Assembly: GCA_963764625.1 (NCBI GenBank)
Contig: CAVXTH010000005.1
Coordinates: 96,001 to 160,000, forward strand
Source: Candidatus Krumholzibacteriota bacterium
GTDB taxonomy: Bacteria > Krumholzibacteriota > Krumholzibacteriia > JAJRXK01
Direction of reading: 5' to 3'
Length of the DNA: 64,000 nt
Under the pieces are notes generated by a model. That model had not been told where the DNA came from and searched no databases. It was given only the letters and a program-made list of their open reading frames with translations. The position numbers and the translations under genes were made by a program. Each line of letters starts with the position of its first letter. Position 1 is the stretch's first letter. This document shows, one piece after another, positions 1-64,000 of the stretch.

Positions 1-177
1 GCCGAACAACTCGAGGCTGTCGTAGTACTCCTGACTGCGGGTCACGGCCTTCTTCTGGGTGCCTTGGTCGTCCTGATCGCTTTTTCCGCGTCCAGCGGCG
101 GCCCCGAGAACGAACCCGGTGCACAGCACGGCCACGACCGAGACTGCGAGGAGGAGTTTGCGGCGATTGAGCTTCAT
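1..177 (-). CDS. 5' part of a probable S41 carboxy-terminal processing protease (CtpA/Prc-like); runs off the window
   Basis: Manual translation from ATG 177: MKLNRRKLLLAVSVVAVLCTGFVLGAAAG...QEYYDSLELFG. Signal/anchor helix followed by a Y-x-x-L-E-L-F segment typical of CtpA N-termini. Confidence 0.55.
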   Translation of the reverse strand, partial: MKLNRRKLLLAVSVVAVLCTGFVLGAAAGRGKSDQDDQGTQKKAVTRSQEYYDSLELFG

Positions 178-293
178 GGAGTGTCCCCTGACTGGTGAAT
201 GCGCCGAGGATTGAGGTGAGGAAACGCCTGAGATTACGGAAGAAACCGGCGTACGGAGTCGGCAAGCTCACGTTAAGAGCTTGTACGAACGAC

Positions 294-309
294 AGCAATA
301 TGTGTTCCG
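294..309 (-). promoter_or_regulatory. Putative sigma54 -24/-12 promoter
   Basis: Minus strand CGGAACACATATTGCT (GG-N10-GC, TTGCT), about 117 nt upstream of ATG 177. Confidence 0.45.
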
Positions 310-371
310 CGCAACTGGGGCCGGACGGCGCGCCCGAGTCCTCTCGGGGAAGCCTGGGGCAGGCTGGGGAA

Positions 372-1010
372 TCAACCCGACCGGAGGCGCAGGAGGACTT
401 TCAAGTGGGTCCAGGCCTCCTCGCTGAGCGCTTCGCGCGAGAGGGTCCCGTCCAGGACCCGGAAACGCTCGGGGTGCCGCGCCGCGAGCTTTGCGTAGCC
501 CACGCGGACCCGCTCGTGAAACTCGAACTCCTCGCTCTCCATCCGATCCCGCTCGCGGTTGCCCATCCGGGCCCGGCCCTCCTGGGGGCTGAGCTCCACC
601 AAAAAGGTGAGATCGGGCACCAAGTCGCCCGTCGCCAGCCGGTTCAGCTCCTCGACCCGCTCGAGCCCCAGGCCCCTTCCCTCGCCCTGGTAGGCGGAGG
701 ACGAATCGCCGTAGCGGTCGCAGAGAACGATCTCCCCGCGCTGCAGGGCGGGGCGCAGCACTTCCTCGACCAGTTGCGCCCGGGCCGCGAGCATGAGAAA
801 GAGCTCGCTGAGCGGGCTCAGATCGGTGTGCCTCGAGTCCAGGACCACGCGGCGAATCCGCTCGCCGGGCGCGGTGCCTCCCGGTTCCCGGCTCAAGATG
901 ACGGTGTGGCCGCTCGCATTCAGACGCTCGGCCAGGGCCCGCAGCAGAGTGGACTTCCCGCAACCCTCTACCCCCTCGAAGGTCACCAGTATGCCCAGCT
1001 CCGGCTTCAC
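372..1010 (-). CDS. tmk: Thymidylate kinase
   Basis: TFEGVEGCGKST P-loop, REPGGT, CDRY..SS.AYQG, PDLTF motifs. GTG start at 1010 overlaps the upstream stop. Confidence 0.95.
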   Translation of the reverse strand: MKPELGILVTFEGVEGCGKSTLLRALAERLNASGHTVILSREPGGTAPGERIRRVVLDSRHTDLSPLSELFLMLAARAQLVEEVLRPALQRGEIVLCDRYGDSSSAYQGEGRGLGLERVEELNRLATGDLVPDLTFLVELSPQEGRARMGNRERDRMESEEFEFHERVRVGYAKLAARHPERFRVLDGTLSREALSEEAWTHLKVLLRLRSG

Positions 1011-1630
1011 GCCGATCCGCCTTCCTGAGGTCGATCGAGCTTCCTCGCGACGTGGACGATCCTCTGCACCACCGTGACCCAGGTCAGGATCGCCAGCGCG
1101 AAAACCACGAACCCGGTCGCGGTGCGCCCCAGCATGAGACCGGCACTCAAGAGAACAATCCGTTCGGGTCGCTCCAACCACCCCACTCTGCACTCGGTCC
1201 CTAGGCCCTCCGCCCGCGCGCGCGCATAGGAGGTGATGAGCGAGCCGGCCAGAGCCAAGAGAGTCAGCTCCGAAAGCCAGGGCAAGGAGTACTGATTCAG
1301 TCTCATGTCGTGAAGCAGTCCGAGTAGGAGCGCGGTTTCGCTGAGCCGATCGAAAGTGGAATCGAGAAAGGCTCCGAGCAGAGAGACCCGGTTCTGCCGG
1401 CGCGCGAGCGCGCCGTCGAGCATGTCGAATCCGCTGGCGAAGAGGAACGCGAGACCGCCGAAGAACAGGTGGCCCCGCCACACGATGGCGGCCGCGCCAA
1501 AATTCAGGAAGAGACCAACGAAGGTCAGAAGAGTGGGCGTAAATCCCGCCGCATCCAGAACGCGAACCAGCGGCTGGATCCGGTCGCGGATGACTTGATG
1601 GAGGTCGATCTTGCTCACGGAAGCAGTCAA
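1007..1630 (-). CDS. CDP-alcohol phosphatidyltransferase (PgsA / PIP-synthase-like)
   Basis: DMLDGALARR...GAFLDSTFDRLSE signature and SYARARAEGLG...ERPER. Start estimated at TTG 1630 after a GGAAGGG RBS-like sequence. Confidence 0.88.
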   Translation of the reverse strand: MTASVSKIDLHQVIRDRIQPLVRVLDAAGFTPTLLTFVGLFLNFGAAAIVWRGHLFFGGLAFLFASGFDMLDGALARRQNRVSLLGAFLDSTFDRLSETALLLGLLHDMRLNQYSLPWLSELTLLALAGSLITSYARARAEGLGTECRVGWLERPERIVLLSAGLMLGRTATGFVVFALAILTWVTVVQRIVHVARKLDRPQEGGSA

Positions 1631-1649
1631 CCCTTCCTGGCCGCCGCTG

Positions 1650-2336
1650 TCAAGCAGTGGCGGGGGCGAGAACCAAGACGAGTTCGCCTTTCGGCGGATG
1701 GTCGCGGTAGTACTCCAGCTGCTCGACGGCGGTGCCACGCCGCACCTCTTCGTGCAGCTTGGTCATCTCACGACAGACGGCGAGCCGCCGGTCCGGCAGG
1801 GTTTCCACGAAGAGAGGCAGGCTCTTGAGCAGTCGATGACTCGATTCCAGCACCACGATGGTTCGCTCCTCTTGCCTATAGCCGTTCAGCTGGCGGGCGA
1901 GCCGTCCGCTCCGCCGCGCGAGCCAGCCGTCGAACACGAAGCGATCGGTGGGGAATCCGCTGAGCGCCAGGGCCATGATCACGCTGGACGGTCCGGGGAC
2001 CATGCTCACCAAGAAGCCCGAGCGGACCGCGGCGCGCACCACTCTGAAGCCCGGATCGGCGACCAGGGGCGTACCCGCGTCGCTCACCAGCGCGACGTTC
2101 TCCCCCGCGGCCAGACTCTCCATGATCTCGCGAGCCCTCTCCTCTTCGTTGTGATCGTGACAGGATCGCAGTCGAGCCTCGATCCCGAGCCTCTTGAGCA
2201 GTTTTCCGGTGTGTCGAGTATCTTCCGCGTAGATGCGATCGGCCTCGCGCAGAGTTCTCTGCGCGCGGGGAGAAAGGTCCTCGAGGTTGCCGATGGGAGT
2301 CGCCACCAGGGTGAGCACGTCGCCTATCCCATCCAA
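1650..2336 (-). CDS. rsmI: 16S rRNA (cytidine1402-2'-O)-methyltransferase
   Basis: LVATPIGNLEDLSPRA, AEDTRHT, LVSDAGTPLVADPG, REMTKLHEE, KGELVLV. Confidence 0.95.
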   Translation of the reverse strand: MDGIGDVLTLVATPIGNLEDLSPRAQRTLREADRIYAEDTRHTGKLLKRLGIEARLRSCHDHNEEERAREIMESLAAGENVALVSDAGTPLVADPGFRVVRAAVRSGFLVSMVPGPSSVIMALALSGFPTDRFVFDGWLARRSGRLARQLNGYRQEERTIVVLESSHRLLKSLPLFVETLPDRRLAVCREMTKLHEEVRRGTAVEQLEYYRDHPPKGELVLVLAPATA

Positions 2337-3208
2337 TCGCGCGGATACAGAAAGTCCTTGTCCACGGTGCGATTGCTGAGTTTCACGATTACGGGCATCT
2401 TGCGCTTGTACTGCGATCGCTTCATGAGCGTAGTCACGCGATCGATGAGCTCAGGGGCAAACCCGAGGCGCAGCAGTCCCTCCCTTCGCTGCCTTCGATC
2501 GACCATCTCGTACAGCAGGTGATCCACTTCCGCGTACTTCATGCCCAGTTCGGCCTCGTCGGTCTGTCCCTGCCAGAGATCGGCGCTCGGCGGCTTGTTC
2601 ACGATCTCCTCGGGGATACCCAGGTGACGGGACAGCGCGAAGACCTGGCTCTTGTAGAGGTCACCGATTGCATTCACCGCGCTGGCCGAATCGCCGAAGA
2701 TGGTGGAATAGCCCAGCAGCAGTTCGGTCTTGTTGGAAGTGCCCAGCACGAGGCCGCTGCGCGCCTGGCTGTAATCGTAGAGGATGGTCATGCGTTCGCG
2801 CGCCATCTTGTTGCCACGCCGGTTGCGATCGGCCTCGGGATGCTTCGCAAAGTAGGCGTCGATCTGCGGCGTGATCTCTTCGAGCTTCGATTCGATTCCG
2901 AGCGCGTCCACCACGAGGCGCGCGTGGAGCAGACTCTCCGGGGAGCTAGCGGCGTAGGGCATGAGGAGGGCGAGGACGTTTTCCGGCCCGAAAGTGCGCG
3001 CCGCCAGGGCCGCCACCAGCGCGGAGTCGATTCCACCGGAGAGGCCCAGTAACACCTTGGAAAATCCCGCGCGCACCACTTCTCTCTGAAGTCCGGCGCT
3101 GAGGACTCGCACCGCGGCGTCCCACTGCAACTCGAGCGCTCCCAGAGCCCCGAGTTCACGCTGGGGTTCTTGCAACGGATTCGCGGACGGCTTTGAGCCG
3201 CGTCTCAT
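2324..3208 (-). CDS. nadE: NAD+ synthetase, synthetase subunit
   Basis: LGLSGGIDS, GNKMARERM, GTSNKTE, DLYKSQV, PPSADLWQGQTDE. Confidence 0.93.
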   Translation of the reverse strand: MRRGSKPSANPLQEPQRELGALGALELQWDAAVRVLSAGLQREVVRAGFSKVLLGLSGGIDSALVAALAARTFGPENVLALLMPYAASSPESLLHARLVVDALGIESKLEEITPQIDAYFAKHPEADRNRRGNKMARERMTILYDYSQARSGLVLGTSNKTELLLGYSTIFGDSASAVNAIGDLYKSQVFALSRHLGIPEEIVNKPPSADLWQGQTDEAELGMKYAEVDHLLYEMVDRRQRREGLLRLGFAPELIDRVTTLMKRSQYKRKMPVIVKLSNRTVDKDFLYPRDWMG

Positions 3209-4101
3209 TCGTCGCCCTCCTGGTCCTCGAAGGACTCCGGGCTGGAGGCGGCGGCGCTGCGCGCCGACGCGATGCGGCCCAGCTCTCTTCGCGTGAGCTC
3301 GATCTTCTCGTCCCGCAGGATGGGGTTACTCAATCGTGCCTGCCGCACTTTCTCGAAGTCGATTTCTCCCACCACCAATTGCTCGTCGTACAGAGCTCCC
3401 ACCGCGAGCTCGCTCCCATCCGGGCCCAAGAGCACGCTGCGACCCCAGAACACCAACCCGTCTTCGCTTCCCACTCGATTGCAAAACGCGATGTAGCAGC
3501 CGTAGAGCCGGGCGTAGGTGCGCAGGGTGTCCACCCAGGTTCGGGCGTTCTGGGGCATTTCACCCTCGCGGAGGTCGCGTACCGGACTCGCGGTCTGTAC
3601 CACCAGCAACTGTGCGCCGTCGAGCAAGAGCATGGTCACGAGCGAAGGGTGCCACGAGTCTTCGCAAATGGTGAAACCGATCCGGCCGTAACGAGTGCGA
3701 GCCGCGACCACGCTGCTCCCGGCTCCAACGAATCTCGCCTCGTCGAACACTCCGTAACTGGCCAGATACACCTTCCGGTGCACGTGCTTCACCTGACCTC
3801 TCTCGAGATAGAAAGAAGAGATGTACTGGGCGTGCCCTTCCGACTCCTCGATGCCTCCCACGCAGAGCGACATATCGCCGGCGGCCTTGCCCAGCCGGCC
3901 GAAGAGAGGATCGGCAGCGCTCATCGCGAGGTCCCCCACCATGTCTTGCAGCAGGTAGCCCGAAAGCGAGAGTTCGGGAAAGACCAGCAGGTCGACTTTC
4001 TCTTTGCGCGCGCGCCGGATCCACTCCTCGTGAATGGCGGCGTTCGCCTCGAGGTCGCCCAGTTTGAGGTTGCATTGGGCCAAACCGATACGCAGGTCCA
4101 T
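3205..4101 (-). CDS. Carbon-nitrogen hydrolase; probable stand-alone glutaminase subunit of NAD synthetase
   Basis: Nitrilase triad FPEL / HRKVYL / ICED, plus VFDEARF. ATGA overlap with nadE. Start MDLRIGLAQ at 4101. Confidence 0.88.
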   Translation of the reverse strand: MDLRIGLAQCNLKLGDLEANAAIHEEWIRRARKEKVDLLVFPELSLSGYLLQDMVGDLAMSAADPLFGRLGKAAGDMSLCVGGIEESEGHAQYISSFYLERGQVKHVHRKVYLASYGVFDEARFVGAGSSVVAARTRYGRIGFTICEDSWHPSLVTMLLLDGAQLLVVQTASPVRDLREGEMPQNARTWVDTLRTYARLYGCYIAFCNRVGSEDGLVFWGRSVLLGPDGSELAVGALYDEQLVVGEIDFEKVRQARLSNPILRDEKIELTRRELGRIASARSAAASSPESFEDQEGDE

Positions 4102-4117
4102 CTCCGCTCCACTTTCG

Positions 4118-5563
4118 TCAGTGCTTGCGCCAGAACTCCGGAGCAAACAAGACCAACACGGTGTAGAGTTCGAGCCTCCCCACCAACATACAGAAAGTCA
4201 GAACCCACTTTCCCACCACATGAACGTGGGCAAAGTTGTTGGTCGGACCCACGCTTCCCACCCCGGGGCCGATGTTGTTGAGAGTTGCCGCCACACTGCC
4301 GAAGGCCGAGACCAGATCCAAGCCCACCAAGGTCATGCAAAACGTGGCCAGGGTGGTGATGATCATCATCAAGAGGATGAAGCCCATGATGTTGGTCACG
4401 ATGTCCGGCGGTACGCCGCTGCGATTGAAGCGAATGGTGTACACCGCTCTAGGGTGCAGCAGCTTTCTCAACTCGTTGCTCGCATGTCTCAGAAAGATCA
4501 AGAACCGGGCGTTCTTCATGCCTCCCCCCGTCGACCCCGCACAGCCCCCGATGAACATCAAGAGCAGGAGCAGGTACTGAGGCATGCTTCCCCACTTCGC
4601 GTAGTCCTCGGTGCAGAATCCGGTCGTCGTCATGATGGAAACGACCTGAAAGAAACTGCCCCTGAGGTTGCGGCCGATGCTGAACTCGGCGAGACGGAGA
4701 TTGGAGAGAAAAATGATGGAGACAGCCACGAGAATGACGACGAGATAGGTGCGAAATTCGTCATCCCGAAAATAATTCTTGAGGCGCCCGCGCAGCGCTG
4801 CGAAGTGCAGGGAGAAGTTGGCTCCCGCGATGAACATGAACACGATCATGATGATTTCGGCCGCCGGGTTGTGCAGCGCCGCCACGGAGGCATCCTTGGT
4901 CGAGAACCCCCCGGTTGCCATGGTGGTGAAGGTGTGACAGATGGCGTCGAAAGGAGAGAGCCCGCTCAGGATCAGGGCCAGGGCTTCCACCACCGAGATC
5001 AGCACGTAGACTCCCCACAGCAACTTCGCCGTCTCCTTGATCCGCGGAGTGAGTCGATCGGGGCTGGGCCCCGGAGCTTCGGCCTTGAAGAGCTGCATCC
5101 CGCCGATGCCGAGAATGGGCAGGATCGCCAGGCTCAGCACCACGATTCCCATTCCCCCCAACCACTGAATGAGGGAACGCCACAGCAGCATCGAATTGGA
5201 CTGGGCCTGGATATCGGTGAGGATGCTGGCGCCGGTTGTGGTGAAGCCGCTCATCGATTCGAAGTAGGCATCGGTGAAGTTGGGAATGGAGCCACTGATC
5301 CAAAACGGCAGGGCGCCGATCAGGGCCGCCAAGAGCCAACCGAAGGTGACGATGAGAAATCCATCGCGAGTGCCGAGCTCCTGCCGGCCTCGCCCCACTA
5401 CCACCAGGGTTCCCCCCACGACGACGGCCACGAGACCGCTGAGGAGGAATACGACCACCTCGTCCTCGTGGTAGAGGAGAGCACAGATGAGAGGAACGAC
5501 CATGGCGATGCCGGTGGCGAACGCCAGCAGGCCAAGAACTCGAAGTACCACACGTGGATTCAA
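4118..5563 (-). CDS. trkH: Trk potassium uptake membrane subunit
   Basis: FESMSGFTTTGAS, WLGGMGI, TMATGGFS, GGCAGSTGGG.K, MLVGRLE pore motifs. Confidence 0.95.
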   Translation of the reverse strand: MNPRVVLRVLGLLAFATGIAMVVPLICALLYHEDEVVVFLLSGLVAVVVGGTLVVVGRGRQELGTRDGFLIVTFGWLLAALIGALPFWISGSIPNFTDAYFESMSGFTTTGASILTDIQAQSNSMLLWRSLIQWLGGMGIVVLSLAILPILGIGGMQLFKAEAPGPSPDRLTPRIKETAKLLWGVYVLISVVEALALILSGLSPFDAICHTFTTMATGGFSTKDASVAALHNPAAEIIMIVFMFIAGANFSLHFAALRGRLKNYFRDDEFRTYLVVILVAVSIIFLSNLRLAEFSIGRNLRGSFFQVVSIMTTTGFCTEDYAKWGSMPQYLLLLLMFIGGCAGSTGGGMKNARFLIFLRHASNELRKLLHPRAVYTIRFNRSGVPPDIVTNIMGFILLMMIITTLATFCMTLVGLDLVSAFGSVAATLNNIGPGVGSVGPTNNFAHVHVVGKWVLTFCMLVGRLELYTVLVLFAPEFWRKH

Positions 5564-5573
5564 GTTCGCCGTC

Positions 5574-6905
5574 CTAGAAGAGCTTCTGCACCGCGCTCAC
5601 CGCGCTCGGGAGCGCGAACACGAGGACCTTGTCACCGGGATCGATGACGTCACCCCCTCGAGGAATCACGATCTGATAGGGCTTGATGATGGCGCCGAGC
5701 AGAGCGTTGCGAGTGAACTCCAATTCGGAGATGGGAATTCCCGTCACCTTGGAAGTCTCGGTGGCCTGCAACTCCACGATCTCAGCTTCGTTTTCCTTGA
5801 GTGAAGTGAGGCTGAGCAGATTCCCGCGCCGGAAGTAGCGCATGATGGCGTCGGCCGTCGAGAGACGCGGAGAGACCGCCGCGTCGACTCCGATGGTGGA
5901 GAGAAGCGGTACGTAGTTCGGCTGACGGATGAGAGCAATCGTCTTATGCGCACCGTGAGTACGCGCGAGGAGACTCGCCATGAGATTCATGTCGTCGTCT
6001 TCGCTCAGGGCCACGAAGCCGTCCATCTCGGCCAATCCTTCGCTCTCGAGAAACTCGAGATCGGTGGGATCGCCCAGTAGCACCAGAGTGTTCTCCAGTT
6101 TCGTGCTGGCCCGGTGCGCGAGCTCGGAATTGCGCTCCAGCAATTTCACCGCGATCCCGTTCTCGCTGAGCATTCGCGCCAGACTCACTCCGATCGAATT
6201 GGCCCCCACGATCATCACGGCTTCGATCGGCGCGGTGGGCGGCGCCAGGTATTGTAGCGCCTCCTCGATCTTCCCCCGACGGCCCACGATGAACACCTGG
6301 TCGTCTTCCTGGAGGAGATCCTCCCCGCAGGGGATGATGGTCTTGCCCGAACGCGTGATGGAGGCGACGAGGGCCCACCGCGCGCCGAGTTCGCTCTCGA
6401 TTTCCACCAGGCTTTTGCCCTCGACGGCGGCACCCCTCCCCACTCGCGCGCCGATCACCTGCACCCGACCATCCGCGAACTCGTAGATGTCGGTGGCCGC
6501 TTTCTTCTGCAGCAACTCGTGGAGTGCGTTCACCGCTTCCCGGTCGGGATTGATGAGGTGGTTGATCTCTTCAAAGCAGGAAGATTCGCCGGTGTAGTAC
6601 TCTTCGTTTCGCACCCGCGCGACTTTGGTGGGCACCCCCAGCCGATGAGCCGTAAGGCAGGCCAGAATGTTGATCTCGTCCACGTCGGTGACCGCGATGA
6701 GAATGTCGGTCTTCTCGACTTCCGCCTCCTGGAGCATGGAAATCGTCGCGCCGTTGCCCTGGAGCACCAGCGCGTCGAGGTGCTGCTGTGCCTCGGCCAC
6801 GACCGCCTCGTTGGATTCGATGAGGGTAACGTCGTGATTCTCTCGGCTCAGACGTTCCGCGACGATCGAACCCACGGCTCCCGCCCCGACGATGATGATC
6901 TTCAT
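5574..6905 (-). CDS. trkA: Trk potassium uptake regulatory subunit (two RCK domains)
   Basis: MKIIIVGAGAVG Rossmann start and a second RCK (VMIVGA); 443 aa; adjacent to trkH. Confidence 0.95.
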   Translation of the reverse strand: MKIIIVGAGAVGSIVAERLSRENHDVTLIESNEAVVAEAQQHLDALVLQGNGATISMLQEAEVEKTDILIAVTDVDEINILACLTAHRLGVPTKVARVRNEEYYTGESSCFEEINHLINPDREAVNALHELLQKKAATDIYEFADGRVQVIGARVGRGAAVEGKSLVEIESELGARWALVASITRSGKTIIPCGEDLLQEDDQVFIVGRRGKIEEALQYLAPPTAPIEAVMIVGANSIGVSLARMLSENGIAVKLLERNSELAHRASTKLENTLVLLGDPTDLEFLESEGLAEMDGFVALSEDDDMNLMASLLARTHGAHKTIALIRQPNYVPLLSTIGVDAAVSPRLSTADAIMRYFRRGNLLSLTSLKENEAEIVELQATETSKVTGIPISELEFTRNALLGAIIKPYQIVIPRGGDVIDPGDKVLVFALPSAVSAVQKLF

Positions 6906-6928
6906 CGCAAATCCTCCAGCCGCGGATT

Positions 6929-7951
6929 CTAGAGAGAGAGCCCGTTCAGGATGAATAGGGCGCGCTCGCAGTCTTCCTTGCTGACATCCAGGTGAGTGGT
7001 GAGGCGGATTCTGGCGGGGCCGAAGGCCACACCGAGCACGTCTTTCTCGGCCAGGGCCGCCAGCAGGCGCTCCGCCCCGATGGCCTCATCCACGTCGACG
7101 AGCACGATGTTGGTTTCGGGCAGGGCGGCAACTCGGATCCGTGGATGATCGAGACCTTCGGCGAGCATCCGCGCGTTTTCGTGATCCAGTTGGAGCCGGG
7201 AGAAATTGTGGTCGAGCGCGTAGAGACAAGCGGCGGCGAGAAGCCCCGATTGCCGCATTCCACCCCCGAAGCGTTTGCGCAGACGCCGGCCCCGATCGAT
7301 CTCCTCTTTGCTTCCGGCGAGGCACGATCCGACGGGTGCCCCAAGCCCCTTGGAGAAGCAGACGGAGACCGTGTCCACATTCTCACACCAGCGCGCGAGC
7401 GGGATCGATGTGGCCACCGAAGCATTGAACAGCCTGGCTCCGTCCAGGTGCAGCTTCAATCCCCGATCGTGACAGCCTTGTCCGACCTCATCGATGCACT
7501 GCAGCGGGACGATCGTGCCACCCTGTCGATTGTGAGTGTTCTCCAGGCAGACCAAGGAAGCTCTGGCTTTGTGAAGGTTGTCCGGTGCGATCGCTTTCTC
7601 GATATCGCTCCACGAGGGGGCTCCGCGCTGCGTGACCACCAGAGTCGGCCACAGGCCCGAGAGAGCGGCGGGAGCGCCCGCCTCGTAGTGGTAGATGTGA
7701 CTCTCGGCTTCCAGAATGATCTGATCGCCCGGACGGGTGTGGAGCCCGACTCCGATCTGATTGCTCATCGTGCCGCTGGGAACGTAGAGGGCCGCTTCCT
7801 TGCCCAGCTCCTTTGCGACCCTTTCCTGCAAGCGGTTGACGGTGGGGTCGTCTCCGTGGACGTCATCTCCGACTTCGGCTTCCGCGATGACGCGCCGCAT
7901 CGCGGAGCCGGGCCGCGTGATCGTGTCACTGCGTAGGTCGATGGTTTTCAT
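6929..7951 (-). CDS. ltaE: Low-specificity L-threonine aldolase
   Basis: IDLRSDTIT, VGDDV.G.DPTV, PSGTMSN, ENTHN, HLDGARLFNA, FSKGLGAPVGS. Confidence 0.93.
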   Translation of the reverse strand: MKTIDLRSDTITRPGSAMRRVIAEAEVGDDVHGDDPTVNRLQERVAKELGKEAALYVPSGTMSNQIGVGLHTRPGDQIILEAESHIYHYEAGAPAALSGLWPTLVVTQRGAPSWSDIEKAIAPDNLHKARASLVCLENTHNRQGGTIVPLQCIDEVGQGCHDRGLKLHLDGARLFNASVATSIPLARWCENVDTVSVCFSKGLGAPVGSCLAGSKEEIDRGRRLRKRFGGGMRQSGLLAAACLYALDHNFSRLQLDHENARMLAEGLDHPRIRVAALPETNIVLVDVDEAIGAERLLAALAEKDVLGVAFGPARIRLTTHLDVSKEDCERALFILNGLSL

Positions 7952-7993
7952 TGCTTCGTGACGGATCTCGTCCGCGCAGCCAGGAGGAGCGGG

Positions 7994-8272
7994 CTAGGTC
8001 AGTGCGACCCGGTCCTTGAGCATCTTGCTCACTTTGAATACGGGCACGCGGCGCTCGGGCACCGGCACCGACTCACCGGTGCGAGGGTTTCTCGCCATGC
8101 GCGCCTTGCGCTGCTTCACCTTGAAGGTACCGAAGCCCCGGATCTCCAAGTGTTTGCCCTCGGCGAGAGCGGTGCCGACACTCTTGAGGAAGAGCTCCAC
8201 CGCCTCCGCCACCTCCTTCTTGGTCAACCCCGTCCGCAGTGCGATGTCCTCGACGATATCCTGTTTAGTCAT
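7994..8272 (-). CDS. HU/IHF family DNA-binding protein
   Basis: MTKQDIV...EIRGFGTF.VK.RKARMARNPRTGE.V.VP..VPVFK; 92 aa. Confidence 0.93.
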   Translation of the reverse strand: MTKQDIVEDIALRTGLTKKEVAEAVELFLKSVGTALAEGKHLEIRGFGTFKVKQRKARMARNPRTGESVPVPERRVPVFKVSKMLKDRVALT

Positions 8273-8356
8273 GGGAATACCCGTGGAGAGAAGTGCAAAT
8301 CGATCGGAAACACGTGTCTCCGGTGGCGTGAGCGAAGTCCCCACACCGCCCTTCAA

Positions 8357-8385
8357 GGGATACGCTTCATCTAACTCCTTGTCAA
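8357..8385 (-). promoter_or_regulatory. Putative sigma70 promoter for the HU gene and downstream operon
   Basis: Minus strand TTGACA-N17-TATCCC: perfect -35, partial -10. Confidence 0.5.
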
Positions 8386-8595
8386 CAACCACTTTGTCCC
8401 CTCGGTCCGGACCGAAGCCGGCCGAAGCGCGGGAGGCGGCGGCGCGGCGCGCGTTCGCAAAATGACCGGGCCGTGGCGGTCCTGAGGGCAGCTTGGCGCG
8501 TGTTGGCCCAGAGGGGGCGGATGAGGCGCGCATCAATTCCTTCAGGGTCAAGGACTTACTCCCCCGACCCCGGAGGGCCGTCCCGGGCCTTCACC

Positions 8596-8611
8596 TGGCA
8601 TTTCCTTTGCT
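8596..8611 (+). promoter_or_regulatory. Putative sigma54 -24/-12 promoter
   Basis: TGGCATTTCCTTTGCT, close to the TGGCAC-N5-TTGC(A/T) consensus, upstream of ATG 8744. Confidence 0.65.
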
Positions 8612-8743
8612 GTGGTGCCCAGCAGAAGCGCCACCTCCGCTGAGGGCTTCCCTCCCCGCGAAACGGGCCCGCGGACGGGCGCACCAGAATGAAGTCACAG
8701 TCCTGAGCCGGCATCCGAGTCTGGAATCCGAGGTCTCTACACG

Positions 8744-9178
8744 ATGGTCATCTCCCGACGAGCTTCCCTGATCCTTCTGGGTTTCTTCGCGGTTTCGGCG
8801 CTAATGTACTCGGGTTGTGGCAACGAAACAGCCGGCACCAGCCCCAAACTCGACACGAATCCTCCCGCAGTTCCGGTAGAGCTCACGGTCCAGGCACTTC
8901 CCGGCCAGGGCGTCAGCCTCAGCTGGGCGGCCAACACCGTCGACTCCGATCTCTCCGGTTACGTTGCATATCGCAGCGAATCACCCCATGGCGGGTTTTG
9001 CCCGCTCGCTTCCGGCCCAGTGAGCACCAATTCGCTGCTCGATCGGAGCGCAAGGCCCGGACACAGCTACTGGTACCAGGTCGCCGCACGCGATGTGAAT
9101 CGCAATGAAAGCGCCCGCAGCGCCAGCGCGAGTGTGACGATTTCGGCCGCAACCAAGCCGCAACTGGCCTCTCGCTGA
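8744..9178 (+). CDS. Lipoprotein with a single fibronectin type III domain
   Basis: Lipobox-like YSGC; DTNPPAVP, LSW.AN..SDLSGY.AYRS, Y.YQVAARD.N.NES FN3 pattern. Confidence 0.8.
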   Translation: MVISRRASLILLGFFAVSALMYSGCGNETAGTSPKLDTNPPAVPVELTVQALPGQGVSLSWAANTVDSDLSGYVAYRSESPHGGFCPLASGPVSTNSLLDRSARPGHSYWYQVAARDVNRNESARSASASVTISAATKPQLASR

Positions 9179-9241
9179 GACCCCGGCGCACCGGCGCTCA
9201 CGGTGGACTCTTGGGGCGAATTGCTGCCCGTTGGGGTGAAT

Positions 9242-9257
9242 TGGTACGACTTTCGCT
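9242..9257 (+). promoter_or_regulatory. Putative sigma54 -24/-12 promoter
   Basis: TGGTACGACTTTCGCT (GG-N10-GC), about 73 nt upstream of ATG 9330. Confidence 0.45.
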
Positions 9258-9329
9258 CTCCAGCGGTTGTCTGGGGTTCGCCGCGGATTCGTCCGCAAAA
9301 CGAGGCTACGAGCTCGCGTGGGGAGCACC

Positions 9330-12300
9330 ATGGATCGCAATCTCGAGAAAAATCTTCGCAAGATCCAAGGCTTGCGCGAAAAAGGGCAACTGGATAAGGC
9401 CCTCTCCCAGCTCGATTCTTGGGCCAAGAAGAACCCCGATACCCCGCACTATCAGTACGAGGCGGCCAACGTCGCCCTGGACCTGGGAGACCACGTCAGC
9501 GGCCTGCGCTGGCTCAAGAACCTCCTGCGAAGCGCTCCGGATAGCCGGGTGCGCGTTCTGGATGCGGTCAACGAACGCTTCCAGAACGAACCGATTCTCC
9601 CCTTGGGCGAATTCTTGATCGACCGTTACCTCTCTCGCGACGAGATCGAGCCGGCCCTCGCGGTGGTCACGCAACTGAGCGAAGAGGATCTCGAGCAATA
9701 CCGACAGAAGTTGAGGATCCGGCATTCGGGTCTGGCCTCTTCCTCGACTCCCGAGCTGCTCAAGTTCAGTCTCTACGCTCAGATCGCGGTCGCGCACGCC
9801 CAGAAGAATCCCGAGGAATTCGGAGCGCACGCCCAGGAGCTGCTCGCGGGTCAGATCGAGCAGGCCAAGACCCTTGCCGCTCTGTGCGAATCGGAGCTGA
9901 AGCTCCATACGCGTTGCACACCCCTGTTGGCTGCGGCCGGGCTCGCGCAGCTTCAGACCAAGCAGGTGGAGCGCGCCTGTCAACTCTTGAGCGCGGCAGC
10001 CGCACCGGAAACCGCGCCGGCGCTCCTGGAGAAGCTGCGGGACCAGCGCGTGCCCGAAGAACACCGCGGCACCTGGCTGCGAACCCTGGCCGAACTGGCT
10101 CTGGCGGCGCGCTCCTTTCAGGAGGCGACCGATTTCTTCCGCGAAGCGGCGGACGCCAACCCAAAATCGCGCGCGGACATTCTGGAACGACTGCAGAATC
10201 TCCCCCCTTCCCTCGACGCCGAAGCAGCCGCCCCGCTGTGGAAGCTGCAGCTGCGATTGCTCGTGGTGATGCGTAAATACGGTCCGGTGCCCAATCTGAT
10301 CGAAAAGCTGCGCACGGAGGCCAAGATCGACGCCGACGAGCTGCGCGCGATCATGGGCGAGGGGCAGGAGAACTCCGAGGCTCCGGCCGAGATGGCCTTC
10401 CTGCTCACCGAAGCCGCTCTGCAGGCCAAGGATCTGGCGGCAGCGGTCCAACACACCACGGAAATCCCGGATCGGGACGAACACGTCCTCCACAAGGTCA
10501 TTCGCGCCATCGAGCAGGTCTTGCCCGAGTGGACGAGTGAAAAGCGCCTGGAACTCTCCGCCCTGCAGGCGGTCATCTACGCGCGTCTGGGTCAGCAGCG
10601 AGGCGCCAACGAGACTCTGGCCGAGCTGTGGGAGAAGGAAGAGGACGCGAGCGCTCTCTTCGCAGTCACGAAGACCTGTCTGCAGAGAGTTCAGCCTTCG
10701 GCCCGTCTTCTCTCCGCCATGCTCAAGCCCTCGCTCGCCGCCGGTCAAACCGAGCTGCTGAGCGAAGCGCTCGACGGTCTGCTCCACTACAACCCCGAGG
10801 ATCTCAAATGGACCGCTGACGATATCGTGGCTCAACTGGACGAGATGCCCGAGTACAGCGCGGCCCTCCTTTCCATCTTGGACCAGGCGGACAGTGAACT
10901 GGGCGCCAACCAATTGCTGCGGTATCCGGTGGCGTGCGCGGCCCTCAGTTGCGGGAAGATCGCGCGAGCCGTCCCCGAGTTCCAGATTCTCCTCATGGCG
11001 CGTCCTCAGCTCGCCGAGGAAGTCCTGGAACGTCTGCGACGCGCTCTGCAGGACAACCCCGAAGACGCAGAACTCAACTTGGCTGCCTTTGATCTGCTCT
11101 GGGAAGCGCAAGAGCACGAAGAGGCGGAACAGTGCCTGGTGCGGGCCCTCCGGGCGGAACCCGAACGTATCCAGGAGCTCAGCGATCGCTTCGAGCAACT
11201 CCTCGTCGACGCGCCCGACTCCTCTGCGCTGTGGCTGGGCTATGGGGAAGCTCTGTACAGCATCGGCCGCTTCGCACAGCTCGATGAACTGGTGAAGCGA
11301 GCCCTCGCCTCGAAGATCGATTCCTCGAGTCTTTCCGATCTGCGTCTTCTGCAGGCGCGGGTGCTCGTGGACGAGGGACACGTGGACGACGCGGTAGCGC
11401 ACATCGAGCTTCTGCTGAACGAAGCGGAAGAGCCGCCGGAGCACGCGGTGGGAGTCTTGCAGGGATTACTCGAGAGCGATCCCGGCAACGCCCGGGCCCG
11501 CTACCTTCTGGGCCGCGCCGGCGACGCCGATCTCGACATTGCGGTTCCCGCGTTCTGTAAGGCGGCCGATCTGGACCGGAATCTGGTCAAGGATGTCGCG
11601 GCCCAGCTCGACGCGCTCTTGGCGCGTCCCGCGGCTACCGCGACCCACTTCCTTCTCGTCGCCAATTTTGATCGACGCCACCGTGATCCCCAAATCGCAT
11701 CCCGTGCCTACGAGCGCGCGCTGCGGCTCGACTCCAACACGGCGGACAAGGTGCTGGCCGATCTGAGCGGCGAACTCGAGAGCCCCTCGGCCACACTCGA
11801 GCTGCTCTACACCGCGGCCCACGCCGCGCGCCACGCGGGCAAGCTCGAACAAGCCTGCCAGATCCTCACGCGCCTCTACGGGCAGAACACGGCCGAGATC
11901 CGCCACGTACTGGCCGAGCTGCGCAAGGTCAGTCAGGAGTTTCCCGAGGAGCTGCTGCCGCAGAGAACCAGCGCGCGCATTCTTCTGGCCGACAAACAGG
12001 TGGAAGCCGCGGCCGAGCTCGTAGCATCACTGGCCACCAACCCCAACTATCCGGTGGAGCTGAGGCGCGCGATGCTGGAGGAGTTCCAGCAGAGAGTTCC
12101 CGCCCACTGGGGCCTGCTCATGGGCCTCGCGCAGTTCAGGGGACAGGACGGAGATCGCGACCAGGCGGCCGAGCTCCTGTGGAGCGCGTTGCAGCACGAA
12201 GATCTCGACATCGAAGCGGCCCTCGGCGTCACCCGCGCTCTTCTGATGGACGCTCCCGAGCAGGGCGAACTGCGTCTGATTCAACACGACCTCCTTCTGC

Positions 12301-13136
12301 GCAGCGGCCAGGTCGAGGCGGCCTACGAGGCGCTGCCCCAGCCGAGCGCGCTGCCCCGCGAACGTCAGAGCGAGCTCAACACTCGTCTCTCCGCCGCGAG
12401 CCGGCGTGGCTTCGGGCACATCAACTTCGTTTTGAGCCAGGCCGAGTCCTACCGGCAGGAGGGGCGCCGCGACGAGAGTCTGGCGCTCCTGCGTCAGGCC
12501 TACGAGAAAGCCGAGGGAGAGGACCGGGTTCGCCTGGGTTCGGAACTGGCGCGGAGCCTGAAGCACGTGGGCCGGCAGGACGAAGCCCAGGAAATTTTCC
12601 TGGGCCTGGTCGACGAGGGTCTGCAGTGGACGCAAGTCTACTCCCTAGTGGGGCGCTGGCGGGTGGAACGCCTCGAACAGGAGGGTCGCGCCCTTCGTCA
12701 GCGTATCGAAGAGAACCCAGACGACTATGAGGCGCGTCTGCAACTCGGGGCGATTCTCCTGCAGCGCGACAAAGTCGCCGAAGCGGCGGATCTCCTGAGC
12801 GAAACCCACGCCGAGGGAGAGCCCAGGCTCAGGCGAGCCTGTCTGTTGGCCGATGCCTACTTGCGGCTGGACCGTTGCACGCGAGCCGAAGCGGTCTTGC
12901 ACGCGGTAGCGGGGGAGACCGAGGACTTTTGGGCGGAGGAGATCGAGTGGCGGATGGCACAGTGCGCCCAGCGCATGGAACGCCATGCCGAATGTCATGC
13001 CCGCTACGAGAAACTTTTCGATAGCAAGCGATATGGTGAACGCGCCCGTGAGAGGGCCACGGAGGCCTACGGCCGCTATCTCAGCGACCTCGCCGGAGAG
13101 TATCGGGCAGTGCTCTCTCGGGTGAGCACACTTTAG
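9330..13136 (+). CDS. Very large tetratricopeptide-repeat protein (about 1268 aa)
   Basis: Helical A/L/E-rich repeats throughout (e.g. ALWLGYGEALYSIGRF, ARARYLLGRA, ARLQLGAILLQ). ATG 9330 follows a GGGAG RBS. Confidence 0.8.
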   Translation: MDRNLEKNLRKIQGLREKGQLDKALSQLDSWAKKNPDTPHYQYEAANVALDLGDHVSGLRWLKNLLRSAPDSRVRVLDAVNERFQNEPILPLGEFLIDRYLSRDEIEPALAVVTQLSEEDLEQYRQKLRIRHSGLASSSTPELLKFSLYAQIAVAHAQKNPEEFGAHAQELLAGQIEQAKTLAALCESELKLHTRCTPLLAAAGLAQLQTKQVERACQLLSAAAAPETAPALLEKLRDQRVPEEHRGTWLRTLAELALAARSFQEATDFFREAADANPKSRADILERLQNLPPSLDAEAAAPLWKLQLRLLVVMRKYGPVPNLIEKLRTEAKIDADELRAIMGEGQENSEAPAEMAFLLTEAALQAKDLAAAVQHTTEIPDRDEHVLHKVIRAIEQVLPEWTSEKRLELSALQAVIYARLGQQRGANETLAELWEKEEDASALFAVTKTCLQRVQPSARLLSAMLKPSLAAGQTELLSEALDGLLHYNPEDLKWTADDIVAQLDEMPEYSAALLSILDQADSELGANQLLRYPVACAALSCGKIARAVPEFQILLMARPQLAEEVLERLRRALQDNPEDAELNLAAFDLLWEAQEHEEAEQCLVRALRAEPERIQELSDRFEQLLVDAPDSSALWLGYGEALYSIGRFAQLDELVKRALASKIDSSSLSDLRLLQARVLVDEGHVDDAVAHIELLLNEAEEPPEHAVGVLQGLLESDPGNARARYLLGRAGDADLDIAVPAFCKAADLDRNLVKDVAAQLDALLARPAATATHFLLVANFDRRHRDPQIASRAYERALRLDSNTADKVLADLSGELESPSATLELLYTAAHAARHAGKLEQACQILTRLYGQNTAEIRHVLAELRKVSQEFPEELLPQRTSARILLADKQVEAAAELVASLATNPNYPVELRRAMLEEFQQRVPAHWGLLMGLAQFRGQDGDRDQAAELLWSALQHEDLDIEAALGVTRALLMDAPEQGELRLIQHDLLLRSGQVEAAYEALPQPSALPRERQSELNTRLSAASRRGFGHINFVLSQAESYRQEGRRDESLALLRQAYEKAEGEDRVRLGSELARSLKHVGRQDEAQEIFLGLVDEGLQWTQVYSLVGRWRVERLEQEGRALRQRIEENPDDYEARLQLGAILLQRDKVAEAADLLSETHAEGEPRLRRACLLADAYLRLDRCTRAEAVLHAVAGETEDFWAEEIEWRMAQCAQRMERHAECHARYEKLFDSKRYGERARERATEAYGRYLSDLAGEYRAVLSRVSTL

Positions 13137-13154
13137 TCGAAAGAGGAAGACGAC

Positions 13155-14678
13155 ATGTACGACGAGAGCCAAGACCAAACGACCACGGTGCAGGACGAAG
13201 ATCCGGGCGCGAAGATGGAGTCCCCCGGGACGGATCGCGTCGTCCTTCAAGCCCTGGAGGGGCTTGCCCACGCCACGGACCGCCTGGTGGACGAGGTGAA
13301 GGAGAGCTCTCGCACCCAGGACGCTTCCTGGCGCGGCAATCTCGCGGACGGGCTCGACGGAGTGGTGGACCAGGTGGAACACCGTCTCACCAAGGAGAGA
13401 AGTCAGCTGGAAGCCATCCTGCGCACGGCCATGGAGGAGATCCTCGAGGCCAAGATCCAGGAGCTGCGCGAGCTGAGCTCGGGCAAACCCGACAGCGGGG
13501 AGCTGGAGGAGACCATTTCACGTCGCGCGGAGCTGCTGGAGAACTCGCTGGCGGCGCGGCTCGCGGAAGTCCTACAGGAGACTCTGAGCAAGTACGGCGA
13601 GCTACGCAGCGAGAGCTCATCCGCTTCCTCGATCGAGGCGCACTCCGAGGAGACGCAAGAGCCGACCGCGGCGGCGGATCCCGGCGTCATCGTCGAGGCC
13701 GTCATCAGCCAGTTCGAAGAGAAGCTGAACCAGGCTCTCAAGGAACACGACGAGACGGTGGAGGATGCACTCGCCAACCGGGTGCAGGAGATCGTGGACG
13801 AGAGCTTGCGTAAGCGCTCCGAGTCCGATTCAGACGGGTACAAAGAGACTCTCAACACCTCTCTGGCGGAGCAGCAGGAAACCGCGGAGAAGATGTTGAA
13901 GGAACAGCTGCAGTCGCTGAAGGACTCGATGGAGCAATCCATTGCGGCCCTGAAGGACGAAGTTAAGTCCCAGGCCGAGGCCCTTCGCAAGGCCTTAGAG
14001 GACACCAGCGAACAGCGCACCCAAGAGCTGAGCCGCTGGCGCGACCAACAGAACGAACGCATCGCCCAGATCGAGAGCGAGACCAAGGAACTCAGCTCGA
14101 TGGGCGAACGGATCGAGAAGAGTCACGGAGAGATCTCGGATTTCTTCGAGGGTCAAAAAGAGCGAGCGAAGGTCGAGGAAGATCGCCAACGCAAAGAAGA
14201 GGCGCGGCGCCTCAACAACGCCGGCGTGAGTGCCTATCACGCCGGGGAATACGAGACTGCGAACGGACTCTTCGAGAAGGCCATCGATCGTGACTGCCGG
14301 TTCAGCCAGGCGTTCAACAACCTCGGGCTCACCCTGACCGAATTGAATCGCCACGATGAAGCGCAGGCCGCGTTCGAGTCCGCGCTCGAGCTCGATCCCG
14401 AGTTGGGAGCGACCTACAACAATCTGGGCTACGCGCTCTTCCTCCAGGAGAACTACGAGGCCGCCATCCAGATGTACAAGGAGGCGGTGGGCCGTCAGTG
14501 CGACGTGAGCGCGGCGTGGACGAATCTGGGCAACGCGCACCACAAGCTGGGAGAGACGGAGAAGGCGGTTCAGGCCTGGCAGCACGCGCTGGAAGCCGAT
14601 CCGGGCAACGAGCGCGCGCAGTCCTACCTGGAGCAGGTCACCGCGGGAATGAGTCAGACTCCTTCGAAGAAATCCTAG
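13155..14678 (+). CDS. Acidic coiled-coil protein with C-terminal TPRs
   Basis: Long E/Q/L heptad region, then canonical TPRs (AFNNLG, TYNNLG, AWTNLG). Confidence 0.85.
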   Translation: MYDESQDQTTTVQDEDPGAKMESPGTDRVVLQALEGLAHATDRLVDEVKESSRTQDASWRGNLADGLDGVVDQVEHRLTKERSQLEAILRTAMEEILEAKIQELRELSSGKPDSGELEETISRRAELLENSLAARLAEVLQETLSKYGELRSESSSASSIEAHSEETQEPTAAADPGVIVEAVISQFEEKLNQALKEHDETVEDALANRVQEIVDESLRKRSESDSDGYKETLNTSLAEQQETAEKMLKEQLQSLKDSMEQSIAALKDEVKSQAEALRKALEDTSEQRTQELSRWRDQQNERIAQIESETKELSSMGERIEKSHGEISDFFEGQKERAKVEEDRQRKEEARRLNNAGVSAYHAGEYETANGLFEKAIDRDCRFSQAFNNLGLTLTELNRHDEAQAAFESALELDPELGATYNNLGYALFLQENYEAAIQMYKEAVGRQCDVSAAWTNLGNAHHKLGETEKAVQAWQHALEADPGNERAQSYLEQVTAGMSQTPSKKS

Positions 14679-15795
14679 GGCTGTCCTTCACCCCTTCCCC
14701 GCGGGAGATCAACCGGCGCAGCTCGGTCAGGACGCGCTCCTGCGAGAGCCCCGCCATGGTGCCGTCCGGACTTTGCAGGGCCACCACGCTCTCGTTGGGC
14801 GGCTTCCAGCTTTCTGCCGGCGTGGGGCCGAAGAGCGCCACCGTGGGCGCCCCCACCGCCCCGGCCACGTGCATGATGCCGGTATCGTTCAACAAAGCCA
14901 ACTGAGAGGCGGCGAGAGCCGCCCCCACCGTGCGTACCGAAACCCCGCGCAGGACCGGCAGCTCCGCGTTCAGACCCGCTTGAAGCTCGCCGGTGGCCGT
15001 CCCGTCGGCCGGCCCCTCGACGCACCAGGGGGACCACCCTTCCTCGCGCAGACGCTCCACCACCGCCGCAAAGCGTTCGGGCGGCCAGCGGTTGGCCTGC
15101 TTGCCCGCGCCCGGATGGACCGCGAAATACGGGGGTTCGCCAACTTTGGCCAGAAACTCCGCGGCCCGGCGCCGGTTCTCCTCGGAGAGGACCAGAGTGG
15201 TGCTGCGGTCGTGCGTCTCGATCCCGATGCTCTTGAGCGGCATCAGTCCGTGATCGATCGCGTGCCCTTCCACTTCCTTGCTGCTGGGCATCTGCAGGTT
15301 GTAGAGCCACTGGCTGAAGGACCAGCCGAAGGGGCGACTGTCGCCTCCGATGATACGCCGTGCACCGCTCAACACCGCGATCCACGAGGAGGTGCCGCTG
15401 TAGGAGACACTGTTGAGAACGATCGCGAGCTCGGGGTCGAAGGCTCGCAGCGAGCGCACGAAACCCACCGCGTGCCGGGGAGACCGGCGCGCACGCACCT
15501 TGTCGAAGAGATAGACCCGCTCGAGATAGGGATTGCCGCGCACCACGCCGTCGTTCACTGGCGCCGTCACGATGGCCAGATGCGCGCCCTCGAAGGTCTC
15601 GGCGATCGCGCGGATCGCGGGCACGGCACAGAGCATGTCCCCCATTTGATTGTGCTGCCTGACGATCAGGATGCGACGCGGATTCTCCGCCCGAATCTGC
15701 TCCAGAGTCATCGCGAGCCGGTGAAAGAAGGGGCGCAGCAGCCACTCCAAGAGGCGCTTCAGCCAACGGTCTCTCCTGCGGCTCATGCGGCCCAT
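14638..15795 (-). CDS. Glycosyltransferase family 9 (LPS heptosyltransferase-like)
   Basis: RILIVR..QMGDML, VHPGAG..NRWP, NDTGIMHVAGAVGAPTVALFGPT. Confidence 0.9.
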   Translation of the reverse strand: MGRMSRRRDRWLKRLLEWLLRPFFHRLAMTLEQIRAENPRRILIVRQHNQMGDMLCAVPAIRAIAETFEGAHLAIVTAPVNDGVVRGNPYLERVYLFDKVRARRSPRHAVGFVRSLRAFDPELAIVLNSVSYSGTSSWIAVLSGARRIIGGDSRPFGWSFSQWLYNLQMPSSKEVEGHAIDHGLMPLKSIGIETHDRSTTLVLSEENRRRAAEFLAKVGEPPYFAVHPGAGKQANRWPPERFAAVVERLREEGWSPWCVEGPADGTATGELQAGLNAELPVLRGVSVRTVGAALAASQLALLNDTGIMHVAGAVGAPTVALFGPTPAESWKPPNESVVALQSPDGTMAGLSQERVLTELRRLISRGEGVKDSPRISSKESDSFPR

Positions 15796-15799
15796 GCAC

Positions 15800-16780
15800 T
15801 CACTCCCTGCGATCGCGCCAGTCATTCAGGCGCGGGGGAAGCTCTTCGAGGAGCCCAAGGTAGCGTCGGTAGCGGCCGCCATCCAGCGCGCCGCTCTTGA
15901 CCGCCGCGCGCACCGCGCAGTCCGGTTCGTGGTCGTGCAGACAGTCGCGAAAGTGGCATTCGCCGCGGTAGGGGCCGAACTCGACGAAACAGGGCGCGAG
16001 ATCGGGCCGCGCCATCCCCCACAATCCGAATTCGCGCATCCCCGGGGTGTCCGCCAGATAGCCGCCACCGTCCAGGGGAAAGAGACGGCTGCTGGAGGTG
16101 GTGTGACGGCCCTGGCCGCTCTTCTCCCCCACGCTCGAGGTTTTCAAATCGAGTCCCTTCTGCAGGGCCGAGATGAGGCTCGACTTTCCCACCCCGGAGA
16201 GCCCCACGAAAGCGCCCACCCCGCGCGATAGGGCCTCTCGGAGCTCCCCGATCCCCAGTCCGTTCAGGGCGCAGCAGAGGTGGACCGGATAGCCCAGGGA
16301 CTCATAGAGGCTGCGCAGCGGACTTGGATCCTCGGCCTCTGGCAGATCCGCCTTGTTCAAGACCAGGCCCGAGGCGACCCCCTGATGCTCAGCCGCGGCC
16401 AGGATGCGATCCACGAACATGAGATTCAGGGGAGGCCGGACCAGGGAAGCGATGATCCAGAGCCGGTCCAGGTTGGCGATGACGACCTGCTCCTGCGAGC
16501 GGCGACGTCCTCCACTGGGAGCGGGGCGCGAGATCTGGTTGCGGCGGGGCAGGATCTCCTGGATGACTCCAGCTTGGCCGCTCGTCGAGGCCTCCTCCTT
16601 GAAGCGAACGCGGTCGCCGATGACCGCCACGCGCACCTGCACCTGACGGCCATGCCGCAGGCGACCGGCGATGGCGCAGGCCCAGATTTCCGCGCCGTCG
16701 CTTTCTTGCGCCTGCACCAGATAGCGGTTGGCGCCGTGCTGGATGACGAGGCCCTCGATCTCACACCCCCGCGGGCCCAC
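15800..16780 (-). CDS. rsgA: Ribosome small subunit-dependent GTPase A
   Basis: Circularly permuted GTPase: NKADL, GLSGVGKSSL, GRHTT, DTPGMREF, and C.F.DC.H.HEPDCAV zinc site. Start estimated at GTG 16780. Confidence 0.93.
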   Translation of the reverse strand: MGPRGCEIEGLVIQHGANRYLVQAQESDGAEIWACAIAGRLRHGRQVQVRVAVIGDRVRFKEEASTSGQAGVIQEILPRRNQISRPAPSGGRRRSQEQVVIANLDRLWIIASLVRPPLNLMFVDRILAAAEHQGVASGLVLNKADLPEAEDPSPLRSLYESLGYPVHLCCALNGLGIGELREALSRGVGAFVGLSGVGKSSLISALQKGLDLKTSSVGEKSGQGRHTTSSSRLFPLDGGGYLADTPGMREFGLWGMARPDLAPCFVEFGPYRGECHFRDCLHDHEPDCAVRAAVKSGALDGGRYRRYLGLLEELPPRLNDWRDRRE

Positions 16781-16955
16781 GCGCCGGCGATACCCCGTGA
16801 TGGGCCCATGCTGAAGACTTGATAGACTCGAACGAGGGAACAACAGTTCCCTGGCCTTGTCTAGCCCACTCCCTTTTGCTACTGTTTCAGCATCTTCTAG
16901 AAAAATCCTCTTTTCCCGCCGGGCTCCGTCTTCGCGACTTTCCCTGGCCCCACCG

Positions 16956-17417
16956 ATGAACGTCGAACAATTGATGCAGCATGTCGACCCCGCCCTCTGG
17001 ATTGGCAATTTCTCCTCACGCAGCAAAGACGAAGCGCTCCAAAAACTGACGGAAGTTCTCGTTTCGTCCGGAAAAGTCAAGAATGGCGCGGTCATTCTCG
17101 AAATGCTGCGCAATCGCGAGGCCCTGGGAAGCACCGCCGTCGGTAGCGGCGTGGCCTTTCCCCATGGCCGCTCGGTGGCCATCTCGGATCTGATCATCCT
17201 GGTCGCGCGCAGCACCAAGGGAATTGATTTCGACAGCATCGACGGCGAGAAGACCCGACTCTTCTTCCTCCTCTTGGCTCCTCCTCAGGACCGCGGGAAT
17301 GCCTACCTCCAGGCCTTGGGGGTGATCACCGGGCTCGTCCAACGGGACGACGTTCGGGAGAAGCTGCTGAACGCCACGAATTTCGACGCCATGATGACCG
17401 TGTTGAAGGAGGCCTGA
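16956..17417 (+). CDS. PTS EIIA (Ntr/Fru-type) domain protein
   Basis: REALGSTAVGSGVAFPHGR with the phospho-His, and GIDFDSIDG. Confidence 0.9.
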   Translation: MNVEQLMQHVDPALWIGNFSSRSKDEALQKLTEVLVSSGKVKNGAVILEMLRNREALGSTAVGSGVAFPHGRSVAISDLIILVARSTKGIDFDSIDGEKTRLFFLLLAPPQDRGNAYLQALGVITGLVQRDDVREKLLNATNFDAMMTVLKEA

Positions 17418-17420
17418 GGC

Positions 17421-17771
17421 TTGAGCCCCACGAACAATGTCCAGCTTCTCGTCGCCCTCCAAGATCTCGACCAAATGATCCGCGAAGCCGAAGACACCAA
17501 GAAGCGAGAAGCTCTGGAGAAGATGGGGTTTCCCGTGAGTGGGGTCGACGAGCTGCGCAAGGCCCACTCGAAGCTGGAAGCAAAGCTCCCGCCGCAGTTG
17601 GTGCGCCGCTACAAGCGCATCAAGGATCGCACCGGACGGGCCGTGGTGCCCGTGGTGGACAGCACCTGCACCGGTTGCTTCACGAACGTACCCTCGATCT
17701 TCACCAGCGCGGTCAACGAGAACAAAATCATGTTCTGCGAGACCTGCGGACGGATGCTCTTCTGGCCCTAG
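17421..17771 (+). CDS. Short C4 zinc-ribbon protein (DUF164 / CT398-HP0958-like)
   Basis: LVALQDLD N-terminus, Y.RI...G.AVVPV...CTGC...CETCGRML; 116 aa; TTG start. Confidence 0.82.
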   Translation: MSPTNNVQLLVALQDLDQMIREAEDTKKREALEKMGFPVSGVDELRKAHSKLEAKLPPQLVRRYKRIKDRTGRAVVPVVDSTCTGCFTNVPSIFTSAVNENKIMFCETCGRMLFWP

Positions 17772-17925
17772 GAAGCCCGGGCCTTCCTCTTTCCTCCCTG
17801 GCGGCTTCGGACCGGTCACCACGGCCAGAATCCGACCATGAGGGCCCGAGGAAGGCGGCGAAGGCTATGAGCATATCTCCTTTGTTTCCAGTGAGTTTCA
17901 TGTCCATCCGCGCTCGCCCGGGGGC

Positions 17926-17941
17926 GGGCACTCCCGTTGCA
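17926..17941 (+). promoter_or_regulatory. Putative sigma54 -24/-12 promoter
   Basis: GGGCACTCCCGTTGCA, upstream of bactofilin ATG 18040. Confidence 0.6.
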
Positions 17942-18039
17942 CCGGGTCGGGGCAGGGGGAGGTTTCTGGAACATCTTCCCTTTTCGCAACGGAACCCGAG
18001 CCCCGTGCCCCGAGGCGGGCACGCGACACTGGAGGAAGC

Positions 18040-18567
18040 ATGTTCGGAGGCAAGGAAAAGTCGCAGGATTTCAGTGGAATTCCCCCGACCCCGACCACCC
18101 CGACGGTGAACCCGAGCCCGAAGGCCAAGAACCAGAACAAGGATCAGATCACGGCCTATTTGGGACCCGACGTTCACATCGAGGGAAAATTGCGGTTTGA
18201 GAACGCGGTTCTCATCGAGGGCACCTTCAACGGTGAGATCGAGAGCGAAGGGAATCTGATCATCGGAGAGAACGCCGAGGTCGACGCGAAGATCACCACG
18301 AGGACCATCGCCATCAAGGGAAAGCTCAAGGGAAGCATCCACGCCTCGGAGAGGGTGGAGCTCCAGGGCCATGGCCAGCTCCAAGGCGATATCGTCACCC
18401 CTTCGTTGCAGATGGACGAGACGGTGTTCTTCCAGGGATCATGCTCGATGCCCTCGGGGTCGAGCACGCAGCACCAGTCGAGGCCGGCGGAGACCGCCAG
18501 CCACTCGACTCCGAAGCGGGAGACCGTGGACGAGATCGTGGATGCGGTGGGATCGAACAAGAACTGA
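18040..18567 (+). CDS. Bactofilin (polymer-forming cytoskeletal protein)
   Basis: Beta-helix repeats TAYLGPDVHIEGKL...IEGTFNGEI...LIIGENAEVDAKI...GDIVTPSLQM...FQGSCSM; GGAGG RBS. Confidence 0.92.
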   Translation: MFGGKEKSQDFSGIPPTPTTPTVNPSPKAKNQNKDQITAYLGPDVHIEGKLRFENAVLIEGTFNGEIESEGNLIIGENAEVDAKITTRTIAIKGKLKGSIHASERVELQGHGQLQGDIVTPSLQMDETVFFQGSCSMPSGSSTQHQSRPAETASHSTPKRETVDEIVDAVGSNKN

Positions 18568-18603
18568 GGACTTTGGGCCGCGGCGATCGGCCTGAAGAAG
18601 CGA

Positions 18604-18640
18604 AGGCCGGGTCCCGAAAGGGATCCCGGCCTCTTTCTTT
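18604..18640 (+). terminator. Rho-independent terminator after bactofilin
   Basis: AGGCCGGG-TCCC-GAAA-GGGA-T-CCCGGCCT hairpin followed by CTTTCTTT. Confidence 0.8.
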
Positions 18641-18673
18641 AGCTCTCCTGGAGGGGCGGATAGGGCGCGTGCC

Positions 18674-19951
18674 CTAGAGGTCGCCGGGAAGGCTGTTGCT
18701 CTCGCTAAGAGTCAGGCCCCGCGCGAGCACATCATCCACCTCTTCCACAATCCGGTTGGCCTCGCCGCCGTCGTCGATCCCGTCCAGGTCGCGGCTCTTG
18801 TCCTTCTCGACGCTCTGGCGCTCGAAGGCCGCGATTTCTTCGGCCGTCATCACTCCCGACTCCTTCTCGAACACGAACTCGTCGATGTAATCGACCGTGA
18901 TGAGGTCTCCGCGCACGACTTGGCCGCTCGAGATGAGGTGGCCGATGGGAGTCACGAGCTTGCTCTCGACCGCTCTCCGCAAAGGGCGCGCTCCGAAGCG
19001 CGGATCGTGACCTTCCTCCACCAAGCGCTCCTTCACCTTGGCGCTGACGCGCAGGAGAAAGGGCTCGGTGCAGCCGATGCTGCGGATGTGAATGTCGGCG
19101 ATGAGATTGTCGAGAATCTGGTAGAGATGGGATTCCTTCAGAGTGTCGTAGGTGATCAGCTCGTCGAAGCGGTTGAGGAACTCGAAGGGGAATGTCTTGC
19201 GGGCCTCGTGCAACGCGGCCTCGTGAACGTCTCGGTCCAGCCTCTCCTCGTCGCTGCCGTCGTAGAAGCCGATGTCCTGATGGGAGAGATGTTTGCCCAT
19301 GGCTTCGCTGCCCACGTTGGTCGTGAGCACGATGATGCTCCGGCGGAAATCGACCTCTTCGTTGTTCCCCAGGACCAGGGTTCCGTCCTCGAGAATCCCC
19401 AAGAGCATGCTCCAGAGTTTGGGATGGGCCTTCTCGATCTCGTCGAAGAGAACGAGCGAGAGCCCTCCCTCGTCGTCCTGCAGATGGGAGCCGCCCAGGC
19501 TTTCCTGGAACAGACCCAGACCTTCCTCCAGCGCCTTCTTGTGGTGTCGACCGAGGTTCTCCTTGCAGAGCAGGGGTTTGATCTCACCCCCGACGTAGCC
19601 CGGAGGACTCCCCAGGAGCTTGGAGAGGTTGTAGTGGGCGGAGTACTCCTGACAGTTCACCCGGGTGAAGGCCTTGCGGCTGCCGAACAGGGCCTCGGCC
19701 AGACAGCGAACCGTCTCGGTCTTACCCACTCCGGTCGGGCCCAAGAGCATCATGGTGAGGATTGGACTCTCCGGATCGTGAATTCCCGCCAGCAGACGCG
19801 AGAAAGAGTTGGTGACGGTTTCCAGCGCGCGTGGCTGGCCGACCACCATCTTCTGCATGAGGTCGTGGAACCGGGCGAGTTGGGGATTGCGCTGGCTCGG
19901 ATCGAGCCGGACGCGGTCGTGAACAACGGGGCAGCGTGCCGGTTGGGCCAA
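18674..19951 (-). CDS. Single-domain ClpA/ClpB-family AAA+ ATPase (D2 module only)
   Basis: VVGQ..A, GPTGVGKT, LLGSPPGYVG, LFDEIEKAH, EFLNRFD, FGARPLRR. TTG start at 19951 with GGAGGAG RBS. Confidence 0.85.
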   Translation of the reverse strand: MAQPARCPVVHDRVRLDPSQRNPQLARFHDLMQKMVVGQPRALETVTNSFSRLLAGIHDPESPILTMMLLGPTGVGKTETVRCLAEALFGSRKAFTRVNCQEYSAHYNLSKLLGSPPGYVGGEIKPLLCKENLGRHHKKALEEGLGLFQESLGGSHLQDDEGGLSLVLFDEIEKAHPKLWSMLLGILEDGTLVLGNNEEVDFRRSIIVLTTNVGSEAMGKHLSHQDIGFYDGSDEERLDRDVHEAALHEARKTFPFEFLNRFDELITYDTLKESHLYQILDNLIADIHIRSIGCTEPFLLRVSAKVKERLVEEGHDPRFGARPLRRAVESKLVTPIGHLISSGQVVRGDLITVDYIDEFVFEKESGVMTAEEIAAFERQSVEKDKSRDLDGIDDGGEANRIVEEVDDVLARGLTLSESNSLPGDL

Positions 19952-20042
19952 GGGAATCTCCTCCAAAAGGGCGGTCGAGCCGCAGTCGCTGCTTCCTCGC
20001 CCCCCCGGCGCACGAAGCGACACTCTAGGTACTCCAAGGACA

Positions 20043-20058
20043 TGCAGGATAAAGACCG
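20043..20058 (-). promoter_or_regulatory. Weak putative sigma54 promoter
   Basis: Minus strand CGGTCTTTATCCTGCA, about 92 nt upstream of TTG 19951. Confidence 0.3.
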
Positions 20059-20351
20059 GAAGCGACTACCCGCGCCCTGCCCCTGCGCCACCCTGTCCAC
20101 CCTCGGAGAATCGCGCCATAGAAGGCGAGGAAGGGCTCGCCTCCACGAGGAATCATGAGGACGGCAAAACCCCCAGACCACCGCGAGCTAGGGCCGTAGG
20201 GTACGAAACGAGGGGGCAAAATCGGGGTGTTTTCTTCAGTGTCCCCCTCGCGATCCGCGGCCTGGAGGCTTGCAAAAGGAAAGGGAGTCTCGCATCGCGG
20301 CAAGACTCCCCTGGTGAGAATTCAGCCTGGTGGTAGGTGGTTCGAAGGCCC

Positions 20352-22031
20352 CTATTGCAGGTCCAGATCCTGGAGATACGAAGCGCGGGTTCCCCCCACA
20401 TCCTCCTTGAAACGATCGTCCGAATGAGGGGACACCGGCGAGTGGGCCTTGATGTAGTCTGACAGGGCCTCGCGGGTGAGCATGCCGGTGTAGTTGACCT
20501 TGTCGGGGGGGATCTCGGCCAAGAAGTCCAGGCCGCTGTTTCCCTCCATCAGGAAGTCGCTGGTGATGACCTTGTATTCCTTCCCCGGCACGACGGGAGT
20601 GCCATCGACCAGAGTGAGTTGGAGCACTCGCTTGCCGAGGGGCGCATCCGGATCGACCACTGCCTTCACTCCGCTGTAGGCGATCCCGCTGCTGTTCCGA
20701 CCCGTCTTGCGCTCGAAGATGCGGCGGATCATCGAGCCGTCCATCTGTACCGTAGCCAGGGCGTTCCCGAAGGGAAGCACGCGCATCAGGTCTCCCTCCG
20801 TAATGCGGCCCACGGAGAGATCCGAGCGCAGCCCTCCCAGGTTCGTGAAGGAGAAATCGCCGTCCTGGGCCTCGAGCATGGCCGAGGTCACGAGGATCCC
20901 CATTCGCGAGAGCGGACCACCGTTGCGCGAGAGCTCCACCGCCGAGCGGCCCACCGTCTTGTCCAGACCCTTGCGGGCGTCCGCCACGTAGGGAGCCAAA
21001 TCGTCCGCCATTTCGGGGTCCGGCCAGTACTGATCCTCGAAGAGCGTAATGAGAGTTCCGTCGCGGCGCGGGCTCTCGTACCCCATGAGCTGCTTGGTCG
21101 CGCGGTCGATGAGGAGCACCACGTGTCCGATGGAGGAGCCGTTCCCGAAGGTCTCGAAGACCATCGCCTGCGTCACCGGATCGATCCACGGCTTGCGGTA
21201 TCCACGGTGAGTGTGACCGCCGATGATGACGGGGACTCCCGTGACCACGTGTGCGATGGCCATGTCACCCTCTGCATCGTGCTCGAGATCGTCGCCGGCC
21301 TTCACCCTCTTCTCGAGCTGTTTCCAACCGGTGTCGGGATCGTACGGCAAGCCCTCGTGGATGAGTGCGAAGACCATGTCGACGTGTTCCTTGTTCACCA
21401 GAATGTCACGGTACTTTTCGAGCGCGGGAGGAATAGGGCGGAAATCCAGACCCTTCACGTTCTCATCGAAGGCCATCGATTTGGTGGCGGGAGTGATGGC
21501 GCCGATGATCCCGATCTTGAGGCCGGCCTTCTCCACCACGCGATACGGCACCACCCAGTCGACGAGCTCGTCCGTACCCTCCTTGTAGATGTTGGCGCAG
21601 ACGAACTTCTGATTCATCGCGGCAGACATGCGAATGGGAACGTCCTTGCCCTTGTCGAATTCATGGTTCCCCACCGTGACCGCGTCGTAGTGCATGGTGT
21701 TGAAGTAGGTCTCCATGACCTTGCCCTTGCTCAGAGTTCCCACCGGAGCTCCCTGCCAGGTGTCACCCGCGTCGACCAACAGAACGGCCTGGTTGGGATC
21801 GTGGCTGGCTTCCGCCCTCACTTTCTGTACGTAGGCCGCCGCCGCCGCGCCACCGCCCAGAGGAGGCGGAAAATCGGGGCTCATGAAGCGCGCCGCCTCG
21901 GGCCCGACGTGACCGTGGATGTCGTTCGTCCACAACAGATTCAGACGGATCATCCCGTCGTTCTCGGCCCGCGCGACCGGCGCGAGAAGAGAGCAAAGGG
22001 CGAGGATGAGAAAAAGCGTTTTGGCTCGCAT
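20352..22031 (-). CDS. Secreted bifunctional metallophosphatase / 5'-nucleotidase (UshA-like)
   Basis: Signal peptide; TNDIHGH, DAGD, VGNHEFD, GGHTH metallophosphoesterase motifs; C-terminal N.GGLRSDL...VLPFGN...SDFL..G.SG domain. Confidence 0.92.
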   Translation of the reverse strand: MRAKTLFLILALCSLLAPVARAENDGMIRLNLLWTNDIHGHVGPEAARFMSPDFPPPLGGGAAAAAYVQKVRAEASHDPNQAVLLVDAGDTWQGAPVGTLSKGKVMETYFNTMHYDAVTVGNHEFDKGKDVPIRMSAAMNQKFVCANIYKEGTDELVDWVVPYRVVEKAGLKIGIIGAITPATKSMAFDENVKGLDFRPIPPALEKYRDILVNKEHVDMVFALIHEGLPYDPDTGWKQLEKRVKAGDDLEHDAEGDMAIAHVVTGVPVIIGGHTHRGYRKPWIDPVTQAMVFETFGNGSSIGHVVLLIDRATKQLMGYESPRRDGTLITLFEDQYWPDPEMADDLAPYVADARKGLDKTVGRSAVELSRNGGPLSRMGILVTSAMLEAQDGDFSFTNLGGLRSDLSVGRITEGDLMRVLPFGNALATVQMDGSMIRRIFERKTGRNSSGIAYSGVKAVVDPDAPLGKRVLQLTLVDGTPVVPGKEYKVITSDFLMEGNSGLDFLAEIPPDKVNYTGMLTREALSDYIKAHSPVSPHSDDRFKEDVGGTRASYLQDLDLQ

Positions 22032-22096
22032 GACTTACTCCTGGGGGTGTCCACTGATCATGGGCTTCGTCTGTTCTGTCCCACAAGATAGTAAAG

Positions 22097-23469
22097 CTAG
22101 AAGCTCCGCGAGACCCCCAAGAGAAGGGTCACCATCCCGTCTTCCACTTTCGAGAGGCTCGTCGGCGCCGCGTCGTCCGGGCGATCGGTCCACTGGTAGG
22201 GTTCGATCGAAAATGAAGGCCTGCCGGGAGGTTTGCCGGTGATACTGGAGCGTCACGTCGATCTGGTAATCCGCGGCCTTGTAACCAACTCCGCCGGAGA
22301 AGATCGACCGATTCGACTCGGGATCGGCGTAGTTCTCCAGATAACGGAATCCGAAGCGGGCCGGCACGTTGTTGTAGAAGACGTGTTCCAGACCAAAGCG
22401 CACGTCCCAGGTGTTCGCGGAGGGAACGCTCTGCGAAATGAAGGCCGCGGTCCGATAGCTGTCCGCGGCGATGCCTTCCCAGAAACGGCGCACCACGTCC
22501 ACCGAAAACACGGTGGCCAGTTCATTGCGGGGGCGATAGGTGAGACCGGCGCGGAGCGTGCCGGGGTACTTGATCTTCACGTCCTCACCGCCCACCGGCA
22601 TGACAACCATGCTCTGGTCGTAGGGCATCCACGACTCCGACCGTCGAATCGAATCGAGAGGTGATCGCTCCCTCCACCGTGAACGGCGCCTCGAAACTGG
22701 CACCGAGATCCAACCGCTCGTTCACCGTCCCCGAGGCCCCCACCGTGATTCCCCAGCCCGAGAGCTCGTGCTCGAACGCGGCCGAGCCCGGATCGCTGAG
22801 GAAATTACTCTGATAGATGGGGGTGGTGAGCGTGTTGGCCCGGTGCTTCAGCTTACCGAAATAGCGGTGGACGGTGAGCCCCAGGCGAAGCCGTGGCACG
22901 AGCTCCATGCCGTAGCCCACCGAGATGGAGCGCAGATGCCCTTCGATCTTATAGTCCCGCAGTTGAATCACCGCGTCGCGCGTATCGACGTAAGGTGAAG
23001 GATCACGGATCTCTTCGGAATAGTCGTAGTTGAAGCTGTAGCGGTCGAAGATCCCGATTCCCAGGGTCATGTTTCTCTCCGGCGAGAGCCGGTAGATGGC
23101 CCCTCCCTGTCCGAGACCGTAGCTGTTGCGATTGCTGGCCACGGTGGTGTCGGTGAGGTAGGAGTTGAAGGAGTCGAAGAGCGGTTGGAACCGGTCTTCG
23201 TTGGCCTGCAAGATGCCACCGTTGACTTCGAGCAAAAGGCGGCCGTCCATCTGCGAGAGCATCGCCGGGTTCGCCACCAGACTGGCGCTGCCCAGGTAAA
23301 GTGCTGCGCCCACCGAACCCATGGCTGCCGCCCGCGGTGTGGTGGCCGCGAAAGGCGTTCCAAATGCCGCGTCCAGCGTGGTGAATGCCACCGCCGGATG
23401 AACTGCCGCTACTTGCACCAGTAGAACCAGTGCTAGGACAAGTAGGCTTCTGCGAATCGTGCCACGCAT
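22097..23469 (-). CDS. Outer-membrane beta-barrel, FadL/OmpP1-like; two apparent frameshifts (near 22640 and 22200)
   Basis: Signal peptide and PRAAAMG...NPAML start. Joining frames gives ...KIKYPGTLRAGLTYRPRN...DVRFGLEH...RFGFRY...EDGMVTLLLGVSRSF* (terminal Phe, TAG at 22097). Confidence 0.72.
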
Positions 23470-23479
23470 GGGATACTCC

Positions 23480-26047
23480 CTAGAAGTTATAGTCGAGCTG
23501 GAGACGGAAGGCCGTGATTTCACGTTAGTCGCCCGCGCAGAAGTCGCTGGGGACGGAATTGGCGTATTGGCGAAGTTCCAGATTGTCCCGCGTCCGCTGC
23601 CGGTCGTGCGTCATTTTGAATCGTACGAGCATGCTGTCCGATAGCCGACTCTGCACGAGGAACCAGCTGCGAATACCCTGGCCATCGACCGCGATGAACT
23701 CGTTGTCCTCGAAGTTCCACAGAAAGCCGTCGTAGAGCTCCGTGCTCAAAGTGAACTGGAGGCGATCGTTGACATTGTGAACCAGCATGCCCTGGATGGC
23801 CTGACTGGGGCTGGCGGCTTGAGCCAGAGGAGTGAAATTGCTGCCATCGGGAACGGCCGGGCCGCTCAGGCGCGGACGCGGCGCGAAACTGTGTTGGTGT
23901 TGCTGTAGAGCAGGCGCAGTTCGTCGTAGGCCGTCAGGCGCCCGCGGACCTCGAAGCGTGAATCCCAGCTCTTGAAGCGCCGATTGTCGAAGAGTTCTTC
24001 AGAGGCGCGATCGCTGTAGCGCTGTCGCACGCGGAACCGTACTGGCCACACCGGTGCATACTCCACGCGAAGCGTGTAGCGGCGCTGGCTCTGGCTATCC
24101 GCCTTGCGCACCCACTGGTCGAATTCCAGACCGGAAATGGTGATCTGCCGGCTGATGCGGTAGCGCGTCTGCAGGAAGATGCCACGTTCGGCCTTGGTCT
24201 GTGGGCTGCTCGTCTCGAGCCAGGAATAGAGCGGAGAATTCAGGCGGAACGGATCGGAGAGCAGGGTCTGTCCGTAACGGTTGTCCTCGCCGAACGGCCG
24301 CGCGTAGGGATTGTCGAAGCCCACGTCGTAATCGCGGTAGAGGGCAAAGAGACTCAAGTTTTCGAACTGCGTATAGCCGGTGAACACCATGGCGTCCGGA
24401 GCATTGGAAAGGATGCCGCCATTGGGGTTCGAATCGAGTTTCGCGTATTCCCCCTGGAGAGCCACGTTGTCCACTACGGTCTGGAACTCGGCTCCCACCA
24501 CGCGGCGGAACTTGCCCAGTTGCATGGAGTCGTAGGCATTGAACAGTTCGGAATCCCTGCCGTCCAAGAGATCGGTCCGCGCCACCAGAGTGTTGACATT
24601 GGGATCCCAGGGGAGGTTGTGGTGCGCCTCGTAGCCGGAGAGACCGACGAAAGTGCCGGGCATGATCTCGTAGCGCAACAGGCCGCCGTAGAGCGTTTCA
24701 TCGAATGCACCGCGGCGAATGCCGCTTCCCATCTGCTCGTACTCGTCGTTCTCGAAGCGCGGACTCCCCACGATGTACTTGTTGATGCTCACCGCATCGC
24801 CGTTGGCATCGAAGTTCAGAATCCCGTCCTTCTTGGATCGCTGACGAAACCCAGGAACTGGAAATTGCCCAGCGAAGCCTCGGCCGCGGCTCCTCTGAGA
24901 GCGAACTCGTAGGAACGACTCATGTCCCCCAGGAGTCCCTGCGGGCGCTTGTTGAAGCCCGTCTCCAGTTTTGCGGGCTCAGACAGTAGTCGGTGTTATC
25001 CATGACCAAGCCCTGGCCGAACGCGACCCGAAAATTCCCCAGCACCACTTTGTCGAGCTGGAATCTCTCGGCGTTCTGGTTGCGCCACTCCAGGAAGTAC
25101 TTGGCGGTCTCCGCCAGATTGCGTTCACCCACGTCGCGGAAGGTGCTCACTCCCGCCTTCCACTGCAGCCCCATCCGCAGCCTCAGCTTGGTCAAAACCG
25201 CCGGGTTGGGGCTGTCCAGATGTTTGATCCCATAGGGAGTCTCCTGGTCGAAGATCGGATTCTGGGCGAGGGCATCCGCGGGATGAAAGGTCTCCGTCAG
25301 CACGTCCTTATCATTCAGCAGATAGGGCGTATTGAAGGTCTGAAGCTGCATGCTGCCGTGGAGCTTCAGGTCCGATTCCGGTGGCTCATAGACCACGTAA
25401 TCGCGGAGATTCCGGAACGCCCAGTAGTTCAATCCGTCTACGCTTCTCAATTGGCGCTCGCCTTGGATTTCCCCAGAACGCTCGCGCGCCTTGATGATGG
25501 CGGTCGCGTCCACCGGGGAGACGTTCTGATAACTCTGCAGATCGTAGAGCGAGAGATCGTTGATGTTGCGCGGCTCGAGCAACTGATCACGATACTCGTC
25601 CGCCAACTCTTCACTCGCCCCTTCCTGGCTCAAGAACCGTTGCAGTTGCCGGAACGATTCGTCGTAGCGACGCACCCAATCTTCCTGGGTCTTGGGCGGC
25701 ATCGTCGCGACGAGTGGCAACAGTTCCTTGATCATGGCCGGCGTGACGCCTTCGACGTGTCGCAAGTCGTAGATCGAGGAGAAATAGCTGCGGTAGGTGC
25801 GGTACTCGTAGATGGCGTCGGCTACCTCGGCGGGAATCGGCAGCTTCTTCAGCTGCTCCCGGGTCGCCCGGTTGAGGTCGAGCTTTCCCTGACTCAACGA
25901 TTCGTCGGTCTGGATTTTGCTGGCCTCGATGGCTTCCCGCCGCGAGTCACCCTGTTCGTACTGGGCATGAGAACTCGCCACGGGCAGCAGGCAAAACGCC
26001 GCCGCCAGGAGGAGTCCGCGCCGGATGCTCTTGCGCGGAGCGTTCAC
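23480..26047 (-). CDS. ComEA-like helix-hairpin-helix protein fused to an outer-membrane beta-barrel; at least four apparent frameshifts
   Basis: LDLNRATREQLKKLP...AIYEYR...FSSIYDLRHVEG HhH plus a second HhH. Then VLGNFRVAFGQGLVM, GFNKR..ALRGAAAE, LYRDYD. Reconstructed end is AFRLQLDYNF* (TAG at 23480). Confidence 0.75.
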
Positions 26048-26048
26048 G

Positions 26049-26963
26049 CTACTCCCCCCCTCCCGAGAAGCGATAGCTCAGACCGAATTGATGCGTCGAT
26101 TCGAGAATGCCTCCACCGGTGGAGAAGGCGTAGTCGAGGGTCGCGCCGTGAAAGTGCACCCCAAAGCCGGCGCAGAGCTTGTTGGGATCGGTTTGCAGAC
26201 CCGCCCGGAGATCGAGCACGTCGAGAATGCCGAACTCGGCTCCGCCATGGACGCGAAACTCCTCGCCCACGCGACTGCGGATGTCGAACGCGGTGGTGAC
26301 CTGCTCGTAGGGCTGGTAGCTCACGCCGATGGCCACCTGTTGGATGAGCTCTTCGCTGTCGTCACCGATCGTGGGATTGTTGATGTTCTTGGCGATGAAA
26401 CCGATCTTGGTCCGGTCCCACACCTCCACGATCCCGGAGATGTCCAGACCGGTGGCCCAGGCGTTTCCCGGGTCGATGCCGTTGCTGCCGTCACCCGCCA
26501 GACCGATGCTCTGTCCGAAATCGAGATTGTAGAAGTTCAGAGTCCACCCGACGGCCGCGCCAGAGGCATCGTCCTTGAAGAGCTGGAATCCATTGGAGAT
26601 GGAAACCGTATATTCGCTGAGCAAGCTCGTGCCTTGATTCTCGACTCCCAGGTGCCGAAGGCCGATGGCCACGCCACCCCAATTGCCCGGTAAGGGCATT
26701 GCACCCCCGACCGTGGAGAGTCGGTTGTAGCTGCCGTTGTTGGGCTCGGCCGTCGCCACCGCGGCTTGCGGTGTCGTCATCCAGGGCAACAGCGCGGGGT
26801 TGTTGTAGAAACTCCAAGCATCACCGTCGACGGCCACCACGGCTGAACCCATGGCACGCGCGCGCGGGCTCACGGCCAGATCGTCGAACGCGGCCCAAGT
26901 GCTCGTCGCGACGAGCAAAAACAGCGGCAACAGCAGGAGAATCGGAGTTCGTTTCGCTTGCAT
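26049..26963 (-). CDS. PorV/PorQ-like outer-membrane beta-barrel protein
   Basis: Signal peptide; SPRARAMGSA.VA..GDAWS.YNNPA.L; FIAKNINNP; LRAG; LDYA...L.STHQFGLSYRF. Confidence 0.78.
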   Translation of the reverse strand: MQAKRTPILLLLPLFLLVATSTWAAFDDLAVSPRARAMGSAVVAVDGDAWSFYNNPALLPWMTTPQAAVATAEPNNGSYNRLSTVGGAMPLPGNWGGVAIGLRHLGVENQGTSLLSEYTVSISNGFQLFKDDASGAAVGWTLNFYNLDFGQSIGLAGDGSNGIDPGNAWATGLDISGIVEVWDRTKIGFIAKNINNPTIGDDSEELIQQVAIGVSYQPYEQVTTAFDIRSRVGEEFRVHGGAEFGILDVLDLRAGLQTDPNKLCAGFGVHFHGATLDYAFSTGGGILESTHQFGLSYRFSGGGE

Positions 26964-26976
26964 TGAGCCGTGCCTC

Positions 26977-29900
26977 CTATCGATCCAGGCGTGACGCCAC
27001 GACCACGGGCATCTGCTTTTCGTTGGATCCGTTGCTCCCGGTCGAGCGCGTCTGCAGGTGAGCCACGTAAGCGCCAGCCGGTACGAACTCGCCGAATTCA
27101 TCCGTGCCATCCCATTCGATAGTTGCCCGGTTGTCGTTGAATACCGAGTCGAGGGGTTTCACTCGGCTGTCGAATAAGGTCTTCACAAGGGTCCCATTCA
27201 TGTTGAAGATTCTCAGGATCACTTCACCGTTTTTTGCGATGAGATCGGAGCTGAGGTTGATCGTCAGCGGATAGCGCTCGCCATCGCGCGGAAGGAAGGT
27301 GAAGGGCGGCCCGTCCAGAGTAATGGCGTCCACCAGGAGAGGTGCGAGAGCCGCGGTGATCCCCGGGGCCGCGATGGCGTTTCCATTTAGATCCGCCACT
27401 CCGCTCACGCGTACCGACCAGTTCTCCTCCAGTCCCAAGTTGCGATCGAGGTTGAGCCGGATCCGGGTGGTCGATCCAGAAACGAAAGCGGCGCCGGTCA
27501 CCCCGGCGGTTTCCGAGGGAGAGTTCGTCTGGAACACCTGGTAATTGCTGGAGTTCGTCGCGGAACTCGCTTCGACTGCTTCGCTGAAGTCGATGATCAC
27601 CGTCGAGGCGGTCTCCAGGCTGGCTCGGTCGATCCTGGGCGGCGAGGTGTCACCGGCCTGGCCTTCGAAGATGTCGCTCACCAACCCCACGTTGACCTGA
27701 TAGGTGCTCCCGAACAATCCACCCGCGCCGCGCGCGGTGATCGTGGTGCCCGTGGTGAAGGTGGGCGCATTGAGCGTATCCACCACGCGGACGTCGATCG
27801 GACCCGAGCCGTCGTTCACCGTATAGTTCACGCCGGGGCCTGCGACCGCCTGCGCGGTGATCGGTCCGGAGATTTCGATGAAGGTCCCTTCCCAGTTGTT
27901 GCTGGCCGCCGCACCGGTGGAGAGCTGCGCCGCCGAGGGCCGCGGATTCCCGCCCGACAACAGCGTCACTTCCGTCGGATTTTCGATTTCGACGGTGGTG
28001 AAGTACAGAGAGACCGTTCCCGTCACGCGCACCGCATTCCCTATGGTGCGCGCGGCCGCCACGCCGAAGCCATTGCCGAAGAGATTGATCCCCCTGCCGG
28101 AGGAATCCTGAATGTACCCGGAGGTGGTCGTCCCGCGGTAATCGCTGGGGATGTACACCACGCCTTCCACCGTGACCACTTGACCGTCGTAGTTCGCGGG
28201 ATTGGCCTGGATGGTGGCGATGGGAGTGGCATTGGAGGTGGTGTAGGTGAAGACGGCGGTGTTGCTGCCCGCGATCAGGTTCCCCGCCAGATCTTTTACG
28301 TTGCTCACCGAAACGGTGTAGGAAGTGTCCTCGGTCAGGGAGGACGAGAGGCTCAGCGTGACGTGGCTCCCGTTGAGGGATGCGCCGTTCACCGCGATGG
28401 TATTGGCGGGAGTCGAGGTCTGGAACACCTGGTAGTTGCCCGCGGTCTGGGCCGTCGTGGTATCGAGGGATTCGTTGAAATTCACCGTGACCGAAGTGGC
28501 TGACGAAGCGCTCGCGCCGGTGACGGTGGGCGGAGTGGTGTCGACTCCGCCTCCGGTGGACACGTCGCTGACCAGACCCACGAGCACTTGAAAGTCGGGA
28601 CTGAACTCTCCACCCGCTCCGCGCGCGGTGATGGTGGTTCCAGTGCTGAAGCTCGGCGCGCCCAGAGTATCGACGATCCTGACCACGATCGGTCCCGATC
28701 CGTCATTGACCGTGTAGTTGGTCCCCGGTCCGCCGACTGCCTGCGCGGTGATGGGACCGGTGACCTCGATGAAGGTTCCCTCCCACTGCGAGTTGGCCGC
28801 CGCGCCGGTGGAAAGTTGCACTGGTGAAGGCCGCGAATTGCCGCCCGACAGGACCGCCACTTCTGTGGGATTGGCGATCTCGACGGTGGAGAAGTAGAGG
28901 GAGACGGTGCCAGTCACCCTGATCCGATTTCCCACGGTCTGCGCGGCCGGAACGTCGAAGCCACTGCCAAAGACATTGATGCCGCGACCCGAAGAATCCT
29001 GGATGTAGCCGGAGATGGTGGCGCCACGGTAGTCGCTGGGGATGTACACCACGCCCTCCACCGTCACCACTTGACCGTCGTAGCTGGCGGGATTGGCTTG
29101 AATGTCCGCGATGGAAGTGGCGGAAGAAGCGCTAAAGCTGAAGGTCGCCGTATTACTGGTGCCAATCACACCGCCCTGCGTGTCCTCGACATCGGCCACC
29201 TCGACGGTGTAGCCCACTCCGTCGCTGAGCGAAGAGCCCAGACTGAGGGTGACGCTGGAGGTCGCGGCGCTCACCCCGACCACGCTCAGAGGACTTCCTG
29301 GCTGCGCGGTGGGATAAACCGTGAACGACCCCGGGTCGCTCGCGCTGGCCGCGTCGATCGCTTTGTTGAAATTCACTACCACGGTGGTGGCGTCGCTGGC
29401 CGAGGCATCGCTGACCGCGAGTTCCACCGGCCCCGCGGTGGAGACGTCGGAGAGGGCGCCCACGAGCACCTGGAAAGTGGTGGAGAAGGCCCCTCCCGCG
29501 CCACGCGCGGTGATCGTGGTGCCGTTGCTGAAGCTGGGCGCGCTGAGGGTGTCCACCACCCGTACGTCGATCGGGCCCGAGCCGTCGTTGATCGTGTAGT
29601 TGATACCGGGTCCGGAGACCGCCTGGCTCACGATGGAGCCGGTCACCTCGATGAAGGTGCCCTCCCACTGCGAATTCGCCGCCGCCCCGGTGGTGAGTTG
29701 GACCGGTGAAGGCCGCGGATTGCCGCCCGACAGGACCGCCACTTCGGTGGGATTGGAGATCTCGACCGTGGTGAAGTACAGAGAGACGGTGCCGGTCACC
29801 CTGATCCGGTTGCCCACGGTCTGCGCGGCCGGAACGTCGAAGCCGGTGCCGAAGAGATTGATGCCGCGACCCGAGCTGTCCTGGATGTAACCGGAGATCG

Positions 29901-30381
29901 TGGCGCCGCGATAGTCGGACGGGATGTACACGGTGCCTTCCACCGTGACGACCTGCCCGTCATACGCGGCCTCGTTCCCTTGAATGTCCCCGATGGGTGT
30001 GGCGGAGCTGCCTCCCCCGCTGGCGGTGAAATCCATCGACGGCGCGCCCGAGATGGCTTGGCCGGTGGTGTTCTCCACGTTCTGCACCCGCATCGTGTAG
30101 ACCACGCCACCGGTCAGGGGGGTGGAGAGAGTGATCGTCACCGTTGCTTGTGACACCGCTGCGTTCGAGAGAGTGGGGCGGTTCCCCGTGTTGTCCTTCT
30201 CGAAGAGGAGATAGTTAGCGACCGTCTCGCCGGTCACGGGGTCGATGTTCTCGGAGAAGGTCACGACCACCGTGGACAGGTCGGTGTTCTCGACAGAGAC
30301 CAAGGTCGGCTGCGCCGCCGCGGTCGTGATGCCCAACGCGAGAAGAATCCAAAGGCTCGAGGCGGCCATGGTCATGGCCAT
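26977..30381 (-). CDS. Large secreted modular protein: 4 Ig-like domains alternating with 3 double OB-fold repeats, C-terminal FlgD-Ig/CTD-like domain
   Basis: Ig units V.V.F(S/N)E.(I/L/V)D...(A/S)NY...Y(T)V.V.NV.D..G. OB units PI..IQ...YDGQVVTVEG.V...YIQDSSG.GI...GN.IRVTG.V..YF..VEI followed by WEG..IEV...YT.NDGSG. Tail LRIFNMNG.LVKTL...WDGTDEFG..VPAGAY. Confidence 0.85.
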   Translation of the reverse strand: MAMTMAASSLWILLALGITTAAAQPTLVSVENTDLSTVVVTFSENIDPVTGETVANYLLFEKDNTGNRPTLSNAAVSQATVTITLSTPLTGGVVYTMRVQNVENTTGQAISGAPSMDFTASGGGSSATPIGDIQGNEAAYDGQVVTVEGTVYIPSDYRGATISGYIQDSSGRGINLFGTGFDVPAAQTVGNRIRVTGTVSLYFTTVEISNPTEVAVLSGGNPRPSPVQLTTGAAANSQWEGTFIEVTGSIVSQAVSGPGINYTINDGSGPIDVRVVDTLSAPSFSNGTTITARGAGGAFSTTFQVLVGALSDVSTAGPVELAVSDASASDATTVVVNFNKAIDAASASDPGSFTVYPTAQPGSPLSVVGVSAATSSVTLSLGSSLSDGVGYTVEVADVEDTQGGVIGTSNTATFSFSASSATSIADIQANPASYDGQVVTVEGVVYIPSDYRGATISGYIQDSSGRGINVFGSGFDVPAAQTVGNRIRVTGTVSLYFSTVEIANPTEVAVLSGGNSRPSPVQLSTGAAANSQWEGTFIEVTGPITAQAVGGPGTNYTVNDGSGPIVVRIVDTLGAPSFSTGTTITARGAGGEFSPDFQVLVGLVSDVSTGGGVDTTPPTVTGASASSATSVTVNFNESLDTTTAQTAGNYQVFQTSTPANTIAVNGASLNGSHVTLSLSSSLTEDTSYTVSVSNVKDLAGNLIAGSNTAVFTYTTSNATPIATIQANPANYDGQVVTVEGVVYIPSDYRGTTTSGYIQDSSGRGINLFGNGFGVAAARTIGNAVRVTGTVSLYFTTVEIENPTEVTLLSGGNPRPSAAQLSTGAAASNNWEGTFIEISGPITAQAVAGPGVNYTVNDGSGPIDVRVVDTLNAPTFTTGTTITARGAGGLFGSTYQVNVGLVSDIFEGQAGDTSPPRIDRASLETASTVIIDFSEAVEASSATNSSNYQVFQTNSPSETAGVTGAAFVSGSTTRIRLNLDRNLGLEENWSVRVSGVADLNGNAIAAPGITAALAPLLVDAITLDGPPFTFLPRDGERYPLTINLSSDLIAKNGEVILRIFNMNGTLVKTLFDSRVKPLDSVFNDNRATIEWDGTDEFGEFVPAGAYVAHLQTRSTGSNGSNEKQMPVVVASRLDR
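27672..30003 (-). repeat. Three intragenic ~560-bp near-duplicate blocks encoding the OB-fold pairs
   Basis: Anchor GATGTACA recurs at 28150, 29041 and 29923 (spacing 891 and 882 nt), with long stretches of shared flanking DNA. Confidence 0.88.
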
Positions 30382-30661
30382 TCCCAGTTTGCGTCGCAAG
30401 GGTCCAGCTCCTTGGCTGACGGCCCCGAAGCGGGGTCGCCGATCGGATCTCAGCGGGGAGCGATCGAGTCACAGTGGAGAGGACGAGAGGCGCCCTTCCA
30501 AGATTCGCGGACCGCTGCTACCCGTAGGAAAGAGAAACTACGCTAGCAAACTCGCGAGTGTTGGGAAAGAAGAAGATGCAATTCTCCCGCAATTCTCTTC
30601 CGCGCGGTGGGAGGCGAGGCCACGACCACCGGATGAGGTGGAAGCAGAAAGGCGAAGAATA

Positions 30662-31132
30662 CTAGAAGTGTTTGGCCTCGACCTCGCGCAGAGCGGCGAT
30701 GACCGAGGCGGGAGTATCGGCGGCACGGAGCGCCGCGAGGAAAGAGTCGATGCGTAGCAGTTTGGAGATCCGCGCCAGGACCCTCAGTTGCTGTCCCGGG
30801 AGTTCGCGCGACCCCACCAACAGGAAGACCAGATCTACGGGTTCGCCGTCCACGGCGCCAAACTCGATGGGTTCGGCCAGATGGGCGATCATGACCACGC
30901 TGCCCGCGAGCTGATCGCTGCGGACGTGGGGAAGAGCCATTCCTCCTCCGATCCCGGTGGACTCCATCTCCTCCCGGGCCAGGATGGCCTTGAGCAGGAC
31001 CTGAGGATCATTGATGCGTCCGAGCTCTCCCAACCGGTCGACGAGGACTTCCAGACACTCCCCTCGATTCGCCGCTTTCAGAGAGGCGAAACAGAGCTCG
31101 GGGGAACAGTAGTTGAGGAGTTTCATCACCAT
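30662..31132 (-). CDS. Second PTS EIIA (Ntr/Fru-type) domain protein
   Basis: REEMESTGIGGGMALPHVR, IEFGAVDGEPVDLVFLL, LARISKLL. Confidence 0.9.
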   Translation of the reverse strand: MVMKLLNYCSPELCFASLKAANRGECLEVLVDRLGELGRINDPQVLLKAILAREEMESTGIGGGMALPHVRSDQLAGSVVMIAHLAEPIEFGAVDGEPVDLVFLLVGSRELPGQQLRVLARISKLLRIDSFLAALRAADTPASVIAALREVEAKHF

Positions 31133-31164
31133 CGGTCTCTCCTCTCATGGAAGGCGTTCGAATC

Positions 31165-32280
31165 TCAGCTCGGGGCTCCAGCTCGCTCGCGCAGAAAGAG
31201 TTCCACCTGTTCCGCCACCGCCATGAAGGCCTTGGCGGACGCGCTCTCGGGCGAGGCCGCGACGATGGGAAGCCCATTGTCTCCGCACTCGCGCACCTGG
31301 GCTTCGATGGGTACGCTCCCCAGATAGGGGACGCCGAAGCGATCGCTGGTCCTCTTTCCCCCACCCTTTCCAAACACATCCTCTTCATGGCCGCAATGCG
31401 GGCAGACGAAGCCGCTCATGTTTTCGACCACCCCGACGATGGGCACTTTGGTCTCCTCGAACATCTGGATGCCGCGCACGACATCGATGAGGGCGACGTC
31501 CTGGGGAGTGGTGACCATGATCACCCCGCTCAGAGGAACTCTCTGCACCAAGGTCAGCTGAGCATCGCCCGTGCCCGGGGGCAGATCGACCACGAGAACG
31601 TCCAGCTCGCCCCAAACCACTTCGTTCAGGAATTGGGTCACCGCGCCCATCACCATGGGCCCGCGCCAGATCATCGCCTTGTCGCTGGGCACGAGGAAGC
31701 CGATGGACATGCACGCGATACCTTCTTTATGCACGGGAAGGATCTTGCGGTTGTCGGCCACTTTGGGCTGCTCGGTGATTCCCAACATGGTGGGAAGACT
31801 CGGTCCATAGATGTCGGCGTCGAGCAAGCCCACTTTCTGGCCGCGGCGCGAGAGAGCCAGCGCCAGGTTGGTGGCAACCGTCGACTTGCCCACCCCACCC
31901 TTGGCGCTCGCCACCGCGAGAATGGTCTTCACGCCGGGAAGCGCGGCCTGTCCCGCCCAGGGGTCGCCTGATCCAGCCGGAGGGTGCCCGTGCCCCGAGG
32001 CGCCCGCGGGCGGCGCGGGCTTCTGAGCGCTCGCCTTGCCCCGCAGTTCCAGCTGCGCCGATTCCACGCCGTCCAGAGCCTCCAGGGCGGCCTGGGTATC
32101 TCTCTGAATGGAGCGCAAGGTCTCAAGATCGTCGATGCCATGCTCGAGCAGAACACGGACGGTGGCGCCCTCGATCCTGATTTCCTTGACCAGGCCGAAG
32201 GAGACGATGTCCCGCTGAAAACCGGGATACTTCACCGTTTTCAATGCGTTTTCGACCTGCTGCTGGCTGAGGCTGGACAT
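31165..32280 (-). CDS. apbC: Mrp/NBP35 (ApbC) Fe-S cluster carrier ATPase
   Basis: N-terminal DUF59-like segment; KGGVGKST, DADIYGPS, WRGPM, DLPPGTGD, ENMS.F.CPHC. Confidence 0.92.
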   Translation of the reverse strand: MSSLSQQQVENALKTVKYPGFQRDIVSFGLVKEIRIEGATVRVLLEHGIDDLETLRSIQRDTQAALEALDGVESAQLELRGKASAQKPAPPAGASGHGHPPAGSGDPWAGQAALPGVKTILAVASAKGGVGKSTVATNLALALSRRGQKVGLLDADIYGPSLPTMLGITEQPKVADNRKILPVHKEGIACMSIGFLVPSDKAMIWRGPMVMGAVTQFLNEVVWGELDVLVVDLPPGTGDAQLTLVQRVPLSGVIMVTTPQDVALIDVVRGIQMFEETKVPIVGVVENMSGFVCPHCGHEEDVFGKGGGKRTSDRFGVPYLGSVPIEAQVRECGDNGLPIVAASPESASAKAFMAVAEQVELFLRERAGAPS

Positions 32281-32434
32281 GATCCGCTCTTTCCTGGAAG
32301 GTGGAGGCGGGGATGAGTCCCCGGGCGTCGACGATCCTCGCGGCGGAGCATGCGAGGCGTCCCCGCGAGCCTTCAAACAAGTATGGCTTGCGCCTTAGGG
32401 CAAGCCGAAGAATCAGAACGCGCGCGCCTCCATC

Positions 32435-33193
32435 ATGCGACTGAGCGTCATCATCATTGCCCGCGACGAAGAGGATAAGCTTCCGGGAGCTCTGGCCAGC
32501 GTTCGCGCCTTCGCCGATGAAATCGTGCTGGTCGATACGGGCAGCGAGGACTCGACCCCCAAGATCGCCCGTGCCGAAGCCAAGCTGCGCTTCTTCGCCA
32601 CTCCCTTCGAGAACTTCAGTCAGGCCAAGCAGAGAGCTTTGGACGAAGCGACTGGGGAGTGGGTTCTGGCCCTGGACGCCGACGAGCGGGTGTCGGTGAC
32701 CCTGGCGCGCAAGATCGCGCAGCTGCAGGCCAATCAGCAGCTGGTGGGGATGGGAGGGTTCCGGATCCGGCGGCGCAATTTCATTCTGGGACGAGAGATG
32801 AAGTCGATGGGGCTTCAGCACGACACCCAGCTCCGGCTTTTTCGCCGCGAGGGGGCGCGGTACAACGGTCACCTGGTGCACGAGGGAGTCCAGCTCCCCT
32901 CCGGTACTCCGATCGGGCTCCTCCAGGAACCGCTCGACCACTACACTTTCGGGGGCATCGACAACTATCTGCGCAAGATGGATCTGTATACCAGCTTGGA
33001 GATCCGCGAGGGAGGCCGCCGATTCGGCCTGTGGCACCTCATCTCGAGTCCGCCGAGCACTTTCTGCCGGATTTACCTGTTCCGTGGGGGCTGGCGCGAC
33101 GGATTTCCGGGCTTCTTATGGGCCAGTCTGACCGTGCTGGGGCGCTTTCTACGCGACGTGAAGCTCTGGATCCAGAGCCTGGAAGAAGCCTAA
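32435..33193 (+). CDS. Glycosyltransferase family 2 (WaaE/KdtX-like)
   Basis: LSVIIIARDEE, DEIVLVDTGSED, WVLALDADE, VHE, HYT, GWRDGFPG. Confidence 0.9.
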   Translation: MRLSVIIIARDEEDKLPGALASVRAFADEIVLVDTGSEDSTPKIARAEAKLRFFATPFENFSQAKQRALDEATGEWVLALDADERVSVTLARKIAQLQANQQLVGMGGFRIRRRNFILGREMKSMGLQHDTQLRLFRREGARYNGHLVHEGVQLPSGTPIGLLQEPLDHYTFGGIDNYLRKMDLYTSLEIREGGRRFGLWHLISSPPSTFCRIYLFRGGWRDGFPGFLWASLTVLGRFLRDVKLWIQSLEEA

Positions 33194-33807
33194 CCGCTCG
33201 GCTCCAGTTGGCGGGCAGCTCTCTCCCTACCCATCTCCACGTACTCCTCGAAGGGATGATCGGGCGCCAGCTCTTGCAAGATGTCGTAGATCTGGAGCGC
33301 CTTCTCCGTGGTCTCCTGGCGCCGCAGGTAATCGTCCGCGATCTGGAGCATGCCTTTCACCGCGCGCAGGCACTTCGCATCGGCCTGAAGCAAGTAGGCG
33401 TAGATCCGTTGCGCCACTTCGAAGTGAAGGGTCGAGCGTTGCACCGAACCCAACTTGAGCCACTGGTCGGTCTGCAGCTCGAAGGAATCCCATTGCTCAC
33501 CGAAGGGAGCGAGGGCTTCGCTCACGGCCGAGAGGTTGCCCACCGAGACGGCGAGCTGTACCGCCTCCTTGGCGGTGCTCAGCGCATCGTCTTCGCCGAG
33601 TCTCTGCTTAAGCACGGCAATGCGGCTCAGAACCAGAGCGTGCGGACCGCGCGCGGCCAGAAACTCGAGCATCTGGGTGAGAGCCTGACGCGGATCTTCC
33701 TCCGCCAAATGCTCGTTGGACTTGAGCGTATCGATGACGCTGGCCGTCGCCTGATCGTTGGTCAGCACTGTCGACTGACGATCTGGAACTTGAGAACGGT
33801 CGGGCAT
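33190..33807 (-). CDS. Hypothetical helical (TPR-like) protein
   Basis: About 205-aa ORF with a helical repeat pattern (KGMLQIADDY..KALQIYDIL...PDHPF); no catalytic motif seen. Confidence 0.6.
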   Translation of the reverse strand: MPDRSQVPDRQSTVLTNDQATASVIDTLKSNEHLAEEDPRQALTQMLEFLAARGPHALVLSRIAVLKQRLGEDDALSTAKEAVQLAVSVGNLSAVSEALAPFGEQWDSFELQTDQWLKLGSVQRSTLHFEVAQRIYAYLLQADAKCLRAVKGMLQIADDYLRRQETTEKALQIYDILQELAPDHPFEEYVEMGRERAARQLEPSG

Positions 33808-33876
33808 CGCGACTCCTTGAATCCCGGGCTGACTCCTCACCGGGCCCACCTCGGCCCGGAGTTTCACCCTCCGTCT

Positions 33877-33892
33877 GGCAAAGATCAGGCCG
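33877..33892 (-). promoter_or_regulatory. Putative sigma54 -24/-12 promoter
   Basis: Minus strand CGGCCTGATCTTTGCC, about 70 nt upstream of ATG 33807. Confidence 0.4.
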
Positions 33893-34012
33893 CACGCACC
33901 CACACGCGCGGACGGAGTTCCCCATCGCGTCTCGTTGTTTCTCAGAATGTTTCGAGGATCGATCTGCGTGGCCGCCCCACGGACGCAAAAGGCCTGGACC
34001 GCCCGAATCGGC

Positions 34013-34354
34013 TCAGGAACCGAAGGATGCGACCGCTTCGTCTTCTTTGTCGAAGTGCTCGAAGACCAGCCCGAGTTGGGTCACGTGGAGGATGTTGTCG
34101 ATCCGATCGCTCATCTCGCAGATCTTCATCCGGCCGCCGTTCTTGACCAGACTCGTATAGGCCGAGACCATCAGCCCCAGGCCGGTGCTGTTGATCCACT
34201 TCACTCGAGACATGTTCAAAAGGATGTCGATCTTGCCCTCGGTGACCAGGGACTTGATGGTGTCGTGGAAGAGGTTGAAGTCGTCGCCGCCCATGATTTT
34301 TCCGGAGAGTTCGAGGATTACGACATCTCCATTTTCGCGCTGTTTGATCTTCAC
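34013..34354 (-). CDS. STAS-domain anti-sigma factor antagonist
   Basis: LSGKIMGG, LLNMSRVKWINSTGLG (phosphorylatable Ser), L.VTQL..VFE. Confidence 0.92.
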   Translation of the reverse strand: MKIKQRENGDVVILELSGKIMGGDDFNLFHDTIKSLVTEGKIDILLNMSRVKWINSTGLGLMVSAYTSLVKNGGRMKICEMSDRIDNILHVTQLGLVFEHFDKEDEAVASFGS

Positions 34355-34605
34355 CGGGGCCTCCAGTATTGAGCCAGCAGAATGAGACGGGATCGGGATC
34401 GGACGGAGCCCATACCACCAACAGAAGCAGCGGCTTCATCCACGACCATTGCAGGGTACTGGAGAGCTGCCCACAATTCAAGTCGCGTCGAAGCGCTCGA
34501 GGCGCTCTTGCCAAGCCCGGACTTCGGCCGCATCTTGGCGAAACCCTCTCGGAGATACCGAGCGCGCTTCGGTGCGGTCGGAGCATCAACTCGCGGAGCC
34601 CATCG

Positions 34606-35424
34606 ATGCATCGAACTCTTCCAGTCCCGTTGCTTAGCGCCGCGCTGGTAGTCCTCACCCTCTCGGGTTGGGTCCCTTGCGTGCGCGCCCAGGCCGTCAC
34701 CGTTGCTTCGCAACCCTCGGACCAGACGACCTCACGTCCTCCCTTCCCTTTTACCCCCGCCCATCTGGAACGCGCGTGGCAGGAGGCCGGCACGCGCCAA
34801 TCGCTCTTGGTCTTGGGAGCGGGCCTGGCCGCGAGCGTCGCCATCTATCCTCTCGACGACGAGATCTCCGATCGCTTCTACCAGCAGAAACCCCTGGGGC
34901 CTGACGCACACAACATCGGCGCCCAAATGGGGCACCGGAAGTACGTCGCGCTCATGAGCGCCGGCCTCATCGCCTCCGGGCAGTTGATCGGCAACCGGCG
35001 GATTCGCGACACCGGGTTTCTCTACGCGGAGTCGAACCTCATCACCGCCGGTCTCAACACGCTTCTCAAGAAGGGCGTCGGACGGGTCCGTCCTGACGGC
35101 AGCAACGACAAGAGCTTTCCCTCGGGACACGCCAGTTCTTCCATGGCCTCGGCTCGCGTCCTCCAGGCTCGCTTTGGCTGGTGGGTCGGGGCTCCCGCCT
35201 ATCTCGCGTCCGGGTACATCGGGCTCTCGAGGGTCCAAGGTAAGAAGCACTTTCCCAGCGACGTCATTTTTGGATGGGTCCTCGGATTCACCGTGAGCTC
35301 GGCCCTTGTCCGAGCCTCGGAGCCTCGTCCCGGCGAAGAGGGATTCGAGAAGAGCGGCGTGTCATGGCTGCCCCCGCCCGATCCCCAAGATATGGGCCTG
35401 GCTCTGCTTCGCGTCCGCTTCTAG
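34606..35424 (+). CDS. PAP2 family phosphatase
   Basis: K..VGR.RP, SFPSGH, SRV..KHFPSDV motifs; signal-like N-terminus. Confidence 0.9.
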   Translation: MHRTLPVPLLSAALVVLTLSGWVPCVRAQAVTVASQPSDQTTSRPPFPFTPAHLERAWQEAGTRQSLLVLGAGLAASVAIYPLDDEISDRFYQQKPLGPDAHNIGAQMGHRKYVALMSAGLIASGQLIGNRRIRDTGFLYAESNLITAGLNTLLKKGVGRVRPDGSNDKSFPSGHASSSMASARVLQARFGWWVGAPAYLASGYIGLSRVQGKKHFPSDVIFGWVLGFTVSSALVRASEPRPGEEGFEKSGVSWLPPPDPQDMGLALLRVRF

Positions 35425-35432
35425 TCCTTCCC

Positions 35433-35448
35433 TGGCACGCCCCCTGCT
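35433..35448 (+). promoter_or_regulatory. Putative sigma54 -24/-12 promoter
   Basis: TGGCACGCCCCCTGCT, about 77 nt upstream of GTG 35525. Confidence 0.6.
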
Positions 35449-35524
35449 TTTCTCCTCCTGATGCTCGGGGGGGCACGGCCGGGACGGTGACGCCATCTAC
35501 GGGAAGAACCGGACGCAGGGTAGC

Positions 35525-36994
35525 GTGTCGATCCTTGGCCAGCCGAGGGTTCAGCGCAAAGGCCAACCGCTTTGGCGAGCTTTGGCGGTGGGTCTAATCA
35601 CCGCAGTGGTGGGCGGAGTCATTCTGGGCCTCACCCTGCGGACCGACCCGGATGGGGAACAGTTCGACCTCAGCTATACGATTCACGTGCTCGACGCCCA
35701 GAACGGGGTGCTCGAGATCAGCGTGCACGCTGCGAACATGCACGCGCGGAATCTCTACCTCACGACCGCGAGCACGGACGCCCAGGACACTCATCTGCCA
35801 GCGAGGATTCGGCTTCGGGAGACTCGCAACGCCCTGGGACAACCGGCAGAAGTGGAGCGAGGCGAGAACCACTGGAAGATCCGAGCGAAGGGCGGCGGGG
35901 TCGAGGTCCGCTATGAGACCTGGCTCAAGGCGGGTCTCTCCGGAGGCGAATTCACGCAACAGACCCTGAGTCACATCGACGGGCACGGCGCTCGTCTGGT
36001 GGGAAGCGACATCTTCGCGTTTCCCGTCTTCGCCGCTCCCCGGAACATCCGCGTGAGCTACGACATGCCGAGTTCCTGGGTCCTGATCAATCCCTTCCAA
36101 ACCGGCGCGACCACCGCGGTGTATCCGGACGTGAAGTCTCTCTACCACTCGGCGGTGGGGCTGGGAGAGTACCACGTCCTGGAGCGCACGGTTCGTAATT
36201 GCCGTTTGCGCGTGGCAATCCGCGGCAAGTACCGCTTCCTGGATCAGGACCTACTGGACACCGTGAGTCAACTCGCCGCGGTCCAGATGGACATCTTCGG
36301 CGGAGCGCTGCGAAAGGAATACGTATTTCTGGTGAACCCACACCCTCTGTCCGGCGATCCGCAAACCGTGCGCTACTTCGGGTTGCACTACGAAGGCAGC
36401 ATGATCCTCTTGATCGATTCGAACACCGACCGGGATCGTCTGCAGAAGGAACCGGCGCAGCTTTGCGCTCACGAATTCTACCACAATTGGTGCGGGGAGC
36501 TGATTCGGCAGAATGGTTATGACATGAACTGGTTCATCGAAGGGGTCACCGAGTTCTACGCCTACCAGACCCGACTCGAAGCGGGGATCATGAGTTTCCC
36601 CGAATACGCGCGCGTTCTCAACGAGCGCTTTCACCAGGAGTACGAACTCAGCCCCTTACGCGGCAAGACGAGTCTGGCGTGGGCCGGAAAGGAAGTGCTC
36701 GTCGACGGGGAGACCACTCAGTTCATGTACAGCTGCGGCCTCTTCGTGGCCTCCGCCCTGGACGCCCAGATCGACGAGCTCACGCAGCAGAAGAGCAGCC
36801 TCGACGACCTCATGTTCCTCCTGGCGCAAAGGGCCTTGAAGGACCCCCAGTTCATTCTCACTCGCGAGACCCTCGAGAAAAGTCTGTCCGACCTGACCGG
36901 ATTCGACTTTCACGATTGGCTGGGAAAGTACGTCTATTCCACCCAGACGCCGCGGCTCCCCTCGTACATCACGCGCGAAATGGCGATGCGTTGA
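35525..36994 (+). CDS. M61/M1-like zinc metallopeptidase with N-terminal membrane anchor
   Basis: AHEFYHNW...WFIEGVTEFY gluzincin motif, SLDDLM; no PDZ at the C-terminus. Confidence 0.8.
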   Translation: MSILGQPRVQRKGQPLWRALAVGLITAVVGGVILGLTLRTDPDGEQFDLSYTIHVLDAQNGVLEISVHAANMHARNLYLTTASTDAQDTHLPARIRLRETRNALGQPAEVERGENHWKIRAKGGGVEVRYETWLKAGLSGGEFTQQTLSHIDGHGARLVGSDIFAFPVFAAPRNIRVSYDMPSSWVLINPFQTGATTAVYPDVKSLYHSAVGLGEYHVLERTVRNCRLRVAIRGKYRFLDQDLLDTVSQLAAVQMDIFGGALRKEYVFLVNPHPLSGDPQTVRYFGLHYEGSMILLIDSNTDRDRLQKEPAQLCAHEFYHNWCGELIRQNGYDMNWFIEGVTEFYAYQTRLEAGIMSFPEYARVLNERFHQEYELSPLRGKTSLAWAGKEVLVDGETTQFMYSCGLFVASALDAQIDELTQQKSSLDDLMFLLAQRALKDPQFILTRETLEKSLSDLTGFDFHDWLGKYVYSTQTPRLPSYITREMAMR

Positions 36995-36998
36995 GACG

Positions 36999-38024
36999 CT
37001 ACTCCATTTGCTCGATGCGACGCATGGTCACTCCGCCCTGCATGAAATCGAGATAGTTCTCGTAGGGCGCGGTGCGGTCGTCGAGATCCTCGAGGAGCTC
37101 CAACGGAACCTGGCAGCTAATGGCCTGAAAGTTTCCCTCGAGTTGCTCGAGAGTGCGGGGACCGATGATCGCGCTGGTTACGAGTTCCTGGCTCAGGACC
37201 CAGCTCAAGGCCAGAGCCACCGGGCTGGTTTCGAGCTCGGCCGCTTTCTGCTTCAGAAGATCGATGACCTGGAAGTTCTGCTCGGTCCACATCCGTTCCC
37301 GCCAGGTGTACATGACGTCGTCCTGGGGCAGGTTGGACATTCTGGCTCCCTTGGGTCCCCCCTCGAGAGTGTACTTACCGGTGAGCATCCCGAACGCCAG
37401 TGGACTCCAGGCGAGGATTCCCAGATCGTATTCCTCGCAGGCCGGAATCAAGCCCACCTCGATGTCCCGGCACAGGAGATTGTACTGGGGCTGGGTGACC
37501 ACGAAGCTCTCCAGGCCCTCCTTTTGCGCCCTCTCCATGGCCAGAACCAGTTGCCATCCGGTGAAGTTGCAGCATCCGAGGTAACGCACCTTCCCCTGAT
37601 GCACCAGATCGCTGAGAGCGGAGAGGGTTTCCTCGATGGGGGTGAGCGGGTCCCAAATGTGAATCTGGTAGAGATCGATGTAGTCGGTGTCGAGGCGACG
37701 TAGCGAGTGTTCCACCTGCTCGAAGATGTTCTTGCGGCTCAAGCCGGTTTGGTTGGGACCGTCGCCCTCGGGAAAGAAACACTTGGTGGCCAGGACGAGC
37801 TTCTCTCTTTTTCCCTTGAGGAACTTGCCGATGATCTCTTCGCTGCGCCCGGCGGCGTAGCGGTTGGCGGTGTCGATGAAGTTGCCGCCGCGATCGACGT
37901 AGGAGGCGAGGATGTCCAAGCTGGTCTCTTCATCGCATCCCCAGCTCTCATTTCCGAAGTTCATGGTGCCCAGGCAGAGGGGATGAACCAGAAGGCCGGT
38001 TCTTCCCAAAAGTCGATAGCTCAT
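36999..38024 (-). CDS. Aldo/keto reductase
   Basis: LCLGTMNFG, FIDTANRY, LATK, SLRRLDTDYIDLYQIH, WSPLA.G.LTGKY. Confidence 0.93.
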   Translation of the reverse strand: MSYRLLGRTGLLVHPLCLGTMNFGNESWGCDEETSLDILASYVDRGGNFIDTANRYAAGRSEEIIGKFLKGKREKLVLATKCFFPEGDGPNQTGLSRKNIFEQVEHSLRRLDTDYIDLYQIHIWDPLTPIEETLSALSDLVHQGKVRYLGCCNFTGWQLVLAMERAQKEGLESFVVTQPQYNLLCRDIEVGLIPACEEYDLGILAWSPLAFGMLTGKYTLEGGPKGARMSNLPQDDVMYTWRERMWTEQNFQVIDLLKQKAAELETSPVALALSWVLSQELVTSAIIGPRTLEQLEGNFQAISCQVPLELLEDLDDRTAPYENYLDFMQGGVTMRRIEQME

Positions 38025-38130
38025 CGGTCGACTCCCGTTGGAAGGGGTGATGGAAGAGAATTGTAGCGCCCCGCCTGGCCGCGTGTCATCCTCTCGACTC
38101 TCGAGGTTCGATCGACGGGAACTGGGACGA

Positions 38131-38853
38131 ATGCTCTACGGGATTCTACCTGTGGCCGAGGCGCTGAGACAGCAGCGACGCGAACTCCGCCGTCTCTATC
38201 TGAAGTCCGGCACCTCATCCGCGCGGCTCAAGGAGATCCTGCGCCTCGCGCGCGCGGCCAAAGTCCGCTACGAAGAAAAATCAGCGCACGAACTGAGCGG
38301 GCTGGCCGGGACTCGACACCATCAGGGCGTGGTCCTCGACTGCGGGGCCCTCCCCCTCCTCTCCCTCGAAGAGGTCTTGGCCCCCGCGGGAAGCCGCTCC
38401 CTGCTGGTGGCCCTGGATCAGATCGAGGACCCGCAGAATCTGGGCGGAATCGCCCGCTCCGCCGCCTTCCTCGGAGCCCACTCGTTGCTCGCGCCGCGCG
38501 CTCACTCGGCCCCCTTCTCCCCCGCCGCCTCGAAGGCCTCGGCCGGAGCGCTCGAGTTCTTCCCGGTGGTGGAAGTACCGAATCTGGCCATGGCTCTGCG
38601 CCGCCTGGCGGAGGATGGCTATCTCGTGATCGGCGCCGCGTTGGAGGATGCGGTGGATTTTCACGAAGTACAGCCGACAGAGCGCTGCGTCCTGGTGCTC
38701 GGTAGCGAAGGTGGGGGATTGCGCCAGCTCACACGCAAGCGATGCGACTGGCTGGTTCAGATTCCGCGGATCTCGTCTCAAGCCACGGAAATGGAGTCGC
38801 TGAACGTGAACGTGGCCGCGGGAATTCTGCTCTCGCACTTCGGTCGAAGTTAG
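38131..38853 (+). CDS. rlmB: 23S rRNA (guanosine2251-2'-O)-methyltransferase, SpoU family
   Basis: HQGVV, LDQIEDPQNLG.I.RSA, LGSEG.GL, ESLNV.VAAGI. Confidence 0.88.
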   Translation: MLYGILPVAEALRQQRRELRRLYLKSGTSSARLKEILRLARAAKVRYEEKSAHELSGLAGTRHHQGVVLDCGALPLLSLEEVLAPAGSRSLLVALDQIEDPQNLGGIARSAAFLGAHSLLAPRAHSAPFSPAASKASAGALEFFPVVEVPNLAMALRRLAEDGYLVIGAALEDAVDFHEVQPTERCVLVLGSEGGGLRQLTRKRCDWLVQIPRISSQATEMESLNVNVAAGILLSHFGRS

Positions 38854-39599
38854 AAACGCAATTCCAGGATGGCGAAGTAGCTGTTGCGCAGAAGGCTCGT
38901 GCGGTTGCGATTGAGCTGGTAGATTCCATCGTCGAGAGCCTGTCCCCAGCGCCGCCTCAGCCAGGGCAATCTCGAGAAGAGAATTTCGAAGAAAACGAAA
39001 CTGGGCCAGTGCATGCGTACTTCGCGACACACGCTGCGCATGTACTCCACTCTCTCTTTGAGGATCGGGCACTCTTCGGGTGATCCCTCCCGCATCACGC
39101 CCTCTTCATAGAGCGAGGAGCTGAGGTAACGCCGGATGAGCGGGTTGAGAGCCATGTTCTCCACGAAGAGACCCAGGCCATTCGGTTTGACCACCCGCTT
39201 GAGCTGGTCGATCGAGCGGTCGACGTCGGTATGGTGCAGGATGTACTGACCGACCGCGACGTCGACGCAATGATCCCGCAGCGGAAGCTCCTCGAAGGTC
39301 GAGGCCATCATCGATACCGCGACACCGTGATGCCGGGCGTATTCCTGGGCCAGTCGCGCCATGTTCTGCGCGATGTCGAAGCCCACGACGCGCGCGCCCT
39401 CCTGCGCGCACCACGCTGCGATGGCGCCCAATCCACTTCCGCAATCGAGCACGGTGAGATTTTCGAGGGAGGGCAGGATCTCGCGCCACGCGGCCAGCCA
39501 GACCTCCTGCTCCATGTATTGCTCGGGCGTGATCGCCAGCCGCTCGCGATAATCGCTCGCAGCTGCGCGTTCATCCCAATAGTCGATCTCTTCGCTCAT
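38850..39599 (-). CDS. Class I SAM-dependent methyltransferase
   Basis: VLDCGSGLG, GFDIA, ILHH, RVVKPNG. Confidence 0.85.
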   Translation of the reverse strand: MSEEIDYWDERAAASDYRERLAITPEQYMEQEVWLAAWREILPSLENLTVLDCGSGLGAIAAWCAQEGARVVGFDIAQNMARLAQEYARHHGVAVSMMASTFEELPLRDHCVDVAVGQYILHHTDVDRSIDQLKRVVKPNGLGLFVENMALNPLIRRYLSSSLYEEGVMREGSPEECPILKERVEYMRSVCREVRMHWPSFVFFEILFSRLPWLRRRWGQALDDGIYQLNRNRTSLLRNSYFAILELRF

Positions 39600-40198
39600 G
39601 TACCTTGCACGTACTTCACCGAGCAGCCGTAGGGCTTCTCATGCGTGACCTCCACCGGCTTCCCTGCGAGAGCCGCCTTCACCGCGTCCACTACGTAATT
39701 GGTATTTCCTCTACCTATGGGCTTGGGATTGTCGTCGATGGCTCCACTGTAGAGCAGCGTACCGTTTTTGCCGATCACGAACATCTGGGGGGTGGTCTTC
39801 GCGCCGTACTTCTTGCCCACCGTGCCACTTCGGTCCAGCAGAATGGGGTTCTTTATGCCCTGACTTTCGGCCCACTTCTTCTCCGCATCCGCGGTCACGA
39901 AGTGCGAGCTGTCCACCCCCAGATGCACCACTTTGTTTTCCTTGCAGTACGCGTCCAGGTCGGACATGACCTTGTTGGCATAGACGTTCTCCACGAAGGG
40001 ACACTGAGGATTGGTCCACTCCAGCACCACGATCTGTCCTTCATAGTCGCTCAGAGTGTGGGTCGTTCCCGAAAAGTCGGTCAGGGCAAAGTCGGGGACT
40101 TTCGAACCCACCGCGAGATCTTCCGCGAAGGCCGAAGAGGGTGCGATAACGGCGGCCGCAAAGAGCGCCAGTCCGGCGATTCGAAAAGCTCGATGCAT
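39596..40198 (-). CDS. Secreted redoxin (AhpC/TSA-like thioredoxin family)
   Basis: Signal peptide; PDF.L.D..G, VVLEWTNPQCPFV, YGAKTTP, YSGAIDD, PYGCSVKY. Confidence 0.88.
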   Translation of the reverse strand: MHRAFRIAGLALFAAAVIAPSSAFAEDLAVGSKVPDFALTDFSGTTHTLSDYEGQIVVLEWTNPQCPFVENVYANKVMSDLDAYCKENKVVHLGVDSSHFVTADAEKKWAESQGIKNPILLDRSGTVGKKYGAKTTPQMFVIGKNGTLLYSGAIDDNPKPIGRGNTNYVVDAVKAALAGKPVEVTHEKPYGCSVKYVQGT

Positions 40199-40252
40199 GA
40201 GATTCCTCCTACGTTCGAGGTTCAAAGGGGGAGATTCTGACGATTGATGATT

Positions 40253-42526
40253 CTACTTTCTGCTCGCGCCGGCTTGCTGCAGGGCGTCGACCACCATGGT
40301 CTTGTTGATGACCTCGGGCAAGACGATCGGATCGTCGAATCCTTCGGCGGGGAACACGGCATAGAACGGCACCCCGCTTCTTCCATGCTCGCGCAGAACT
40401 TCCGAGATGACCGGATCCCGCTGCGTCCAATCGCCCAACATGGTGACGACCTTCAGTTCCTTCAACTTGTCCGTCACCTCCCTCGAGTCGATGACCGCCC
40501 TCTCGTTGGCCTTGCAGGTGAGACACCACGCGGCGGTGAAATCGACGAAGACCGTCTTGCCGCTGCTTACCGCCTCCTGCAGAGCATCGGGGCTGAACGG
40601 AACCCACTCGATTCCCTCGACCCGCTGGGCCACTTCGGTGCCGGTCGAGGCCTGTGCGCGGGCGATTCCCTCTGCCGAGAGGGTTTCGCTCAGGAAAACG
40701 CGCCAGCCTCCCACCACGAGTACCAGAGTGAGCACCCACACGAAGACTCTGCGGGGCACTGAAGAACTCAAACTGAGATAGGCGCCGTGGATCCACAGCG
40801 CGAGGGCCAGAACCAGGATGAACCACAGAACGTGCACCATCCCGCTCGAACCGAGCTGCTGCGCGACGACCCAGAGCAGCCACACCACGGTCGCCATGAG
40901 CAGAAAGCCCATGAACTGCTTGAACCGTTCCATCCAGGGCCCGGGCTTGGGGACGAAGCGCAGCCAGGCGGGGTTGATCGAGAGCAGCACGTAGGGAGAT
41001 GCGAGCCCGAGCCCGATGGTGAGAAAAATCGCGATGATGTCGACCGGCTGTTGGGTGAACGCGAAGCCGAGCGCGCTTCCCAAGAAGGGCGCGCTGCAGG
41101 GAGTGGCCAGGATGGTGGCAAGCATTCCGTTGAAGAATTGCTCGCCGTACAGGCTCCCGCGACCGCCCTGGAAGCTGCCGGCGGGGGGAATGACCTCGAA
41201 GAGTCCAAAGAGACTCAGGCCGAAGCCGAAGACGATGGCGATCATCACCACCACAAAAGTGGGATTCTGGAACTGGAAGCCCCAACCGAGGAGCTCACCC
41301 GCGCTCTGGAGCGCGATGACGGTGAGGGCGAGCGCCAGGAAACTCGCGAGCACTCCCAGCGCGAACACCAGGCTCAGCTTCAAGACGGTGGCACGATCGC
41401 GATCGGAGTGCGTGACGAAGCTCATCACTTTCAAGGACAGCACTGGAAGCACGCACGGCATCACGTTCAAGATGAGTCCGCCCAAGAGCGCCAGCAGCAA
41501 GAAGCGCCACAGCGGACCCGCGGCCGCCGTTGCGCCGGTGGCGGTATCGGCGGCAGTGAGGGGATCGAAGATCTCGGGGTTCATGGCTTGGATGGATTTG
41601 CTCTCACCCGCCACCGGGACCTGCGTCTTCAGCTGCAGGTACCAGTGCTTCGGCCCGACTGTCAGCTCGAGAACCCCCGCGAGCAGCGCGTCTTTGCCCT
41701 CGGTCGCATCTTGATTCACGGTGAAAGGCAAAAGGACGGTCAGTTTTCCGTCCTGGCGCTCGAAGTTCGGGTCCAGGCATTGGATCCCGGGGTGGGCCTC
41801 GGGAAACCAGGTGTACTCCGCCTGGCTGAAGTCGACCGGGCCCTCCACCACGAAGGCCGCGTGCGCGCTCTGGCCCAACGGCACCGCGTTGAGGCTGAGA
41901 TACGAACGCGATTGCATTCCCTCATACTCGCTCGCCGTTCGCGGGAGTCGCTCGTGGGCCTGAAGGAAGATCTCGCGCACCGAGGAATCCGGTTCGCTCG
42001 ATGCGGCCACGGGGAGTTGCAGACTCAATTCGGCCTGGCCCGGTACGCAGAGAGCCTTGCACATGAGCCAAGTGACCTTGGCCTTGATCTCGATACTTCC
42101 CTTGGCGGGCAGCTCGGCGGGAACCTCGACTTTGGTCAAGAGAAGCACGTCGTCCATGTAGCCGTAGGTGACGAGATCGCCGCCCTCCACGTAGCGGTGC
42201 GGGGTGGGCCATTGGATCTCTCCCGCTTTCAAGCCCTGGGGCAGAGTCCAGCTGACGGAAGTGGGGAGTCCGGCATCACCACCGTTCTGCCAGTAGGTGT
42301 GCCAGCCCGGTTTCATGTGCAGGTGGATCCCCAGCTCCAGGGTCGAACCCGCAGCGACGGTCTTCGACGAGCTGAGCAGCTGGGCGGTCACCGCGTCGGG
42401 ATCGAGATCCGGGGGGGCGAAATCGTCCTGCCCGCCACTTCCAACTGGCGGAACGGCCCATGCCGTGCCCAGGGTGAGCAGGAGCAGAAGCACCGTCAGC
42501 CAACTGCAATACGAGTTTCTGCGCAT
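40253..42526 (-). CDS. DsbD-family protein-disulfide reductase
   Basis: GWHTYW.N.GDAG, C..LC.P, LNVMPCVLPV, ATPCSAP, PKPGPWM, VDFTAAWCLTCK. Confidence 0.92.
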   Translation of the reverse strand: MRRNSYCSWLTVLLLLLTLGTAWAVPPVGSGGQDDFAPPDLDPDAVTAQLLSSSKTVAAGSTLELGIHLHMKPGWHTYWQNGGDAGLPTSVSWTLPQGLKAGEIQWPTPHRYVEGGDLVTYGYMDDVLLLTKVEVPAELPAKGSIEIKAKVTWLMCKALCVPGQAELSLQLPVAASSEPDSSVREIFLQAHERLPRTASEYEGMQSRSYLSLNAVPLGQSAHAAFVVEGPVDFSQAEYTWFPEAHPGIQCLDPNFERQDGKLTVLLPFTVNQDATEGKDALLAGVLELTVGPKHWYLQLKTQVPVAGESKSIQAMNPEIFDPLTAADTATGATAAAGPLWRFLLLALLGGLILNVMPCVLPVLSLKVMSFVTHSDRDRATVLKLSLVFALGVLASFLALALTVIALQSAGELLGWGFQFQNPTFVVVMIAIVFGFGLSLFGLFEVIPPAGSFQGGRGSLYGEQFFNGMLATILATPCSAPFLGSALGFAFTQQPVDIIAIFLTIGLGLASPYVLLSINPAWLRFVPKPGPWMERFKQFMGFLLMATVVWLLWVVAQQLGSSGMVHVLWFILVLALALWIHGAYLSLSSSVPRRVFVWVLTLVLVVGGWRVFLSETLSAEGIARAQASTGTEVAQRVEGIEWVPFSPDALQEAVSSGKTVFVDFTAAWCLTCKANERAVIDSREVTDKLKELKVVTMLGDWTQRDPVISEVLREHGRSGVPFYAVFPAEGFDDPIVLPEVINKTMVVDALQQAGASRK

Positions 42527-42617
42527 GAGTCTACCTCGGCGACACGCCTCATCCGGCGCTACGAGATGGCCATCAAGATAAGGGCAAATTCCGATCCGGC
42601 ACTTCCTCGCGATCGGG

Positions 42618-44387
42618 TCAGCTCAGGGGCCAGAACAAGAGGATGAGGGGCACCGCCACCAGGACCGTGAGAATGGAGAGTGGAACTCCCAGGCGAGGGT
42701 AGTCCGAGAATCGATATCCGCCTGGTCCCAGGACGAGAAGGTTGCACTGATGGCCAATCGGGGTCAGGAACGCGCACGATGCCCCCACCGCCACGGCCAT
42801 GAAGAAGGTATCCGGGCTATAGCCCAACTGAAGTGCGAAACGAAATGCGATTGGCGCCATGATCACCGCGGTGGCCGCATTGTTGATGAGATTCGAGAGC
42901 AGCATGGTGACCAGCAGCATGGTCCCCACGAGTATGTAACCCGGCGCGCCCGGTTCGAGTTCCATCAGCGAGCGGGCGATGGTGGCCGCCCCGCCGCTGC
43001 TCTCCAGAGCCCATCCCAAAGGGAGCGTCGCGCCCAGAAGCACGATCACGGGCCAGTCCACCGCGCTGTAGGCCTCCTTCAGAGTCAGAACCCCCGAGAG
43101 AATCATCAGTACCGCGGCGCCGGTGAACGCCACGCCCAGGGAGAGCACGCCGGTCGCGATTCCCACCACCGCGGCGGCGAAGATGAGCAGACACTTGAGT
43201 GCGCGTGGGGTCGAGACGAGTTCGAGTTCGCGCTCTCGCAGCGGGAGAATCCGCAGGTCGTGGAGAGTCTCGTCCCACTCCTCGGCCCGGGACTGCACCA
43301 GCAGTACGTCCCCCGGGTGGAAAGGGGTCTCGCGCAGTCGGGCCACGATGCTCTCTCCCTGACGGTGGATCGCCAGCACGTTCAAACCCATGCGGCTGCG
43401 CAGCGCCATGCCACGGGCGGTGCGGCCCACCAGAGCCGAGCTCTGCGTGATCACCACTTCCTGTAACACGATTTCGCCCGCTCCCAGTTCGCTCTCGGCA
43501 ATCCGCCGATCGGCCCCCAGCTGCAGATCTCCACTGCGTACCAATTTTCTCAGCTCTTCGCTGGCCGCTTCCATGAGAAGGGCGTCTTCGCTCTCCAAAA
43601 TCTCTTCGGGGGCCGGCGCCAGAATGCGCGTGTCGCCGCGGATGAGTCCCACCACGTTGACGTCGGCGTCCAACTTCGAAAAGGACGAGAGAGGACTGCC
43701 GACCAGACGACTCTGGGGCGGCACCACCACCTCCGCGAAGTACTTCCCCAGGCGATAGAACCCTCTCGTCGACGCAGCGCCCCGGCGCGCGGGGAGGAAT
43801 CGCCAGCCCCAGAGCGAGAGAAAGGCCACCCCCACGAGGGTCAAACCCAAGCCCACCGGAGTGAAGTCGAACATCCTGAACGGAGTTCCCATATGCTCGG
43901 CCCGGATTTGCGCCACCAGGATGTTGGGAGGAGTACCGATGAGCGTGATGAGTCCGCCCAGGAGCGACGCGAAGGCCAGAGGCATCAGAACCTGAGAGGC
44001 CATGCGGCGGGCGTCCCGCGCGACGCGAATGGCCAATGGCATGAGGATGGCCAACGCGCCCGTATTGTTCATGGTCGCCGAGAGCAACGCGGTGCTGCCG
44101 AAGAGAGTCGAGTTCTGCAAGATGGTGCTTCGGCCTTTGCCGCTCAGAAGCCGCGCGAGAGGCTCGGTGAGACCGGCTTTCTCGACCGCGCGGCCCATCA
44201 TGAAGATGGCCGCAACCGAGATCACCGCTTCGTTGCCGAATCCGGCAAAGACGCGGGCGGGCTCCAGAACCCGGGTCACGGCCAGGACCATCAAGGCCAT
44301 AACCGCGACAAGATCTGGTCGCAGACGTCCCCAGAGGAAGAGAACCAGGGCCGCCGCGAGAGTGCTGAATACGATGATCTGTTCCAT
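42618..44387 (-). CDS. SLC13/DASS family permease with TrkA-C domains
   Basis: SATMNNT, TLIGTPPN, two central RCK_C domains, SNLINNAAT, FLTPIGHQCNLLV.GPGGYRF.DY. Confidence 0.9.
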   Translation of the reverse strand: MEQIIVFSTLAAALVLFLWGRLRPDLVAVMALMVLAVTRVLEPARVFAGFGNEAVISVAAIFMMGRAVEKAGLTEPLARLLSGKGRSTILQNSTLFGSTALLSATMNNTGALAILMPLAIRVARDARRMASQVLMPLAFASLLGGLITLIGTPPNILVAQIRAEHMGTPFRMFDFTPVGLGLTLVGVAFLSLWGWRFLPARRGAASTRGFYRLGKYFAEVVVPPQSRLVGSPLSSFSKLDADVNVVGLIRGDTRILAPAPEEILESEDALLMEAASEELRKLVRSGDLQLGADRRIAESELGAGEIVLQEVVITQSSALVGRTARGMALRSRMGLNVLAIHRQGESIVARLRETPFHPGDVLLVQSRAEEWDETLHDLRILPLRERELELVSTPRALKCLLIFAAAVVGIATGVLSLGVAFTGAAVLMILSGVLTLKEAYSAVDWPVIVLLGATLPLGWALESSGGAATIARSLMELEPGAPGYILVGTMLLVTMLLSNLINNAATAVIMAPIAFRFALQLGYSPDTFFMAVAVGASCAFLTPIGHQCNLLVLGPGGYRFSDYPRLGVPLSILTVLVAVPLILLFWPLS

Positions 44388-44525
44388 CTTGGGCACCAGC
44401 ATAGCTTTTGGATGGGCGATGAGGCCAGCGAAGGATTGCCGCCTTGCCTCTCCCTCGCTTGCCGCCACGGGTCATGGCCCCTACACTGGCGCCTTCGCCA
44501 CTACGATCTCCTCGAGAGGCTCACG

Positions 44526-46214
44526 ATGCCGGATTTCGCGAGAACGCTCGTTACCGCAGCTTTGCCCTACGCGAATGGTCCGATCCACCTCGGACACCTC
44601 GCCGGTGTGTACGTTCCCGCGGACATCTTCGTTCGGTTCAAGAAGCTCATGGGCGAACCGGTACTTTTCATCTGTGGAAGCGATGAGCACGGCGTGCCCA
44701 TCACCCTCGCGGCCGAGAAGGAGGGGATCTCTCCCAAGAAGCTCGTCGACCGCAACTACCTCATGATGAAGGACAGCTTCGAGGCCCTCGGCGTCGAGTT
44801 CGACAACTATTCTCAGACGAGCCGGGAGATTCACTACCGCACCTCGAGCGAGTTCTTCCTCGACCTTCACGCGCAGGGCATTTTGAAGCAGAAGTCGGCT
44901 CTGCAGTTCTACAGCGAATCGGCCGGTCGCTTTCTGCCCGACCGTTACGTCGAGGGCACCTGCCCCTATTGCGATGCGCAGGGCGCTCGCGGAGACCAGT
45001 GCGAGAACTGCGGTTCCCAGATGGAACCGGACAAGCTCATCGATCCCCACAGCGTGGTCGACCAAGAGCCGGTGGGATTGAAGGAGAGCGAGCATTGGTT
45101 CTTCCCCATGGGGGAAATGCAGAAGTTCCTCGAGGGCTGGATCGGCGGCCACTCGGACTGGAAAGAGAACGTGCTGAACTATTGCCGCGGTTGGTTCGAG
45201 CAAGGTCTCGGCGACCGCGCGGTGACCCGCGATCTGGATTGGGGAGTGCCGGTTCCGCTCGTAGGCCACCAGGGCAAAGTGCTGTACGTCTGGTTCGAGG
45301 CTCCCATCGGATACATCTCCGCCACCCGTGAATGGGCCGAAGCCAAGGGCACCCCCGAGGGCTGGCGCGAATGGTGGCAGGATGAGAAGACCCGGATGAT
45401 CCACTTCATCGGCAAGGACAACATCGTCTTCCACGCGCTCCTCTTTCCCGCCATGCTTCACGCGCACAGCGAAGCGTACGTGCTGCCCGACAACATACCG
45501 GCGAACGAGTTCCTCAATCTCGAGGGAAAGAAGCTCTCGACCTCGCGAGGCTACGCGGTGTGGCTTCCCGACTACCTCAAGAGCTTCGAGCCCGACAGTC
45601 TTCGCTACTGTCTTGCGCGTAACCTTCCCGAATCGCGCGACACGAATTTCACCTGGGACGAATTTCAAGCCCGCCACAACAACGAGCTGGCGGACGTCCT
45701 GGGGAACTTCATCAATCGAACCCTCACTTTCGTGATCCGGTACTTCGAGGGAAAAGTTCCGGCGCGGGGCACGCTGGAGGAGAAAGACCGCCAAGCCCTC
45801 GAGGCGATCGAGGCGGCGGCCGTGCGGGTGCGCGAGGACATGGAGAGCTTCCGGATCCGGGCCGCGGCCGAGAGCCTTCTGCTTCTGAGCAAGGAGGCGA
45901 ATCGCTACTTCGACGAAGCCCAGCCCTGGGCCTCGCGCAAGACCGATCTGCGGCGTTGCGGCACCAGCCTCTACGTGTGCTGCCAGTTCATCCGAGCCTT
46001 CGCCGGGCTGTGGGCCATGATCCTGCCTTTCTCCATGCAGCGGCTCTGGGACGCTCTGAGCCTACGGGAGAAACTTTTCGAGAGTGGCTGGCTCGCGGAA
46101 GATTGGATGCTGGAGGAAGGTCATCCCCTGAAGAATCCGGGAATTCTCTTCGAGAAGATCGAGGACGAGCGCATCGCGGCGGAGAAGGAACGCTTGAAGA
46201 CGGTCTCCGGCTGA
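44526..46214 (+). CDS. metG: Methionine--tRNA ligase (no C-terminal tRNA-binding appendix)
   Basis: TAALPYANG..HLGH, SDEHG, CPYC...CENC knuckle, LYVWF, FIGKDNI.FH, KLSTSRG. Confidence 0.96.
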   Translation: MPDFARTLVTAALPYANGPIHLGHLAGVYVPADIFVRFKKLMGEPVLFICGSDEHGVPITLAAEKEGISPKKLVDRNYLMMKDSFEALGVEFDNYSQTSREIHYRTSSEFFLDLHAQGILKQKSALQFYSESAGRFLPDRYVEGTCPYCDAQGARGDQCENCGSQMEPDKLIDPHSVVDQEPVGLKESEHWFFPMGEMQKFLEGWIGGHSDWKENVLNYCRGWFEQGLGDRAVTRDLDWGVPVPLVGHQGKVLYVWFEAPIGYISATREWAEAKGTPEGWREWWQDEKTRMIHFIGKDNIVFHALLFPAMLHAHSEAYVLPDNIPANEFLNLEGKKLSTSRGYAVWLPDYLKSFEPDSLRYCLARNLPESRDTNFTWDEFQARHNNELADVLGNFINRTLTFVIRYFEGKVPARGTLEEKDRQALEAIEAAAVRVREDMESFRIRAAAESLLLLSKEANRYFDEAQPWASRKTDLRRCGTSLYVCCQFIRAFAGLWAMILPFSMQRLWDALSLREKLFESGWLAEDWMLEEGHPLKNPGILFEKIEDERIAAEKERLKTVSG

Positions 46215-46221
46215 CCCCCTT

Positions 46222-46248
46222 CCGGGCCGCGTCCGCGGTCCGGTTTAT
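46222..46248 (+). terminator. Probable terminator after metG
   Basis: CCGGGCCGC-GTCC-GCGGTCCGG hairpin followed by TTTAT, just after the stop codon. Confidence 0.5.
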
Positions 46249-46340
46249 GCAATTCCATCCTCAAACATTTACGCAGAAGAAGAAACCCTTTCGCGGAATC
46301 GCTGGGAATTTGATGCCCTCAGCTTTGTGGAGAGCTTGCC

Positions 46341-46505
46341 ATGATGAATCGCCTCCTGGTCATGATCGGAGCTTCAGTGGGTTCCACTATCGGCTGGTGG
46401 CTCGGCGCCTTCGTCGGCTTCATGACGGCATTCATACTCAGCATCGTCGGTCTCGCGGCGGGAACCTACTGGGCGCGACGCGTCGTGCGCGAGTACCTGT
46501 GCTGA
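46341..46505 (+). CDS. Small two-helix membrane protein (54 aa), absent from the ORF track
   Basis: MMNRLLVMIGASVGSTIGWWLGAFVGFMTAFILSIVGLAAGTYWARRVVREYLC*; GGAGAG RBS upstream. Confidence 0.78.
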   Translation: MMNRLLVMIGASVGSTIGWWLGAFVGFMTAFILSIVGLAAGTYWARRVVREYLC

Positions 46506-46523
46506 GAGCGGCCCTTTAGCACC

Positions 46524-47195
46524 TCACGATTCGTCCCGTACGAATATCCGTACCGCTTGATGGGGCCGCGTCATCTTCCAGTCGTACCGGTCCTCGATCC
46601 ATTGCATCGTGGCCTCGCGGTAGAACGCGATGTGGGTCGCGTCCTGCCGGTACCACCACGACTGAAAGTCGCGCGCGGGGTCCAGCAACTCGGTTCGCAC
46701 CGCGAGCACCCCACCGGGAAGCAGCAGCTGGTGAAGGAGCTGCCAGGTGGGACCTGGTTCCCTCAGATGTTCGACGACCTCTATGCAGAGCACGAACTCA
46801 TAGCGCCGCTTGAGAAGCTCGGTGTGGGGGGCGAAGAACGGATCGTAGCTCTTGCACTCGTAACCCAGTTCTTTGAGGAGGAGCTGGGCCACCGGCTCGG
46901 GGCCACAGCCGAAATCCAGACCGAGGCAAGCTCCTCCAAGGGCCTGAGCGCTCGAGCGCGCGCGGCTCTGAAGCCGCTCCACCAGGGGATCGATCGCGCT
47001 TTTGAGATGCTTGCGGTAGCCCTCATCCCGCGGAGAATTCTGGTGCTCGAGATAGCGGGCGCGTTCGGCCCGCGGGCTGAGATGAGCAAGAGAAGCAAGG
47101 AAGACCAGACCGCATTCGGCGCAGGAGTGATAGGCCTCGAGTGAGGCGGCAAGGAAGGGCGAGGTCGATTCGCTTCGGCAGAGTGGACAATTCAT
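46524..47195 (-). CDS. Class I SAM methyltransferase with N-terminal Cys zinc motif
   Basis: CPLC...C.ECGLVF, ARY.EHQN, LDFGCGP, YDPFF, EVVEHL, WWY.QD.THI.FY. Confidence 0.88.
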   Translation of the reverse strand: MNCPLCRSESTSPFLAASLEAYHSCAECGLVFLASLAHLSPRAERARYLEHQNSPRDEGYRKHLKSAIDPLVERLQSRARSSAQALGGACLGLDFGCGPEPVAQLLLKELGYECKSYDPFFAPHTELLKRRYEFVLCIEVVEHLREPGPTWQLLHQLLLPGGVLAVRTELLDPARDFQSWWYRQDATHIAFYREATMQWIEDRYDWKMTRPHQAVRIFVRDES

Positions 47196-47217
47196 CCGCT
47201 TCACTTCCGCCAAACCC

Positions 47218-47994
47218 TCAGGCCTTCAGTTGCAGCCCGATGGGACAGTGATCGCTTCCTCTTACTTCTGGCAGATGGAAACAGCTCTTGGCGCGATCCA
47301 TCAGCTCCTGCGCCACCCAGAAGTAGTCGATCCGCCATCCGACGTTCCTCTCGCGAGCACCCATGCGGTGCGACCACCAGGTATAGTGATCGGTTTCGTC
47401 CCGATGATAGTGCCGGAACGCGTCCACGTAGCCCCGCTTCCGCACTCGGTCCAACCACGCCCTCTCCTCGGGCAGAAAGCCGGTGGTATTGCGATTGGCC
47501 TGCGGGCGCGCGAGATCGATCTCGTTGTGGGCGGTGTTCACGTCTCCACAGAAGATGAGTGGTTTCCGCTCCCGCAGAGACTCACACAATCGCAAGAACG
47601 CGGTGTAGAAACCCAACTTGAAGGGGACGCGCCCGTGGTCGTTTCCCCCGTTGGGAAAGTAGCAGCCGAGAATGTAATAGTCTTCGTACTCGGCCAGGAT
47701 GGTGCGCCCCTCCTTGTCGTACTTCTTCACGCCGGTACCGAACTGCACCGAGAGCGGCTCTTGGCGGCTGTAGAGAGCGGTGCCGCTGTAACCCCTCCTC
47801 GCCCGTGAGGGATTCCAGAAAACGTGATAGCCGGCGGGTCGTGCCATCGGTTCCGGCACTTGCTCCAGCTCGGCCCGCACTTCCTGCAGGCACAACACGT
47901 CGGGACGCACCTGGGAAAACCACGGCATGAAACCCTTCTTGAAGACCGAGCGCGCGCCGTTGACGTTCCAGGAGTAGATGCTCTTGCAGGCCAT
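47218..47994 (-). CDS. xth: Exodeoxyribonuclease III / AP endonuclease
   Basis: SWNVNG, LCLQE, GYSGTA, YFPNG, CGDVNTAH, YTWWS, GWRIDY, SDHCP. Confidence 0.95.
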   Translation of the reverse strand: MACKSIYSWNVNGARSVFKKGFMPWFSQVRPDVLCLQEVRAELEQVPEPMARPAGYHVFWNPSRARRGYSGTALYSRQEPLSVQFGTGVKKYDKEGRTILAEYEDYYILGCYFPNGGNDHGRVPFKLGFYTAFLRLCESLRERKPLIFCGDVNTAHNEIDLARPQANRNTTGFLPEERAWLDRVRKRGYVDAFRHYHRDETDHYTWWSHRMGARERNVGWRIDYFWVAQELMDRAKSCFHLPEVRGSDHCPIGLQLKA

Positions 47995-48013
47995 GAAATC
48001 GTTCCTCGTCCTT

Positions 48014-49036
48014 CTACTGTTCGCGTTTGCTCTCGCCTTGGTCACGGTCTTGTTCTGCGATGCGGCGGCGCAGGCTCAGGCGCTCATCCTCCGGCAGGAA
48101 AGCCGCATCCAGCGCCACCGCGTTCCAACGACGCAGTTCCTCGGCGGAAACGCCGTGGGCCAGACACTCCTCCCACTCGCGCCCCAGACTCGTCTCGAAG
48201 AAGCTGGGATCGTCGCTGCCCAGACAGACGCGCACTCCGTGCGCGGCCAGTCGCGTGACGGGGTGTTCGGCGCGGCTCTTTCTCCAGGCGCCCGAGCGCA
48301 GATTGGAGCCCGGACAGACTTCGAGAACGATGCCCGTCTCCGCCAGCTTCTCCATGAGCTCGACATCCGCGGCGGCCGCGATTCCGTGGCCAATTCGATC
48401 TACACCGAGCTCCATGGCCTCCGCCACCGCTTTGGAAGTGGTGCCTTCTCCCGCGTGCAGCGTGGTTCCCAATCCCGCGGCGCGCGCGTTCTCGTACACC
48501 TCGCGGAATTCGCTTGCCGGCACGGAACTCTCGTCGCCGCCGATTCCCAGACCCACTACCCGTTCCCCACGCAAGACGAGAGCATCCTCTAGAACCCGCC
48601 CCGCGGCCTCCGGGCCAAACTGCCGCACGCCGTCGGCGATGAAGCGCAGATCGACGCCTCCGCGGTCAGCATGCGCCTGCGCCCAACGCGCCAGGGCAGG
48701 CACGATTTCCCTGGGATCGCTCTCGAAATGGTGCATCACCCCGAAAGCGACGAAGAGCTCGGCGTGTACCACGCCCTGGGAGTCGAGAAAGGAGGCCGTG
48801 TCCTGCAGTACCTGCAGATAGGCCGAGGGGCCGTCCAGGAGCCGGGCGGCCCAGGCGAAGAGCTTGAGGAATCCCGCGAGATCATCGAAGCACCAGCGTC
48901 CGTCCCGAAGTCCGCCGGTGGGGGGCGATGGGATAAAGGGACGCTCGCTCCACAGCGCCTGCGCGCGGGTGGGAGTGAGACAGCCTTCCAGATGAAGATG
49001 GAGCTCGACCAGAGGCGGCCGCAACGAGGCGTTCAT
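48014..49036 (-). CDS. add: Adenosine deaminase family protein
   Basis: ELHLHLEG, HAGE, RIGHG, EVCP.SN, SDDP. Confidence 0.88.
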   Translation of the reverse strand: MNASLRPPLVELHLHLEGCLTPTRAQALWSERPFIPSPPTGGLRDGRWCFDDLAGFLKLFAWAARLLDGPSAYLQVLQDTASFLDSQGVVHAELFVAFGVMHHFESDPREIVPALARWAQAHADRGGVDLRFIADGVRQFGPEAAGRVLEDALVLRGERVVGLGIGGDESSVPASEFREVYENARAAGLGTTLHAGEGTTSKAVAEAMELGVDRIGHGIAAAADVELMEKLAETGIVLEVCPGSNLRSGAWRKSRAEHPVTRLAAHGVRVCLGSDDPSFFETSLGREWEECLAHGVSAEELRRWNAVALDAAFLPEDERLSLRRRIAEQDRDQGESKREQ

Positions 49037-49073
49037 GAGTGGGGAAAATGATAACGCAGAAGAGCGGCAGCGC

Positions 49074-50549
49074 CTACACGTAACGTCCCACGGGAATGTT
49101 GCGAATCACGGGATCGATGCACTCGACGACATCGTCCACGAATTCTCCGGTTTCTTCGTTCTTGCGCGCGAGATCGATGAGCGCGGTTTCCTTGGGCTTC
49201 TTTCCGCGTTCGTCCTGCAGGAGACGGATCACCGGCCTGTCGCGCAGAACCAGGTTGGTCTGCACCACGAGACCAATGGCTCCGCTCTTCACCTTGACCA
49301 CGCTTCCAATGGGATAGACGCCCATCATGTCGCAGAAGACCCCCACCAACTCCGCGTCGAACTGGGTGCCACCCTGCCGGCGCAGCATCTTCAGCACCTC
49401 GAAGGGTCGAGCCTGGCTGCGGTAGGGACGAATGGTGGTGAACGCGTCGTAGCAGTCGGCGATCTTCACGATCTTCGATCCCGTGTGGAGCTCGCTGTAG
49501 GGAAGAGGCGGATACCCGGTCCCGTCCGGATTGGTGTGATGCTCGAGGGCGATCTTCTGCGCCAGCTCGTTTCCCACCGCCGCTTCGCGCAGAATCTCCG
49601 CGCCATCGGTCGGATGTCGCTTCATCACCACCCACTCCTGGGGGGTGAAACGGCCGGGCTTGTTCAGGACCTCCAGCGGCGTATAGAGCTTGCCCACGTC
49701 GTGAATCAAGGCAGCGACTCCGAATTCGCGCAGGTCGCTTCCCTTCCACCCGATCGCCCGTGCCAGCGCGATGGAGAGCAGACCCACGTTGATCGAATGG
49801 TCGTAGGTATAGGGATCGTGCGCCCGCAGACTGGCCAGAATCAAGGTGACCTCGGTCGCCCCATCGAGGTGACGGGCGAGATCGGTGAGCGGTTGCTGGC
49901 CTTCGTCGGCCTCTTCCTTGTTCCTCGCCTCGGTGATGGTATCGATCGCGCTGGTGATCCCCGCAACCATGTTCCGAATCGCGTCACCTTCCTTTTCCCC
50001 GCGGCCCAACATCTTGCTTACCCGGTTCTCGCCGATGACCGCCGGCGCCGGATAGCCCTCCTCGGGAGGAAGTTCGATGCTTCCCGTGCCCATGTTGTGC
50101 TTGATCTCGATGTGGGAAAGACGATTGCGATCTTCCAGAAAGACGATGCTGCTCTTGTTCTGCAGGAGCCGCAGGAGTGACATGACCTCGCCCACGCTCG
50201 TGTCACTGCCGAAGTCGAGCTCCTGGATGGATTTACGGCGGGCCATGGCGTGGAATTGACGGGCGGCCTTGGGCGGGTTCTTCAGAATCTCGTCTCCCAG
50301 ACGCAGGCCCTCGGGGGTGAAGCGAAGGCTCACCGGCGCCTCTTTGGCCATGTCGACGAGCACCTGTTGCAGGACCAGAGTCTGGTTGTAGACCTCCCGG
50401 TCCAGCCAGGAAAAGCGGGCACTATTACGCAAAACACCGCAAAACATGGCAGTGAGCGAGACCAACTGGGAAGGTTTGGTCCCCTCTTGCACTCCGGAGT
50501 CGTCACTCCGAATCGCGGGAACTTCAATGTTTGTATTGGTTTGTGCCAT
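49074..50549 (-). CDS. HD-GYP domain phosphodiesterase with uncharacterised N-terminal domain
   Basis: YTYDHSINV, HDVGK, HP..G, EHH..PDGTGYP, ADCYDA.TT.RPY. Confidence 0.9.
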   Translation of the reverse strand: MAQTNTNIEVPAIRSDDSGVQEGTKPSQLVSLTAMFCGVLRNSARFSWLDREVYNQTLVLQQVLVDMAKEAPVSLRFTPEGLRLGDEILKNPPKAARQFHAMARRKSIQELDFGSDTSVGEVMSLLRLLQNKSSIVFLEDRNRLSHIEIKHNMGTGSIELPPEEGYPAPAVIGENRVSKMLGRGEKEGDAIRNMVAGITSAIDTITEARNKEEADEGQQPLTDLARHLDGATEVTLILASLRAHDPYTYDHSINVGLLSIALARAIGWKGSDLREFGVAALIHDVGKLYTPLEVLNKPGRFTPQEWVVMKRHPTDGAEILREAAVGNELAQKIALEHHTNPDGTGYPPLPYSELHTGSKIVKIADCYDAFTTIRPYRSQARPFEVLKMLRRQGGTQFDAELVGVFCDMMGVYPIGSVVKVKSGAIGLVVQTNLVLRDRPVIRLLQDERGKKPKETALIDLARKNEETGEFVDDVVECIDPVIRNIPVGRYV

Positions 50550-50620
50550 AGCAACCCGTAGTGGCACCACGGCGCCTCCGTCCCTGTGACGGATCCTCCG
50601 CCTGCCAAGCCTCATGCGAC

Positions 50621-50636
50621 TGCAAAGCCCAGGCCA
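50621..50636 (-). promoter_or_regulatory. Putative sigma54 -24/-12 promoter
   Basis: Minus strand TGGCCTGGGCTTTGCA, about 72 nt upstream of ATG 50549. Confidence 0.6.
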
Positions 50637-50679
50637 GAGCCCGGAGCCGCCGGCACCGATTTTGGTTCCAGAATGTGGA

Positions 50680-52656
50680 CTATTTCAGCAGCAGGGCGCG
50701 CACCGAATCCCGGGCGTGCTCACTCTCGATCACGAAGGTGTAGACCCCGCTGGCCAAAACGCGTCCCCGTCCGTCGCGTCCGTCGAAATGCACGCTCACC
50801 CGTCCGGGACCGGCCACGCCCTCAAAGAGGCGACGAACCTGGCGTCCCTTGGCGTCGATGACCCGAAGCTGCACCTGCATCGCCTGGGGCAATTCGAAGC
50901 TCACGTCGGTGGAGGGGTTGAAGGGATTGGGCTTTGGGGGAAGCAGCTGGAAGCCCAATGTGGGCAGGCTCAGGCTGAAGTTCTCGCTGCGGGTGAGCCC
51001 CTCCGCGTCGAGAGACCACTGCAGCTCCACCTGATCCACGCTCTCGATCTGCGAACGGTCGAAGCGTCCCACGAGAGCTTCGTCCTGGCGGGAGAGCCCC
51101 TGGCCCAATTCTGCCAGAACTCTCGCGCCATTTCCGATGGCCAACAGAACCGCGCGTTGGGCGTCGACGACCTGGCCGTCAAAACGAAGCTCGAGACCTC
51201 CGTCGCCCAAGGGGTGCTGCTCCATCCGCGTGGGTAGAACCGGCAGGGGAATGCCGGCGGAGGAAATCAACCCCACGTAGCCGCTGAGCGCGTCTGAGGG
51301 GTTATTCCCCAGCGGAGCGCCCACCGCGAACTCGGGTTTGCCGTCCCCGTCGAGATCACCGATGAAAGAAATCGAGGTGCCGAGCAGATCGCCCGAGGGC
51401 GCCATCAGGGCCAGGGCCCCGCGGGTGACCGTCGTCCCCTGGCTAGCCAGGGTGTAGCTGGAGCCCCCAGCAAAGAAATAGGCCACTCCCGCATCCTGGC
51501 CGGGCACGTCGCGCGGCGGAGCTCCCACCACCAGGTCCGTGCGATCGCTGCCGGCGAAGTCGCCCACGTCGGCCAGGGCCTCCCCGAAGCGATCCCCACC
51601 GATTTCCCCCACGATCACCTGGTCGGGGGAAGGCTGCGCGCTGGGAAGGGCCGCCCCGTAGTAGATGGCCACGTAGCCTTTTTCCGCCAAATAGCCGGGG
51701 GCGCCGATCGCCACGTCGGTGCGGGTCCCCGCATCGAAGTTCCCGGCCTGACTCACCGACCAGCCCAGATACAGGTCGGACGGATCTCCGGCCCGGGGCA
51801 AGAAAGCGACGGCGGCGGTCGAGGAGGGCAGAATCCCACCGCTCCCCCCAAAGAAGAGATAGGCGCGGCCCCCGTTGAGGATCGGTTGATTCTTGTAGGG
51901 CGCTCCCACCAGGAAGCCCGCAGTCCCGTCGCCCTTGAAATTGGGAACGTCGGCCACCGAATAGCCGAACTGGTCGCCCGCGACTTCACCGGTGAAGCGC
52001 TTGGCGGCGGAATTGGAGGGGGTGCCGCTGGCGCCCAGATAGAGATACACCGCGCCCTGGTCGGTTCCGGGAGAATTTGCCAGGGGGGCGCCCACGAGAA
52101 AGTCCGGCTTGCCGTCATCGTTGAGATCGCCCCCACGCGTGAGGCTCCAGCCGAAGTGGTCTCCGGCGATCTCACCGCTCAGAATCAGATCCGGGGTGGA
52201 GTCCATGGGGTCACCGCCGAAGAAGACGTAGACCCGGCCCGCTTCCGAGGCGACCGCGTTGTTGAACGGCGCCCCCACCGCCAGATCATCGAAGCCATCC
52301 CCGTTCACGTCGCCGATGCCGCCCACCGCGTATCCGAAGTGCTCCTGGGTCCCGGTCCCCTCGAGCTGGAGCCGGGCCTGCGTCCCGCCGAAGAACACGA
52401 AGGCGCGCCCCTTGTCCAGGCCGCTGCGGCTATCCAGGGGAGCGCCGATGACCAGGTCCGGCTCGCCGTCGTGGTTGAGATCGCCGGCATCGCGGACCGA
52501 CTGTCCGTAGTGGCCGTTCGCGGCGGCGCTCTGCCCGAAAAGAGTGGACGTGATGGTCTGCGCCGCGGCGCCGTTAGCCCACAGAAGCGGCAAAACGAGC
52601 AGGAGGGCACGAGTGAAGCGGAAAGTCGCGGATTGGGACGAGCGGGGGCGGGCCAT
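50680..52656 (-). CDS. FG-GAP (integrin-alpha-like) repeat protein with C-terminal FlgD-Ig/CTD domain
   Basis: Seven FG..V...GD.NGDG..D..VGAP repeats; tail PNPFNPST.VSF.L...IDAKGRQVR.L...FDGRD..G..LASGVY. Confidence 0.9.
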   Translation of the reverse strand: MARPRSSQSATFRFTRALLLVLPLLWANGAAAQTITSTLFGQSAAANGHYGQSVRDAGDLNHDGEPDLVIGAPLDSRSGLDKGRAFVFFGGTQARLQLEGTGTQEHFGYAVGGIGDVNGDGFDDLAVGAPFNNAVASEAGRVYVFFGGDPMDSTPDLILSGEIAGDHFGWSLTRGGDLNDDGKPDFLVGAPLANSPGTDQGAVYLYLGASGTPSNSAAKRFTGEVAGDQFGYSVADVPNFKGDGTAGFLVGAPYKNQPILNGGRAYLFFGGSGGILPSSTAAVAFLPRAGDPSDLYLGWSVSQAGNFDAGTRTDVAIGAPGYLAEKGYVAIYYGAALPSAQPSPDQVIVGEIGGDRFGEALADVGDFAGSDRTDLVVGAPPRDVPGQDAGVAYFFAGGSSYTLASQGTTVTRGALALMAPSGDLLGTSISFIGDLDGDGKPEFAVGAPLGNNPSDALSGYVGLISSAGIPLPVLPTRMEQHPLGDGGLELRFDGQVVDAQRAVLLAIGNGARVLAELGQGLSRQDEALVGRFDRSQIESVDQVELQWSLDAEGLTRSENFSLSLPTLGFQLLPPKPNPFNPSTDVSFELPQAMQVQLRVIDAKGRQVRRLFEGVAGPGRVSVHFDGRDGRGRVLASGVYTFVIESEHARDSVRALLLK

Positions 52657-52731
52657 GACGACTCCTGACTGGACTGCGAGAAACACCGGACCACGACGTG
52701 AAGCCACGGTGAATACACCCCTTCATTATCG

Positions 52732-52747
52732 AGCAAAGACCCTGCCC
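52732..52747 (-). promoter_or_regulatory. Putative sigma54 -24/-12 promoter
   Basis: Minus strand GGGCAGGGTCTTTGCT, about 76 nt upstream of ATG 52656. Confidence 0.5.
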
Positions 52748-52866
52748 GTTTCCAGTCCGGCCTGGCCGGAAGGTAAAATTTGCTCCTTTTTTTCGCTCAG
52801 TTCGAGGGCGCGCCCGTCCCCGGTCCAGACGCGCCTACCCCTCTCCGTCGCAGCCCGGGACCGGCT

Positions 52867-55140
52867 TTAGGCCGATCGGGCCGGGCGGCGCTGAGCGTCG
52901 AGTACCGCGATTGCGGTCAGATTTACGATGTCGCCCACTTCCGCGTCTCGCTGGAGAACGTGGACCGGCTTGGAGAGCCCGTTCAGGATGGGGCCGATGA
53001 GCTCGGCTCCTCCCAGGCGGTGCAGGAGTTTGTACGCGGAGTTCGCCGCCGTCAGATTCGGAAACACGAGGCAGTTGGCGGAACGACCCAGGCGGTTGAA
53101 GGGATGCCGATTCTCGAGCAGCTCCTGCACCACCGCGGTGTCGGCGTGCATCTCGCCGTCCAGCAGCAGATCGGGCTCCTTCTCGCGACAGATCCGTACC
53201 GCCTCGCGAACTTTCTCCGCCTCCGGACCGCGCGCGCTCCCGAAATTGCTGTAGCTCAGCAGCGCGACCCGCGGTTCGATCTGCAGGCTGCGCGCGATCT
53301 CCGCGGTGGAGAGGGCGATCTCCGCCAGCTTCTCCGCATCCGGATCCTGATTGACCGCGCAGTCCGCCAGCAGGTAGGGCTTCTGTCCAATGATGCACAC
53401 GTACACCGCCGAGACCGTGGTGCGTCCTTCCGCCATGGGCAAGACCTGCAATGCGGGACGAATCGTCTCGGGATAGTAGTTCGTCAATCCCCCCACCACC
53501 GCGTCCGCCTGACCCGACTGCAGCATCATGGCGGCGTGCATGTTGGGATCGCGAAGAGCCCTTCGAGCGTCGACCAGAGTCATCCCCTTGCGCGCGCGCA
53601 GCTTGAACAGCGCTTTGGCCAGCTCGTCGTGCGACCCGTCGTTCAGGCTGGGGTCGTGCACTTCGATCCCCGCGAGAGAAATGTGACGTTCCACCGCGAG
53701 CTTCTCGATCTCCTCTTCGCCACCCAAGAGGATGGGCAAACCGATGTTCTCGTCCACCACCCGCCGCGCCGCGCGGAGGAAGCGGAGATCGGCTCCGTCG
53801 GTAAACACGACCTGCTTGGGCTTCTGTTGGGCCCGTACGCGCACCGCCTGCATGAGATTGTACGAGGCTTGAAACCGCGCCTGGAGCGAATCGGCGTAAG
53901 CCTGCACATCGGGCAAGGGCACGCGCGCCACGCCCTCTTCGGTCGCGGTCTTGGCGATGGCCGGAGCCACGTACCACAGAACGCGTGGATCAAAAGGCTT
54001 GGGAATGATGTAGTCGGGACCGAATTCGAGGCGGTCGAGGTTGTAGGCCTTGAGCACCGAATCGGGAACGTCCTCTTGCGCCAACTGAGCCAGCGCTTGC
54101 GCCGCCGCCACTTTCATTCCCTCGGTGATTCCGCGCGCGCGCACGTCGAGCGCACCGCGGAAGATGAAGGGAAAGCCCAGGACGTTGTTCACCTGATTGG
54201 GATAGTCGCTGCGTCCGGTGGCCACGATGGCGTCGGGACAAGCTTCCTTGGCCTTCTCGTAGGTGATCTCGGGATAGGGATTGGCCAGAGCAAAGATGAT
54301 CGGTTTCTTGGCCATACTCTTGACCATTTCCTGGTCGACCAGATCCTTGACCGAAACGCCGAGAAAGACGTCGGCGCCTTTCATGGCATCGGCCAGACTC
54401 CTGGCCTTCGTCTTGACGACCCACTGCTGCTTCACCGGATTCAGATCGTCGCGACCGTCGTGGACCACGCCCTTGGAGTCGCAGAGGATCACGTTTTCCT
54501 TGGCTACGCCCAATTGCACCATGAAGCGCGAGCAGGCGATCCCCGCCGCTCCAGCCCCGCTCACCACCAACTTCAGGTCCTCCAGTTTGCGACCGGTGAT
54601 CTGACAGGCGTTCAAGAGCCCGGCGCCGGCGATGATCGCCGTTCCGTGCTGGTCGTCGTGGAATACGGGGATGTCGAGTTTCTTCTTGAGCGTCTCTTCG
54701 ATGTAGAAGCACTCGGGCGCCTTGATGTCCTCGAGATTGATGCCGCCGAAGGTGGGTTCCAGGATCTCGCAGGTCCGAATGATCTCGTCCGGATCGCCGG
54801 TCGCAAGTTCGATGTCGAAGACGTCGATGTCGGCGAATCGCTTGAAGAGTACCGCCTTGCCTTCCATGACCGGCTTGCCGCCGAGCGGGCCGATGTCGCC
54901 CAACCCCAAGACCGCCGTGCCGTTGGAGACGACCGCGACCAGATTCCCCCGATTCGTGTAGAGAAAGGCGTCGTCTGGGTTCTTCTCGATTGCCAGACAG
55001 GGCTCGGCCACGCCCGGCGTGTAGGCCATGCTCAAGTCGTGCTGGGTGGAACAGGGTTTGGTGGGTCGAACTTCCGTTTTGCCCGGACGACCGCGCCGGT
55101 GATAGTCCAAAGCTTCGCTAAATTGCCCATCGTTGCTCAT
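52867..55140 (-). CDS. maeB: NADP-dependent malic enzyme with C-terminal phosphotransacetylase-like domain
   Basis: [52 protein letters not shown]; C-terminal DGEMHAD...LVFPNL...GPIL. Confidence 0.95.
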
Positions 55141-55256
55141 GGAGATCCCTCCCTCCAAAAGTGCTGGGCCAACGATAGTCCCTGGATCTTCAACATCCAA
55201 CCCAACTTACCCGAACGCCGGTTCGGGCTTGCAGGCTGGGGGAAGGCTGGCTAGGG

Positions 55257-55272
55257 TGGTATCCATCTTGCC
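55257..55272 (+). promoter_or_regulatory. Putative sigma54 -24/-12 promoter
   Basis: TGGTATCCATCTTGCC, about 58 nt upstream of ATG 55330. Confidence 0.5.
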
Positions 55273-55329
55273 CTTGATCCCGGCAGCTCCTTGCCGGCCA
55301 AGCGCGGTGGAGCCAGGGAGATTTCCAGA

Positions 55330-56733
55330 ATGCGTCGTTACTTCGGCATCTTCGTCGTGTTGCTCATGCTAGCGTGGTTGTACGCCCGGATCGGTGGATT
55401 CGGTGCGAACCCCGGCGGCATGTCTTCTGACCTGCCCAGAGGTGGAGAGTCGGGCAAAGATTCCCTGACCACTCTGGCGCGGGTGACCCCTTTGAACGAC
55501 GAGGAGGAAGCGGCGGATGATTCCCTGGCGGTAAGCTCGGCGCCAGAGGACGAACTTTTCGACAGTCGATCCCTCGCCAACCCGAGCGAGGGTTGGGAGA
55601 GCATCACCGTCGGACGGGGTCAGTCCTTCTACGTGGCGATGCGGGGTGCGGGAATCGCGCACGAGGACATCATGAGCCTGGTGAAGGCGTGCAAACCCCA
55701 ATCGAATTTCCGACAGGTGCAGGCCGGCGCCAGCTTCCGCATTCAGCGCAACGAAAATGAGGCCCTCACCGCCTTCCATTCCGAACTGGATGGAGAGCAT
55801 TACCTGCTGGCGACGCGAACTTCTTCGGGTTGGAAGACCGAGATCGGCGCCTATCCTCTGCAGCGCAAGGTCAAGGGAGTGAAAGGCGTCATCGAATCGA
55901 ACCTCTTCGATGCTCTGGTCGCGGAAGACGCGAACCCGCAGCTCGCGACGGAGCTGAGCGAGATCCTGGGTTGGGACATCGACTTCTTCCGCGATCTTCG
56001 CAAGGGCGACAAGTTCAAGCTGGTCTACGAGGAGTACTCGCGGGAAGGCAAGCGCGTGCGCGACGGTCGCATTATGGCTGCGACCTTCACCAACAAGGGC
56101 CACGAGTTTTCCGCCTATCTCTTCCAGAACAAATTGGGCTTCCCCGCCTACTACGACGACAAGGGGAGAAGTCTCGAAAAGCAGTTCCTCCGTGCGCCGC
56201 TCAAGTACAGCCGGATCAGCAGCAATTTCTCACGGCATCGTCTCCACCCCATCGACCACGTCTACCGTCCGCACTACGGGGTGGACTACGCGGCGCCCCG
56301 AGGCACACCGGTGTACGCGACAGCCAACGGTACGGTCGAAAAGAGGGAGCGGATACGAGGCAACGGAAACTACGTCCGGCTCCGCCACGGCAACGGATAC
56401 GAGACCTACTACCTGCACCTTTCGCACTTCGCGCAAAGCCTCCACCTGGGCCAGAGAGTGAAGCAGGGAGATCTCATCGGTTACGTCGGCATGACCGGAA
56501 AGGCCACCGCCCCCCATCTCGATTACCGGGTGAAGCACAACAGTAAGTGGCTCAACCCGCGTAAGCTCGATCTGCCGCCAGCCGCGCCGATCGAGGATGA
56601 ACGCCGGGCGCTCTTCATGGAAAGAAGAGAGGAATTGCGCGCGGAGCTCGCGCGAATCCCGGGGGACGAGAACGAGACCATCGTGCTCGAGCGTGAGACG
56701 ACGAAGGCGGCGGTCGAACCCGCCGGCCGCTGA
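55330..56733 (+). CDS. M23 peptidoglycan DD-endopeptidase (MepM/Csd3-like)
   Basis: N-terminal TM helix; WDIDFFRDLRKGD, FLRAPL.Y.RISS.F, HYGVD, YLHLS, PHLDY. Confidence 0.92.
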   Translation: MRRYFGIFVVLLMLAWLYARIGGFGANPGGMSSDLPRGGESGKDSLTTLARVTPLNDEEEAADDSLAVSSAPEDELFDSRSLANPSEGWESITVGRGQSFYVAMRGAGIAHEDIMSLVKACKPQSNFRQVQAGASFRIQRNENEALTAFHSELDGEHYLLATRTSSGWKTEIGAYPLQRKVKGVKGVIESNLFDALVAEDANPQLATELSEILGWDIDFFRDLRKGDKFKLVYEEYSREGKRVRDGRIMAATFTNKGHEFSAYLFQNKLGFPAYYDDKGRSLEKQFLRAPLKYSRISSNFSRHRLHPIDHVYRPHYGVDYAAPRGTPVYATANGTVEKRERIRGNGNYVRLRHGNGYETYYLHLSHFAQSLHLGQRVKQGDLIGYVGMTGKATAPHLDYRVKHNSKWLNPRKLDLPPAAPIEDERRALFMERREELRAELARIPGDENETIVLERETTKAAVEPAGR

Positions 56734-56755
56734 ACATCCGCGGCGGGCCGCATCC

Positions 56756-58915
56756 ATGTGGACTCTGCTCTGCGAGATCGACTCCACCCGCAGCGATCGA
56801 TACGGGCGCAAGGCTTGCCAACTCCTGAAGCCTCTGCAAGAGGGGCTCCCTCTCCCCGATTCGTGGGTGCTTTCCACCGAACGGCTCGCGGCCCTTCACG
56901 GGAATCCAGCTCTCGCAAAGCAAGCAGCTCGTGAACTTTTGACCCTCGCGCCCGAAGTGCAGAGCTTTCTCTTGCGTTCGTCCTCCCCCCACGAAGACCG
57001 ACCAAGCCAGAGCGCGGCGGGACTCTTCAAGAGCGTGCCCTGCGCCGCGCGTGAGGAAAGCTTGGTCGACGGACTGAACGAGATGGCCGCGAGCACCACC
57101 GACCCGGATCTTTCACGCCTGCTCGGGCTCGAGCCCGGCGGGGTGTCTCTCGCGATTCTCGCCCAGGAAAAGCTGTCCTTTCGGATTTGGGTCACGGTCG
57201 AATGCGACGGAGGGCGTGCGGAAAGCTCGAGGCTGCGCGCGGAGGGGTTCGTGCGCGAGCCAGGGCGCCGTTTGCAATTCGAGTTTCTCGCCTCCTCCAA
57301 AGGACGGGACTCGCACTGGCGAGAGGAGCTCGTCGCCGAAGATGAGCGGATGAGCGAGACGATCGAACCCATCGAATCGGTGCTCGCCCTCGCGCGCCGG
57401 GCCGTCGAAAGCGAGTCGGGCGCATGGCTGCTCGAGTTGGGCACGACGAACCATGGTCCGGTGCTCCTCCAGCGGCGGCCGGTGCAGAGCCTCGCGCCAG
57501 CGGGGAGCCCACCGCCGTGGGCAAAGACGAGCCTCCGGGAGGATCCACCCTTTGCAGACGCTCCACTCTTCGCCGGCGACGGGGAGAAGCACTGGGAACA
57601 CGATGCGGCGCACTCGCCCGGTCCCCTGTGCCCCCTCTTGGCCGGCATCTTCGTGCGATGGATCAGAGAAAAGGGCGAAGGACATCCGGCGCGTTTGATC
57701 CACGGACGTTGGTACGATCGGGCGGAAAGCGAACGATCAGGGCCGAGGGCGAATGAGACGGAAGCGGTACGGTGGCTAGAGGACGCTTTGAACGATTGGA
57801 CGAGCCGCCGAATTCCGCGGCTGCGGCGCGGGCTCGCCACGCTCTCGGCCGAGTTTTCCCCGCTCCCCTCTCCCTCGAAGTGGCCGCGCTTCGTCGAGGC
57901 GTGGTTGGCCTGGCAGAGCGACTATTTTGACGATGCGGCGTCCGGCCTTCGCCACGCAGCCACCACCATTCTACTGGACCTACGGCGGCGGGAACTCTCT
58001 CCTCCCCCCCTGCCTCCGACCGTGGCATTGCAGCGCGAGAGGGAAATGGACGAACTGGCCACGCGCCTGAAGAAGCTAAACGAAGAAGAGCGCGAGAGGG
58101 CGCTGGAGCACTTTCTCGTGCGGCACGGCCACGTGGCTCCCGGTCACACCGATGGCCGGGGCGTGCCCTGGCGCGAGGATCCCGGCCCGCTGCTGGCCGA
58201 ACTCTCCCACCGCGCGCAGCCCGACGCAGCCATCCAGGGTTCCAAAGAGGCCTCCTCCTCGACCCGATGCAAGGAGGAACCCGCGGCCCAACTCGCGGTG
58301 CGCGCCCTCGCCGAACTGGAAGATGACGACGACCTCCTGGCCCGCGCCTACGCGCTCTTTCGCGCGTGCGCGCTGGACCTGCAAGCCTGGATGCAGCCCG
58401 AAGCCGAGAGGGCCGAGATCCTCGACCTGCTACCCGACGATCTCGATCGATTGCTGGCGAGCGGTCCCGAATGCGACCCCGAGCGCTTCGCGACGGCGCG
58501 GGGCCGGGGCGCCGCGCTTGCGGCGCGTTGGGAAACCGAATTCGAGCGGGCAAACCCGCGCGACTCAGACCGGGTGGCGGTGGGAAGCACTTTGCGCGGC
58601 CAAGCTCTCGCCGAGGGAGAAGCCGAGGGCACGCCGTGCATCCTGTCCACGGCCCAGGCCGGGGGCGGTCCGCCTCGAGGAGCGATTCTGGTGGTTCCTT
58701 TGGTGCTCCCGAGCGACGCGGTGGTGTTTTCCCGCTGCGCCGCCCTCATCTGCGAGAGCGGGACGGTGTTGGGCCACGCTGCGGTCCTGGCGCGCGAGAA
58801 GGGAATTCCCGCGGTGGTCCTTCCCGGGGCGTGCGCGCGCCTGGCGCGGGTTCTTCGCGCGCGCGTCGATGGAGGACGGGGCCGCGTGGACATCCTGAGC
58901 GTGAGGAACGAATGA
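56756..58915 (+). CDS. Divergent PEP-utilising enzyme (PPDK-type ATP-grasp N-terminus, C-terminal phospho-His domain)
   Basis: YGRKA..L, LRSSSPHED...SAAGLF.S, LLQRRPV, FL.RHGH..W.EDP, ESGTVLGHAAVLAREKGIPAVV...VDGGRG.V. Confidence 0.75.
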   Translation: MWTLLCEIDSTRSDRYGRKACQLLKPLQEGLPLPDSWVLSTERLAALHGNPALAKQAARELLTLAPEVQSFLLRSSSPHEDRPSQSAAGLFKSVPCAAREESLVDGLNEMAASTTDPDLSRLLGLEPGGVSLAILAQEKLSFRIWVTVECDGGRAESSRLRAEGFVREPGRRLQFEFLASSKGRDSHWREELVAEDERMSETIEPIESVLALARRAVESESGAWLLELGTTNHGPVLLQRRPVQSLAPAGSPPPWAKTSLREDPPFADAPLFAGDGEKHWEHDAAHSPGPLCPLLAGIFVRWIREKGEGHPARLIHGRWYDRAESERSGPRANETEAVRWLEDALNDWTSRRIPRLRRGLATLSAEFSPLPSPSKWPRFVEAWLAWQSDYFDDAASGLRHAATTILLDLRRRELSPPPLPPTVALQREREMDELATRLKKLNEEERERALEHFLVRHGHVAPGHTDGRGVPWREDPGPLLAELSHRAQPDAAIQGSKEASSSTRCKEEPAAQLAVRALAELEDDDDLLARAYALFRACALDLQAWMQPEAERAEILDLLPDDLDRLLASGPECDPERFATARGRGAALAARWETEFERANPRDSDRVAVGSTLRGQALAEGEAEGTPCILSTAQAGGGPPRGAILVVPLVLPSDAVVFSRCAALICESGTVLGHAAVLAREKGIPAVVLPGACARLARVLRARVDGGRGRVDILSVRNE

Positions 58916-60357
58916 GAGCCTCGACGAAACACGGCGTATTCCCCGTGGCGGCGCTTCGTGCGAGCGCGTGGATTCTGGCGGCGCTCCTCTGCTCGGTCCC
59001 CGTCTCACGCGCGGAGACGAAGGGGCTTCCACGCGCTTCCGCCGACCGCATCGCGCGGGATCTGCGCGCCCTCTGCTCGTCGACGACGGGACGCGCGCCG
59101 GGAAGCCCGGGATTCGAAAACGCGCTGGAATACGCGGAGAGCACTCTGGGGAGTTTGGGATTGTCCCCGCGCCGTCAGAAAGTGCACGTTCATCGCTGGA
59201 TACCTGGAACCCTAAAGTTGACTCCCTTGCGCGCCGGCGAGTCTCCGCTCACTCTCCACTCCCTGGCGCGGAGCGGTGGCGTCGTCTCGGGGAACTTCTC
59301 GCTCCTCGACCTCGGGGAAGGCACTCGGGAGGAACTGCGCGAGGCGGCCCCTCTCATCCCGGGCCAGATTCTTCTCCTGGAAGCGGGAAACTCAGGTCAA
59401 GCGGAGCTGATCCACCGCCTCGAACAGGTGGACCGGGCCGCCGCCGCCGGCGCGGCCGCGGTCCTCTTCCTGAGTCCCCTCCGATGTGAACTCCAGGGGG
59501 TGGTGGCCTGGAACGGTGCGTCGGCGATTCCGGCCTACAGCGGCCGAGGTCTCGGGCGCTTGAAAGAGATCGCGGCCGCCGATTCCTCGCTCGTTCTCCG
59601 CACGCGCGAGGAGAAGCCCGGCGCGTTGCGCGAAGTTAGCTCGGCGAACCTCATCGCCGAGCTGAAGGGAAGCTCGCCCGCGGCGGGACAGATTCTGCTC
59701 AGCGCTCATCTCGACGCGTGGAATCTGGGCCAGGGGGCCCTGGACAATGCGGCGGGAGTGTGCGTGTTACTCGAAGCGGCTCGCCTCCTCTCCGCCCACG
59801 CGCCTCCCACGGAAGGACCGAGAGCGAGGCGCACGATTCGATTCGTTCTGTTCAGCGGGGAGGAGCTCGCGCTCGAGGGGAGCCGTGCCTATTTGCGGAA
59901 AGTCCGTGAAGGAAAGGAGGCGCCGCCGTCGGTGGTCGTAAACCTGGAAATGTGCGAGTCCCCCGCCGGGTTCGTGATTCACTCGGGGGAGAGTTTGACT
60001 CCCTTTCTGCAGAGAGTGGTGCTAGAGCACCGCGACTTGGGCCTCGACGCGGGGGTAGTGCAGCGACTCGATTTATACAGCGATCAGATGCCTTTCCTGT
60101 TGGCAGGCTTTCCCTCCTTCACCCTTGCGTATCATCGCGGAGAGAGCGCGCTCCTGCGCGCGCACACCGTCTACGATCGCATGGAGTCGATTGATCCAAA
60201 TGGGTTGGCGCGCAGCGCGGAACTCGTCGCCGCCACTCTGCTGGAGCTCGCTGAGGGCTCGGTTCCGATTCCTTCGCGTTTAGAGGACGCTTCGCTGCGC
60301 GAACTCTTCTCGCGAAACGATCGAGAGCTGAGTCATGTCCGCTCGCTGGGATACTGA
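58912..60357 (+). CDS. M28 family peptidase with PA domain
   Basis: NLIAEL, SAHLDAW..GQGALDN, FSGEE, N.E, SDQMPF, HT.YD; signal-like N-terminus; ATGA overlap with the upstream gene. Confidence 0.85.
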   Translation: MRASTKHGVFPVAALRASAWILAALLCSVPVSRAETKGLPRASADRIARDLRALCSSTTGRAPGSPGFENALEYAESTLGSLGLSPRRQKVHVHRWIPGTLKLTPLRAGESPLTLHSLARSGGVVSGNFSLLDLGEGTREELREAAPLIPGQILLLEAGNSGQAELIHRLEQVDRAAAAGAAAVLFLSPLRCELQGVVAWNGASAIPAYSGRGLGRLKEIAAADSSLVLRTREEKPGALREVSSANLIAELKGSSPAAGQILLSAHLDAWNLGQGALDNAAGVCVLLEAARLLSAHAPPTEGPRARRTIRFVLFSGEELALEGSRAYLRKVREGKEAPPSVVVNLEMCESPAGFVIHSGESLTPFLQRVVLEHRDLGLDAGVVQRLDLYSDQMPFLLAGFPSFTLAYHRGESALLRAHTVYDRMESIDPNGLARSAELVAATLLELAEGSVPIPSRLEDASLRELFSRNDRELSHVRSLGY

Positions 60358-60534
60358 GCGTAGCGAGCGAATCCGCTCCATGGTCACGCTTCTGAATCGA
60401 CCACTTGAACCCTGCAACACGCTGGTGTCACAATACGTAGACGCTGCGACTCGGGCCCGGAATTCTGCCGCGCCCTCCTCTCGTTTGCGATTGCAAGGAA
60501 CCCGGCGTATCCGGGGAAAGGATACATTTCAGCC

Positions 60535-63500
60535 GTGAAGACGAAGACCCTGACTCTCTTGTTCCTGGCGCTTCTGGCCAGCGGGCTCTTTTCCGGCGCC
60601 CGGGCCGAAGAAGGGACCAAGCTGCTCCGCTACCCGGACATCTCCGCTACTCAAATCGTTTTCGTCTACGCCGGTGATCTGTGGATCGTGGGTCGCGAGG
60701 GCGGACAGGCCCGCCGCCTCACGAGCGCACCGGGAATCGAGAGCTTTCCGCGATTCTCTCCGGATGGCAAATGGGTGGCCTTCAGCGCTTCGTACGATGG
60801 AAACACGGACGTCTACGTCATTTCTTCCCAAGGGGGACAGCCTCGCCGGCTCAGCTTCCATCCCTCGGCCGACTCCGTTCTGGACTGGTCGCCCGACGGC
60901 AAGAAAATTCTCTTTCGCTCCGCGCGAGTGAGCGCGCCGCAGAGATTCAATCGTTACTTCGAGGTGGAAATCGATGGTAAGGGAATGCCCGAACTCTTGC
61001 CGATTCCCCACGGAGGACCGGCCTCCTACTCGCCCGACGGAAAATCGCTGGCGTACAGCCCGCGCTCGCGCGAGATGCGCACCTGGAAACGCTACCGCGG
61101 GGGCCGCACCGATTACGTCGCGATCTTCCATCTCGACGACGGAAGCTACGAGGAGCTGCCCCGCGCGGCCGCGAACGACTTCTGGCCCATGTGGGCGCCC
61201 GGCGCCATCTACTTCGCTTCCGATCGCGATCGACATCTGAATCTCTGGCGCTACGATCTAAAGTCCAAGGAGCTGCGCCAACTCACCCACTTCAGCGAAT
61301 TCGACCTCAAGTGGCCCTCCCTCGGCCCGGACGCCATCGTGTTTCAGAACGGCGGCGAGCTGCACGTCTTCGATCTCGCGAGCGAGACGGAGAAAAAAGT
61401 GGTGATCGAGGTCCGGGGAGAGCTGCTCGTCGCGCGCACGAAGAGAAAGTCGGTGAAGGACGAAGTCCGCAACGCCTCTCTGTCGCCGAACGCGAAACGC
61501 GTGGCGTTCGAAGCTCGGGGAGAGATCTTCACCGTTCCGGCCGAGAACGGTCCGACCCGTCAGCTCACCCACACCAGCGGCATCTTCGAGCGCGATCCGG
61601 CGTGGTCGCCGGATGGAGAGCACATTGCGTACTTCAGCGACCGCGGCGGCGAGTGGGCCATCTATCTGCAGTCGCGCACGGGCGAGGACGAAACCAAGCT
61701 CATCGACTCCAAGGACAAGGCCTATCCTACCGACCTCATCTGGTCTCCCGACAGCGCAAAGCTGCTCTACACCGATCAGAGGGCCCGGCTGTGGTGCGTG
61801 AACGTCTCCGGCAAGAGCCGTGAACTCGTCGATTCATCGCCCGCGCGTGAGGGAGTGGAGCAGGCTGCCTGGTCCCCGGATAGCCGCTGGGTCTGCTATG
61901 CGAAGAGCGAGGACTACTCCAACCGGGACATCTGGCTCTGGTCGTATGAGACCAAGAAGAACTCTCGCATCAGCAGCTCGTTCTACGCGGACTTCGGGCC
62001 CACTTTCGATTTGAACGGCAAGTATCTGTATTTCGGCTCGCGTCGCAATTTCTATCCCAGCACGGATGTCTTCGACTGGCATTTCAGCTACTACCTGAAC
62101 AACGGTCTCTTCTGCGTGGTGCTCGACTCTTCCGCGCCCTCGCCCTTTGCTCCCAAGAACGACGAGGAGAAGCCAAAGGAAAAGGACGAGGACGAGGCCA
62201 AGAAGGGCGTTCCAAGGACGAGAAAGAGGATGGCGCCGACAGGAAGAGGTGCAGAGGACGGTCATCGACCTCGAGGGAATCGGTGATCGGATCGTTCCTC
62301 TTGCCGGTGCCCTCGGGAAACTACAGCGGGCTGAGCGGAGGCAAGGGCAAGCTCTTCTATCTGAGCGAGGATTTCGAGTCCGAACAGGCGGCCCGCCCAG
62401 ACGGCCCGAAGGGACAGGAGCTACTGGTCTTCGACATGGAGGAGCGCGAAGGCGCCGAGGTCTTGGGTGGCATCAACGGCTTCGGAATCGACGCGAAGGG
62501 AAAGAAGCTCCTGGTACTGAGTGCTGGCGGCTCCTACTCGATCGTCGACGCGGCGAAGGATCAGAAAGCAGACGATGGCGTGCTCGATCTCTCCGGCCTG
62601 GTCACCACCATCGACTACCGGGAGGAGTGGGCTCAGATCTTCCACGAGGCTTGGCGCATCGAGCGCGATTACTTCTGGGATCCCGGCATGGGTGGCAAGG
62701 ACTGGGACGCGATCGGAAAGCGCTACGAAAAACTCTTGCCCTGGGTCGCCCACCGCAGCGATCTCAACTACCTCATCGGCGAACTCATCGGCGAACTGGC
62801 CACTTCCCACACTTACGTGGGCGGGGGAGACTACCCGAAGATACCCCACGTGGGAGTGGGTCTGCTGGGAGTCGATTTCGCGCCCGGCGAGGGCTACTGG
62901 CGGCTTGCGAAGATCTACCCGGGAGAGGACTGGGACGAGGATCGCGTGGCGCCGCTTCGTGCTCCCGGCCTCGATGTCAAAGAGGGCGACTATCTCATCG
63001 CGGTCAACGGGATGGAGGTTCCCGTCGGCGACAACCCCTACTCCCATTTCCAGGGAATGGCCGAACAGGAGATCACTCTTCTCATCAACGACAAGCCCTC
63101 GCGCAAAGGGGCGCACGAGATCCTGGTGACCACCATCGGCAACGAGAGCGGTCTGCGCTATTACGACTGGGTGGAGAGCAACCGCAGGAAAGTGGACGAG
63201 GCGACCGACGGTCGCGTGGGCTACATGCACGTGCCCAACACGAGCATCGCGGGCCTGCGCGAATTCGACAAGTACCTCCAGGCCCAAACCCTCAAGAAGG
63301 CCCTCATCGTCGACGAACGCTACAACGCGGGCGGAATGATCCCGGATTTCTACACGAACAAGCTCAAGAAGAGGCTCTTGAATTTCATCTCTCCGCGAGA
63401 CGGGAAGGACATGCCCTGGCCACCGAGTACTCTGTTCGGGCCCAAGGTCTTGTTGGTGAACGAATTCGCAGGCAGCGGCGGGGACTGTTTTCCCTGGTAC

Positions 63501-63815
63501 TTCCAGCAGGAAAAGATCGGACCCGTCATCGGCATGCGGACCTGGGGAGGTCTGGTGGGGTACTCGCGGATCATTCCCATGCTGGACGGCGGACGGGTCA
63601 CCGCGCCCGAGATCGCCTTCTGGAGTCCGCAGAACGGGGGTCAGTGGATCGTGGAGAACCACGGAGTGGATCCCGACATCGAAGTCGACAACCGGCCCGA
63701 TCTGGTGGCGAAGGGACAGGATCCACAGCTGGAGAAGGCGATCGAGGTGGTTTTGAAAGAGCTGAAGGAGCAGCCGCCGTTGCCCGAGCGTCCGGCGTAT
63801 CCGCGCGGACGCTAG
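60535..63815 (+). CDS. Tricorn protease (S41B: PD40 propellers, PDZ, catalytic domain); apparent frameshifts at about 62205-62300
   Basis: LLRYPDI..IVF.YAGDLW, PD40 repeats, WKRYRGG. An intermediate frame reads TVIDLEGIGDRIVP. Then SHTY, GLLG, GYMHVP, DERYNAGG, GSGGD, RTWGG, ENHGVDPD. Confidence 0.88.
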
Positions 63816-64000
63816 TCCTCGATCGGCTTTTCCTGGTGCGGCGCGTAGCGCACGACGGTGACTCGCTCGAGGGTGACGAGACCACCGGAGAGAATGTCGG
63901 CCGCCTCCTCCAGGAGGCGGTCGATCTTTTTTCTCTCGTCGACGATTTCGATCACCATGGGAAGATCCTCCGAGAGACGCAGAACGCGGGCCGTGTGCAA
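63812..64000 (-). CDS. 3' part of a DUF190 (PII-like) protein
   Basis: HTARVLRLSEDLPMVIEIVD...GLVTLERV; start lies outside the window. Confidence 0.85.
   Translation of the reverse strand: MHTARVLRLSEDLPMVIEIVDERKKIDRLLEEAADILSGGLVTLERVTVVRYAPHQEKPIED

Follow-up and report, generated by a model that had tools for sequence, protein, structure and literature searches.

A putative T9SS-linked, TonB-independent operon for scavenging extracellular nucleic acid in Krumholzibacteriota

The window, which is the whole stretch of 64,000 nucleotides that was analysed, comes from a Krumholzibacteriota MAG and contains, at 20352-30399 on the minus strand, five co-directional genes with a spacing of 1 to about 65 nt. 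The initial annotation had placed a five-gene set at 20352-30381, and all five genes were located there, on the minus strand and with the domain types it described. Signal peptides, likewise claimed for all five proteins, were recognised by eye, every protein showing a charged N-terminus, then a hydrophobic core and a site of the AxA type. Between the scaffold gene and a PtsN-like gene lies a leader/promoter region (30400..30661, minus strand), and its alignment with four loci of the same genus showed an invariant T.TGCTAG block and a GC-rich hairpin, together with an AAGGAG ribosome-binding site and a conserved TTG start for the scaffold gene at 30399.

The scaffold gene (26977..30399, minus strand) encodes a cargo protein of 1140 aa, in which a signal peptide is followed by three Ig(Big_5)-OB-OB modules, then by a fourth Ig domain and, at the C-terminus, by a putative sorting domain of the T9SS type (CTD). 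The modules, delimited by tblastn self-matches (at 67% and 60%; pairwise identity 60-67%), are situated at 29410..30312, 28540-29397 and 27670-28530 on the minus strand. When searched against Pfam the protein matched Big_5 in four stretches and gave a weak OB match, while NCBIfam gave matches to the OB part of ExeM/NucH and to the PorU tail. The ExeM/NucH model NF033681 stayed at 48.3 bits, its cut-off being 300, and matched only at profile positions 32-113, its OB part, and no EEP or other nuclease domain was found in the scaffold in the Pfam/NCBIfam scan. An AF2 model of module 1 (pLDDT 90.1) revealed tandem-OB matches to the dsDNA-binding HIN-200 domains, among them p202 (4jbm), and to POT1, Teb1 and RPA. 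Aligned by hhalign with DUF5689-type cargo modules of distant loci, the OB module scored 98.9% (E 2e-17). Judged by this profile comparison the scaffold OB modules are probably remote homologues of DUF5689-type modules. Pfam DUF5689 matched none of 28 scaffold-type modules at E <= 1 and nothing in the whole genome; in the distant cargo protein L169 the region matched by hhalign gave only a weak DUF5689 match (E 4.4e-4, below cut-off), and in L126 the family passed its cut-off (48.1 bits) but on another region than the hhalign match.

For this operon the (Ig-OB-OB)x3-Ig-CTD architecture proposed in the initial annotation thus stands, but as a general form it does not, since lamin-tail domains (LTD) replace the OB modules in 38 of the 47 cargo proteins that were scanned. 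The carbohydrate-binding CBM_56 domain was found in 11/47, and the lamin-tail cargo showed no match to the OB module by hhalign (0.8%). The CTD is the sole part common to all cargo types.

In the scaffold the CTD, a presumed sorting or anchoring domain, comprises the last 115 aa (26980..27324, minus strand; CTD HMM), and the neighbouring gene (26049..26963, minus strand) encodes a PorV/PorQ-family outer-membrane barrel of 304 aa, assigned by NF033709 and a PorV profile match. No Por_Secre_tail or FlgD_ig match was obtained at E <= 0.01 when the scaffold was compared with curated CTD models; its CTD matched the PorU tail of NCBIfam (E 3.2e-5) and homologous CTDs of distant cargo pass FlgD_ig (30-36 bits, cut-off 27). 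An HMM of the cluster CTD gave the scaffold 126.3 bits against 43.0 for the next ORF of the genome, and the barrel's own HMM separates it (394.7 bits) from its best paralogue (60.7). Under NF033709 the barrel stays below the cut-off (55.8 bits, or 53.7 in the genome scan, against 90), a cut-off passed by seven other loci in the genome. A profile built from 65 orthologues found one PDB entry, PorV of F. johnsoniae (6h3i_F, E 2.8e-7), which it matched over the N-terminal part only.

The multimer prediction proposed in the initial annotation for the CTD and the PorV-like barrel predicted binding, with an ipSAE of 0.88 against 0.00 for the best of three controls, a value which may reflect likeness to solved PorV complexes. 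At least 92% of the contacts agreed between runs and the partner pLDDT was at least 84; the ipSAE mark passed by the pair is reached by 58/80 solved complexes and 2/110 mismatched pairs. The suspicion that the barrels are simply generic T9SS components was not borne out: the generic machinery, consisting of SprA, PorU and an adjacent high-scoring PorV, lies elsewhere in the genome, outside the operon. On the sequence comparisons the operon's CTD and PorV-like barrel are a distinct, dedicated pair, separate from the paralogues of the genome. Known T9SS anchor pairs are PorU-PorV and PorZ-PorQ, and SprA-PorV forms the translocon. The operon resembles these in that a CTD-bearing protein is encoded beside a PorV/PorQ-family barrel to which it is predicted to bind, but differs in that both are divergent, operon-specific paralogues and come together with another large barrel and a catabolic enzyme.

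This large barrel, here referred to as the HhH-barrel (23525..26047, minus strand), begins with a signal peptide, after which come two HhH domains of the ComEA type (about 25721-25891 and 25394-25567, minus strand; HHH_3), a barrel of roughly 24-26 strands and the C-terminal end ...DYxF. HHH_3 matched two stretches with 61 bits against a cut-off of 27, and both were over the cut-off in the genome scan, while the whole-protein ComEA model TIGR01259 was missed (55.2 bits against 152). When an intact 860-aa orthologue was modelled (pLDDT 87.8, pTM 0.84) its HhH part superposed on Geobacillus ComEA (8dss_B) with Z 11.9 and an rmsd of 1.2 A over 64 residues at 30% identity. ComEA itself is small and stands alone, whereas here two such domains form the N-terminal part of an outer-membrane barrel protein. 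The barrel part, about 630 aa and roughly 24-26 strands in the model, gave Z about 14 against the FimD/PapC barrels, and its likeness to solved structures goes no further than that of large barrels in general (Foldseek TM 0.2-0.32; VIA scores tied, Z 11-14).

The fourth gene (22097..23469, end approximate; minus strand) encodes a FadL/TodX-family barrel of about 455 aa if intact, the assignment resting on PF03349 in the intact orthologue L013 (33.3 bits, cut-off 29.7); the broken pieces in the window reach 17.4 bits and show weak BamG and PorV_fam matches, and a PDB sequence search gave no match. The last gene (20352..22031, minus strand) encodes a UshA/CD73-family 5'-nucleotidase of 559 aa with an SPI-type signal peptide, in which Metallophos (PF00149, 30.9 bits) and 5_nucleotid_C (PF02872, 111.1 bits) both exceed their cut-offs and the motifs NDIHGH, GD, GNHEFD and GGHTH are legible. 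The best PDB match was 3ivd (E 1e-57), then UshA and CD73, and the UshA equivalog NF007109 gave 165.7 bits against a cut-off of 600; by these profile scores the enzyme is a member of the UshA family and not a UshA orthologue. Enzymes of this family also act on UDP-sugars, NAD and cyclic nucleotides.

Both middle barrel genes are broken in the window, the HhH-barrel gene by about four frame breaks (near 24975, 24963, 24843 and 23890) and the FadL-like gene by about two (near 22640-22700 and 22195). Six or so breaks within 4 kb in two barrel genes, while the remaining 6 kb of the operon are free of them, would fit decay, both barrels being true pseudogenes and the system inactive in this genome. 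Against this, nearly all departures of near-identical short-read contigs from the window are gaps at the break sites (0-2 substitutions, 1-5 gaps); single-base indels at 24963 and 24975 separate the window from short-read contigs of other runs, one base being missing at each position in contigs from three runs. Moreover, the pieces between the breaks are still 81-88% identical to the intact orthologue, HhH-barrel orthologues in the same genus are single open frames of 861-870 aa, and the PorU and SprA genes elsewhere in the same assembly are likewise split. Because the contigs differ by gaps at these sites and PorU and SprA are split too, the breaks are most likely assembly indels or errors, and decay of the operon is highly improbable.

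Conservation was counted in loci with enough flank only. Among 80 Krumholzibacteriota-type loci the PorV-like barrel was present in 76/76, the CTD in 72/72, the FadL-like barrel in 68/68 and the nucleotidase in 54/54, and the gene order is kept in every near locus with enough flank. In 80 distant loci, assigned by record titles to WOR-3, TA06, Edwardsbacteria, Fermentibacteria/Aegiribacteria and Cloacimonadota, the corresponding counts were 65/67, 42/67, 50/71 and 35/51, with the order largely kept. The HslU or Mrp flanks are kept in 0/32 full-length distant loci and are absent from 7/43 full-length near loci. Co-conservation of the five genes, for which the initial annotation had suggested a neighbourhood comparison, accordingly holds both in Krumholzibacteriota and in distant FCB-type candidate phyla that lack the housekeeping flanks. 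Thirteen distant loci (titles: WOR-3, Hydrothermota, unlabelled MAGs) stop after the HhH-barrel and have neither a FadL-like nor a nucleotidase gene, and three further distant loci have the FadL-like gene and lack the nucleotidase.

Relatives carry a nuclease gene at one position of the operon, encoding either an MBL lipoprotein or a PLD endonuclease. The MBL gene occurs in 14/54 near loci, with HxHxDH in all 14 and a lipobox Cys at every N-terminus, and its best PDB matches are the ComEC nuclease domain (E 2.4e-11 and 1.4e-9). PLDc_2 genes occur in 11/51 distant loci, with the endonuclease Nuc (1byr, E 4.5e-8) as best PDB match, then NucT. A domain scan of the proteins of the window's own operon found no nuclease gene; elsewhere in the genome EndA-type and ExeM-like nucleases are encoded, one of which shares an open frame with a T9SS CTD. 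ComEC is encoded in the genome as well, as are a secretin and, by a gene of its own, a small HhH protein of the ComEA type. With Pfam/NCBIfam none of the operon proteins matched a TonB-dependent receptor, Plug or CarboxypepD_reg.

OB-fold pairs and lamin-tail domains are found on secreted proteins acting on extracellular DNA, among them Xds and Bacillus YhcR, as on the cargo of these operons. The same likeness is seen in the ExeM/NucH nucleases, ExeM uniting a nuclease domain with an LTD and two OB folds in one protein (PMC6085458), whereas the scaffold of the operon carries neither an EEP nor another nuclease domain. Comparable too are the ddb loci of gut Bacteroidales (PMC12478041), in which one locus encodes the surface DNA binder DdbD (DUF5689, a HIN/p202-like tandem OB), a transporter of the outer membrane and hydrolases that are either secreted or periplasmic. 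DdbD was there aligned with p202 (4jbm), the same structure that the OB modules of the window match, and both systems have a PUL-like layout with lipoprotein enzymes outside and SPI enzymes in the periplasm. Measured against that description, the operon lacks a TonB-dependent transporter of the DdbC type, its candidate conduit being a barrel that has no plug, counts about 24-26 strands and carries ComEA domains at the N-terminus, and its putative DNA binder is a T9SS cargo, predicted to dock on a PorV-like barrel, and not a lipoprotein lid. It further adds a FadL-like barrel and a 5'-nucleotidase, its nucleases, where present, belong to different families (ComEC-type MBL, Nuc-type PLD), and its occurrence is not in Bacteroidales but in phyla such as Krumholzibacteriota, WOR-3, TA06 and Fermentibacteria. 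In Riemerella anatipestifer the transformation genes RA0C_RS04920, RS04915 and RS02645 encode a surface protein with DUF5689, a barrel of the outer membrane and a DNA-binding HhH protein (PMC8459023), a triad that seems to match parts of the operon and that acts on extracellular DNA without classical pilus parts. There, however, they are three separate genes, the barrel includes a carboxypeptidase-regulatory-like domain and what results is transformation, while in the operon HhH domains and barrel form one protein and the last gene encodes a nucleotidase.

Taken together we propose, with a probability of roughly 55%, that the operon encodes a T9SS-linked, TonB-independent outer-membrane system scavenging extracellular nucleic acid, a counterpart of the Bacteroidales ddb loci, in which DNA would be bound and passed inwards. 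The initial annotation had already suggested a nucleic-acid utilisation locus, and co-conservation, the non-generic barrels and the recruitment of nucleases in relatives all speak for it; its remark that it knew of no such characterised system has been overtaken, as ddbABCDEF and the Riemerella genes (PMC12478041, PMC8459023) are now analogues. The parts of the operon form a combination that is not seen together in any studied system. In the proposed course of events the general T9SS would export the scaffold, which the special CTD would hold on the surface, docked to the operon's PorV-like barrel as predicted in silico. The tandem OB modules, or in most relatives lamin-tail domains, would then bind DNA or RNA outside the cell, and the polymer would be cut by nucleases, here possibly the EndA-type and ExeM-like enzymes encoded elsewhere, in relatives the in-operon ComEC-type MBL lipoprotein or Nuc-type PLD. 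Fragments would pass the outer membrane through the large barrel, where two periplasmic ComEA-type HhH domains may hold and ratchet them inward, and the FadL-like barrel might serve as a second anchor or as a channel for small products, which is the weakest step. The periplasmic 5'-nucleotidase, whose family is clear, would finally strip phosphate, presumably from nucleotides, so that nucleosides and phosphate enter the cell.

The same parts could instead make up the outer-membrane stage of natural transformation, a pilus-independent machine of the FCB group with surface receptor, conduit and built-in ComEA that delivers DNA to ComEC for recombination and not as food. Transformation in R. anatipestifer needs its DUF5689 surface protein, beta-barrel protein and HhH protein, which lie outside the classical machinery (PMC8459023), and a relationship of the ddb loci to this system has been described (PMC12478041); ComEC is encoded in the genome and the optional MBL nuclease of relatives is of the ComEC type. 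Nevertheless transformation seems unlikely, as the 5'-nucleotidase is kept in all 54 near loci and in 35 of 51 distant ones, the in-operon Nuc-type endonucleases point to full degradation, and a classical uptake route is available, given the genome's secretin and its separate gene for a small HhH protein of the ComEA type.

That the invariant core consists of cargo, PorV-like protein and HhH-barrel, the sole content of the 13 shortened loci, would suit a module for surface anchoring or adhesion, in which the scaffold ties the cell to a DNA-rich or other matrix, the barrels only anchor and the nucleotidase acts independently on free nucleotides, for example ATP. The cargo repeats binding domains of the Ig-like, OB, LTD and CBM types and has no catalytic domain, and docking of CTD and barrel is predicted, but such a module leaves unexplained both the periplasm-type ComEA domains on a barrel of about 24 strands and the repeated recruitment of different nucleases beside a nucleotidase, and we consider it decidedly unlikely. 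Highly unlikely is also the import of another substrate, be it a polysaccharide, a nucleotide-sugar or another phosphorylated polymer, with the OB, LTD and HhH likenesses being misleading: CBM_56 in 11 of the 47 cargo proteins, the cleavage of UDP-sugars and other compounds implied by UshA-family names, and the FadL family, whose channels are known for hydrophobic substrates, would agree with it. The LTD, whose function is given as unknown in PMC6085458, leaves room for it as well; however, the nucleic-acid-linked elements converge, namely ComEA-type HhH, ComEC-type MBL, Nuc-type PLD, HIN-like/DUF5689-like tandem OB and ExeM-type OB with LTD.

Within the preferred reading, nucleic-acid scavenging, it is conceivable, though we hold it only tentatively and with some doubt, that the HhH-barrel represents a new class of outer-membrane nucleic-acid channel: plug-less, pulling DNA or oligonucleotides inward with its own periplasmic ComEA-type domains as a ratchet, using no TonB, type IV pilus or secretin, and in fixed complex with a T9SS-delivered, PorV-docked DNA receptor. 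The routes described for DNA across the Gram-negative outer membrane are the pilus/secretin and, recently, the TonB-dependent DdbC/D-type transporters of Bacteroidota, and the operon points to a further solution combining T9SS parts with a ComEA-barrel fusion; if the channel reading is true, DNA would have a third way across, and one that is widespread in uncultured FCB-group phyla. In soils and sediments, extracellular DNA makes up a large reservoir of phosphorus, nitrogen and carbon. The phyla carrying the operon are common there and have few or no cultured members, and the operon offers a candidate DNA channel, a defined cargo-anchor pair and a genomic marker of DNA foraging in metagenomes. 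For the PorV-family paralogues a second general use is suggested, as dedicated docks for nutrient-capture proteins.

The genome (3.57 Mb in 9 contigs, with the window on contig C5) carries five tightly packed genes on the minus strand, and domain matches together with the gene positions bore out the anatomy described for all five of them in the initial annotation. The first gene (26977-30399) encodes a scaffold of 1140 aa with four Big_5 domains, weak OB-fold matches and a segment that resembles the OB portion of ExeM/NucH; the end of this cargo protein, its T9SS-type sorting domain (CTD), matches the C-terminal tail of PorU. It is followed by a PorV/PorQ-family barrel of 304 aa (26049-26963) that scores below the family cut-off, by gene 3 (23525-26047), which is in pieces and encodes a barrel with two ComEA-type HHH_3 domains in its N-terminal part (the HhH-barrel), by a FadL-like barrel (about 22097-23469), also in pieces, and by a UshA/CD73-family 5'-nucleotidase of 559 aa (20352-22031) in which the metallophosphatase motifs are all present. 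PtsN-like and Mrp/NUBPL genes flank the operon upstream and HslU-like and RsgA genes downstream. Upstream of the scaffold gene (30400-30661 in the window, and the related loci L013-L016) five same-genus loci share an invariant T.TGCTAG block ~150 nt before the start and a GC-rich hairpin just 5' of AAGGAG, which could have a promoter or regulatory role, and in all five the start codon is TTG.

A match to the N-terminal part of gene 3 was found in 17 of 41 related genomes, and in all 16 loci fetched around such matches the order of the genes is unchanged over whatever length the contig covers. A search of a species-level genome collection with a gene 3 profile gave 113 relatives, and among the best 80 of these (near loci, of Krumholzibacteriota type) HMMs built from the loci identified the PorV-like barrel in 76/76, the cargo CTD in 72/72, the FadL-like barrel in 68/68 and the nucleotidase in 54/54, counting here and below solely loci with enough flank. 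Within the phylum the HhH-barrel is present in 95 of 208 genomes, in three of nine families (7/9, 84/91 and 3/7), and none was found in the remaining six. Searching 1.84 billion representative proteins with a profile returned 136 matches at E <= 1e-30, and the alignment of distant matches added 80 further loci, labelled as WOR-3, TA06, Edwardsbacteria, Stahlbacteria, Fermentibacteria/Aegiribacteria, Cloacimonadota, Hydrothermota and Latescibacterota MAGs, with the PorV-like barrel in 65/67, the CTD in 42/67, the FadL-like barrel in 50/71 and the nucleotidase in 35/51. The HslU or Mrp flanks are kept in none of 32 full-length distant loci and are absent from 7 of 43 full-length near loci; since the cluster is kept where these flanks are gone, it is conserved as a unit and not as a by-product of local synteny. 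The co-conservation of the five genes, which the initial annotation had proposed to examine, therefore holds in the near loci and largely also in distant loci without the housekeeping flanks. In 13 distant loci (labelled WOR-3, Hydrothermota and unlabelled MAGs) the cluster stops after the HhH-barrel, and the invariant core consists of the cargo, the PorV-like barrel and the HhH-barrel.

That the barrels might simply be generic T9SS components, as the initial annotation had considered, is contradicted by the presence of SprA on contig C9 and of PorU on contig C6, the latter followed directly by PorV (179.7 bits), and by HMM scores that set the operon pair apart. With an HMM built for the operon PorV-like barrel, this barrel reaches 394.7 bits and its best paralogue 60.7; for the cargo CTD the corresponding scores are 126.3 bits and, for the next best, 43.0, in a genome with about 45 open frames carrying a PorU-like CTD. 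The PorV-family matches in the 3.6-Mb genome number 15, of which 7 are over the cut-off, and PorV paralogues may commonly be dedicated docks for particular cargo; one of the matches sits inside a 739-aa open frame (C9:936811-939027). A profile of the PorV-like barrel matched, among solved structures, solely PorV of F. johnsoniae. When the barrel was modelled in complex with the C-terminal 115 residues of this protein's partner, the scaffold, an ipSAE of 0.88 was obtained, compared with 0.00 for the best of three controls and judged by a mark that 58 of 80 solved complexes and 2 of 110 mismatched pairs reach, although this pass may partly reflect likeness to PorV complexes, because such complexes are already solved. 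The runs agreed in at least 92% of contacts, with a partner pLDDT of at least 84.

The scaffold contains three Ig-OB-OB modules with a mutual identity of 60-67%. An AF2 model of one module (pLDDT 90.1) matches tandem-OB DNA binders, HIN-200 domains (e.g. p202) first and then Teb1, POT1 and RPA. Cargo of this type was found in the family to which the window belongs and also in loci labelled Eisenbacteria. The cargo varies between loci, but its tail does not: among the 47 cargo genes scanned out of 60 complete ones (four of the 13 left out being near-duplicates) a lamin-tail domain (LTD) was present in 38, Big_5 in 12 and CBM_56 in 11. Distant cargo shows matches to Pfam DUF5689 and OB folds, at times beside LTD in one protein, and with hhalign the window module aligns with such DUF5689/OB-type modules at 98.9% (E 2e-17), while the Pfam DUF5689 model itself gave no match on the window's modules or in the genome. 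The same comparison of LTD-type cargo with the OB module reached 0.8%, so that no OB module was detected there, and against the PDB the LTD cargo profile gave only weak matches, to the Ig-like part of peptidylarginine deiminase (E ~2e-3). One WOR-3 cargo (L112:4611-7202) combines LTD with a weak DUF5689 match (25.5 bits, under the cut-off); ExeM likewise pairs LTD with OB folds, which offers a lead on the role of this domain.

An intact orthologue of the HhH-barrel, 88% identical over the N-terminal part, was folded with a pLDDT of 87.8 and a pTM of 0.84, giving a signal peptide followed by a disordered linker, a helical region with the HhH domains (55-215), ~25 strands (229-859) and a terminal Phe; the same-genus orthologues of this gene each form one uninterrupted frame of 861-870 aa. 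The first HhH domain superimposes on Geobacillus ComEA with Z 11.9 and an rmsd of 1.2 A over 64 residues (30% identity). The barrel part most resembles the usher pores FimD and PapC, which have 24 strands (Z ~14, 365-367 residues, rmsd ~5 A), tied with many barrels, the VIA-wide scores lying at Z 11-14 over many barrel types; Foldseek returned generic large barrels alone (TM 0.2-0.32), and no specific solved relative can be named. Domain-profile scans revealed no plug or TonB-related domain, and the automatic names of the family in a protein atlas are 'hypothetical', 'HhH domain-containing' and 'putative competence protein ComEA (modular)'. For the FadL-like orthologue no match was found among PDB sequences at E <= 0.1.

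In 14 of 54 near loci a ComEC-type metallo-beta-lactamase-fold (MBL) gene follows the FadL-like gene and precedes the nucleotidase. Among solved structures the nuclease domain of ComEC is its best relative, and all 14 genes have HxHxDH and a lipoprotein signal. Long frames suggesting MBL-nucleotidase fusions in some loci overlap a separate MBL frame and were treated as spurious high-GC frames. The same slot holds small phospholipase-D-family (PLD) proteins in 11 of 51 distant loci, with the Nuc endonuclease and then NucT as best solved relatives, accompanied by a shortened 5'-nucleotidase-family phosphatase. At L169:11526-13627, and likewise in ten further distant loci, a tandem pair of Nuc-type PLD genes precedes this phosphatase of 302 aa, which matches solely the N-terminal metallophosphatase half of 5'-nucleotidases. 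The recruitment of two unrelated nuclease families to one slot argues more strongly than any other new finding that the substrate is nucleic acid. The window operon contains no nuclease, and the MBL gene was not found in this genome by tblastn with four query sequences, nor with the MBL HMM, which recovered ComEC and a weak match in a 2201-aa ORF. Elsewhere the genome encodes an ExeM-like gene (C4:30921-32372) and two EndA-domain proteins, one at C7:232301-233038 and one whose Endonuclease_1 domain (C9:124171-125130) shares a 996-aa open frame with a T9SS-type CTD; the latter frame could encode a T9SS-secreted nuclease able to feed the operon.

The operon is best read as a nucleic-acid scavenging system, to which we give a probability of roughly 0.55; nucleic acid as the substrate, its binding and its passage are all features that we infer. 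Among known systems the ddbABCDEF locus for DNA utilisation in Bacteroides thetaiotaomicron comes closest; it comprises three nucleases, the TonB-dependent transporter DdbC and its DUF5689 partner DdbD with a p202-like fold, and its description notes a relationship to the transformation genes of Riemerella (PMC12478041). Transformation in Riemerella depends on three proteins, none of them dispensable: one with DUF5689, one barrel and one with HhH (PMC8459023). The main rival reading, and a much less probable one, is that the operon takes up DNA for transformation. It is weakened by the conservation of the nucleotidase and by the separate ComEA, ComEC and secretin that the genome also encodes. 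ExeM combines an LTD of unknown function with an EEP nuclease and two OB folds, and there the OB region is essential (PMC6085458). Compared with these three systems the operon keeps the logic and swaps the hardware: T9SS cargo and a PorV-like dock take the place of the lipoprotein lid, a ComEA-barrel fusion that of the TonB-dependent transporter, and the FadL-like barrel and the nucleotidase are additional components. It is a variation on a recently defined type of system, widespread in uncultured phyla. Literature searches (Krumholzibacteriota T9SS; ComEA/PorV/nucleotidase; HhH barrel/extracellular DNA) found no description of the cluster, although the ddb and Riemerella supplements may list homologues; the words helix-hairpin, ComEA, type IX and nucleotidase are absent from the ddb paper (PMC12478041).

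Gene 3 is interrupted by about four frame breaks in the window and gene 4, the FadL-like gene, by about two; we read these as assembly indels. Contigs from three public runs have one base fewer at 24963 and one fewer at 24975, and near-identical population pieces over the broken sites differ by 0-2 substitutions against 1-5 gaps; the cover by public-run contigs is patchy, with 22822-23369 uncovered in all four runs. PorU (C6:500978-505505) and SprA (C9:993505-1000012) are both split over several frames, so indel errors seem to affect the whole assembly and gene calls need a frame-aware reading. The ~six breaks all lie within the 4 kb of the two middle barrel genes (window 22000-26100), with zero in the remaining 6 kb of operon sequence, a clustering that is unlikely if errors are evenly spread and for which no reason was found. 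Between HslU and RsgA two overlapping open frames of 268 and 218 aa (17016-18384, minus strand), both without a Pfam match, may represent another frame-broken gene.
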